From the NCBI GenBank assembly GCA_964016885.1, contig OZ024740.1:218860001-218924000 (forward strand): 64,000 bases of DNA, given 5' to 3'. This DNA comes from Eledone cirrhosa. Its lineage: Eukaryota. The position numbers and the translations under genes were made by a program. This document shows, piece by piece, positions 1 to 64,000 of the stretch (its first letter is position 1; each line of letters begins with the position of its first letter). Below the pieces are notes generated by a model. It was not told where the DNA came from. It made no database searches and saw only the letters and a list, made by a program, of their open reading frames with translations.

Positions 1-978
1 TATATTCCATGATAAAAATGTCAGGTTTTCAAGTCTCTGTCACTTAAACACATTTATTGGCTGTTGAAATCCCACATCTATTATATTTCCTGCATTAGGT
101 TGTTTCTACTGCCTATCAGCTCTGACCAAATTATACTTCATAGGAATAAAATGTTCTTGCACCTCAGTTTAAATTCTCTTTCTACTCATTTACTGCTTTT
201 GCTCACTAGGTGGTTAATACTTTCACGCTTTCTTTTTTCTTTTATTAAAACCTCTACATAAGCGGTTAATTATTATTTATTTATTATTATTATTTAAAAC
301 TCTATTACTTCTATACTAATTTGGACATTGTATGAAGTGTTTTGGTGATAATTTATTGATTCAACTCTTTCTATATTGACACTTTACTGTAAAGTAAAAA
401 GAGTGGATATTCTTCACTGTAGTAATAGAGAGAAGAAATTGGTTTAAAGTATAGTTAAAATACTCTTGATTTTGAAAGATTCGGGAGGATATTGTCCTCA
501 TCATTTTGATACCAAACTGCCCCTGATATTAAGCTGTATATTTTAAAGTATTTATATTTATCTAAAAAGATGATGTTGAAGGAGATGAAAGCCAGTAGAT
601 TGGAAAAGGAGTATGCAGATGATAAGGCAAAAATGGGGAAACTTGTCATGGGTTCACAAGGTTAACTCTTGCTTTATCAAAGAAAATCTCCTTGAACTGT
701 TTATGTTGCTATCTTTATCTAAAACTCTTCCATCATAATTTTATGCAATAACCATTAAGGTATGTTCCCATACCTGTTCCGTAATGAGAAAGTTTGTGTT
801 GGTATTGACTCCTTACAAAATGATTGAAAAGGTGGTATGAAACTCATTTAGTTTATTATTTGAAGGGTTGATTTTTTTTTAAATCTACAAATATATAAAA
901 CGTGAATTGAGGTGTGTATGAGTGCTAGCAAGGAAAACATGTTAAATGATTATGTATAGAAGGTGGAGAAGAAATATG

Positions 979-1025
<47 letters not shown>

Positions 1026-2393
1026 TCTTATTACATCATCTCTCCATCGAAGGTGAAGCATTCATTTTGCTTTTTCTAATGGCTAGAATATGTGATTTGC
1101 TACACCTGCATACTTGTAAATTTCTCTGCTAACTGGAGCAATTGTGCCAACCCATTGTTGAATTAATAGTTGATCATCTACAAAGCCACTGGTGTTTATA
1201 CCACCAAGGTCATCTAATTAAACTGATGATGTCACATGAACTACTGCTTATTATGAGACAAGCAGGATTTTTATCGAGGCTTATTCCTTTAAATCCAATC
1301 TGTTCTGCTAGACTATCCTATGATAGCCATATCAGATGCACCTCGTGTAGGATATATGACTTTTCACCATACAGGTCAATCTTCAAACTGAGAGAGGCAA
1401 GGTGCTCAGCATGGATAAACATATCTTGTGCGTCATCAGTTGAATAGACACTGGGACACACGGGGATGCCACAAATTACCTCCAGTACCAACCAGTGAAA
1501 TCTGCTACAGTTGTGCATACTTTTAAATTAACGTATACATATTTACACACCACACAATATATAGATATGTACACATTATTGGATGGTCATTGATTCCCAT
1601 GAGTTCCTCCGCCCTTTCTTAGGTTTTGTTTTTCATCCTGCAAAGTGTCCAAAATCAACCTGCTCACCAAGCCAACCGGGTAGGGTTGCTGGTTTAGTCA
1701 CCAACGACCCAATGATGTGACATGTTGTACTGGGTTATATGTTACCAGTAGTACTCAAGAGTGACCTGACTGTGTGTGTGTGTAATGTAAGGTGTGGATG
1801 GCAGTAATACACACACACACACACACATGTAGTACTGCTGCCCACACTAATCAAATCCAATGAATACCATACCACAACTGAATGTAAACTGGCAACACCA
1901 TAAGTATATATAATGCTGCTCACAGATATCTACATTCATTAGAGAATCCACAAGTCTGATGAGCTATCAATTCTAGAGTCTGGTGTGATCACTAACAATT
2001 GTACCTTGAGCTGATCGATTGTGAAAAGCATAATGATGCTATGTTGATACTTCGTTCCTGCTCCTTATTATTTATTATATGTATATACCCCCCCCCCCCC
2101 CCTCACACACACACGGTAGTGAATGTGTGCATGTATGTGTACATGTACACATTTACATATATGGTGATATGCCTTAGTAAATAACCCAGATAACTATAAT
2201 ATATATATATATATGTGTGTGTGTGTTGACTTGAATATATGCATTTATATTTTTAGCTAATATTTATATTTGGCCTAGTTAGAAATATTGTCATTTCAAG
2301 CTAACATAGTTGCTATACTGTGGAGGATATTGTAAAAACATACAAGTTGACATTTCATTTTTTTTAAACACTTGAGAGATAACTTTAGCCAAA

Positions 2394-2425
<32 letters not shown>

Positions 2426-2426
2426 A

Positions 2427-2625
2427 GGCGGTGGATTGGCAGTATCAGTAGAGGGTCGGACGCCATGCTTTCCAGGATAGTTACGTCCCTTAACGATCTG
2501 AGTTCAAATCCCGCAGAGGTTGACTTTGCCTTTCATCCTTACGGGGTCGATAAAATAAAGTACCAGTAATGCACTGGGTAACTGCTGGCCTTGTGCTAAA
2601 AGTAGAAACAATTATTATTATTATT
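2427..2625 (+). mobile_element. tRNA-derived SINE family 1
   Basis: A box TGGCAGTATCAG, B box GAGTTCAAATCC, core TTTGCCTTTCATCCTTACGGGGTCGATAAAATAAAGTACCAG, (ATT)n tail. Confidence 0.88.
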
Positions 2626-3009
2626 AAAAATTTCATGACGTTCATATGATGATGATGGTAATTGCTTTGGTTCATCAAAATATTTCATTTCATTATTGAT
2701 TTCCAATTCTCACATATTTGCATCTCTTCAATTGTCACATGGAACAACCAGCACAATCATTTCTCTAAAATTGCTATCACTTAATCCAACTTAACAACAG
2801 CAATCATGAAGCAAAATTTACTACACTAGCTCATTCTTTCTAAAACAACTGCTTCAGAATATAACTTTTAATACAACTTATGATATTTAACCCTTATGAT
2901 TCCAAACAGCTTGAAACAACCATGAGTTCCATGATACAAAACTGTTTTAAAGTGTTTCTATTTACCAAAAGATTAACCCTTTTGTGACCATATGCTTTAT
3001 TTTAATTCA

Positions 3010-3225
3010 TTAACCCTTTAGCATTTACATTACTTTTTATATACTATTATAATTTTGTGGGAAAGGCTTTACTTCACATAATATCGAATCTATGAGATTT
3101 TGATATTATTTATTTTGAGAACAACACCTTAACATCAATATGAACAGCTGGTTACAGCTAGTTTGAACAGAAAGAGATGAGAGAATTCTGGATGGATATG
3201 GCCAGTTTAAATGCTAAAGGGTTAA
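3010..3225. mobile_element. piggyBac-type MITE family A
   Basis: TTAA-CCCTTTAGCATTTA...TAAATGCTAAAGGG-TTAA: perfect 14-bp TIR with TTAA target; homologous to 21601-21805 and 37301-37526 (opposite orientation). Confidence 0.85.
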
Positions 3226-4014
3226 TGAAGAATTTGGAGGGATTTATCAAAATCATGGATTTTGTTATTATAATGTTATTTATACCATGACTTAACAAAC
3301 AGTTTTTATATAAAATTATGTTAGAAGATTTTAATTTAAAAAGGAACTTTTTAAAATGGATGGTTTAGTTTCATAAAATCAGGAGTGTTTTTAGGCAGGC
3401 TGGCATCAAATATAAAAAAATTTATTTGACTAAAGCTCTTCTTATTCTTGATGATTTTTAAAAAGATTTCAAAACCATAGGCCATTTTTTAATAGAAATA
3501 TTGGTAACGAAAGGGATAAAGCAATTATTCTTGGTGCCAATAAGATCTGATTAAACATCATGTTCTACTTTAGAAAATACAAGTAAAGGGGGCAAATCTT
3601 TGTGTAGTTTGATGTGCATAGATTCATCCCTCACTTAAAAAAAGTAAGTATGGGTTGGCGAATGGCTGTAGAAATCAGCCTCGAAACAGACGTCTGTTGA
3701 TGATATTTCATTACAATTTTGTGGCACCATTGTCTGTTCTTATTGAAACCCCATTTGACATTACATCTTGAATCATCATTTAAGTGTTGTGTATATAAAG
3801 CTATAGATTAGTATGGATGAAGAATCATTTAATGTTTCCACCTACAGAGATTTTCATTAAGACATTGCAAGACTGCCATGCTATTTATGGAAGTCCTGAA
3901 TATATAGCTGTTAGTTTCTCAAATATGGCAGCTGTTGTCTATTACTGAAATTAATCATTTAACTGTTTTGAAACTGCCTTTGGTTCTATGCTACAAAATT
4001 GTTTGCTTTAAAGT

Positions 4015-7000
4015 TTGTTTGTTTGTTTTTGAAATGCGCATAATAAAATACATGGAACTCTTTTAACCATCTTTTGATCTTATATATTATAATATATATA
4101 TAATATATATATATATTATAATATATATATAATATATATATATATATAATATATATATAATATAATATATATATATATAATATATATATAATATATTTCA
4201 TTTCATTTCATTTGAGTTTGAGTCCATGCTCAGGCCAAGTCGAAGACTCCACCCTCAGAGTTTGGTGTGGTTGCCAGGTTGGATTCTCTGTTTAATTTTG
4301 ACATGTGTAGGAGCGAGTTTGAGTCAGTTTGTGCTCGTGTATATCCTGGGAGATGGGGTTCATCTCTAATGGTGCTTAAGTATCTATCCAGCTGCAATTT
4401 GAATGATTCCACACTGCATCCTGATAGATTTCTGACATGTACCGGAATGGAGTTGAATAGTTGTGCCCCTCGAACCAACAGACTTGACTCTCGCAGGGTT
4501 TTTGCTGCCTGGCCAGCCTTTTTGTTGATTGGTGGTAGTTGGCAGCATCTTCCGTGGCGCAGTGAGTGGTAGGTTTTGATACCAAAGTTTGGCACCTTTT
4601 GCTCTATCATTTTCCAAATGTATATAATTCGGTATCGCTCAAATCTTCTTTCTATTGAGTACATCTTCAAGGTTTTGAGTCTTTGCCAATAGTCCAGGTC
4701 CCTCGTTTCTGAGAAGTATGAGGTAAAATTTCTTTGGAGCGATTCCATCTTAGATAGTTGGCCCTTTGTTGTTGGTGACCACAACTGAGAACAGTAGTCA
4801 ATCCTCGGAAGTATCATACTGTTCCAGAGGGTTTTCATTGTTGAGGTATCTCTTGATTTGAAGGTGCGCAAGATCCACCCGCTGTACTTTCTTGCAGTAA
4901 GACAGACTGAGTCAAGGTGTTCTCTGAATTTTAGGCTGGTTCCCATGTGGATGCCTAAATCTTTCACACACTGTTTTTCCATTATGTGTTGTCCTGATGG
5001 GTTTCTGTAGTTTGTTGTATTTTTCAGATCTTGATCTGTTCCGTAGCGAATTAGTTCAAACTTCTTATCATTGAACAACATGTTGTTTGTTTCCTTCCAT
5101 TTGTATATGGTGGTCAGGTCCTTTTGTAAGGCCTCTGTATTCACCTCGTCTTTGATTTGTCTCATGACCCTGGTGTCATCAGCAAAGGATGAGACGTTGC
5201 TGGTTGTATCTTCATCTATGTCAGAGATGAGGATGAGAAACAGGATCGGGCCGAGTACTGTACCCTGAGGAACACTGCTGGTCCCAGGAATGGGTTCCAT
5301 TCACAGTGACTGTTTGAGTTCTATTTGTAAGGAACTCATGTATCCATGTACCAACTTTTCCTCCTACTCCTAGCTTTCGAAGTTTGTGTCCCAGGATGCC
5401 ATGATCTACCTTGTCAAATGCCTTGGCAAAGTCGAGGTAAATAACATCTGTGTCGTATCCATTCTCTAGATTTTCTAGGATTTGGTCATGGTGTGCCAGT
5501 AGTTGGGAAAGACATGATCTACCTAACCTGAATCCATGCTGGTTGCAATTCATCAGATTGTTGGATTCCAGGAACTCAACCAGTTTTCCACGAACTATTC
5601 TTTCGAAGACCTTGATAATGTGTGATGTCAGTGAGATTGGTCGGTAGTTCTTTGGTTTTGATTTGCTGTCCCCTTTATGTATTGGAGTTATGTGTGCTTC
5701 TTTATATGTATTTGGTATTTTGTCATTCTCTATAGATTCCTTCCATATCATGTAAAGGGGTTTCAACAATTGTACCTTGCAGTTTTTAAGTATCATGGCA
5801 TTGAAACCATCAGGCCCCGCAGCCGAGTGCATGGAGAGCTTGTCTATGGCTCTTTCTATGTCTTCTGGGTTGAAATCAATGTCGGATAGGGTAGGTTTAG
5901 TATGGTCGATATCCTTGAAGAATTCTCCTGGGTCATGGATCTTCATGGTTTTAGATGGCTCACTGAAGACACTTTCATACTGTTGACCCAACATTTCTGC
6001 CATTTCAATAGGGTTATTCACTACATCCCCATTTTGTCTCTGGAGAGGTCCTATTGTTGACTTGGTATTCGAGTATTTCTTTGCAAAACTGTAGAAACAT
6101 TTTAGATTTTTCTTGATGTTTTCTATGGCTCTCTTTTCTGCATTGTTACGTTCTTCATCATAGTGTTGTTTTAGATTGTCTTCTAATCTGTATATTTGGT
6201 CAAGGACTTTCTGTAGTTCATGTTTTGATGTCAGCTTAGATGTTTTGTTTCTTAGTCTTGACCTTTTGCGCATCAGGATCTTTCGCTCCCGTGGTACAGG
6301 TTTTTTTGTGGATTTGGTTTTCTTAAGAGGAATATTTTTTGCACATATTTCTTCGATCTTGTTTAAGAATTTCTTGTGTTTATCTGGCCCAGTAAGGTAG
6401 AGATCCCAGTCAATGATTTGTAACTGGTTGTTAATAGTTTCCCAATTTGCCTGGTGATAATCATACCTGCATAGCTTTGGCATGTCCTTTTGTTTAAGAG
6501 TTGTGGCATTGGGCTCATTACCAATGTGTAAATGCATTTCAATAATATTGTGGTCTGAAAGGATTGTTGGGGTTGAGTGAAGGTCAAATAGCGTGTCCTC
6601 GTTGTTGGTGAAAACCAAGTCGATCGTATTATTATTTCTAGTTGCTTCTGTCATCATTTGTTTGAGGTATAATTTCTCTGTGACTTCCAACAGTTTGGCT
6701 GCCTGTATTTGTTCAGCTTTTGTCCCCAGTTTTAGTATGTGTCCATGTGGCCAGATGATGTTAGGGAAGTTGAAGTCACCAAGGAGGATAATGTCTGGCA
6801 TTGGACTCGCCATGTTTCCCAGAATTTGTTGGAGCTTTGTCAGTGGCTCAGTGAAGGATAATGTTGGGCTGTTTGGCAGTCTGTACATTATTGTTACAAC
6901 TGTATTAAGTTGGATGATTTTTATGCACAGCAGGTTGCAGTAGGCATTTGATTCATTGACAAGTTCTATGCATGCATAGGTATCATGGATATACATGATA

Positions 7001-8375
7001 ATGCCCCCATGGGGTCTGCCTTGTCTATCACATCTGAAGATGTTGAATCCATTGATTGAGATTTCGCTGTTGCGGATGTTTTCGTTGAGATGACTTTCAG
7101 TAATTCCAATTATTTTGGAGTTGTTTTCTGTTGCTAATTCTTCCAAGAAAGGGACTTTACACTGTTTTGTTTTCGGATAAAGACCCTGGATATTTGCTGT
7201 TATTATGCTTGTTGTACCGGATACATCTGCCTTATTGTTGGCAAGACTGTTGTAGTTGCTGGGACTGTGCTGACTGGATATTCGGTCTGCTGGGCTGTCT
7301 ATATTTGTTGTATGTTGTATGTGCCCTGTAAGTCCAGGTGTCAGCCTTTGTATCAATGTTGCTGAGTCATCTGTATGGAGTACAGCTGTTGTTGTAGTTG
7401 GTAGATTATGCCTAAAAAACTGCTTTCATTCATTACTGTATCGAATTTCTGCGAGTTTGAGTTTGTTACAGCTGATGTGTGCAATTGAGTAGCATGATTT
7501 TCATTCACTGTTGAGCCATGACCTGGTTTCTGCATTTTTGGGAAATGGTTTTCATACCCTGCTGAGTTTGGTCCTGGTGGTGTGGGTTCAGTAGTTTTTA
7601 TGCGAATTGTACCCTTCCGGTGCATAAATTTGCAATTCTCGTCAAAACATTCTTTTTTTCTCAGCGAATTGCGACACATCTTTGGGTGAAAGAGTTCACA
7701 TTCTCGGCCATTTTGGCATCCTTTTTTTCGATCAGTACCGAAGTTGATATATGGTTTGCATGGTTTGGGGTGACTGTACGTGCACCCTTTACCTGAAAGA
7801 CCATGTTTGCACTTGTTGCTCCTGTAATGGATACATACTGGCCTTTCTTCATTTGAGCGTTTGCTCTGAATCTGTTTCTTTCGTGGGAAGTTTGGTCTTT
7901 TTCTGCAGGATCTCCTGTTTCTTGTTTTGTAGGTGTTTGCATGTCATTGTCTTCATTCTTGTCATTTACAAGAGGCACTTGGATGGCCTGTGTGTGGCAG
8001 GATTTATTTGCCATGTCAGTTTCGCCAATCAATGTCTGTTTAGAACGGCCTGTCTGTGGTAGGGTCCTAGGTTCATTCGTTATTGTGGCCCTTGGTGAAC
8101 AATAACCGCATAGCCAGTGTAGGCCTAGAATATCTGGAATGGTGTGGTTATTTATCTTTTTTAAGTAGCACGCTTCGTGTATTCCTTGTCCACAGATGAA
8201 GCATGCCAAAGCTGGTTTTTGGCCAAATGTAATGCAGTACTGTTTGTCACACATTTTGCAAGTCTCCGGGAGGAAGTTTTCAATCCTTGTTATAATCCAG
8301 TTGGTGAGGTTTGATTTTGTGAGCTCAACTTGAACACCATCATTCAAGAAAGCTGCTGCTTTCTTTAACATCGTG
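4015..8375 (-). mobile_element. 5'-truncated CR1/L2-group non-LTR retrotransposon (ORF1: PHD + three CCCH fingers; ORF2: AP endonuclease + RT), frameshifted
   Basis: ORF2 EN motifs (ANIQGL, ITESHL, LGDFN, IDLVF, SDH) and RT motifs (YRPISLTS, QHGFR, YLDFAKAFDKVDH, PQGTVLGP, FADD); frameshift near 5285. ORF1 Cys/His fingers at ~7615-7840 and ~8100-8260. Short repeats (ATGAA)n and (CAAA)n at the 3' end. Confidence 0.93.
4230..7356 (-). pseudogene. LINE ORF2 (EN-RT) split by one frameshift at ~5280-5300
   Basis: ORF 5221..7356 reads ...VTVNGTHS then leaves frame; ORF 4230..5300 resumes TSSVPQGTVLGP...FADD. Confidence 0.9.
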
Positions 8376-9132
8376 TTCATATTTAAATTAAAACCTATTG
8401 TAATTTTATGTAAGAACCTTTTGTTAAATAATGTACCAAATATCAGCTTCATGAAAAAGTTGTTAATTTCCTTCACACATGTGTGATGTATTTGATTAGA
8501 AATATGGTAACAAAAGTGTTAAGAGTGGGTGCAGCATGGCCAAATGGTTGAGATGTTTGTTTGAAAATCAACAAATGTCTTCCCACAACCTCGGGTTGAC
8601 TAATGCTTTGTGAATGAAATAGGTTAGACAGAAACTTTGGAAGCTCTTCAGATGGACTCTACCTGTAATTCAAAGGGATAGCCTTAGTACATACTGTTTT
8701 GTGCTGAATCTCTCTGAGAATTATATTAAAGGAGTACATATTTGGAATATCCAGCGAACAACACAGTAATTTAATGAGTAGACTGTTCCATCTGACTGGC
8801 GCAGATGTTCATTTTCCTTTAAGGATTTCTTTATAAATTACCTGCCTATTATTTTTGAGCTGTCATTCAGTTGTACCTGTCATAACTCTCTCTCTCTCTG
8901 TTTTTACTGCTATTCTTTTGCTTATTTGCTCCAAATAAAATTATTTTGGGTTAATTCTATCTCATCCTTTTTTATATGATTATTCAATTTTTTGGTTATT
9001 AACCCTGTAATATTTTGGCAATCACTGTATAACAATTGATGTAAAGTATTACATCTACTCCCCCAAATTACTAACATGTAATGGTATAATAGCAGTTAAG
9101 AACTCTTTTTTAATTGCATTGGTACCCTGCAG

Positions 9133-9168
9133 GTGTCTACTTGTAGTGGATTTGGTACCACTAAAGAT
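9133..9168 (+). CDS. RXR: Weaker candidate 36-nt RXR micro-exon (VSTCSGFGTTKD)
   Basis: ggtaccctgcag|GTG TCT ACT TGT...AAA GAT|gtgatt; phase 0-0, open; donor non-optimal; peptide loosely resembles the 11965 micro-exon. Confidence 0.3.
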
Positions 9169-11569
9169 GTGATTCATACCAGTTAAAAGATCTTAATAAA
9201 TTATTGTAACAAGTTTTTAGTTTTTAACAATTTACCATTATATAATCAGGCTTTAAATGAGTGTGTATACTGTTGATCTTATTTGATGTCAGTTTGAGAT
9301 ATAAGTTCCCAAATCAGAGAACTATTGAATAGGTTTTAGAGTTTTTATTAAATAGCTTTTTAAAAATAAACCCTAAAACTTTCAAGAATGACATATGAAA
9401 GAGGGATTGCCCTCTTTCCACATTGCTGATAATTAAACTAAAATGTCAAAAGAACTCTTGTGAAAATGAGTTTGAATAATTTTAGTAACGTTTGATGAAT
9501 AAACTTAGTTACATCATCATTTTTACATTTGCCTTTCCATGTTTGCATTGCATCATAATCTATCCTTGGCTTGGATAGAGAATCCCTTTGGTGCCAGTAG
9601 AGGCAGTAGCTCCTTGACCTTTTTATGCATCTTATTCTAGCATACTTAGATGAGTCTCATCTGCCACATTCCTTCGTCATCTCTGTGAGGTTCAGTGTTT
9701 TTAGATCAGCTCTCATCACTTCTGTTGCTTGGTTTCTATTGGAATTGCTGGTTCTTCTCACAATCATCATCATCTATACATACACATTGTATGTCCATAC
9801 CAGCACAATCTTTCTTGCCCACTTCATCTGATTTCTCCTATTTCCAATTTTTTCTTAAACTCATCTGTACTTTGTCATTCTTACATACTGACAGCAGACC
9901 GTTACAACCTGTTCAACCCATGCAATATGGAAAACATGTTTACTCATGATAATCTAAGCTAGTTGATAAAAAACAGAACCAGAAACCAAACGGAAATTAA
10001 GCATGTGAATATAGTAAACACTTGACCTGGTGGTTAGGGTGTTATCTTATAGTCATTGGTTCAATTTTCTGACCGGGCTGCATATTGTATCCTTGAGCAT
10101 TGCTCCTATCTGAAACAGATAACCACTGACAGTAGCTGGTGGTTAACCTTGCAACAGACGGGTGTTTTGTGTGGGGTGTGAGTGGGGTCCTACTATCGGT
10201 CAGTTACTGCCAATGAAACTAGAATAAGCTCTGGCCCAATGTGCTTCTAGACTTAGGACAAGCTAACTAACTTAGTAACATTTGAAAATATTCTATATGG
10301 ATTAAACCCCACAAAACTATATTCCATTGATCTATTGAAACCAGTTGGAGATTTGTTATTAGGTATTATGTAGGCATGTTTTTGAGCTGTTTTGTTTAGA
10401 GAGCAAAGATAAGAGATGGTTGTTGTTGCTGTTATGAAAATGAGAGATTTGAATGATCAACTTTCAAACACTACTGTTGGCTGCCTTTGAAATTAAGTCG
10501 GTATCTTTTAAGGCTACCTCGATTTCTTTAACTCTTTTAATACCAACCTGCATGAGTCCACCCCTGAATCCATCACGCAAAACTGTCTATTTTAATGTAT
10601 TTTATCTAAAGTTATACCTACTCTCAAAATTATACATAAGAAATGTCTTAAGTTGCATTCTAAAAACAGTTTCATGATGGAAAAATCTTGATTATTTTCA
10701 AAATAAATTGAAACATATAGGCTTGATTGTGTGGTTAAGAAGTTTGCTTTGCTACCACATGGTTTTCGGATCCAGTTCCACTATGTATCACCAGGAGCAG
10801 GCATCTTCTACCACATCCTCTGTTTGACCAATGCCTTGTGAGTGAATTTGGTTGACAGAAAATGTTCAGAAGTCTGTTATATGTATATGCATGCGTCCCT
10901 GTCTATCTACACTGTTTAATAATCAGTGCTATATTTTTGTTTCCTGTGAGTTAGGAGCTCAACAAATAGAGATATGAAATAAGTACCAGTCTTAAAAATA
11001 TGATCAGCTAATAAGCCAGTGTCTAAGTACAGTTTCAGTCCAATGACTTAAGCTAATAGAAGAATATAGACATTTGATTTTGTTATGAATATGATCACAA
11101 AAGAGCTAACTCTTTCAATACTAAACTGCTCGGAACTGCATTGTAAAGCTGTTTATCAGATGAGAGAAAGTTAAATTATTGAATCACTTGGAAACTCTTG
11201 GTTATTTTCAAACTAGTTTGAAAAATATAGACAGTGTCTTTCATTACTGATATGGCAAAGAGAGGGTTAAACTAAGCTGGAATTGACATCTTGTAATTTA
11301 TATCAGATATTGTATGAAATATCAGGACTGGAAAGATACGAGATAATTTTCAGAGGTGTGTGGTATTTTACTCATGAAATAATGCACTATTTTACATTTT
11401 AATATATTTTTATATCACTGCAAGTAATTTAGCAAGTAACATAGATTTTATTTTTTTTATTTCCATTACTAAACTTGGTTTTTTAATTTTCTCCACCATA
11501 TCTCTTCTTTTTTCTGTCCTTTTTTTCCTTCCTCCTCTTTCATTTTTTCTTTCTTGCTACTTTTGAAAA

Positions 11570-12660
<1,091 letters not shown>

Positions 12661-14486
12661 ATATATATATATATATTGATTAACTCTTTAGTGTGCTGAT
12701 ATCCTAAAATATATTTTAAGCTTTTGACTGTTACCCTTTAACAAAACATAGTTGCTGTTGTTGTCTCTTATGTCCGAATCCCTTAAAATTTACTGAAGAA
12801 ACACTGTTTTGGTACTGTTGTGCTTCTTTAGCAAGTTATTCAATTTTGACTATGGTTTATATATAAGGTTACATATGGGGTGGGAGAAGCTATTGGAAAT
12901 ATTTTACTTTTGAAAGTTGACAAATCGATTGGAATAAATTTATTTACAATGCTGACTTCTTTTTATATATTTATATAATTTCTCTGGAATTCCTTCTTTC
13001 TCAATGTAAAATATTGCAAGATTTTATGTTGTAAATTCAGAATATTCTTTGTCAATCTACTTTTTATAAAGCAATAGAACTGTATATTTCAATACTTGTG
13101 GAAAATATATTACTTTTTAAAAAAAGGGGGGGGGGGGGGGACAAAATGTATGCTTCTTATTAGTATAAAGTGGTACTGTTGGGTTCTAGTAATATCTGAG
13201 TTTAAAAGGCCAACAATTTGCCTTTCATTTTCTGGGATTGATAAAATAAAGTATGTCAAATACATAGGTCGATTTAATGAACTTTCCACTCCCCTTAAAC
13301 TGCCAGCCTTTTACCTAAATTCAAAACCATTAGCATGTGGTATTCTTTGGTTCTAATAATATTGTGAGTTCAAAAGGTTAATACTTTGCTTTTCAGGGTT
13401 GATAAAATATAGTACCTGTTATGTATTGGGTCAATTTAATAAATTTCCCTCTGCTTCTGAACTGCTGGCTTTGTGCCTAAGTCAGCAAGATAATTGTTGA
13501 GTATAATTTAAACAAGTCAAGTTTGACATTCATTCTTTGGTGGGTGGATTAATAAAATAAATACTAATCAAGATCTGTTTAATTAACTATGAACTTATGT
13601 TAGCGATATTAATAATTATTATATCACTAACAAAAAAAAAAAGAAAATGAAGATAAAAACCGTCAGGTACATCACAAACTTCCTCTTAATTAAATATTTG
13701 GTGCATTCGTTTTCTGTTTATTAAAACAAAACTAATTAATGTTGATTAAGAAACAAATTAGTTTAGTTACCTTAGAAATTTATTTAATTACTATGTAAAA
13801 ACATGCTTCAGCCTCTAATTATGTATTGATGGTCTCCAAGTATATCCCACTGTGTGATGCCTTTGCTAAGTACCTTCTACTAATTGATCTGGGCCAACAG
13901 TCCATCACACACACTTGCATAAATACACACACACACGCAGCACATACACACGAATGTGCATGTAGTCTGTGGTTGATTATCTCCTTGTACAACATTCAAC
14001 ATAGCTGGAGATGGTATTTGTTTGTCCTGCATAAATTCCAGAGCTCAAGGGTTAGACATGCAAAGAAAAAAAAAAGTGATGGTTGGTATCAGGAAAGGTA
14101 TCTGGCCATTGAATTCTACCTCAAGAAGTCCTCGCCCAACCCATGACAACAGGGAAAAACACGAACAAAATTATGATTATGGCAAGGTGGAATGTAATGA
14201 AAATTTATTTACTAAATTTCTCCAAATTAGTTTTATTGTCATTTAATGTATAAAATAAATAAATCCAAACTGTAGAAACCAACATTGATAACCTCCCTTG
14301 GATTCCTCGTGTCATAAAACCAGATCTGTTGAAGGACAGACAACCACTACCAGATTTAAAGTTAAGTTAAACAAAATCAAATTGATGTAGTGAAGATCTT
14401 CAGTATTTTTCCTGTGAAAAAATCAAGTGGTTGTAATTGTATTTAGTGATTTTTTTTTTTTTTGTTTTTTTTTTGTTTTTTTTTGT

Positions 14487-14725
14487 TTAACCCCTTTCAT
14501 ACCACCTAAAACTGTTCCTGGTTCTAGAACACAAAACTGTTTCTTTTAAAGTCTTTATATATGATTAAAACCTTCCATCATAACTTTATTTAAGAACCTA
14601 TATTAAGTTATGTTCCAAACATCAGAAAATAATGAAAAGATTATTTTACTAATGCCTCCAAATTCTTGATTATTTTCAAAATGATTTGCAAAAACGTCAT
14701 TAGAAAAAATGTAATGAAAGGGTTA
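14487..14725. mobile_element. piggyBac-type MITE family B (older; further copies near 2888-3518, 10528-10715, 11107-11270, 45805-45980, 48795-49165, 54661-54868)
   Basis: TTAACCCCTTT...AAAGGGTTAA termini; shared internal motifs (AAAACCTTCCATCATAA, TAAGAACC, GTTCCAAAC, TTATTTTACTAA, ATTATTTTCAAAAT). Confidence 0.7.
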
Positions 14726-15256
14726 ATAAAACCAAATTTTGATTTTCATTGTTAATTATAACCCCTCCCCATCCTGTTTTAACTAAAAGAAAGGTAACTT
14801 TGATGTATTGGATGTAAAAGTTAACCCTGACTATCACAGTATAATTTGTATGTTTTGTTACATATTACCACCCCTTCATATGAACTAACATTAGTTTTCA
14901 GAAGCAGCAACCCTCCAATATTCAACTAAGTAATAATAATGGTAAATTACAAGATGTATTTTCTTAATCATTAAAGCAGAAATGTTGATACTATTGTACA
15001 TATGTTGTGTTAGATAAACTGTACTGTCCCAGTATTTATGACAATATTTACAGTCTTAATTTACTCAATTTCCAGTACAGATATAGTTTCTTCACTGGAG
15101 CAATAGCCATTCTCAAAGACTAATCTTTAGTCCTTAGATTAAACTCTGAGAATATTTTACACAGATATTCTGTAGAATTGTTAGGAAAATTGCTATTTTA
15201 CATATTGAGGTATTAGATTGTGTTTATTTATTAATATATATTTATTTCTTTTGTAG

Positions 15257-15383
15257 AAAGATCCGGTGACCAATATCTTTCAGGCTGCTGAAAAACAGCT
15301 TTTTACCCTGGTCGAATGGGCCAAACGAATTCCCCACTTTACTAAATTATCTCTGGATGATCAAGTGACATTGTTGAGGGCAG
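15257..15383 (+). CDS. RXR: RXR LBD exon (helices 3-4)
   Basis: ttttgtag|AAA GAT CCG...AGG GCA G|gtatgc; 127 nt, phase 0 to 1; [42 protein letters not shown]. Absent from the ORF track. Confidence 0.96.
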
Positions 15384-17262
15384 GTATGCAGATTTGTTTT
15401 CTTTGTTTTCCTGTTCATTGATTTCTTCTGTCCACATTATTCAATATAATTTATCTTGTATTCAATTTCTGTTGTTGATCTGCATAGGACAAATTAGGGT
15501 AGTTTTGTTTATATTTAGAATGTTGGTCTTATAGTAGGATGGCCTTCCAACTATTAACAAGTGACACAAGAAGCATTTTATGGTCACTTTCCCTGTTAAA
15601 ACAGAGGGTAGCTGTCTGGGCTCTATGACAGGCTTCATACCCATTGTGGGGTTCCATTTTAAGGTAGTGTTTTACAACTGGATGCTGTTCCTGGGGCTTA
15701 ACTGTTTACTCATTTCTTATGACATGCAGAGAGACAGTGTACCCACTCCAACTAACAATTGAATCCTAACAAAATAAGGGTTCAGATAAGTAGTATTGAG
15801 TGTTTTACCACCCAGACTCAAAACAGACTTGAAATTGTGACCATGAAGCCAAATACCTTATTCTGGTATTATGTTAGATGAGAGAATGTAGTTTTAGTAT
15901 AGTTGTGAACTGAATAGCCAAACACACCACCCTATTATTAATATACTATGTTGAATGACTAGAAGCACTAGCGACTTTATTCTTCACTGTATAGTCGTCT
16001 AAATAATTTTTTTTTTAAATTGTCTATCTACATTAAACATACCTTAAATTTGACAACTCATTGTGAACTAAGTCTGTGTTGGAACTGTTGTCTTCCTAGG
16101 TGAGATGTGGATCATGTTTTGTGGCATGGTTTCTATGACTGGATTCCCGTCCTAACAATAACCAATTTGCAGAGTGGACTGGGTGCAAATATATCATGAC
16201 ACCAATATTAGGTTTTGTCCCTGACATGGCTGGAGACTTCTTTCTAACCTGAAGTGTTTCTTTTCATCTAAGAGTTGAAAGAGGCTTATTTTTTTCTCTT
16301 TATCTTCCAATTATATCATTGCCTTGCACTAACTATTGCACATACAAAAACAAAAGTTTATTGGTGTATAATATGTGTATGTATGGACCTGTCACTCTCA
16401 CTGGAGTCTGTGTGGCATATAGTATGTCTTGGGCACTTTAAACTTGGCACAGATGATTCACTCTCTGGGTCTCAGGCAGATATCATTCATTCATAAAGGA
16501 GATAGACAGACAGGGAGAAAAAGATATAGAGAAAGAATTTACTGGATTGGTGCTTTTCTTTAGAAATCAATTTTGGAGGCTGAATTAAGTGCAATAATTG
16601 CAGGACCTGGCACATTACTGCACCAGCTTCAGCATTTGGTCATCAGAAAGTGAAACTAGCTATTGGTGCTAACCCTTACCTATGGTCATGAAACTTTGGT
16701 AATGACTGAAAGAATATAATAGTAAATACAAGTGACCAAAATGGGGTTCCTCTGAAGGGTCTGAGTAACTTTACTCGATAGTGCATAGCTCAGGTCAGTG
16801 TCACTCCAAGTATTGCAGCTACATCCCCAAATTAGGGGACCACGGCTCTGATACTACAGACATGTTAAAATGTCTTTAAAATAAACAATCGCTGGACAAA
16901 TTTTGCAGGCGAAACCAACCGGCATGAGGCCCAAGGGTAGACCCCCCCCCCCCCCCAGCAAGATGTTTGGATAACATACAGCAGGATCAATTGGAGACTT
17001 GCTTCTGACAGGTATCATTGGAAGGTGTATTTGAAGACCCACCCCACCCCGACACACACGCACACGCGCGCGCCTCCCAGGAATAAATGGGATTTGAATT
17101 TGGCGAGCAGAGGCGAATGAATATTGTAAATCATTTTAGATGATTTTCATGTTTCTGCCACAGCCTTCGCTACCGGGGAGCCAAGTATATAGTTGGTGTA
17201 TCAATATATATATACACACATACAACCATGCTAGCTTGGAAGATGGATGTTAAATGATGATG

Positions 17263-17295
<33 letters not shown>

Positions 17296-20200
17296 TGATG
17301 AGGTATCAAATTTTCATTAAGTTTATTCAGGTGTGATGTGCAATTCGTGATTGATCAGCTCAAGGTTTGAATCTCTATTCTAGAGTCTGGCCTGATAGCA
17401 GAGATTGAATCTTGAGCTGGTTAATTGCGAAACGCATGTCACACCTGAATAAACTTAAGGAAAATCTGACGCCCTCGTCCATACGGTGGATTGGCAGTAT
17501 CGGTAGAGGGTCGGACGCCATGCTTTACAGCATAGTTACGTCCCTTTACAATCTGAGTTCAAATCCCGCCGAGGTTGACTTTGCCTTTCATCCTTACGGG
17601 GTCGATAAAATAAAGTACCAGTAGTGCACTGGGTAATTGCTGGCCTTGTGCCTAAAGTAGAAACAATTAATATTACACTCTGCTTAATACAACCCTGAAG
17701 TGCCTACTGGAGACTACGCATCGAGTGGTGCTCAGTTTGGTAAACCAACAGTAACTTGACGTTACAATCCCTAAATTTTATATATATATATATATAATAT
17801 ATATAATTTTAGATGTAGTGATACACCAATTGAGAATGGAAATGTGAATTGTTTGGTGGATGAGGGGAGTATCATTCAGAAAGAGAAATACAAACAATGC
17901 TGTGTAGAGAATAATGGGAATAGAATCAGTGATGGATGTTGTGAAAGGAAATAGAATGAGATGACTAGGTCATGTGTTGAGGAAGGATGAAAATGACCAG
18001 GTGAGAGGAGTAGTTGAACTGAAATGTTGAGGGGGGGGGGGGGGGAGATCAAGAAAGACATGACTAAAAATGATGGGAATGGAAATGAAAGCAAAGGGGC
18101 TGGTGATGGGCAAGAGGCCAAAATGGAGAAGCTTGTTTGCAAGGTTAACTTTTGCTTTAGCAGGGAAAATGGACTTAATACACTTGTATTATTATTATCT
18201 AATTTTTACTTGTAATATTTCAGGCTGGAATGAATTGCTAATTGCTGGTTTTTCTCATCGCTCTATACCTGTCAAAGATGGTATCTTGTTAGCCACTGGC
18301 ATTCATGTTCATCGAAGCAGTGCACACCATGCTGGTGTAGGTACTATTTTTGACAGAGTTCTTTCTGAACTGGTTGCTAAAATGAGGGAAATGAAGATGG
18401 ACAAATCAGAATTAGGATGTTTACGGGCAATTGTGCTCTTCAACCCTGGTAAGCTAATTAACATTTTTGTAATCATATTTCTCATGAAAGACACCGTTGA
18501 GAATTTTTCAAATAATTTTTTAAGCAATCAAAAATTTGTGGATTAAAATATGGGACTTAATAATAATGAAATTATTGTGTACAGTGCTCAGGTGCACTAC
18601 AACTCATCAAAGGTGCATGTATAGTACATAGAATAATGTACAAATGTCAGGAAAATGAACAGTGTATGAGTCATGATATAATAACAATAACAATAATGAA
18701 ATATTGTGTACAGTGCCCAGGTGCACCACAACTCATCAAAAAAGTGCATGTACAGTACATAGGGCAATGCACAAACATCAGTAAAATGAACAGTGCACGA
18801 GTCATGATACACACGTGTGCATGTGTATGGAAGGGGTACATCAGGTGTAGTTTTGGCGTATTTCGGGAAGCATGAGTGTCTTAAAGGATGCAGTGTCTCG
18901 GCAGCTAACAATTGACGCAGGCAGTTTGTTCCATGCTTCAGCAACTCTGAGCGTGAAAAAATGTCTGCGAAAGTCATGGGAGTTGTGCTGTTTTCTTATC
19001 TTGTAGGCATGTCCACATGTGTTAGACACATGGAGATCAAAGAGGCGCTCAGGGTTGCAGTTGGCGAGATGGTTAAAAACTTTGTGGGTATTCACCAAGT
19101 CCATTGCCAGACGTCGGAGCTTCAATGAATCCATGCCCAGGGAAGCAAGGCGTTCAGAGTATGGTAGGTGTCTGATGGAGGGTATGCGCTTGGTTGCACA
19201 TCTCTGAACAGTTTCCAGGAGGTCAATGTTCCGAGCAAGATAGGGGTTCCAGACTGATGATGCGAATTCCAAGTGTGGTCGCACCATAGCTGTATACAGT
19301 TTTAAATAGATGGCTGGAGAGCGGCTAACAAAGGTCCTGCTGAGTGATGCCAAGACACCCTCGGCCTTCTTGACAATTTTAGAGACATGCTTTGTCCAAC
19401 GCAAATCGTTGCTGACAGTAATGCCCAGGTCACGTTCACAAGAGGACTTTTTGATGTCAGTGTTGTGGAGGGAGTATGTGGACGCTGGATTTTTCCTTCC
19501 AAAATGCATGGTGGTACACTTGTCCACAGCCAGCTTCAGTTGCCAGTCTGTGATCCATTGCTGCATTGTGTCCAGGTCTGATTGTAGGAAAGAGTTGTAA
19601 ATTTCAGGATCAGTCCTTTTGATTTCAAGGTACAGCTTGATGTCATCTGTATATTTTAGTACCGTGGCATTCTGTAAGTTGGCATCTATGTCATTAATAT
19701 ATGCCACAAACAAAAGAGGACTTGTTTGGATGTAGTCTTTGATTTTCTGATGAGGTCATATCATAACATACCGTGAATTATCTCCCCTACTTAAAATATA
19801 ACAAAATAAATAGAAATAAAAGCTTTCGACGAAGAAATTTTAGTCTGATAGTGGGGTTTAGAACCCTCTAAGAAATGGAAAAAAGATGAGTATTGACGTA
19901 CATGGGAGCCGAACCCACATCTTTGGTTATCAAAATAATATTAATTAATGACGAAAATATTACCTTTTGATGTACCTTGCACTAAATATGTCAACTTGTC
20001 TATTGTTTTTCATGTAGATGATGTCTGTCTGTTCTCTTCTAAATAATTCTTTCTATTTCTACAGCAACTAATATATGAACATTCTTGTTCATTGAATGCC
20101 CATCACAACTCTGGAGTTGTCTCCCCTACTTAAGCGAAATAATTAAAATACCAGCATGACTAGAAGTTCCATGATTTATATTTTTCTATTTAAAGGGCGG

Positions 20201-23200
20201 GGAATTGGCAGTATCGGTAGACAGTCGGACGCCATGCTTTCTAGCATAGTTACGTCCCTTTACAGTCTGAGTTCAAATCCCGCCGAGGTTAACTTTGCCT
20301 TTCATCCTTACGGGGTCGATGTAATGTACTGGGTAATTGCTGGCCTTGTGCCTAAAGTAGAAACAATTATTTCTATTTTAATGAACAAATTTATAAGTTA
20401 TCGATCTTTATGACATTATTAAATATTTTGTTTATGTCTCCAATTTCATTCAAAGTCGTTTAAAGTGAAATCATGAAAAAAAAAAGAACAATTTTATAGA
20501 TGAAATGGCAGATTGTATGATGCCTGTATACGAACAGCAATGCTACATTGCAGTGAGACATGGGCATTGCGTGCAGAGGACCTGCGCAGAATGGAAAGAA
20601 ACGAAGCATGCATGCTCCGTTGGATGTGTAATAGTAATATGCGTGAACGGCAAAGCATAAATAAACTAAGTGAGAAATTAGGAATAAGAGGGATCAGAAG
20701 ACTACGTTGGTATGGCCACATGATGCGCATGAAAGACGAGAGCTGCATAAAAAAGTGCAGGTCGATCAAAATTGATGGTAGTTACGGAGTAGGTAGACCC
20801 AGAAAAACCTGGAACGATCTGATAAATTCCGACCTTACACACTTGCACCTCTCTAAGACAATGTCACTGGACCGAGATCTTTGGCGCTACACAGTAATAC
20901 AGAAGACCCGCCTTGCCTATGTACAAAGCGAAACCTACAGTCAATAGGCACCTCATAACCAAATATACACCCCAATCCACTACCACTACCCTATCCTTCC
21001 ACTCCCACCAACACCACCCTTTTTCTGTAAAGTAGGTACCACAACATCCAGTCCAAATAAATGAGATAGAGATCGGGTAGGTGTCACAACAAAAAAAACA
21101 AAAAAACTCAGTCCACGCTGTAATGTGGCCGTGTAGGTAACACGGTAAAAAATTCCCAGTTCCACACTGTAAATGTGGTTGGTGTTAGGAAGGGCATCCA
21201 GCCGTAGAAAGCCTGCCAGATAGTCCTATATGAGCGAGACACGGTCACCTGACCAACCTTGCCTCAAGTGGCACAACTCCCGTCTAACCCATGCTAGCGT
21301 GGAAGATGGACGTTAAATGATGATGATGATGATGATATATATATATAAAATTATATATTCATGTACAGATATTTTTGCATACACAATAACAAAATATAAA
21401 CAAACGTATTTATTTCACGAGACTCGATAAGGATAAATATATATCAAATATATAAGAACCCTAGAGCAAATCCCGAGCAATGCCGGGCCATTCTGTTAGT
21501 ATTAACTAAAAGATGGTGTAGTTGCCTTCTTAGGATTTAGCATCTGGGGTGGGGGAGCTTACTTTATCATCTGTGAGCTTGAGAAGAAGGTTTGGAAATT
21601 TTAACCCTTTAATGTTCAAACCGGCCAGAATTCTCTACCCTTTTCTGTTGAAACTGGCTGTAACTGGTCAGTCAAACTGATGTTAAGGTATTGTTCACAA
21701 AATAAATACTTTCAAAATCTCATAGATTCGATATTATGTGAGTTAAAGCATTTACCATGAAAATACAATAGTAAATATAGAGTAATGTGAATGCTAAAGG
21801 GTTAATAGAATATCACATAATGGTTGAGGAAAAGTAAATATCAAGATTCTGGTGAATTGGTAGAAGTGTTAGAGTATCAGATAAAGTGTCTTGCCGTATT
21901 TATTCTGATTTCAAACCCCACCAAGATCAACTTTGCTTTTTATCCTTCCCGGAATAGATGAAGTACCAGACTGGTGAACTCAGAGCACCATATAGGATGC
22001 CCTGCAGTATTCGTTCCATAATTTTGCTGTGGTAGACATCATCTGTCATTCAGCTTAACTCAACCTCCTGCCCCTTGGGTGCCTTTAGCAGAGTCCACTC
22101 TGTTATAAATATTTGGATCAGGCCCCTGATTAGAGACCAGTTACTTAGGGAGTACTGCTTTTACCTCCCCTCATTAAACAATACAAAAGAAAACAAATGT
22201 TTCGGGGATTATATTTTTGGTAGATACATTTTCTTTGAACTAAATTTTAAATTGATGTTCATTTTTATGAAGCTGAAAATTATCATGGGTTACCATTCCC
22301 TGTTGAACGAACAATAAACTGATCAAGAAATAGAAATTAGACAATTTGTCATCTCCATTTTCTTTCGTAAAACTAACATGTGAGCCATATAGCATACTTA
22401 ATGTTTTTATTCTCTCATGTTCTTCTTGAGTCTTTATTTATTTAGCTTGTTATTACTAATCTGTATGTAATGTTATTATTACTAACCTATATGTAATAAT
22501 ATTATTAACCTGTATGGCAGTGGATTGGCAGAATAGTTAGTGTCAGTAAAATGCTTCATAGTGTTTCGTTACAGCTCTTTATGTTCCAAGTTCAAAACCT
22601 GCCGAGATTAGCTTTGCCTTTCATTCTTACGTGATCAATAAAATTACCAGTAATGCACTGGGGTTGATTTATTCAACTTTCCCCTCCTTCAAATTGTTGG
22701 CTTTGTGCCTAAATCAGAAACCATTAACCTTTGATAGGTAGTGTTACTTCTTGGGGTTTTTTTTTTAATGTGTTACCTAAAGAGTTCCCATTTTGTATAT
22801 AAGAGTAAAATCTTATCAATAATTAATAAATTGTTTGGCTGCCTTCTTCTACTTATTCTACTCTTTCACGTTATCTTGTCCATGTGACAGCAAATAGACA
22901 AATTATATTTTGATTCTGCAAACTTAAGTTAGTTATTTTACACCTGTTTTTCCATGCCATGTATGGATTAAGCAAAACCTGGAGCTTATCTCTGTTTCAT
23001 GAAGTGAATAAGATTACAAGACTCCTGCCTGGATAGAAACTCATTGTCATATTTCCAGACTGCCACTGGTATGCATTGTCAGTCAAATAGACTGGAGCAA
23101 TGTGAAATAAAGTGTGTTGCTTAAGGGCACAATGTGTCTCTACACGACTTTGATCTTGGTGCCCAAGACCCCCAACCTGTATGTTGTTTATGCTTAAATA

Positions 23201-23509
23201 ACACTCAATGCTACTGTTTTTGTTTATAATTAACATTATGTAATTGTCTTTTCAGATGCTAAAGGCTTGGTTTCAACACAAGAGGTTGAATCTCTGAGAG
23301 AAAAGGTTTATGCCAGTTTAGAGGAATATTGCAAATGTCAATACCCAGAAGAAACTGGCCGCTTTGCCAAACTCCTATTGCGTTTGCCTGCACTGAGAAG
23401 CATTGGACTAAAGTGTCTGGAGCACTTGTTTTTCTTCAAACTTATAGGGGACACTCCAATTGATACATTCTTGATGGAAATGTTAGAAACACCCAGTCCT
23501 CAAACATAG
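15257..23509 (+). CDS. RXR: Retinoid X receptor (NR2B), 3' part: ligand-binding domain, join(15257..15383,18224..18448,23256..23509); 5' exons outside window
   Basis: Spliced translation [28 protein letters not shown]...LLRAG|[13 protein letters not shown]...[10 protein letters not shown]|DAKGL...[49 protein letters not shown] is near-colinear with the RXR LBD including the AF-2 helix; all junctions GT-AG with compatible phases. Confidence 0.97.
17484..17670 (+). mobile_element. tRNA-derived SINE family 1
   Basis: Near-identical to 2427-2625. Confidence 0.88.
18224..18448 (+). CDS. RXR: RXR LBD exon (helix 5 to 8)
   Basis: atttcag|GC TGG AAT GAA...AAC CCT G|gtaagc; 225 nt; [26 protein letters not shown]...[13 protein letters not shown]. 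Confidence 0.97.
18558..19720 (-). mobile_element. 5'-truncated CR1-type LINE (RT C-terminal half + 3' UTR) with a second short 3' end abutting it
   Basis: ORF 18841..19713: YINDI...YTDDIKLY...ERDLG...VRPHLEF...[10 protein letters not shown]; the ~120-bp 3' UTR segment occurs twice (18558-18680 and 18681-18810). Confidence 0.92.
20195..20370 (+). mobile_element. tRNA-derived SINE family 1 (small internal deletion)
   Basis: Same A/B boxes and core. Confidence 0.86.
20499..21334 (+). mobile_element. 5'-truncated RTE-clade LINE (ORF C-terminus + 3' UTR, (GAT)n tail)
   Basis: [17 protein letters not shown]...[10 protein letters not shown]...GRPRKTW; 3' end ...GGACGTTAAA(TGA)n; close paralog of 57635-58918. 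Confidence 0.92.
21440..21500 (+). mobile_element. Possible Helitron 3' terminus
   Basis: CCCGAGCAATGCCGGG hairpin-like motif about 10 nt before a degenerate CTAGT (TTAGT). Confidence 0.3.
21601..21805. mobile_element. piggyBac-type MITE family A
   Basis: TTAACCCTTT...GCTAAAGGGTTAA, internal similarity to other copies. Confidence 0.85.
22516..22725 (+). mobile_element. tRNA-derived SINE family 1, older subfamily
   Basis: Diverged A/B boxes and core; longer 3' part. Confidence 0.72.
23256..23509 (+). CDS. RXR: RXR last coding exon (helices 9-12)
   Basis: cttttcag|AT GCT AAA GGC...ACA TAG; contains [23 protein letters not shown] and FLMEMLE. Confidence 0.97.
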
Positions 23510-23967
23510 ACATTTTATAAAAGACTAAAAGTTGAGAAATGTGAAACTTGCCCAACACTACCACCACCACCAACCATACACAATACTACTTCTGTGACAT
23601 TTACCCCTCCCCCTCTTCACTATACATCACATCACTGTTGGCTCCACGAAATGACGGCAGTAGATTACCAAATTATATACTGCCCTGCTACTGTATTTGG
23701 AATTGGGATAATTTACATGTAAATGATACTCCACCCACTCCTCCACCAAGCTGCATCGTCTCCCCAAAATAAATCCTGGTGCATATTCGAAGCTTCCTAT
23801 GAAATTCATTTTTCCCCTCTTCCCTCCCCATCTATATTGCTGAATTTACTGCTGCTCCAGACATAACTTGTATATTATCTCTAGCCAACCTTACCTGAAA
23901 CATTGTCTGCTCAACATTAAAGGAAGGCACTAAATGAAATCACCACAGCAACACACACACACACACG

Positions 23968-24012
<45 letters not shown>

Positions 24013-25263
24013 TATTTTTATTTGTTAACTCCTCAATCCATACTCCTATGTAAACTGCTTACTTCAGGATAGCTCTTATTTCTACACATTTCCACTTGTC
24101 ATGTAAAATATCTTGGTATATATGTGAAAGTAATTCCATTATTATCAGTGATTTCAATTCATCAAATCTCATTTGGTTGCTTCTTTCTTCAACAGACAAT
24201 TGTCAAGAATACTTCTTTAACTATTTTATTTTCTCAAATGTGAAAAGGAGTTGTTGGCATCATAGCCAATTAAAAATTCTCTTTTTACTTTAATTGTAAT
24301 TTATTTCCTGCTTAATTATCCAAGCACATAGTTGTAAGTAACTGTCTCTATCCCGTTGTAATGTTGCCAGTCACTTGCACTGAATACAATAAAAAGATAA
24401 GCAGCTGTGACAGTAAGAAATCAACTTTGATGGCAGTCAGACAGCAATTTTTTGATAATCTAATGAGCCCTACATTCTCCTTCATCTCATCTTAAACGAC
24501 AACCACCTTTGATCTCATTTACTGCCTAAACTTTTGCTTTTGGACATCAAGTTTAGCATCTGTATGAGATATTCTATATTATAAACACTGGCTTATTGGT
24601 TTTAAGTGTTTTTTCTCAATCGAATGTTTTATTTACTGTGCTTCTAAACTTTGTAATTCTCAAGTTTAGTCCATGGTTTCAAGTTCTTAAAAGATCAGAG
24701 AATTTAATGAGGGGAATAAAATTATCCTGGCTACAAATTCTTAAAGTATGGATGATAGCAAGAGTAGAGAATATTAAAAATCAAAGATGTCTTTCTACTA
24801 CTGTTAAATTTGTTCTATGTGCCACTTTGAAAGTTATTAAACCCTTCAGATGTGTTTTCATGGTGCTCTCCCCACTTTCTGCTTCATTTTATCACAATTA
24901 ACAGTAGTTGGCTTTCCAACTTTCTGGAATGATTTTCCACAGAAAATTGAAGTAAAGAATGTTTACCTCCCCTTGTCACATCAGCTTGCTGCAGTAAAGT
25001 TAGGCCAGATTTGAGTAGAAGTGCAAAATCGATTTTTTTTTTTTCCCCTCCCCCAAAATTGTTTTTGAATTCATGACTTTTTATAAGTTGAATATTGAAG
25101 CTAGAAGGGAGTGGACAAAGTTACATCTGGCTTCCTGAATTCTCTTGCCATTCTGAACAGGTATTATTTTGCACCAATCAAAAAAAAAAAATGAATAAAC
25201 CTTGATCCTAATTGTCCAGTATTGTTAACACTTTGCCCTATATCAGCAACAAAATGTATTTGT

Positions 25264-25269
25264 AATAAA
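25264..25269 (+). promoter_or_regulatory. Probable RXR polyadenylation signal (AATAAA)
   Basis: AATAAA followed by GT/T-rich sequence at the end of a TE-free ~1.75 kb stretch after the stop; another AATAAA near 24388. Confidence 0.35.
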
Positions 25270-25562
25270 AGATTATATAATCAGTGTATTTCTGTAAGTT
25301 GTTATACTTTAAAATTTGTGTCATTCTTGACTTACCCATCACAGGTTATGCTCAGAGCTTATAATTAATAGCATGAGTGATCCATCAAGATAGCAAAGCA
25401 GGTAACTAAATCCTTTTCAAGGGCATGTGACACCAAGGAGGGGGGGGGGGGGGGGTCACCTGGCCATAGAATACTGCCGTTAAAAAAAAATTGTCTAGGT
25501 TTACACTCAGTATGTTGAGTACCTAAAAAATCTCTTAATACTGGGGCCCTATATGATAAAAA

Positions 25563-26305
25563 TGCTCAGGTGCACTACTACTCAAAGGTGCATGTATAGT
25601 ACATAGAATAATGTACAAATGTCAGAAAAATGAACAGTGTATGAGTCGTGATATCCACATACATGCATGTGTATGTATGGAGGGGGAATATGTAGTGTTG
25701 GTGAATTTCATGAAGCATGGAAGTTTTGAAAGATGCAGTGTCCTGACAGCTAACAACTGATGCAGGTGAAAAATGTTTCCAAAAGTCATGGTAACTGTGC
25801 TGTTTTCTGACTTTGTAGGCATGCCCACAGGTGTTAGACATATGGAATTCAAAAAGGTGCTCAGGGTTGTTGGTAGACGAGATTATTAACCTTCTTGCCA
25901 ACAAGTTAGTTGACAGACGTCAGAGCTTTAATGTATCCATGCCCAGAGAATCAAGGCATTCAGAGTACAGTAGATGCCTGATGGAGAGTATTTGTTCAGT
26001 TGCATGTCTCTGAACAGTTTCCAGGTCAATATTCTGAACAAGATAGGGGTTTCAGACTGGTGATGCAAATTCTAACCGTGGCTGCACCATAGCTATATAG
26101 AGAGTGGCTGACAAGGTCTTACTGAATGATGCTAAGTCACTCTTGGCCTTCTTGACAATTGTAGAGATGTGATTTGTCCAACACAAATCACTGTAGACAG
26201 AAATGCCCAGGTCATGTTCACATGATGACTTTTTGAGATTAATGTTGTGGAGTATGTGAACGCTGGGCTTTTCCTCCCAAAATGCCTGGTGGTACACTTG
26301 TCCAT
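25563..26305 (-). mobile_element. Degenerate CR1-type LINE fragment, same family as 18.6-19.7 kb copy
   Basis: Colinear nucleotide similarity and broken peptides ([33 protein letters not shown]). Confidence 0.88.
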
Positions 26306-26785
26306 GATGTCACTATTTTTCTGATGATAGGTGGGACTTGAACTCAATGAATGATACTGCAGGTTATCGAGTCCAATGCTTTGGATTGCTCCTTTTGACC
26401 CAGAAAGACAAAGTTGAGCACTGGCATTCTTCCTGATAACCAACATGGAAAAGTGAATGTAAAAACAATGACACAATTTCTAGTGGTTGTGGTGCATATT
26501 TCGAAGAAAAATCAAAAAGTGGATGCTTTCGACTAATCACTACAGGACCATTGGCAATATGTAACCTACATCAGTGCATGGCTTAGCAAGCTGAGATCTT
26601 CATTCCCTCACATATCAGGTAAATTTCAAGTTATCCCCTCCCCATTTAACAATTGTGAAAACACCTGGTCACTTTAAACAAACCAGACCACCAGCCTAGC
26701 CTGCTGTGTCACTTTAATATTACTGGTCAACAAAAGAGACCTGTTCTAGAGTAATTATGGCCACTAAGTTTCAAAATGACAATAC

Positions 26786-28200
26786 TTTTTTTCTATCACG
26801 TCAAGTTTCATCTCAGACTTCTGGTTATAGCAAGAAAACAAGTTACCCAAATCTGGATTCAGCAATTTGTCCCAGTGCCCGTTTAGACAGAATTATCTTG
26901 ACTGGAAGATGAAAGTGATGTGTGTGTATCAAATGAAAATCATACAGCCACCAAGGAATGTGAAAACTTCAACCAGGCAGAACTGAATGATTTAGTTAGA
27001 CTTAGATCGGTCAAGTTATCAGAACTTCTAGAATATGCTGCAGAAAGAAACAAATATAACTCTTTGCAGTCTTTAAAACTGAATTTGTTTACTGTGATGT
27101 GATAGGACCGTTAAAAGCAATGGGTGCTTTACAGTATGATCCTCATAAATGGAGACTTAATAGATAGTTCAGAGTCTAAAATGTGTATTACTCCATAATG
27201 GAAACTTGTTAGGTGGAATTCCTATTGGACACTGTGCACTTAAAAGAAGCAGGAAAACATAAAAACTTCCTTAGATTTATTCAAGTACGATGAACACTAA
27301 TGGGACGTGTGTGGATCTGAAAATGGTCAATTTTTTACTTAGCCAACAAGGAGGGTATGCAAAAATCCGTGTTTCCTGTGTTTATGGGATAGCCAAGCAA
27401 AAAAATTGGTAACAAAATTATCTTTCCACCCCATCATATTAAAGGACTAATGAAGCAGTTTGTCAAATCTCAATGTAGAGGGTGACTATTTCAAATTCAT
27501 ATGTACATTTCCTGGCCTAAGTTATAAAATAAAGGCTGGTGTTTTTGAAGGGACACAAATCAGAAAGTTAATGAAATATCAAAACTTCTTGAGCTCGATG
27601 ACTGATGGAGAAAAAAAGAGCATGGGATTCATTTGTGTGTGTGTCAGCAAAAAGGCTGCAAACTACTAGGATTTGGTGGTGACATTGCTTGATAGCTTTC
27701 ATCTTTTAGGCTGCAACATGAGCATAATGACTCATTTCTTCAAGAACCATCTCAATGAACTTCCTGCTAATCTTGGAGATGTGAGCGATGACCATGGCAA
27801 GCACTTTCATCAAGATGTGCCGGTTATGGAGGAGGGATATCAAGGTAGATGGAACACACACATCATGGCAGTGTAGTCATGAAACACTCCGGGCATTCTC
27901 ATAAGCACAAATTTGCTCCATGAATATGTTGGTTAGTGTACGATTGTGCTTTATCCATTTTATTTGAGAATTTACAAGATATTAATTAGGTGATGTTATC
28001 TTATATTTCATCAGATTCTATTGACATTATCACTTATGGTTTCAAGCTATAAGACTTATTAATCCATCCTAAGTAAATTACATTATTCATACAGTACATA
28101 ATAAAATAGGAATGTGCTATAGAATGAAAACCTGATGTGTTGGGGAAAATGGATGCCATATTTGAAATCAGCACCTCAAAATCCAAGTCAGCAAAAAGTA
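26786..28200 (+). mobile_element. Decayed DNA transposon, Chapaev3/CMC-like transposase remnant
   Basis: Broken peptides FNQAELNDLVR, DLKMVNFLL, PCFLCLWDS, GLMKQFVK, KIKAGVFEG.QIRKL, LGCNMS, NLGDVSDDHG.HFHQD, YQGRW; imperfect subterminal inverted repeat (~26790-26811 vs ~28124-28149). Superfamily assignment is from recollection of the motifs. Confidence 0.7.
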
Positions 28201-31200
28201 TGGCAATGCTGTGTTTCTACAACAATCTTTATTGAACTGTTTAGCATCCCAATTGCCTGATTATGAGTCTGGTTTCCTGTGAGGTTGCAATATAAGAACC
28301 TGTGTCCGACATGCTAGATGACAATTAGGTGTTACCATTTTTGTAAAGGATGATTTAATGCTGAAGAGAAAGACAGGGTGAGAAGTTGATTTGGTGGTGC
28401 TGAAGATAGTTACTCAATTGCTTATTTTTCTCTCACAGTAGAATTTCCATACCAAAATTATTTGACACCAAATTGGTATTACCAAAACACTCTGGTGTAC
28501 TTTCAAGGTTCAGTTATCAACTGCCTGGAATGATTTCGTAGTTCAACACAGCCAGAAGGCCTGTAAAATGTGATAAGGCACTGTCACTGATCATATGAAA
28601 CTATTAAAAGAAAATTTGCTTTTCATGCTTGTTTCAGTCCCAATGACAATTTCAGCATCATTTCTATGACCAGATGCCCTTCCTGACATCAGTCACAGTT
28701 CAATCAAGGTATTGAGGTAGTGATGGCTAAGAAAGTATGATTTGAATGAGGGGCGTGACGTGTGTATGAGGTTGAGTAGGGGAACAACATGACAAGATAC
28801 CAATAAAGATGTGTCAATAAATGTCAGTTAAGTCTCATACAAAAGAATGATGGTAATGAATATCAATTATGACTGATGTTAAGTGGGAGTGGTAATGGCA
28901 GTCATAAACATAGTAATAATAGTAAACAGGTGAATTGGCAGAGTTTCTTTGCAGTACTTTTGGCTCTCTGCACCGAATTTGGCATCTCATACTTTCGAGT
29001 TTGATAGAGAAACAAGTAGCAGTGAAGTACTGGGTGTTTTGTTCCTGTTTTTTTTTCATTTCTGTCCCTTTCTGGAAGAAATTGGCTGTGTTCTGGTCTC
29101 TGCCAAGATATGCCATATTTCATGACCGTTTGATTCCATTAGTTACCAGCTCATACATACAATAGTAATGGGTGATAGAACAGAGACCAACCGCCAGCAC
29201 ACCATCATGATTGAATATCAACATCCAATACTGTCTTTAATTTTAGTGACCAAGTTACCCATATATTCAGCTTTTCTCTTAGCTCACTTGTGCTTTATTC
29301 AGGCACACAAACTTTACACATCCAGCAGAGCATACATGCATCATTCAAGGTTTATGTCTCCATGCAGCATAACAGTTCAAATACAAACATAACAATCTAC
29401 CCATCATTCAGAGGAAGAAACCCTTTGTTGCCAGCATAAGTAACAGCTCCCTGAATATTTTCCCATCTCTGCAAATTAAATTGAATAAAACATAACACAA
29501 ATAAACTATGGAAATCTTTATTTTTGATCATTAGAAATTGAAAAGGGCTTGATTCTGGAAAAGTGAAGGAAGAAAAGTGAATGAAAAACTTCTAGAAGCC
29601 GAGAAAGTTTATACATCCCCAGATGTTGTTAGAGTTGTTTGGAGGAGAGAAGCCTGCAGTTAACTAACAACTTGATGTTTATATGTACAAAAATGATTCC
29701 TCAATTCTGAGATAAGGCAACACTGCTAGAATTGGGGATTTTATCTTTACAATAGGTATAAATGATGTAATGATGCAAGAAGTGCTTGAATGCTGAAATT
29801 AGGATACTAAACTGATCAGACCAAAATAGAGGTTAAAAGTGCAGGTTGGTCAAGGAAGAGAGATACTGCTACCACAATACGGTAGCAACGGATTTCTTAC
29901 GTTAAATCTTACTACTTGGAAGCTTTCAGATCTCGCAAAAAAAAAAAAAAAAAAAAAATAATAAATAAATAAAATAAAAATAAAAATTCAACATTTAAGA
30001 AGTTTAATTTTTTTTTAATTGGTGGGGACATGTGAGTAGAAAGCTCTATAAATAAATGTAAGGTGCAAGTAAATGTAGAGAGAGAAGAGAGAGAGAGAGA
30101 GAATAAAGGCTAGAAAAGATAGTTGGAGAAATAAAATGTACCAAAGTTTTAAGGCTAGCCTTTGTTAGTTTACTTTATACTTTTGATAAGACAACAAAAA
30201 AGAATTGTCTTTTTAAAAATCCTTTCATCATACATAACAGGCAACAAATGAAAAATAAACCTTTGTCACACTCACTTCAAGTTCAGTTGCCATGGTTTCA
30301 TCTGTCATCACTTGTGAAAGGGTTTCGCTAATTTCTTGTTTTATTTCTAATGTTTTAGTTTGATAGGAAAGTGGGGCCATTTAAAAAAACTAAATGGCTG
30401 TTATGTGACAAGTCTTAAAGAAATGTTAGTTGAAAACTAGTAGAGTAGAAAATATGAAGTGCATAGATTTCTAATAGGGAAAAAAAAAAACAATAATAAT
30501 AATAATAATAATAATAAAAAATTGTAGAATGTATTTTGTGCAAGGAAAATAGGAAGTTATGAAACTGTTGTCTATTTTCCACTGTGCTCAGTCATGAAAC
30601 TAGGGTTTGGAGTGATAAGGAGTTGAAAAAAAAAAATGTTTTCGAGGAGGTGGAGATATCAGGATCTTTCTGCTGAGAGTAGTAGTAGTAGTATAATGAG
30701 CCCCAATATGAAAATGTATTTATACAAATGTAGACATCAAAAACTTGATTATGATTCCTGACTATGTTGTATACATGTAAACAGCTAGTAAGTAGACCCC
30801 CACAGGAATTTATGTTAGCCAAGAGATATCAGACCACTTGTTAGTTATTTTTGGTTAAAGTAAGATCTTTCAACAGAACACAGCTGCTGTTAACTCCAGG
30901 AAAAAAATGTCTCAAACAATATCCCCCTGCCAACTAGAAATGGTTTTTTCTGGAACCTGAAAGCTGCAATAATAATGATATAACAATGTTAATCAACAAC
31001 CAATACAGTAATTATTGATTACATCCAGCAATTATTGATTTCAGACTTGACAGAAATAATTAGGCATAAACAATATTGTTTAAAATATAATTTCCTGGTT
31101 TTTAGAGAAGAGATAATTAACTCTGTGTAAATGAGAAATCCTAGCAAATAGTTACCATCGTAATAATGAGTAAAAAAATTAACCAATAATTTTAGCTGAC

Positions 31201-32149
31201 ATTAGTGGTGGGGAGCAAGGGGGTGGTGGCCATTCATAAATTCATTTTAACACTCAGACTATGTGGTGGTAGAGGTGGTGGTCGCGGTGGTAGGAGTGAA
31301 AATTTCTTTTCTCTGTGGGAGTATCTTCTGAAAGACTAGCAAAAGGATATATATATATATGACTGGCAGAGGTTTAAATAGCAGCTAAGTGGATGGGATA
31401 TGGAAGAATTATGAGCCTCAATTGGAAATGGTCAGTGATTATAGTTACCATGAAAAACTCAAAGTAATCCAACAAAAAATTTAATGAGAAGTAATTTTCA
31501 CCCAATGTAAAAAATACTTTTGATATCTTCACAAGGAAACAATGAAACAATTACAACTTGCTGAGAACACACAACCACACATTCTGCAATGCAGAATAGA
31601 TTTGACTGCATATTTTCAAAGCTATCATCACATAAGAACAACCATACTTACTAATTTACAAACTAGAAAACATTCAACGTTAGTAAATGTAAAGGAAGAA
31701 TCTTATGGAGGAGAGAAGAAACAGAAAGAACAATGCATTATTTTTAACTACACCTGTGTAATTAATTAACTCTTAGAAAATAAACCTTGACAAAACACTG
31801 CCTTTTCCCCTCAATGAAGGGAACCAGATTTTAGGGAACCTGCAAAATGATTTACATAAGTTTTCAATAAGAACAAGAAACACGTTATCTCAAACTAAAA
31901 GAACTAAACCAATTTCACAAGATAGAAAACTAAACAATAAAATACCTACATATAAAGAGGGGAGGGAATGGGGGGATGAAAATGGAACTAGTATTTGGGC
32001 TTTGGCTTTAATGACTGCAACTAACAGTATAGTTGTAGTACAAAATCCAGTTATAGCGAGCTGAAACTGCTTACAGAAAGCTCAAACATCCAAGATGAAG
32101 ACAAATGTTCATCATCTCCATAGACTGCGGGTTTGTGTATTTATTTCAT

Positions 32150-32417
32150 TCAATAGTAACCCCCACCCCCACCACCCCCAGATCCCTGATAACCTCCTCC
32201 ACCTCTGTTATATCCCCCACCACGATTGTAGCCACCGCGGTATCCACCACCACCTCTCCAGTTGTTGGTGAACCCTGTACTCATACCACCACGGTAATTA
32301 CTGCCATAGCCACCCCCATATCCTCGGGACCCACCCTCAAAGCTGCCCCCTCGGCTGAAGTTCCGAAATCCTCTCCCACCTCCACCGAACCGAGCAAATT
32401 TGTTTGGGGGTCCATTT
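32150..32417 (-). CDS. DHX9: DHX9 last coding exon, RGG/GY-rich tail
   Basis: [24 protein letters not shown]...[30 protein letters not shown] after a long pyrimidine tract + cag. Confidence 0.94.
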
Positions 32418-35400
32418 CTGAAAAGAAAAAAAAAAAGAAAAGTGAACAGAGAAAATGAATAATTGCCATATTCACACTACATGGAACAGTTGCTACATTC
32501 ACACTACATGGAACAGTTGCTACACTCACACTACATGACAGTTGTCACACTCACGCTACACGACAGTTGCTACACTCACACTATATGACAGTTGCCACTC
32601 ACACTACATGACAGTTGCCACTCACACTACATGACAGTTGCCACATTCACACTACATGGAACAGTTGCTACACTCACTACATGACACAGTTGCTACACTC
32701 ACACTACATGACAGTTGCCACATTCACACTACATGGAACAGTTGCTACACTCACACTACATGAAACAGTTGCTACACTCACACACTACATGGTACTGTTG
32801 CCCTACATAAACTCTCCACCATTCAAAAGGAATGTAAATGTAGACACTATTGAAGGCAGCAGTAGTAATAGCATAGCATACTGAAGTGTTTATGGCTAGA
32901 TGATACCAACACTGTCTTCAATATGTTCATAAAGGTGATTTAAAAAGATTTGATCCAGGTAGCAATCCTAGGATAAGACACATCCTAAATAACCAAAGGC
33001 ATCAAAATTGCTGGCATTCAAGCTGCCAGCCTGAAAGTAAACATCTTTTAATCTCTACTGCATGGCATCTTGGCAAATAGGTATGAGCTGACAAGTCATT
33101 GGAGTGAAATTAGATAATCAGAAATTGCATGGAAGCCGTTTATACACCACATATTTCTCTCTAGCCTTTACACCATTCCAATTTCTGAATATACTTCCAT
33201 ACAGTGAGCCCATTACATTATGTAGAATGTTGGCAACACTTACTTTCTCATTTGACTATATTTCATATCTTACTAATGTTTCGTTACATCTTTCTTACCC
33301 TAACTATTAACTAGATTGCAGCTGTAATTCAAAAGGTCCAAACATACACAAAATAAACTGATGAAATGTTAAGAGGGACATTGTTTTAGAACTAAATCAG
33401 ATAATGATAAACATTATTACGCTGTACACATGACAAACACCCAGTTCACTCTGTAAGGAAGTTGTTTTGGTGCCATGATAAAAAGCACTCGGTCCACATT
33501 GTAACGTGGTTGGTGTTAGGAATGGCATCTATCTGTAGAAAGGTAGCCGAAATACAGGTCTGTATGAGCAAGACACGGTCTCTGAACCTGACTTTTCTCA
33601 TGAAACAAACCGTCTAACTCATGCGTGCATGGAAAATGGATGTTAAACGGTGATGATGATATACATGGTAAACAACTGGATGAGAGAACACAATGCATTA
33701 ATGTTGGTATCAGTCAGTTATAAAATTCAAAGAGCTATTTCAGATAACATTAACAGAGACTGTGGGTTGAACATAACCCTTTTTTTTTTTTTTTACTAAA
33801 CAGTCCATCATATTATAAGAAAGCCTACATTCATACTTAAATGTGGGTGGGGGGCTTCTCTATTGGTGGTGCTACAATGAAATGCACCCAATACACTGTA
33901 ATATGGTTGGAGACCCCACTAGTGTTTATGCCAGGATAAAATGTAAGGATTATATGAATCATAACGGAGAGGAAAAGAATGATATATACATCACAAGATC
34001 AAAGTGGTCAAACATTACTATTTAAATTTTAAAGAACATTAAACATGTAAAAGTGACTTACTCGGTCTGGTCAGCAAGTCCAAAGCGACCAGCATTTGGT
34101 TGAGATAAAAATCTCACACAACTCATCAGCGAAGACTCCTGGGGTCCTGGCTGGTTAATTACAGCTGGGTTCTGGGTGGCTCGCACTATTAGGGCTTCCA
34201 TGGCCGGACGGAGAGCGACAATTTTGGCAGCAACATTAGGGTTCATTTTTAAATTAATCCTGGAATCAGAAAAAGAAACATTGTATGATTAAAACTGGAA
34301 TTTTTTTTTTTTTTAATGAACCTTCCCAAATACACCCATATGCACAGATTATCAGGGGCTTCAAGAAACAGACTGGAAGTAAAAGGAGTTCCCAACCTAC
34401 TGTTTAGTCAGGGAGGAGAAATACTTACCATTTACAGGGCTGCCAAGACTAGTAGGAAAGCGAGGTCTCCTCTAACTTGAAACTTTATCTGAAAGCTTGC
34501 ATCAAAGTAGGCTAGATGATGGTGTTAAACCAGGCATAGATTAAATCTACCACATCAGTAGGCCACAGCAGAATTTGAGCTGAGGACTCAAAGAGCTGGA
34601 ACAAATCAGTCAGCCCAATGCACTGGGCTGGTATTTTATCTTATCAAGCCCCAAAATAATGAGTGGCAAAGTTGATATCAGTTGGACTGAACTCAGCCAA
34701 CCAAGAGCCAGAACAAATACTGTAAGGCCCTTTGCCCTATGCTTTAACAACTAGCAATTCATCACCTACCAACTACTAATGTAATGGCTAGCCTTTAAGA
34801 ATGTCTAGGTCTACCTGCATAGAAAGCAATTTATATGTTGCATACATTAAAGGTAAAAGAGGAGTGATGAGATGAAGGGGATTTAAAATAACTGGAAAAC
34901 AATGTATACTGGCAAAAGAAAAAGAGAGAGAGACGAATATACTGATATAGACAGGAAAAGTAATATATTGCAGTACTACTCAACCCATCATACGAACTAC
35001 CAGATGATAAAATGATGAATATATAAGATATACATTTATTGAAAGCTAGCTGTGTGTAACCAGTTAAGAAGAAGATATACATTGTGTCTTTGGATGTTGT
35101 AAGAGGCAACTAAAATAAAATGTTTCTTACTTACCATTCATCAAGAATAACTAAATCCTCATGATATGTCACAGATCGAGAAGCAAAAAGCAGTAACTGG
35201 ATGGGCGTTACCATTGTCATTTGTTTGCAAGACACAGCACGGGTACGTATCTAATAGTTAAAGAGAGGTGAACAAAGAGAAAATACATTAGTAGTCTATA
35301 TATAATAAAAGGAGAAAGTTGACTTTTGCAGGATTTAAACACAATTATTAATAATAATAATTGTTTCTACTTTTGGCACAAGGCCAGAAATTATCCCAGT

Positions 35401-38400
35401 GTATTACTGGTACTTTATTTTATCGACCCCGTAAGGATGAAAGGCAAAGTTAACCGCGGCGGGATTTGAACTCAGAATGGCAAGGGCCGTAACTCTTTGC
35501 TGGAAAGCACGGCGTCAGACCCTCTACCGATACTGCCATCCACCACCCTTAATAATAATAATGGTTTCTGATTTAAGCATAAGGCCAACAATTTGGGGAA
35601 GAGGAAAGTTGATTAAATCAACCCCAGTGTGTCACTGGTACTTTATTTTACCAAACTCGGTAAGATGAAAGGCAAAGTTGTAACTAAATACCTCAAAACA
35701 TTAACAATAATAATGGTGATGTGTTCACTGCCCAATTCTATGCTGTGATTACTTGTCATCTCCATCCACTCCCAAATCAAAACACAGGTGTGTGAGAACA
35801 ACATATAATACAGGGAAAAACCATCTTGCCAATACAAAAACAAAGGGGTATTTATTACAGCTTCAAAGCAAAAAGTTGCCTTTCGATTGGTCGAGAATCA
35901 TATCGAATGTTCCATGTGTTTTGAGATAAAACCTTTGGTTAGTTGGCATTAAAAATGGACCTTGCTAACAAAAGGCTTCTAACTTAGGTACAATACCAGC
36001 AATTTTGGAGGTGATTAAATCAACTCCAGTAGTGGACTGGTATTTCTATGTTATCAACTCTGGAAGAATGAAAGTGAAAGTTGTTCTTAGCAGGATTAAA
36101 ACAACATAAAGAGCCACAGTAAATACTATAAAGCATTTTGTCTAACATTTCTGGCAATCTATCACCTCAAAAGAGAAAACAACAAACAAATGCTTAACAA
36201 ACATAAGGCCAGAAATTTGATAAGAAAAGTTAGTCAATTAAATCAACCCCAATACTTGGCTGATACTTTAACACAGGAAGAAGGGAGATGGATATTAAAA
36301 TAATTTCAAAGTAAATTATTTATCTGGGACATATATATATAACTTTTGTGTTTTTCTATTTCCACAATACAAATTAATGTAATTAGTGTAAAACTAACAT
36401 CACAATACCGGCCATATGAAAACTGTTAAAAAACCCCACAGATACCCTATATATTAATGTCCAAGTCGCACTAGTAGATAAGTCACAACTCTAGTTTACA
36501 TACATTTATATAATTTACCATATATATACATATATATTGAATTGAATTCCAGTAAATATGTCACATGCTGGTTTATATTATATTTGTGTGGAAAAAGAAA
36601 TGACTTTTACACAAGTATATAGAGTAGTTCATTTCGTGCAATTTTAGAAAATTTTTTACATCAGAGAAATTATTAAAGAGTTTAAAAAAAAATTAGAATT
36701 ACCTTTTCCCCAAATATGAAATAAGGAGAGGGAAAATGAATTTCAAAATTACTGCAATTCACTGATGACTTATGGACTAAGGCATGCTTGCTTTCAGTAG
36801 TGAGTACTTTACGCTTTTCTTTATGATAGCAAACATTGGGGTAAAGACCCATACATAACAGCATTGTCACCTGCAAAATAATAAGGAACATTAATCAATT
36901 AAGCGATATTTAAGTTTATTGTAAACAACACATTCTTGTCCATCTATTCACTTATTAAGTTTCATTTTTAAATAGTGACATTGTAGTAGTTGATAATCCA
37001 AGATGCACTGTAAGGTAGAAGAAACTCTACAATGACATCTAAGACAGCACAACCTCCTTAGTGTTGGTGCTACGATAATATGCACCCAATACAGCCAGTA
37101 AAGTGGTTAGTGTTAGTAAGAGCACCCAGCTGTAGAAACTATGCCAAAAAAATTGGAATGTATGAACAAGACATGATCCCATCAACCTGTCTATAAGGGA
37201 AGTAACTGTGAATGAGAACTGGTCAAACCAATACCAGTATGGAAAGCAGATATAAAGTGATAATGATGATGAGTGTAGTTATATTTGTAAAGAATATAAC
37301 TTAACCCTTTCGCAGTTAAACCGGCCATATCCGGCCAGAATTCTCTCACCTCTTGCTGTTCAAACCAGTTGTAACTGGCCGCTCATACTGATGTTAAGGT
37401 ATTGTTCTTAAAATAAATAATATCAAAATCAAAAAGATTCAATATGTGGCATAATTATGTGAAATAAAGTCTTTACTGTGAAAATACAATAGTATATATA
37501 GAGTAATGTGATTGCTAAAGGGTTAACTTCTCTAGAATACTTCACACACCATCATAGGCTACATAAGAAATAAACATTTGTAAAATTAGAAAATTCAGGC
37601 TCTTCAGACACATATCTTTGGCTTAGTAGGCAAGTGTAATATTATTTACATATATTGCTTCTTAATTCTAGACTAACATGGTTTTAAATCATAGTTTCAA
37701 TTATCAATTGTGTGAGTAAACATAAATATCTGCAAATTATACCATCGCTCTCTCATACAATATGTCTAGAGAACGCTTTCTGGTCCCAGCGGACAGAATG
37801 GAGAAAGTGATGGGGAGACGTATTACTGATTATTATTGTGTGGATTGGCAGTATCGGTAGAGAGTCGGACGCCATGCTTTCCAGCATAGTTACGTCCCTT
37901 TATGGACTGAGTTCAAATCCCGCTGAGGTGAACTTTGCCTTTCATCCTTTCGGGGTCGATAAAATAAAGTACCAGTAATGTACTGGCTAATTGCTGGCCT
38001 TGTGCCAAAAGTAGAAACAATTATTGTTTATATATTAAATCTGAATGTGCAATACAGCCCACGTAAGATTTGAGAGATTAAAAAACTGGATTGTCACCCT
38101 GACCAAGGTACAAGATAAATCAATTGCTGTCAAAAACCTTCTTATATATGCAAACAGAAAAATACATATAAAACACCACTCACACACTAGACTTTCATAT
38201 ACCCTTTTATTCAAATAATCATTTCAGTGTTGACTTAGTGTACCCTCTTTAGGTTGGCACTTCACTACATATTTTTTATGTAATAAGGTAAACAACATTG
38301 TTTCTGGCAGTAGTTAGAATATATATATAGTGGTAGAACACTGGAAGGTAATATCCGTAGTGGTAGAGCACTCAGTCCATGGGAGGAGTTAGGTAGAAGT

Positions 38401-38492
38401 GGTTACACAACAGTTAGTTCACCATACCGGATCCTCAGCTCGTAATGGACATGATTATAACCATGTCCATGAACTAACTGTTGTGTAACCAC

Positions 38493-38534
<42 letters not shown>

Positions 38535-41500
38535 ATGTGTGTATGTGTGTGTGTGTGTGTAGGCACATGGCTTAGTGGTTAGAGCATTGGGCTTGCAATC
38601 GAAAGGTTGTGAGTTCAATTCTTAGACAAGGTGATGTGTTGTTTCCTTGAGCAAGACACTTTATTTCACATTGCTCCAGATTACTCAGCTGTAGAAATGA
38701 GATGATAGGACCGGGGTCCGTATCATTCCACTGCAAAGTGGTCGTAGGGGTGCCACAGCAAAAAAAGCACCCAGCCCACACTGTAAAGTGGACGCGTAGG
38801 CGCCACGGGAAAAAAGCACCCAGCACTCACTGTAAATGAGGTTGGTGTTAGGAAGGGCATCCAGCTGTAGAAATCAAGTCAGAATCAGTTCCCGTATGAG
38901 CTAGACAAGGTCAGCCGACCGGACACTGCCCACAACAGGACAACTCGTCTAACCCATGCAAACGTGGAAGAACAGACGTAAAACGATGATGATGATGATG
39001 ATATATATATATATATATATAGGATGGGTAGAAAGAAACTCTCTATTGAAAATTACTTTATAACTTTTGGCCTACTGTGACCACTGGGGACAATATCAAG
39101 AGGGGCCCCTCCTCATTTTGCACATATTGACTGTGAATGGCTTGATGTCCAATTTTAAGGACGTTGGCTGGGTCATCAAGGTCCATACGAATGGCCAACA
39201 AGTCCTGACTTAATACCATGCAATTTTTTCCTGTGGGGGTGGGCGAAGGAAGCAGTTTATAGCTCAAAACCAAAAACTCTGACTCAATTGGAGGAATGCA
39301 TTCGTCATGTACTGACCAACATACCGCCTGAGTTCCTGATGAAGCCAGTTGAAGATATGCCCAGACGATTACAAACACTGGTTGACAACACTGGTGTCTA
39401 TGTAGAATTTTAACACTGTACTGTACTTCTACCATTATACTGTTCAAAATAAAACATGTTTTATGAAAATCGACCAATAATTAATAAAGTTATTAACAAT
39501 TTTAAATAGGGAGTTTCTTTCCACCCACCCGGTGTATATAAATATATATATAGAGAGAGATTTTACTGTTTGGTCAAAGAGGAAAGGGCACAACACTTTT
39601 TCTGCGCCTCCAAATGTCTGGGACAAAATGGACTCCACAAGGCACTAAAGGGCCAGGTGATGGTGTTTAAGTGGACAATAAGATCTACTGCTCCCAACTA
39701 GGCCAAGTGGGATTTTGAATACAGAAAGCAAAAGATTAGAACAAACACCACAAGACATCTCATCCACACTCTACCAATTCATCACCCTGGATTGGTAGTT
39801 TATTTTATCAAATTCAAAAAGATGAAATGCAAAACTGACAGATGGAATCTGATGGAGAGCAGAGAGTTTTAACAAATACTGCAGGGTATTTTATCCCACT
39901 CTAATGACTGCATGTTCACCTTATTTACATAAGCCACATTTGAGTACTTTAATTGCTCCGACGACCTCAGACTCTGAGAGGTTAGTGTTTGCCTATAGAT
40001 GCACCTCATGTACATCAGAAGATATTGTGACCATATTTAAGAGATTGGCAAAGTGTTCTCTTCACTTCACAAGGATGCAATTTTCTTTAGAGAGAAAAAC
40101 CCAGACGAGTTCCTGATAGCATACATGAAGGGGGATTTCTTATTACAAAGTTGGGAGATGGTCAGGCAGAATGATTTATTTGCTGATCTAAAGTCGGATT
40201 TCAGCTTAACTCCAAAGTCCTCCCATGTCTTAACTTTGGATGCCTTTACTGTCTCTGCTATACTGTTTCACGCTTGTTTGTCTCGTGAGTACAAGAAGGA
40301 AGACGTATTCCCAAGCCAAGCTTTGTAAGCCTTCTTCTTTGCTTGGATAACTTCCTAATTGAACTAGGGGCTCCTCATACCACCCATCATTACATTGAGC
40401 TGCTTTCGAACACAGAATTTAGCAGCTGAAGAAAAAACTGCTGAGTTGAACAGTCTCCACTCAGTTACAACATGCCCAGTTTGTTCACTAAATGTGGATG
40501 CAATAGTATCCACATACCTGACTCCTCATCAGTCAATGTTTCCCATTTTATTATATTACTTATTACTTACAATATCTAAATTACCATCAGGTCCAGTGTA
40601 ATTGTATACTTTGGGCAACATACATTCCTCTGGGAACCCAGTATTGGTAAGAATATCTCTTAACTGGTTCTACAAATGGAAAGAAAAAAGAAATATATAA
40701 AAACATTTTAGAAGCAGTAAATTACAATTGTTATTCATTAGTGACAATTTAATATATTAACTACACAGAAAACACACAAAGATGAAATAAGATTTAGTTG
40801 ATAGAAATATTGCAGTGCAATGTCTGGCAAACTGACATGGATCATATTTAATGATTTAAATATACTTTGTCAACGGGGTGGTATAATCCACTGTTTATGT
40901 TAGGATCACAAGCAGAAAATTTGAGATTGAGTGGTGCTTTGTGCCCTTATTTGCAAGCTACTCCACTGAAAATGAGTATTGGCAGTAGCTGGTGTTTAAT
41001 TTTGCAACAGACAGACATCCTGTTGTTGAACACAAAACCAAAATAAACTCTAATCTAGGGCCATGAAAGACCTGAGAAGTTGATAGCTTCTGTGAACAAT
41101 TAGAAAAAAGAGGGTTAATAAAGTTAAAAAAATGTGTGCCAAAACATTAGTAAGATATTAAAAACAGAGAGATAGTGCTGCCAACATTCTACATAATGTG
41201 TAAAGGGCTCATTGTATGAATTATATACAAAAATTGGAATGCTACATGACAGTGAGATGCTGTTGAAGATGGCTAGAGAGAAATGAGGTGTGTAAAATAT
41301 GATATATGTATCATGTTAGCAGGGAATGATTGGAAAGATATTAAATGATGTATACAGACTGAGACAGCTGTGATAGTAATCACATAACAGATAATACTTG
41401 TCATGTGAAAAAATAAAGGTAGTCTAAGGAAAACAAGAAATAATTGAGGTCTGATCTGAAAACGTTTGAGATGTTTGATCAGAATCACAATGAACAGCAC

Positions 41501-44500
41501 TATACAGTGAAGTAATGCTGGTGTATGGAAAACAACAAGCAAAACATGCTAAAACAATGATGACAATGAGTAAACCTCTATTTAATAACAAAGTTAACTG
41601 TTTTAATATCATCTCTAGTTCTATGGTACAAAACTTATTCTAAAGAGTTTGTATTAAAACTAAAACTTTACATAACAATTTTATGTAAAAACACTTTGCT
41701 AAGTTCGCAATAGTTTTTAATTTAGGCACAAGGTTAGTAATTTAGAAGAAAAGTTGATTAAATTGACCCCAATAATCGACGGGTACTTCATTTTTTAACC
41801 CCAAAAGGACCAAAGTGACTTCAACAAAGAACCAGAACAAACACTGCAAGGCATTTTGTCTGATACAGTAAAATCATTTATTTTATGAAATCTATGAAAA
41901 TCTTTGTCATTCTGAAAATTTATTGATAAATATAGTGAATGTATTTCTATGGTAACAAACATATTGCGACAAATACATATTCTGAGAAGAATGCAGTTCA
42001 CTCTAAAACATTAAAAACTACAGACACCTCAGAATATAGACAAACACACAAACAGGTACATTTTGATTACCTTTGCTTCACATGTCATACGCAAGGTTGG
42101 CATTGAAAGAGATTTATTGTCACAAAAGCAAGCTTCACTATCTTCACCAGCCATACTGAAATAAAGCATAGATTTGGAGTGTGAGAAAATAATTCAGAAA
42201 ACTGGATATAAAAAAATGCCAGAGGAAACGAAAATAAATATAAATATATACCGAGCATCTTCCCAAAGTTGAAATGCATTCAATAAGGCTACATGATCAC
42301 TACATCTTGTACCAGCCAGATTTTTATGGATCCAGCCAAGGCGCTTTCGGTCATGTGTTATAAATGGTTCTGGAAATGTAGTGCTAGCAGCAACTGTACA
42401 CACAGCATCTCCACAGCTGCAGGAAAGATAGATTTGAAGAATTAAAATAAAATAAAACTGCCTTTTCTCTAAATTAATTTTAAAGTTGTTTTCAGCAATG
42501 CTTATGGCCACTTTAGACTGTCATATATTAGGTTTCAATAATGGTCAAGTTTGTTCCACAATCATGAGATTCCGAGTTCAGTCTCACAGCATGGTACCAT
42601 GTGGAAATGTCTTTAATTAAAGCCTCTAATCAACCGAAGCCATGTGAATGAATTAAACTGATGAACTGTCAATGGAATTCAAAGGGACAGCCTAATCGCA
42701 GCATCATACAGAATCCCCCTGAGAATTACTTAGAAATATTGCTGAGCAGGCTGCTGTTGTTTTGTTGATTGAACAACTGAAATATCTCTGATGTCATTAT
42801 TCATATAACTAGGTGAAGTTGATTAATATTTAACATGAATTTATCTATCCAACCCATGCCAGTGTAGAAAGTGGACATAAAATGATGATGATGAATTAGT
42901 GCAGTGACAAGAAAGAATTTTCAGAAGATGCAGTTCTATGGAAGAAGGGTTAGCATTGAGGATGCGTGATGGTAGTTTGTATAGGGGGCAACAGCTGTTC
43001 ATGATGAATTTTCTGGCTTCAAAGCAATTCTTGATATGATTCCAAATTACCACAAAGCATCATCCGAGGGTAGGCTAAGAAGTTCATAGGCTGACTATGA
43101 AGGAGTGATGCTAGAGCTGTGAAATCTTGCATGCATTAATTTCAACTTTAAATAAACCTCATTTGGTCATTCCATGAGAGTATTTTGGTTAGCCTATAAA
43201 TTCGTCAGCTGACTCTTATATTTCATTTTCTAACAACTCTAATCCAAAACACATACATCACAAGTAACTTTGGACTACCTTATAAATACACAAAATTAGA
43301 GGTGCTCAAGAAAAGCTATAAACCAAATTAAAAACTATAACACAGTAGTATAGGGTATTGTGGCATAAGAAAAGAGAGACTTACTAAAATGCACAACCAT
43401 AAATCATCATTTTTCCTAAGCGAGGTTCAATAGGAAGTCTGGCAAGAATACGGCCCAAAGGAGTTAATTCATCATTAGAATCAAGAGCGCGCATTTCTAG
43501 AATGAATAAAAAAAATATTTTTCCAATTTCATTTCATGATAAAGATAGTGCACAATATATAGAAAATTCAAAAGAATTATACAATAATATAATATCTATA
43601 AAAAGTAACCTTTTAATAGGGCTTCAGCTTCAATAACAGCATCAATAGGAGGTGGCTCAACAGCTTTGGCTAAAAATAGACCAATAGATCCAAGCCGTAG
43701 CAGTTTGATAGCCAATGCTAACTCATGAAGTGGAGTTCGGAATATTTCTGGCGTTGTATGTTGTTCCAGCCTGAAAATAAACAGCAATAGTTTAGTTTTT
43801 GTAAACTAATCAAAATTACAGAGAAATTAATATCCTGTGTTGTTTCCTTGAGCAAGAGATTTTATTTCACATTGCTCCAGTTTACTCAGCTGTAGAAATG
43901 AGATGATAGGGACTGGGGGTCTCTATCATTCCACTGCAAAGTGGTCGTGGAGGTGCCACTGCAAAAAAGCACCCAGCACTCACTGTAAATGAGGTTGGTG
44001 TTAGGAAGGGCATCCAGCTGTAGAAATCAAGCCAGAATCAGTTCCCGTCCCACCCTTGCAAGCAGGGAAAAACGGACGTAAAATGAAATGATGATGATGA
44101 TGTCTAATCTCAATTATAACATAAATTAATAAATTACTATCAAAAGCAGAGAATTTTCAGGGAGATGTTGAGTTGTTCAAATTGACCCAAGTATTTGGCT
44201 GGTATCCTTCCAAAAAGTTTATCAACATTTTATTAAAAGAATTGAATAGAAGAATCAATTTTTTTTTTTTTTTTTTAGATATTTAGTAAACAATAACAGA
44301 ATTACTAGAATAAGGCATCAGAATACCGAAGATGAAAAATGTTCATAGTACTATTAAAACTTATGGAACAGAACTTTATAGATAATCTACCAATATAGCA
44401 CTGAAAGTATGTAAAATACTATTACTCACCTTTCATACCTGGCCCTGCTACAAAGATGAAAGCAGAATCCAGGTCGAACACGTCCAGCCCGACCGCGGCG

Positions 44501-47500
44501 TTGTTCCAAATTAGTTTTGGAGGCCCAAAGAGTAGCATAATTAGTCATGTTGTTGTGTGAAGTAAAAAGTTTCATTTTAGCTCTGAAATATACCAATAAA
44601 ACCATGTTAGAGATCAGTAACTATGAAATACAGACACTTCAACAATAAAGAGAAAATCTCTGGTTAAATTATTCAACTTACTTGCAACAGTCAACGACAT
44701 AGACCACATCATTGATGGTCACACTGGTCTCAGCAATATTGGTTGAGAGAATAATCTAAAAACAACAAAATAAAACAAATAACATTTTGTTAAAAATCAC
44801 GATAGAAATATTTGACATAGGAGCTGCTGGGTATGTAACCAGAAAGATTTCAAATATGGGGGAGATTTATCAGGAATGGTTACAGGAAATGTGAAAGTGT
44901 TATAAAAGAAATGTCAAAGAAAATAAAACTATTGTGTCAAATTATTTTAAATATTGTACGACACCCTCCCCCCAGCATTACTATAATCTCTGCTGCGTCT
45001 AATCCAGTTTAGAATAGATACACCATATCCCGTGTGACATAAGAGGTGATTAAAAGGGTTGGTATCAAGAAGAACATTTTACAAGATTTGCTTACTTTCG
45101 TAATACCAGGTGGTACACTTTCAAACACTTTCTTTTGATCCTCTCGAGGTATTTGTGAATGTAAAGGAAGAATTCGATACCTTGAGGTGCCTGAAAATAT
45201 AATATTTTAATTAATTACCACAAAGAAAGATAAAAAGGAATAAGTAAAATAACTTAATTCCGATAACAATTGTATGCATAATGTTGGTATGTATGAACAA
45301 CAAAGCCCAAAGGAATTGAAAGAAATATCAGGGATAAGACAAATCAGATGTAGTGTGCAGAAGAGATGACACAATGTTTAAGGATGATGATCATTGGATG
45401 AAGAAATACCAAGTGTTCCAAGTGAAAGGAAACACTGAAAGAGGAAAACCTAAGATGAGTTAGAGAGAAGTGGTGAAAACTGATCTCAGTATGTTGAACT
45501 TGACAAAAGAAAGAAACAGAGAGGAGGGACGCTGTATTGAAGAGGACTCATCTAACTAATACATATATGGGTGGAACGAGTACGATGATGATGATGAATA
45601 TATGAATACATACCAAACTCAGAAGACATCTCCAGGTGTTTCTGTAGAGCAAAAATGAGATTCCAGCCGGGTAAGAAGATTAAGACTGCACCAGGGATAT
45701 TCAGAGTTTTGATGTATCGTAGTAATGACTATCAAGTGAAAATAAGAGATGAAATATTACAAGGAATTTTTAGATATTTCAATACAGACTGGTAATCCTT
45801 CTGATATTATATTGTCAGAAACTGACACTGGTTCTTTGTTTTAAAAGTATTCATATTTCAATTTAAACCGTCCTTCATAATTTAATGTAAGAACCTTTGT
45901 TATGCTTCAAACACTAGCTTAATAATGAGAAGGTTATATTACAAAATTATTTGAAAACCATGGGTGGTGTTATTCATTAGAAATATAACAAAATTGTTAA
46001 GAACGAAAAAGCTAGTTATTTTACTTAATCCCTCTAAATTCTCAATTATTTTCAAAATTATTTGAAAATAACAAGCAGTGTTTTTTTTTTACTAGAAATA
46101 TAAAAAAAAAAGCTGCATAAGTTCTGGCATTATTCACCAAGGAATACTAGAACCAAAGTTTGAAATTCTATCAAATTGTATTGAAAATAGAAGAACTTAC
46201 TTCAATTAATTCAAATGACATTTCTTTCTCGTTTAACATAGCCATGGCTCTTCGAGTGGCTTCAGAGTAATCACCAGATACAATCAAATTGCAATTTTCC
46301 TGTAAAAAGATGACTTGTAAGATTAATATACCTTAAAACAATGTTTACTAGATTATCACAAAACATATCTACACTTCTCACAAACTTATGGCAAAACTTA
46401 CAATATTCTGCACTATATCTCTCCTTTTATGTTTTTATCAAAGTTTTAGTGCCAATACTATTTTAAAATGTACCCAGTACACAAGACGAGCTTTCTAGTG
46501 TTGGCATTATAATGGAATGCACTTCTGTAAAGTGATTGATGAACAAACTGACATAATGTAAGGTAGAGAGGATCCTGTAATCTTATGAAGGACTTGACAT
46601 CCTCTATAGGATGGATGCACTCAGTACACTCTGTAAAGTTGTTGGTGTTAAGATTATCTGGCTGTAGAAACTACACTAAAATCTGGAACATATGAGTAAA
46701 GCATGATTATCCAAATCATCTTATCTCGGACTGTGACAACCAATCCAACTCCATGCCAGTATAGATAGCAGATATAAAATGATGATACAGCCACCACAAC
46801 ATGCTGGGTGCTGTTGCAACCACTCCAATTTTTTTTAGGAACTATTTTGTTTAATCCTTGCTGAGGATGTTCTTCTTCGTAATACTTCAAAACATAAACC
46901 AGTAAACAATATATAACAATAAAGACATTACTTCAGAAAGGTAACATTACCTCTTTGTCACCGTCATCACCATCATCATCTTTCTCCTTTTTTTTCTTTC
47001 TATCCGATGGTGGGGGCACAAAATTGGTCATTTGAATGCAGTCTTCTAAGAAATAATCTATGTAAAAACAACAAAGAAAGGAACTTTTTACACATTCATT
47101 TTAAAAGTTCATAAATTGAACTGTTTGTTGCAATTATCATATAATGATAATATGAAAGGCAAAGCTAACCTCGGTGGGATATGAAGGTGATAATAATGGT
47201 TTCTGATTAAGGCACAAAGTAAAAAAAAAGTTTGGGGGGGGGGGGGGTCAATTAAATCGCCCCCAGTGCATTACTGGTACTTTATTTTATCAACCTTTGA
47301 GGTTAATAATAATTGATTCTACTTTTGGCACAAGGCCAGCTATTACCCAGTACATAACTGGTACTTTATTTTATCGACCCCCGTAAGGATAAAGGCAAAA
47401 TTAACCTCGGCAGGATTTGAACTCAGTCTATAAAGGGACGTAACTGTGCTGCAAAGAATGGCGTCCAATCCTCTACCAATACTGCCAATCCACCACCCTT

Positions 47501-50500
47501 TGAGGTTAATAATAATAATAATATAAGAAAGCTAGTGGTAATAACAGTCACTAACCTTGAACTGGAAAAACTCGGCCATAAACTTCTACAACTCTACAAT
47601 TGCCAAAGTATTCACAGAACAGGGTTACATCTACAGTAGCAGACATAAGAACAACACGTAATTCACTATATGTTGCTAACATATCCCGGAGTAACACCAA
47701 TAAAAAGTCAGTCTGAAATTTTATAGGAAAAGAAAGAAAAAGATAAATGACTGAACGAAAACAGTCAAGATGAACTTATAAAAAACAAATTCGAATAATG
47801 CTGTCTTAATATAATTTATACAGATATCATTGATAGTAGGGATAAATGGACTTTAAATGATGAATCTTCAATATACATTAAATAAATTCTAGAGGATGAT
47901 GGGATTAGAGTGCGATGATGACTGAAAGGAAATGGAATAAGATGGTTAGGTTATGTATTGAGGAAGGATGAAAGGATTGGGTGAGAGGAATGCTGGAAAT
48001 GAATGTGGACATAATTAGAGGAAGGGGAAGACCAAGTAAGACATGATTAAAAATGATGGAAGAAGAAATGAAAACCAAGAGGTTGGTAAGGGGAGATGCA
48101 GATAACAGGCCAACATGAGGCCCAGAAGCCAACCTCTGCTTTAGCAAGAAAAATGACTTTAAAATGATTTCTATTGTACACATTAAAATTTGACCAGTTA
48201 AAATAGAACAACAATAAAAGAAAAACAATGTTGGGAGGTGAGGGATTCTTAATGGATAAAAATATATTATTTAATAAAACAGTAAGAAATATGTATTTCA
48301 AAACTTACATTAATGTCTCTTTCATGGATTTCATCAACAATTACATGAGAAACACCACGCAAGCCGTTCTCTAACCGTCGTAATAAAGTTCCTAAAGACA
48401 AAGATACAATATAGATCAATTTAATAAAGAACAAGTTGAACATGAATAGAGAATGTGTGAGAATTATGTTATGGACAAAACAGTCATAACTTTAAAATAA
48501 CAGCATTTTTCTCATTAAAAAAGTTTGAAAAACAAGAAAAACTATTTTGTTGAGACACATACCTAACGTACAGTAGAGAATAGCTGCATAGGGTCGAGGT
48601 AGAACACTTTCAAATCTGACACTGTAGCCAGTACTCAGCCCCAAGTTCTCATTCCTTTCCATAGCGACCCTTTCGGCGATGGATACGGCACTGATTCTTC
48701 TAGGCTGAACAAAGACAACAATACTTGAGTAAAGAAACCGTTACTCAGTAAATAACTATGAAACTATTAATAACTATTCCATTATAGAACAGAAATCCTT
48801 TTGTTACCAACCCAACTGAAATCATACTTAATTTAAGTACAAAACTCCTGATAATAAATAAATTGTAATTAAGTTAAAACCCCACCATAATTTTATATAA
48901 AGCCCTTTTTGTTATGTTCCAAACACCTCCCAAATAATGATGAAATTAATTATTTTACTAAATCTTTCCAAATTTTTGTTTATATGCACTCAAATTCAAT
49001 AATTTACCTTATATAGAAATATTTAAATGGAATTTTTTTTTTGTTACATTTTATGAAATTTATCTGAGAACCTTTTGTGTTAGAAGGAGCATGTTCATAT
49101 ATCAAACTAAAAAGTTATAGTTGTTTTAAAAAATCAGTTTAAATTCTTTCAAAATTTCGTTAGAAATATAGTAACAAAAGGGCTAAACATATAAATAATT
49201 CTTTACCTATTACTTAACAAAATGACAAACCAACTTTTAAATATTTAAAGAGCCTTTACCTGAGTCACAATTATATTACAGTCAGCACCCTTGCCTTCTG
49301 CAACCATGCCGTCCAAAATAAACTGAGGGACCTAAGAAAAACATTAAATTAATATCAGATTAATTGCTAATACTCATAAAAGTTAACTAAAGTACAATAG
49401 AAAGTATGAAAAACTTTCTCAACGACAAAGTTATCATATGTACAATGTCTGTTTTACTAAAGATGTTTCTTCATTTAGAGAGATTATTGAAATTCTATGG
49501 TGGTGATTTAAATCTTCAGAATGATTCCAGTTAGTTGAGAAATGAAAGGCAACCATTTGGTAATTATGACCCCTAACCTAGTTGGAAGAGAGGGTTCTAA
49601 CTTCCTCCTTCAAGATTCTCTTTCAATCAAGCTACTTTTTACATAAGTAGATGGACTGTTAATCCATATTAGACATTTTCTATAGCATTTTGGTCAGAAC
49701 TAGGCCTAGTTAAGCAAAATAATAACTTCCCTAGTGTCGGTGTCATAATAAAATGAACCTAGTATACTCTGTAAAAAGGTTGGTGTTAGGAGGGATATAG
49801 TCATAGAAACCATGCCAAAACTAAAATGTGAGACCTGACCGTCTAGGATAGTTGCTCTGACTTGGTCTTTAATGAACCATCCAAGCAATGCCAGTATGGA
49901 AAAGCAGATGACTATGATAATGATAAATCATCTTACACTATTCCATTTAGGATATGTTCAAAGTAGTTAGGGTACCTTTACAGTGATTCAGTGTTATTTT
50001 TGTCTTTCATTCAGGCCTGTTGGTTTTCATTGTCTATATAAGTAAAGGTATTTGTTTGAATATGCTCATCAACTGCATGAAGTATGTGCACTTCCTTCTT
50101 TGGTTTATATATTGTTATTTCATATTAACTATTCCAACATTTGAGAAGATTTCATAACTAAAACCATAATACTGCTTTTAGTTCTATGATAGAAAATGGA
50201 ATGCTATCATAATTTTATGTTAGATGTTGGGTTTCTACCATCTCTCAATGTTTGTCCATTAGGTCTCACTTCTGATAATCTTGTGGTTGCTAAGAATAGA
50301 AATGGGATGATTGGGTCAAGTGTTCAGGAAAGATAAAAGTGATTGCGTGTGGAGAGTAATGGAAATGTATGTGGAAGGAGGTAGACTAAAAACAACATGG
50401 CTAAAGATGGAGGTAGACTAAAAACAACATGGCTAAAGATGGAGGACAAGGTGTGTGTAGAGGGGGTGGAGCAGAAGATATGGCAAAATAGAGAAGAATG

Positions 50501-53500
50501 TCAAGGAGTCTGTAAAGCTAATCCCTGCTTTAACAGGGAGAATGGTCTTAAAACACTTGTAGGAACATATAAATCAACATATCAGAAACAGGAGAGCAGA
50601 TTCACTTACCTGTGTTGTTTTACCGCATCCAGTTTCTCCTCTTATGAGAACAACCGGGGAAGTTTTGATAACGTGTACAATATGATCTCGAGATTGATTG
50701 ATAGGTAATTTGCTTCGATCATGGAGCATCTGAAGATAGCAACATTAATGATGCTTCAAACTACAATATTTTCTTTTCATACAGCATGCAAACATTACAT
50801 GTACAACTGTTACAAAGAAGTGTGGTGGATATGAAATAAAATAGGACAGAAAAGTTCAAATACTACACTTAACAATGACATATTCCGGAGTCCTAATTCT
50901 GCTTGAATTGCTTCTTTTTCTTCGATAAAGATCATCACTTTGCTTGCTGTAGGCAATGGACAAACAAGTATCGTTACCACTCACTCCACAATAGAGTAGC
51001 CACCATAATAAGAAAGGGATTTGCAGTAATTAAATCTAAGTCAACTTCATAAAAATGTACATGAATTTAAAATTTAGTTCAAAGAAAATGTATTCACCAA
51101 CATTATAACATAGTTCTTTTACTGTTTAGTCTGAGAGGGAAAGGCAGTGTTTATGTCTCTTTCCAAAGCCTCAAAGAATGGTCGGACAAAGGTATTGTAG
51201 CAGGAGTTGCCTCCCTTGTGACACACACATCCCCAATAGATTAACGCCCTCTAGACAGGAAGAAGAACCCTTTCTGTAACTTCCGGTCAGAACCCTATAA
51301 AACTAACAACTTTAAGTTCTCTCTCTCTCATTCGCCCTTCCGGTGCCTGGCCTTCACCAGGCGTCTTCTGCCAGCCGCGTTCGCCTGGCAATCAAACGGT
51401 AACTAATAACTTTGCTTCATCCTTTCATCTATGACATGTCAACTATACTGTTCTATATATCCACAAATTGTTAATTAAATATTATACACACAAACCAATC
51501 GTCTTTGTTATATCCATACACTCCAGTATTTTGTTATAGTATCCTTGAATTGGAGACCTAGCGCCTGTATGCAACAGTATGGACCTCAATAAAGGCACCC
51601 AAGGACCAGTTAGTGGTGTTAAAAGTGGATGAGAGATTTAATCTCAGCATGCAGAGAAGCAGAACAAATACAATAACCGCATCTCTTATGACGTTAAAAT
51701 GCCACTAATTCACCGCCCTGGATTGATACTTTATTTTATCGATGTTGAAAAGTTAAAAAGCAGGTAAAGCTGACCTTCGTGGGATTTGAATTCAAATGCA
51801 GAAAGAGATACAAAGACAATTGCAACAAATCATTTTGTCTTATGCTTTAACAACTCTCCACCTTTATATCCAACATTAACTCAATGGCAATAAAAATAAA
51901 AAAAGCATTAACATAAACTAACAAATACAACTAAACAATGTGACTTACAGCCTGAAGATCTCTATCATTGGCTCTCTGTTCTTCTAGTGACCGGTACACA
52001 TCCTGACTGATTTGTTCCATTGAAGCCTGGATAATAATAATAATAATTTCTAAAAATAATAAAACCATAATTTCTCAACACAATACAGAAATTTTACACA
52101 TTACTTCTTTCAGTTACTTCCATCTCTCCAATATATATTATTTTTAATAAACGTATGTTACACACATGATAAAACTGTTTTACTCACATGAGCCAAAGGA
52201 CCTTCATCAATGTTGCAATTTGTCCAAGGATTCCAGTTGGGTTGTGGTGGACACCAAGAAACCACACCTGGTTGAGGACGTTTAGGTGCAGGAACAAATT
52301 CATCCAGTTGAGTATGAGTTACTAGTGAGAATGGCTCCGGAGGACTCTCAGCAGGCTTTAAAATGAAGAAACATTTTATTCAAATGTCGTGGAGTGGTTA
52401 AGGGGAAAAATGTACTACAAAGATATAAATCAACTTCAAATATTGCTAAATTTCTAACTTACTATTTGAATAGGTTCAATATTCCATGCTTGCAGGGCTT
52501 CATCCAGACTAGTTTCCAGTTCAGGACTGATGGAAACTTCAAATGGTGGTATCTGTAAATGGTATTATATGAAAACAGAATTAGTAGAAATATGTATGTA
52601 AAAAGTAAACAGAAATAACAAAGCAAATGATACAGTACAATGAAAATTATATTTGTTTAACACTTGAAATAATAGGAAAATAGTCTTAACGTTTCGGACA
52701 CTATTCCTTCAACAGAAGATAGAATGAGAAATAAAATAATGAAATAGAAAGTTAGAGTGAGAAGAGGGAGGAAGGAAAAAAAAACAAAAAACCTCGTGCA
52801 TATTCAGACAGCCATTTGTAGAAATTCCTATCTTCACCACCAATTTTAAGTTAACTTTCCTGGCATAAGTTGGATGTGATGTTTGGAGACAGGATTCTAT
52901 GGCTGGAAGCTCTTCCTGGCGCTAACCCTTGAGGGTTTTTTTAATTTTTTAAGTAAGGAATATATTTTCACCTGTCTAACTGCCAAGCAGCAGGATATCC
53001 ATTTATGTGGAATATGAACAAATATCACTGCTTGTGGTCTTCAATGTGAATAGAAGAGAAGGGAGAAAGACAATGGAGGGTAGAGAGAACACTTCAGTGA
53101 GGCCAAGGATATGACAACCTCTCTACTGCTGGTGCCACGATAAAATGGTTGGTACTAGGAAGTACATCTAGCTGTAGAAACCACACCAAAATATGGAATC
53201 TATGGGGAAAACATATCTTGACTCAGACCAAAGACGATCCATTCAACTCATACCAATATGGAAAGTGAACTTTCAGTCAAATAAGATGGGTACTTATTTC
53301 TTACTAAATTGAGGAAAGATTCCTGCCTCGCAGGCACACTTGACATCAACCTGCACTGTAATGTGGACGTGTTGATATCACAACAAAAAGCACTCAGCAC
53401 ACAGTGGAAAATGGACATTAAATGATGATAATGATGAAAATTACAAATTTTCAAGTGTTACTATATAAATTAAAACTTTTCCACAAAATTATTACTAATT

Positions 53501-54386
53501 GCATTTAGACAGCAAATTAGCAGTCATTAAAATGTATGACAAAATGCCTTATAGTATTTGTTCATGTTATTTGCACTCTTAGTTCAAATCCTGCTGAGGT
53601 CAACTTCTCTTTTCATCCTTTCAGGGTTGGATTGGGTTGGAAAATAAAATCCAAATCCAGAGTGGTTAGTTGGCAGAATTGTTAGTGTTGGCCAATATGG
53701 TTTGCAGCATGCTCTGGCTTTTTGAATTCTGAGTTCAAATCTCTGTTATGACCTAAAGGAGTGACTGACTTAATCACACTACCACCTGGTCCATGGATAG
53801 CTTTAGCGAAGTCGAATCTCATACAATTTTTCAAACCAGGTGTTTAGTTTGAGGATATGTCTTCCTTCCATGATTAAACTATATATATATATAACTCCCA
53901 AGACTGTCCCACAAATATAAGACTTCATTCAGAACATACCTTATCAGCATCTTTCTTCTTCTTTAAACCGGTATAAGCTTCAATAACATTCATATGATAG
54001 AGTTGACGCACCAAAGATAAAGCACATGATTTAGAAGCCACTTGTTTATTTGAACCATGCTCTCGCGATGATACATCTGAGAGGAGGAGAAAGAGAAACT
54101 CAAATAAAAAACTTAATATAAAGTAGTCAGATATAAGAATCTTTGAATGCCATCACAAATATTTCCTTTGGTTTCTTCTGCAGCAAACATGGTTGCCACA
54201 CAATTTAATTGTTTGAACAATTTCAGTTGTTATTTTGCAGAAGGTATATGACGTCTCAACCTACAAAGCAGGAAAATAGGTAACACACACACACACACAT
54301 TAATAAAGGATACATTTCAAACTATTTGAAAACACTTACGCTTCCCAATAGACTTGACATAGATTTTCATCTCAGCAATGAAACTC
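32150..54386 (-). CDS. DHX9: ATP-dependent RNA helicase A (DHX9 / maleless ortholog), 25 exons, 5'-partial
   Basis: 25 GT-AG exons splice in frame (3109 nt): dsRBD2 (SFIAEM...[23 protein letters not shown]), MTAD-like [15 protein letters not shown], motif [11 protein letters not shown], Ia [41 protein letters not shown]2, OB-fold, RGG tail. Confidence 0.97.
32470..32795. repeat. Minisatellite, ~23-28 bp unit (CACTCACACTACATG[GA]ACAGTTGC[TA]), about 13 copies
   Basis: Direct tandem units without unique spacers, immediately upstream (in transcript sense) of the last DHX9 acceptor. Confidence 0.9.
34062..34259 (-). CDS. DHX9: DHX9 exon
   Basis: [31 protein letters not shown]...; 198 nt. Confidence 0.94.
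35135..35250 (-). CDS. DHX9: DHX9 exon, OB-fold
   Basis: [38 protein letters not shown](W); 116 nt. Confidence 0.95.
35348..35548 (-). mobile_element. tRNA-derived SINE family 1
   Basis: Reverse complement of the family consensus (GTACTTTATTTTATCGACCCCGTAAGGATGAAAGGCAAAG...GATTTGAACTC). Confidence 0.86.
36703..36870 (-). CDS. DHX9: DHX9 exon, OB-fold
   Basis: [39 protein letters not shown]...[10 protein letters not shown]; 168 nt. Confidence 0.95.
37301..37526. mobile_element. piggyBac-type MITE family A
   Basis: TTAACCCTTT...GCTAAAGGGTTAA, internal similarity to other copies. Confidence 0.85.
37838..38025 (+). mobile_element. tRNA-derived SINE family 1
   Basis: Near-identical to 17484-17670. 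Confidence 0.88.
38394..38497. mobile_element. Tiny TA-flanked foldback element/MITE
   Basis: Perfect 28-bp inverted repeat TAGAAGTGGTTACACAACAGTTAGTTCA / TGAACTAACTGTTGTGTAACCACTTCTA. Confidence 0.7.
38561..39001 (+). mobile_element. tRNA-derived SINE family 2 with RTE-type 3' tail (partial copy 43838-44101)
   Basis: Head TGGCTTAGTGGTTAGAGC...GAGTTCAATTC, core TCCTTGAGCAAGACACTTTATTTCACATTGCTCCAG, tail GGTGTTAGGAAGGGCATCCAGC...ACCCATGC...GACGTAAAAC(GAT)n shared with the RTE LINEs. Confidence 0.85.
39020..39536 (+). mobile_element. Internally deleted Tc1/mariner element
   Basis: ~32-bp TIRs (GGATGGGTAGAAAGAAACTCTCTATTGAAAATT / AATTTTAAATAGGGAGTTTCTTTCCACCCACC) in TA context; transposase C-terminus [30 protein letters not shown]...VEF*. 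Confidence 0.88.
39935..40355 (-). mobile_element. Old internal fragment of an RTE-like LINE ORF (EN-RT linker)
   Basis: Minus-strand peptides [12 protein letters not shown]...[12 protein letters not shown] and [14 protein letters not shown] with stops. Confidence 0.55.
40571..40669 (-). CDS. DHX9: DHX9 exon
   Basis: [33 protein letters not shown]; 99 nt. Confidence 0.94.
42071..42155 (-). CDS. DHX9: DHX9 exon
   Basis: [28 protein letters not shown]; 85 nt. Confidence 0.93.
42252..42416 (-). CDS. DHX9: DHX9 exon, HA2
   Basis: [18 protein letters not shown]...[18 protein letters not shown]; 165 nt. Confidence 0.94.
43065..43220. mobile_element. Short degenerate mariner-like MITE
   Basis: Imperfect terminal inverted repeats GCTAAGAAGTTCATAGGCTGAC / GTTAGCCTATAAATTCGTCAGC. 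Confidence 0.45.
43385..43496 (-). CDS. DHX9: DHX9 exon, HA2
   Basis: [37 protein letters not shown]; 112 nt. Confidence 0.95.
43610..43770 (-). CDS. DHX9: DHX9 exon
   Basis: [27 protein letters not shown]...[16 protein letters not shown]; 161 nt. Confidence 0.95.
44430..44582 (-). CDS. DHX9: DHX9 exon, motif VI
   Basis: [50 protein letters not shown]; 153 nt. Confidence 0.96.
44682..44755 (-). CDS. DHX9: DHX9 exon, motif V
   Basis: [24 protein letters not shown]; 74 nt. Confidence 0.95.
45096..45190 (-). CDS. DHX9: DHX9 exon
   Basis: [32 protein letters not shown]; 95 nt. Confidence 0.95.
45614..45728 (-). CDS. DHX9: DHX9 exon, motif IV
   Basis: [38 protein letters not shown]; 115 nt. 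Confidence 0.95.
46201..46299 (-). CDS. DHX9: DHX9 exon
   Basis: [33 protein letters not shown]; 99 nt. Confidence 0.93.
46951..47057 (-). CDS. DHX9: DHX9 exon
   Basis: [22 protein letters not shown]...[10 protein letters not shown]; 107 nt. Confidence 0.93.
47305..47498 (-). mobile_element. tRNA-derived SINE family 1, with target-site duplication
   Basis: Reverse-complement copy flanked by repeated CCTTTGAGGTTAATAAT (~47295 and ~47498); inserted in an older SINE fragment. Confidence 0.85.
47556..47712 (-). CDS. DHX9: DHX9 exon, motif III (SAT)
   Basis: [11 protein letters not shown]...VVLMSATVD...YGRVFPVQ; 157 nt. Confidence 0.95.
48309..48391 (-). CDS. DHX9: DHX9 exon, DEIH motif II
   Basis: [28 protein letters not shown]; 83 nt. 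Confidence 0.95.
48563..48704 (-). CDS. DHX9: DHX9 exon, motif Ia/Ib
   Basis: [47 protein letters not shown]; 142 nt. Confidence 0.95.
49260..49331 (-). CDS. DHX9: DHX9 exon
   Basis: [24 protein letters not shown]; 72 nt. Confidence 0.94.
50610..50729 (-). CDS. DHX9: DHX9 exon, Walker A
   Basis: [10 protein letters not shown]...[15 protein letters not shown]; 120 nt. Confidence 0.95.
51949..52026 (-). CDS. DHX9: DHX9 exon
   Basis: [26 protein letters not shown]; 78 nt. Confidence 0.9.
52188..52355 (-). CDS. DHX9: DHX9 exon (MTAD region)
   Basis: ...[28 protein letters not shown]; 168 nt. Confidence 0.93.
52463..52552 (-). CDS. DHX9: DHX9 exon (linker)
   Basis: [30 protein letters not shown]; 90 nt, phase 0-0. 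Confidence 0.88.
53940..54076 (-). CDS. DHX9: DHX9 exon, dsRBD2 helix 2
   Basis: [46 protein letters not shown]; AG/GT bounded. Confidence 0.95.
54340..54386 (-). CDS. DHX9: DHX9 exon, dsRBD2 ([15 protein letters not shown]), 47 nt
   Basis: tgtag|G AGT TTC...AAG C|gtaagt on minus strand; phase 2 to 1. Confidence 0.92.
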
Positions 54387-57300
54387 CTACAAAAAATAAG
54401 AAAAAAGAAAACAAAAATGAAAAATAACAATCAATGTTGATAAAAAGTGCAATCATTTTTCCAAGAATGAAAATTTATGTTTCAAGATCAATGAAAGTAA
54501 GAATGCAAAAAAAGACAAAAAAAAAAAAAAAAAAGTAAGGATTCCCCCAAAACACAAACACACACACATCAAAATGAATGATGCATTGTTTTTAATGAAA
54601 TGTTTAATTTGTTTTCATTTGTAAATTTGAAAAAAGAAAAAAGTTCATAATACTGACTTTTTAACCCTTTTAATACCGAGCCACCTAAAACTGTCCATTT
54701 TAAAGTATTTTATTCAAATTTAAGCCGGCTCTCAAAATTATACATAAGAATCTTAACAGCAGCTTTATAAAGGAGAAATTGGTTATTTCATTTTACTAAA
54801 TTCCTCTAAATTCTTAATTGAAACATGGACAATATATTCCAATAGAAATACAATAAATAAAAGGCTAATAATATAAAGTTGGTATATACTGGCATTGAAA
54901 GTTGTATAGATCAATAAACTTAGGTTCCGCTTCATAGGATCACAAATTCTACCTTCTCCCTCCTATGACAAGATTAAGTAGTGAAATAGTCTGGGGTTGA
55001 AATTTAACCCTTCCACATTCAAACATCACTTGGATAATCTACTAGACCAATTCACAGTAGCACAGCAGATGCTCTCTGCAATATCAAACTTTTCCATTCA
55101 GCAAATACCAAACAAAATGATATAATTTTCAGCAAAAACAAGATTATTTTGCAATAAATATTTGCTACTTCATTATTAATCCCTCTAATATTCTATTGTT
55201 CTGATTTAGAGAGCCATGTCACACAAAACATCTCTAGGTCAAGTATTTTAATGACACATTAAACAGCAAAATATTTCCGCTGACCAATCCTTGTCTATAA
55301 ATAGACAGCTATATTGAATAGTTAGGGAGAAAACTCCTCCTGGAGTAAATAGCATTTATTGCCCCTGATACTAACGCCTGAACATACATAGATCAGTAAA
55401 CCCTGCTTAAGACAAACACAATCAAATATGAGTACTATGAAAGTAAATACTGTCTTGAATCTATCAAGTGACTGAATAATAAGTAGATGCTTTGGTAAAA
55501 GGACAAATATACCATAGTAAAACAGAGATACTTCCCATATATTTTAATGTAATATGAAAACTTGATCAATAAAACTGTCATTAGAAGAAGATAACAGAAA
55601 TATAAAGACAAATATTAAATATAAAAAAAAAAAAATAGAAAACTTTATGGTAATATTAAACATTATCATCTGACTAATGTTATGTAATTGGCATATTTGC
55701 ACTTTGAAATTTTTTGTAAAGTATTATACGGAGTTGCTACTGGTAGATAGTATCAGCGATGAAAAGACAAATGGTAACATTGTTTCCTTGGTCCAATTTG
55801 ATGAGTTCCACCGCACTCAGTAAGCAAATGAGGTCTGGGATCTTGTCGATCAAACTCTATATCTATACTAACATGGACAAAAGGAAATAAGGAAAGGAGC
55901 TGATGTGATCTTTCTATTTTTGATACTATCTGCCGGTTTCGACTCCTTGTAGAAGGAGCAACATGAAATAAAATATTTTGTCGCCGTTTCGGAATGAAAC
56001 CAACAAGCTTATGACTGTGAATCTAACACTAGGCTTCATTCTTCCTATCTGATTGAAATTGAATGTATATGAAAGCTTGAGATGACAATAACAGTAGGTT
56101 TAAATGATATTAGTGAAATTCCTAATTTCAACAGATGTAACTGGAGAAAAAGATCTTTCATTTGTTATCTAATGAGATTAGAAACTCTTTCCATAGCTAA
56201 CTTTCAATCTAATGACAAAGTAAGATATCCACTGAGCAACTGTTATAATTAAACTGAAATAAAGTAAGGCCATGCCTAACTCAACTGACTTGCTAATACA
56301 TGGCACCTGAGGCACAGAAATAACAAATTAAATATAAAAACTTCATAACTAACTTCTTAATGGCTAATTCTTCAAAATTAACAAAGAATTTTGGACAAGT
56401 TCCAAACCAAAGATATTGAAATTAATGCTTATAAAATAAATATTTGAATAGACCAAATCTCATGTGTTCAGTTAATGTCACTATATAACTAACTACTATT
56501 ATTCAGCTTCATTAGTGGTAGTAAATAATTAAAAATACCTACTTAAAAATATAAAGCAGTCACCAAAATCGATTACAACTCCTAGACTTTACAATTATCA
56601 AAACCAGTAACTATTCAATTACCAAACTAATTTTACAACACTTAACAATACAAAATTACTAAAAATCAACTAAAACGTACTTCAAGTAAATTGATTTTTA
56701 TTGTAATAAGAATTAATGTTATGATAAACCTTCTCATCATGACCATTGACATACATTCATAATTAATTCTATTTTCCTCTGCTACAAAGGGATGATCAAG
56801 TTATTAGAGAATGGAAGTGAGAAGGCGATATAGAGGAAGAATCAACCCAAGTACTAGACTGATAAAAATAAAAAAAAAAGTACCAATCTTTGACTGTGAC
56901 AGAACTCAAGAGCAGTGTCGGAACAAATACTGCAGAGCATTCTATCTGATGATCGAACGACTTTAACAATTCACTGCCTATAACTTTGTATTATACCTAA
57001 TGCCAACTATATCTAGAGTACCTAAGTTTAGATTAATGTGTACTTTCCTTATTTAGTGTGCTATGTCTAACTGATTAAGTGATCATGTAGAAGTTCCCCT
57101 TTCTGGTATTAAGTAAAATATGTCTTTATTTGATATAAGCTGTGAAGCTGAATAGTTGTGATTACACAAGGTATATTTATTTAAGATGTTTGTGAACTTA
57201 AAAGAATTTGATATAACAAGGCAACTAATGTTCAAGATGTTTTAATTTTTGTGTATGCATCAGTATGTATAAATCAGCCAAAACCTGATTTTAGATTGCC

Positions 57301-57634
57301 GTTTTAGTGGAGAAACCTGCTGTTGGGAGACTGTATGTGTGTATGAGTAATGTACTGAACTGTACAACATGCATGCATTCAGAGCTTTTTAGAGATGCAG
57401 TACAGAACCAAATGACTTAACTTTTAACAGTTAAAAAAAATAAATTCAGCTATGATAGATTTATATGGGAACAGATCAAAACTATTCTGCAAAGATCTTT
57501 GTCAACAGACAGACAATCATAATCTAATAACAATGAACTTTTTAACATGGAGAATGAGGCAGTAAATCTTCTTACAATTTGTTAAGATAAGAATTTGTAA
57601 GTCTGAACAAAAACCATGTTCATACCATTGTATT

Positions 57635-58915
57635 CATCATCATCATCATCATCATCGTTTAACGTCCGTGTTCCATGCTTGCATGGGTTTGGACGGAGGG
57701 TTTTCCCACTTGAGGCAAGAGTGGTTATCTTGCTCGCATAGGACTATCTGGCGTGTTTTCTACAGCTGGATGCCCTTCCTAACACCAACCACATTTACAG
57801 TGTGGGGCTGGGAGGTTTTTACCGTGTTGCCTACACGGCCACATTACAGCGTGAACTGTGTGTTTTTTTGACGTGACACCTACACGATCTCATTTGTTTC
57901 GGCCTGGATGTTGTGGCACCAACATAACTTTACATTGAAAGGGGCGGTGTGGATGGGGTGGGGGTGGTGGGACGGGGGTGTATTTTGTTAGAGATGCCTA
58001 CTGACTGTAGTAGGTTTTACTTTGTATTTAGGTAAGGCGGGTCTTTATTACTGAGTACCGCCAAAGGTCTCGGTCCAGTGACATTGTCTTGGTGAGGTGT
58101 AAGTGTGTGAGGTCGGAATTTATCAGCTCGTCCCAGGTTTTTCTGGGTCTGCCTATTCCGTGGCTACCGTCTATCTTTATTGCCCTGCACTTTGTTATAC
58201 AGCTATCGTCCTTCATGCGCATCACGTGACCATACCAACGTAGCCTTCTCTCGAGTAAACAACATCTGATCCCTCTTATTTCTAATTTTTTCCTTAGTTC
58301 GTTTATGCTTTGCCGTTCACGTATATTACTATTACACATCCAGCGGAGCATGCAAGCTTCGTTTCTCTCTAGTCTGCGTATATCCTCTGCACACAATGCC
58401 CAGGTCTCACTGCCGTGCAACATTGCTGTTCGTATGCAGGCATCGTACAACCTGCCTTTCATTTTTAGGGAGAACCCTTTAGCGGCTAATAGTGGTATGA
58501 GCTCTCTGAACTTTTTCCACCCAGTTCTGACTCTAGCTACTGTACTTTCAGAGCACCCTCCCCCACTGCTGATTTTGTCACCCAGGTAACGGAAGCTGTC
58601 CACTATTTCTATAGAACCCTCTGCGCAGTTGAAAGAGCTAGTATTTTTTGGGCACTTGCTGCTACTTATTGCCCCAGAACACCGGCCACATGTAAAATCT
58701 ATGTTCTTAGTTAGCTTACCTGTGATCCCACTACATCTTTTATGGACCCAAACTTTGCATTTGGGACACAAAATGGAGTTTCTACCTACGCCTTTCCTAC
58801 ACTCTGAGCATGGCCACTTCCCGGAGGGGACCGCCGCCTTATTTTCTTTCTTACAAACTATAACTTTAGTCTTAGCCAGGTTAATTTTAAGGCCTTTTGA
58901 TTCTAGGCCGTGCTT

Positions 58916-58918
<3 letters not shown>
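57635..58918 (-). mobile_element. 5'-truncated RTE-clade LINE with internal PHD-like finger
   Basis: ORF GLKINLAKTKV...C2C..C2C..H2C..C2C...DSFRYLG...MLHGSETW...RLRWYGHVMR...GRPRKTW; (GAT)n tail at 57635-57656; 5' end abuts (TA)n. Confidence 0.93.
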
Positions 58919-58959
<41 letters not shown>

Positions 58960-60262
58960 CAGAAATTAGTAAGGGAAAAAAAAAAAAAAAAGAAAAATGA
59001 TAAAAGTAAACTTTTTCCAATGTGTAAAAATAAGTTGATTTTAAGATCTAGATTGTAAGATATAGATTATAAGATCTAGATTGTGAATGCTTTTACAGAA
59101 TTTCAATTTAACGAAATTCAAAATATGAAACATTGGAAGACACTGTATGTAAGAACTATAATTTGAAAGTTATATTTTTATTCTTTCCTCTACCATAAAA
59201 AAATAAAACATCACTAAAAGATGAACATTATTTAATTAATATTTATATTTAACAAATTATTAATCTATCAACTTAGTGTTCATAAAAAAAATTTTGTTAT
59301 TTAGTGAAGTGATGTTTTCTCATAACATTCAATATTCTAATATATATTGGTTTATGTAACTAAAACCAAAACACAAACTACCACCACCAAGGCATGGGTT
59401 GGACATGGACAAACATGTATATCCATAAGTACACACACACACAATCAATCTGGTTGAGACCAACTGAATAGCCCTAAATATTTCCAGGAGTTTCTTTTGA
59501 GGAAATGAAGTAAGACTATATTAGAGACAAATGGTTTTCTTTCCCGAAAGAAAATATATTATGTTTATAATGACTTGTCATTTATTATAGGTGCCTTCGA
59601 AAAAATTTTCATGATAATGTAAAATAAGATGAAATATTAAAATTACAACCCCAAAGATCAGTTGACTATTTTTAACAATATTGGTAACAACCAGTAATAA
59701 TAACCTATAACCTACCTTCAAACTCACTTCTCACAATGCTTAACAAAAATCTTTACATTCCATCACATGCAGATATATGATATGGGAATAGAAATGATAG
59801 CTTCACTTTAAAACTCACTCTTCCAACAATTAATGTTACAAAAGCATGTTTAACAATCCAATAAATCTGTTAGTTCTGTAGTTTTTGTTAATATTTAGAT
59901 GAATCAATATCAAGTAATTTTTTTTCTTAATTTGATGAAATTAACTTAAAAAAAAAAAAGATTATGAAATCAAATTGAAAATAATTATTTCAATAAGATA
60001 TTGTGATAGATGGTTCTTTTCACACTTATCCAACTTTCATGATTTGTTAACAATAGAACATCAAAAATGTGTAGTGAAATAATAGTAAATAACTGTACTG
60101 CTGTGAAAGAACAACATTTTCAAATAGTAAGAGTTATGTCTTTCCAAAAAAGAATGTATATTAATGCATTATTATACTCTTTTCCAGCAGGTATTCTTTG
60201 TAGTCGACTACAATGCTGAAATAAAAGGGCTGCAGTGTTCTGCAGAGCAGGAAATAACTTAC

Positions 60263-60395
60263 CTGAGAAGATACAGGGCTGTCTTTAACTAGCAAGGAAG
60301 ACACGCAGTTTGGTTGCACAGCATACAAGTGCCACAATGGTTAGATTCTGTTGAGGAGGAACGAGAGGCAACGACTGCAACAACTTTATGAGTGC
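60263..60395 (-). other. DHX9: Candidate stop-containing (poison/NMD) cassette exon of DHX9
   Basis: Minus strand: ...tttgtttgtctgtcatgcagcag|GCACTCATAA...TCTTCTCAG|gtaagt; 133 nt, GC-richer than flanks, TAA in the frame imposed by the phase-2 intron. Confidence 0.5.
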
Positions 60396-62631
60396 CTGCT
60401 GCATGACAGACAAACAAATATATTAACCCTTCTAAAGCCCTTTACTGCTGAAGTGGGGGACATAAAAAATCCATCCCACTACAGCAGGAAATCGGGACAG
60501 ACAATCAGTGAAGAAGAATTGCAACTTTACCATCTTAAGTATTTAATATTCATGTATGCATATAGCACATACAAATGATAAATTGAACAATTTTTTCTTT
60601 TATCTTATATTTTCTATAGATAGAAAATTGACTAAGATAAAATTAAATTTTATGGCAAGAAATCAACTCAACAAAGAAAAACCCCAGAAGATTGCATACC
60701 AAACCCTTAAGAAATTTTTTATCTTTTAAATATTACAAAGTCATAAGCTTCTTTCATTCTAAATTATTTTATGGGAATCACTAAAAAAAAAATCTGCTTA
60801 CCAAAATATTTAAATAAATTACTTGAATAAGGACAAATATTTTTTCATAAGTTCCAAAATTTCTTCTTTTTGTGTGTGAAGTCATTTTTTGTCAGGTTAG
60901 ATCTATTACATTCTCTATGACAGAATTGGGGTTACTACCATTAAAACATGCAACAGACCTATGCTTTGGAAACATAGTGGCGAGGCAAAAATAGCTTGCA
61001 TTTACTTTTTAGGAGCTAACCCTTATTCATAGCTTTATCTAAACAAATATGTTCTGGATACTGAGAATTGATTCAAAATAACCATATGAATATTTTATCA
61101 CTAAGTGGTTCCCATGACTAATTTCAAGACATCGTAAAAGTAGCTCATATCTTTGTAAAGATTTAAAAGTTTTGAAACTTAGATTAACATTAAGAATATT
61201 AAATTATATATCTGGAAACTTCACCATGTGTAACCCCTGCAAAACGATTTTAAAGAGTAAGAAGTGCACACTTCAAATGTTTCTTTGTTGAAAGCTGTTT
61301 CTTGCAATGAAATTTTCAGGGTTTTAAACACCATGATGGTAACTTAAGTTGCATAGTAAAAGGACAAGGGTCAAACAACGACAGTATCAGACTTATTAAC
61401 AAATGAACATCCATTACCATGCGAGTGGTACCACTCACTTGGTTAATGTTTTTAGATTCCTTTGTCAATTTTTCAACAGATAATTCTTGTTTTTAGTTTG
61501 AGATGAAAATACCAAATAAGGTCAAATCCTTTTAAACAAATAGCAAACAAAGATCACAATAAATAACTAAAAAAAGGGCTATGAAAACATTAAAATTATA
61601 AAAATGGATAACATTAAGGGTAAGTAGTTAAACCACTTGCCATCCTATTATTCATGCATAGCCAATAAAACAAGCACTATTTTAATACCTGTTTTAGCTA
61701 ATACCTATAGTAGTATTTCAATTTATTTACACTGCCACAATGGTCTTTGCATGCACTATCCTATTTTGAAAAGGATACATTATAAAAATAAATAAATGAG
61801 AGCCTACTGTGAAAATCTGTTAATCACAGTGGATTCCCCCACCCTAATCCTTCCTTTATTGCTAACTAATGCTAAAAGTTAGTACTTAAGTAATTTCATT
61901 TGTTTCAAAATCAAACATTTCAAGAGATTTAATTTCCAATAATCAATTTTAAAATGAAATAAATACACAAAGATGAAAGGATGAAGTGTTATTGGAATCA
62001 TATATATATTGCTATCCTTAATATTTCAATAATATTCTTAAATAATTTTCAGCTGCGATATACATTTATTTCACTTTACAATATTCTAATTAAAATACAT
62101 ATCAAACCAAACCAAACTTTACATTTCTTGGGTAATTCTAATCCAAGTTAAATCTCATTCTAAATTCTGCTGTGGTTATATAGAATGATACTTAAAAATA
62201 CACACAAAATATTTTATAAAATTGTATACCTTTTATATGCATTCTTATTGGTTAGGTCTTTCCTTTTTCTTATATTTTTAAATGTCCTATTTTGTTTATA
62301 ATTTATAATTTCTTTAATGTTACTTTATCTTTTGGTTGGTCTACAGCTCTTTATTAATTGAGGTAACTGGAAATTTTAACCCAAGTTTTTACTACAGTAA
62401 GCAATATGTACATCAATATTTTTGTTGTATATATATGTCACCACTTTCCAATTGGCTGATGAACGAGGTGGCAATAACATCAACTTGTTTCTGGAACTTC
62501 TGTGTACCTAAGGTATATGCTAGTTTGCCATGTGTTTCACATAATATACACATACACTCACACAGTCTGTGGTGCTGAGACCACTAAACATGGGAGTACT
62601 CAATGCATGGAGAGATGCAGAGTGGGTATAG

Positions 62632-62702
62632 AAATAGGCAAAATCCCAATCGCGGCTCCAATCTGAAACCACTTGGTGCTGCGGTCGGGATTCAACCTAT
62701 TT
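62632..62702. ncRNA. Pre-miRNA-like 71-nt hairpin in DHX9 intron (unverified)
   Basis: AAATAGG-CAA-AATCCCAATCGCGGCTCCAA [11-nt loop] TTGGTGCTGCGGTCGGGATT-CAA-CCTATTT; ~30-position stem with wobble pairs and few mismatches. Confidence 0.3.
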
Positions 62703-64000
62703 ATATATATATATTTAATTACATAATAAACAACACAATATAATTATTCCATTTCCAAAGGTTTCAGGAGACTAGATGATCCTTACAGAAATGTCCAGCT
62801 CATTCATCAGATGAAATAGTGATAACTTTTTTATATTGAGTTGTTTATTATGTAATTAAATAGCTCTCTACTATACAGAGCACTCTTCTTTCCTTTACCT
62901 TTTCTATGGAAATACTTAACACACATATATATATATAAACCACCATTCTATGTTTGTTTTTCCATGCAACTGGACAGATCTCACTACTCATAACGAAAAA
63001 CAGGTGTTCAAATAATATCTCATGGTATTTGTGCTGGCAAAATTACAAAGAATTCCTTGTTACTCTAGCCAATATAAATGCAGTGAACTAGTTACTCGCT
63101 AGTTTGGAAATAAGTAACCCAATAATGCTATTTTTCATCAAACACGATAGAATAAAAAAATTACTTTATTAAAATTTATTAGTATAATTGAAAACGTGTA
63201 ATTAACAGAAAGAACATTAGACTCCAACCTTAAAATATAACAACCAGCAATGATTTATAAACCCCGATAATACAAACAGTTTGTGTTTATTTGTAAAACT
63301 TTTCAAGATCATCTACATTAAATATTGCTAATTTTAAATAGTTGATTTGAAAAAAAAAATTAAATGGTGTCATTCATTTTTTTTAACCAAATTAATTTTT
63401 AGATTTTTTAATAACCCAGCAAGGTTTTATTTAAACCTGAAGGCAATATTAAAAGCCAATTTAGCTATCTAAGAGCAACACTATATTTTATAAAAATGAA
63501 TACCTTAAGTACATACTGTTTATACAGCAGCAATAACCTGTAAGTGTATACAATGGAATTTCATTATGTTCATACATTTTAACAGGTAGATTTATTAAAG
63601 TGAATTAAAATTGTAAATAATACAACAAAATTTTATTTCCTATACTCTCTTAATTCTGTAAAGCAAGGTAATAACCTCACATTCTATACCATTTTAGTCT
63701 ATTTATTAGAAGCTAAATACAACAAATAATTATATTAACACATTACAATGGAAGGGTCAAGTATAATGAAGGTTCTACTTAGTAATAAAATGGAAATGCT
63801 AATAATAACTGGCATTGGCAGCAACAGAAGAATAAGTAGATTGCAACATTGTTTTAAAGAAAATAATACTTCTAACGGATACTTGACACTAACATAACAT
63901 TAAACACAAATATAGCACAATTATGACACTAACAATAAGTACCAGGATTTTGCCAAATTGACTGGTTTTTCCAATTCTTCCAATTTAAATCTCCAACAAT

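Follow-up and report, generated by a model that had tools for sequence, protein, structure and literature searches.

Introduction

Does an octopus carry a poison exon in the gene for RNA helicase A (DHX9), and does that exon lie at the position occupied by one in the human gene? According to the accessible parts of two reports (PMC7072589, PMC4741636), human exon 6A lies between exons 6 and 7 and contains a premature stop, and knockdown of UPF1 stabilises it. It has been described as a splicing event of human cancer cells, and a further paper, in its accessible part, only cites this human work (PMC7790302). Poison exons as a kind and the human DHX9 instance are already known; the octopus cassette adds an invertebrate case. 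A search limited to openly readable papers found none that describes a DHX9 counterpart in an invertebrate or gating by RNA structure, although genome-wide AS-NMD tables in supplements beyond its reach might include mle or rha-1. The nine AS-NMD targets that PMC8652244 gives in its Table 5 as common to human, mouse, fly and worm do not include DHX9.

The locus was raised by a first-pass annotation of the window, by which is meant the whole 64,000-nt stretch of Eledone cirrhosa DNA that was analysed (G000:C1:218860001-218924000). That annotation proposed a 133-nt exon with an early stop at 60263-60395 on the minus strand, within the intron that matches the exon 6A intron of human DHX9.

The host gene and its largest intron

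The minus strand of the window contains most of the DHX9 gene of a 3.0-Gb genome. Its exons match Octopus vulgaris RNA helicase A at mostly 84-100%, which identifies the gene as the DHX9 orthologue, and the domain set of a close relative (P0070) is consistent with this orthology. There are 30 coding exons. A junction-by-junction fit gives 29 of them; the remaining one, near 48410-48300, is missed by the junction chain and is visible in the O. vulgaris protein match. The first five coding exons are located in neighbouring stretches outside the window, and the exon upstream of the cassette is single-copy in the genome.

The host intron, at 16,384 nt, is the gene's largest and twice the size of the next (8,464 nt) among the 27 resolved junctions. 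The first-pass annotation had described it as longer than 9.6 kb and larger than any other DHX9 intron, of phase 2, bordered by a 47-nt downstream exon and followed by about 25 exons. Each of these points is borne out, with 25 coding exons counted downstream. The coordinates of the gene features, the splice sites and the related elements in other animals are collected in Table 1.

The intron also contains repeats. A very high-copy repeat with a long open frame, presumably resembling a LINE piece, occupies window positions 57473-59047, where the summed DNA depth is over 10^6 and the Pfam match is a PHD-like stretch only. Two related, short, MITE-like elements with inverted ends (window 62631-62862 and L002:3839-4018) make up the two most stable folds of the intron. 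Elsewhere in the window, the minus strand of 18844-19755 contains a reverse-transcriptase fragment (RVT_1, E 2e-10). The only other AG/GTAAGT donor of the host intron belongs to a minus-strand segment at L002:2727-2882, with a possible acceptor 156 nt upstream, and this segment is a second cassette candidate by its sequence.

Table 1. Coordinates of the octopus DHX9 cassette, its surroundings and related elements (window positions unless a locus is named)
Feature	Position	Strand	Score or basis
Host intron (coding intron 5, phase 2), total 16,384 nt	54387..64000 (window part)	-	exon fit
Coding exon 5 (upstream exon), 140 nt; last residues GPDHN-R, phase 2	L002:6910-6771 (outside window)	-	
Downstream constitutive 47-nt exon (SFIAEM), coding exon 6	54340..54386	-	sequence and exon fit
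Alternative cassette exon, 136 nt, with premature stop	60263..60398	-	X4 195-nt contig, both flanking exons joined
Acceptor AG in use, first AG of the NAGNAG, weak	60399..60400	-	RNA contig; score 1.1
Second AG of the NAGNAG (start in the first-pass annotation), same stop	60396..60397	-	sequence
Early TAA stop at codon 199, 123 nt short of the cassette's own 3' junction	60386..60388	-	translation
Donor GTAAGT after CAG, joint strongest donor of the intron	60257..60262	-	sequence, RNA contig, score
Candidate branch site TTAAT (presumed), ~25 nt before the acceptor	60422..60426	-	picked by consensus
Predicted RNA hairpin upstream of the exon, single copy (core 60487-60445)	60437..60498	-	z -4.0
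Stronger AG in the 3' arm of the hairpin; exon would start at 60447	60448..60449	-	score 5.4
Predicted conserved lophotrochozoan cassette	L011, L012, L015, L020, L024, L029, L038, L042, L043, L049, L050, L053, L057, L060, L069		
Lophotrochozoan paired blocks, example	L020 intron positions 67-107 and 1648-1726		

Inclusion and probable skipping in RNA

Four sequence runs from one study, available as assembled contigs only, cover the locus, and none of them is recorded as RNA. One of them, X4, shows four CT..AC joints at DHX9 introns over 50500-61500 and is for this reason taken as spliced RNA. The other three (X1-X3) show no such joints and are DNA; their contigs pass unbroken through 59054-61500, island included. 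Over 59100-62300, X4 consists of six pieces. Its coverage is nil at 59100-60261, a gap that carries no evidential weight.

A 195-nt X4 contig with a depth of 14.1 covers 60262-60399 and overhangs it by 28 and 29 letters; the two overhangs match the 47-nt exon and the upstream exon. The cassette is therefore 60398-60263, entered at the first AG of the NAGNAG. The flanking exons lie 10.4 kb and 5.9 kb away, and the contig ends exactly on the AG and GT. Of the junctions expected from the first-pass annotation, those from the upstream exon to 60398 and from 60263 to 54386 are both present in this contig, and entry at 60395 is not seen; nor do the X4 contigs show any use of the second AG. The GC-richer island that drew attention to the locus is real (47% GC in the cassette exon versus 31% in the host intron), but its proposed 133-nt extent gives way to an exon of 136 nt.

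The skipping form is read from a fork between contigs. The DHX9 mRNA contig of X4 (3074 nt, depth 63.3) terminates at 54387, the single G in which the upstream exon and the cassette both end. Had the fork come from unspliced intron alone, it would fall one base further out, so an end at the shared base points to the presence of the skipping form. Two full-length relatives (P0068 and P0070) join the flanking exons directly. From the fork, the skipping form appears to coexist with inclusion and to be the more abundant. Depths of 14.1 for inclusion, 63.3 for the mRNA and 2.2-5.6 for nearby intron pieces suggest inclusion in about a fifth of transcripts, a crude estimate since contig depth is a poor measure and one sample was used.

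The included form reads GPDHNR-RHS-stop (R-R-H-S-stop). The early stop was thus correctly anticipated, as was the identical stop reached by translation from the alternative acceptor.

Splice-site strength and copy number

The two ends of the cassette differ greatly in strength. By a matrix built from DHX9's own 27 resolved junctions, the acceptor in use scores lower than all 27 resolved acceptors of the gene (5.5-18.4) and ranks 161 among the 873 AGs of the host intron. The donor ties for best among 1005 GTs and is one of two with AG/GTAAGT. The NAGNAG acceptor and the CAG/GTAAGT donor that had been claimed are both present on the minus strand; the accompanying U-rich tract is poor. Within the intron, 48 of 13,844 AG-GT pairs score as well as the cassette or better. 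Sequence alone is consequently insufficient to settle the exon, and it is the RNA contig that settles it.

The island matches only itself in the genome, by a search that omits simple and very common words, and DNA depth over the cassette is at the single-copy level. Neither the repeat-family match that would have spoken against the exon nor an Rfam match nearby was found (Rfam gave five weak matches, none near the cassette exon), and an exonised repeat is rejected on these grounds.

A junction shared with human exon 6A

The position of the human exon can be read from published primers. In the supplement of PMC7072589, a junction primer gives GPDHN-R followed, in phase 2, by W, and a primer inside the exon gives WRRMRLSA. 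Truncated DHX9 proteins of mammal and bird type end in WRRMRL tails after GPDHNR. Together, these primers and proteins place exon 6A after GPDHN-R, and the human and octopus cassettes share a junction, in codon and in phase. The proposed equivalence of the two introns is thereby upheld.

Other mammal-type products read FACFIL after the junction, which is likely intron read-through. Fish and bird products also show stop or frameshift cassettes at this junction, and a fish-type locus (L048) has GT at the same position. Truncated mammal-type and teleost proteins (P0137, P0206, P0221, P0134, P0132, P0139 and P0143) share SLAEKH/QT or an apparent other frame, WQKNIQ. Compared at the sequence level, these proteins suggest that the vertebrate cassette keeps its sequence from fish to mammals, with two forms in mammals. 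No frame of the octopus intron encodes the vertebrate peptides, a weak test in that vertebrate exon DNA is represented by primers only.

The same junction in other animals

The intron itself is old, as GT occupies this phase-2 position in 59 of 74 metagenome loci, including fish-, cnidarian- and arthropod-type loci. One of the 75 loci ended too early for the count, and in L009, L041 and probably L073 the coding sequence runs on. None of the 75 is a recognisable cephalopod. The octopus intron has no blastn match among the other introns compared (about 54), and its best match to profiles of the lophotrochozoan blocks described below has an E-value of 0.28. In L034, a locus of cnidarian type, the intron is short and, judged by eye on DNA only, shows no cassette.

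Two invertebrate groups show cassettes at the junction. The first is represented by the transcript pair L016 and L025, near-identical intron-less DHX9 sequences whose protein type groups with pancrustaceans (SH-aLRT 97, quick tree). L025 has a 59-nt insert exactly at the junction (L025:756-814), which is not bounded by GT..AG and changes the reading frame, so that a stop follows in the next exon. The second group falls inside Lophotrochozoa (93) and outside the mollusc clade (99) in a quick tree that included it as L053 and L017 only.

Two conserved blocks lie in the same DHX9 intron of the lophotrochozoan group. Among the 20 loci examined, some of them near-duplicates, 16 contain a whole predicted cassette of 65-93 nt, one is cut off and three are without the pattern. 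An in-frame stop is found in 15 of the 16 cassettes, and the six with a length divisible by three are all among these; the remaining one shifts the frame. The block on the upstream side, 0.6-2.9 kb from the acceptor region, is complementary to that region in reverse orientation, and the pairing covers the acceptor and the first 35 or so bases of the cassette. The predicted helix has a free energy of -46 to -56 kcal/mol versus shuffle means of -26 to -32 and a best shuffle of -41.6; each comparison used 10 shuffles and a coarser grid. In an alignment of 14 loci, pairing holds in 466 of 518 cells and 11 two-sided changes occur at 8 of 37 pairs. Values as high arise in 1, 1 and 0 of 2000 row permutations, with the helix defined from one member and the statistics ignoring relatedness. 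A cassette with a covarying long-range helix over its acceptor is accordingly predicted from sequence in this group.

Truncated proteins offer a further view of the junction. Tails that cannot be GT read-through occur in 10 of 268 proteins: four of teleost type, two of tick type, one of oyster type, one from a spider, that of the L025 product and one that probably arises by read-through at a GC donor. The last (P0170) fits such read-through and is not counted as a cassette. Those of P0002, P0156, P0249 and P0124 (oyster-type, tick-type and spider) are further cassette candidates at the protein level. Set aside from this comparison, as indistinguishable from genomic contigs, were 42 proteins that stop at the junction and the majority of the 94 with possible read-through tails. 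The predicted octopus tail (RHS) ends none of the 268 proteins and none of the 13 matches of a short-protein search. The overlapping opposite-strand frame of the cassette had 0 matches in the search, which is uninformative on conservation.

Some loci show other features in this intron. By eye, nested inverted repeats are seen in L008 (intron positions about 533-590), L065, L072 and L076, and L008 has a possible short stop-carrying exon with its donor within one inverted-repeat arm. A conserved hairpin-like block of about 45 nt is found in L028, L033 and L058. A putative short Drosophila mle isoform was unconfirmed in literature searches and in the accessible part of PMC10332324, and was dropped.

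Predicted RNA structure near the octopus cassette

Upstream of the octopus exon, a hairpin is predicted at 60498-60437. Among non-overlapping 80-nt windows of the intron (1631 scanned) it ranks third in stability, behind two repeat-like elements. Its 3' arm contains an AG stronger than the one in use (60448..60449), for which the model gives an unpaired probability of 0.0; no use of this AG is seen in the X4 contigs, and an exon starting there would likewise lead to a stop. The presumed branch site is predicted to be mostly unpaired (0.73), and the AG in use lies outside the hairpin. A role of the hairpin in octopus splicing is a prediction of the folding model.

A long-range helix over the octopus acceptor, as in the lophotrochozoan group, was considered and rejected. 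Its duplexes (-36.1 and -39.1 kcal/mol) were chosen post hoc, and each is matched by 1 of 20 shuffles. The cassette exon alone has no unusual fold (z -0.65). A second folded stretch lies just past the donor (window 60171-60250, z -3.1, rank 15 among the 30 windows listed).

A probable poison-exon throttle on DHX9 and its alternatives

The cassette is best explained, with a probability of roughly three in four, as a genuine alternative DHX9 exon that is likely coupled to NMD and would throttle the level of DHX9, in the manner of human exon 6A. Its use at both junctions, its frame and stop, its single copy and the codon and phase shared with the human exon are direct observations. Some transcripts take up the cassette between coding exons 5 and 6, with the 3' side probably limiting, given a weak acceptor and a very strong donor, and in these a stop stands at codon 199. 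By the established NMD rules, decay is expected when a stop precedes a later junction by more than 50-55 nt. The cassette's stop exceeds this distance and precedes 25 coding exons, and UPF1 is present in the genome. The included isoform is a probable NMD target and use of the cassette may be regulated; decay of the included mRNA would then throttle the DHX9 level.

The hairpin may add a feedback loop, in which it gates the choice of 3' splice site and is opened by DHX9, itself a dsRNA helicase. For the octopus, this gating and self-opening, drawn from folding models and analogy, is somewhat unlikely. By the same analogy, self-sensing through a helix would be likelier in the lophotrochozoan group.

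Short database isoforms bear on the frame break. The Met of the 47-nt exon is the first residue of RefSeq isoform X2 of Octopus bimaculoides (P0069) and of RefSeq isoforms from the clam Mercenaria and three cartilaginous fishes. Such starts are consistent with a frame break just upstream, although intron retention, an internal start or the like could equally produce them. A further protein, P0078, begins MLKAR before SFIAEM, which may be a squid-type cassette end or a 5' exon; it was excluded from the counts.

Three other readings of the RNA contig have to be weighed. A young cryptic exon, in which a strong donor arises by chance in a long intron and the product is degraded with neither regulation nor conservation, would explain the weak acceptor, the many pseudo-exons that score equally, a host intron that is long and contains repeats, and the lack of sequence likeness to the cassettes of other animals. 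It is harder to reconcile with an inclusion depth of about a fifth of the mRNA's despite the expected decay, crude as that figure is, with the cassettes that vertebrates and two further invertebrate groups have in this very intron, and with an O. bimaculoides isoform that starts immediately after this intron. We regard it as improbable. An artefact of assembly or a chimeric contig is much more remote: the evidence is indeed one contig from one run, but that contig stops exactly at the AG and GT, joins the correct exons over 10.4 kb and 5.9 kb, and overlaps the mRNA contig by 30 letters, as expected from a 31-mer graph.

The included transcript could also escape decay and be productive, giving either a 198-residue protein with the first dsRNA-binding domain or a helicase that restarts at the Met of the 47-nt exon. 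The fairly high steady-state depth (14.1), the intact first dsrm domain (residues 5-67 of P0070) and the database isoforms starting at that Met all accord with such a product. The tails, however, vary by lineage in sequence and in length (3 to over 80 residues) while the stop or frameshift recurs, and the human counterpart is stabilised on UPF1 knockdown (PMC4741636, accessible part). A productive isoform is considered a little less probable than a cryptic exon, and a decay-coupled throttle remains the preferred explanation.

Origin and significance

The position of the cassette is common to four lineages and a recognisable sequence is common to none. A single, ancestral origin with turnover of sequence and repeated, convergent gain at a favoured intron both fit this pattern, and we lean slightly towards the single origin. 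A broader and tentative proposal, which we hold to be possible but short of an even chance, is an ancestral bilaterian feedback switch on DHX9. A stop or frameshift cassette would have been kept at the GPDHN-R junction in vertebrates, cephalopods, other lophotrochozoans and arthropods while its sequence turned over, and a helix at the 3' splice site would allow the helicase to gauge its own activity and direct its own mRNA to decay.

The octopus cassette, with its parallels in two more invertebrate lineages, may be one of the few examples in which unproductive splicing has persisted at a single position throughout the bilaterians. The covarying lophotrochozoan helix offers a direct system for the study of helicase self-sensing. 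Cephalopods are known for heavy RNA editing, which gives the dose of a dsRNA helicase extra interest in these animals.

Comparison with known systems

The closest known system is human exon 6A (NR_033302). It shares with the octopus exon the gene, the intron (after GPDHN-R, phase 2), an early stop and its nature as a cassette that is normally the minor form. The two exons differ in having no sequence likeness that could be found, and the human tail reads WRRMRLSA... where the octopus tail reads RHS. The human exon is UPF1-sensitive and controlled by polymerase speed, hnRNPM and SRSF3, according to the accessible parts of PMC4741636 and PMC7072589, whereas the octopus exon is known here by its sequence and an RNA contig.

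Persistence of unproductive splicing with turnover of the event has precedents. SRSF5 and other SR genes have unproductive splicing across phyla, with turnover (PMC4379411). In these genes and in RBM39/caper (PMC8652244), as far as the accessible parts of both papers go, stop-carrying splicing is kept across phyla, often without sequence conservation, and the exact event turns over. Those genes encode splicing factors, unlike DHX9.

For the structural element, the nearest likeness is the plant DEAD motif of DRH1/RH14 and RH46, for which the accessible part of PMC12218528 puts forward, as a hypothesis, a helicase that opens the helix over its own 3' splice site. The lophotrochozoan loci share with it an RNA helicase gene, a predicted helix over an unproductive 3' splice site and a proposed self-opening. 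The plant genes encode DEAD-box helicases and use an alternative acceptor in a local hairpin, whereas DHX9 is a DExH helicase with a cassette exon. In the octopus, moreover, the AG in use lies beyond the hairpin, which is known from one sequence. The plant motif is a loose match to the octopus hairpin and a close match to the lophotrochozoan helix.
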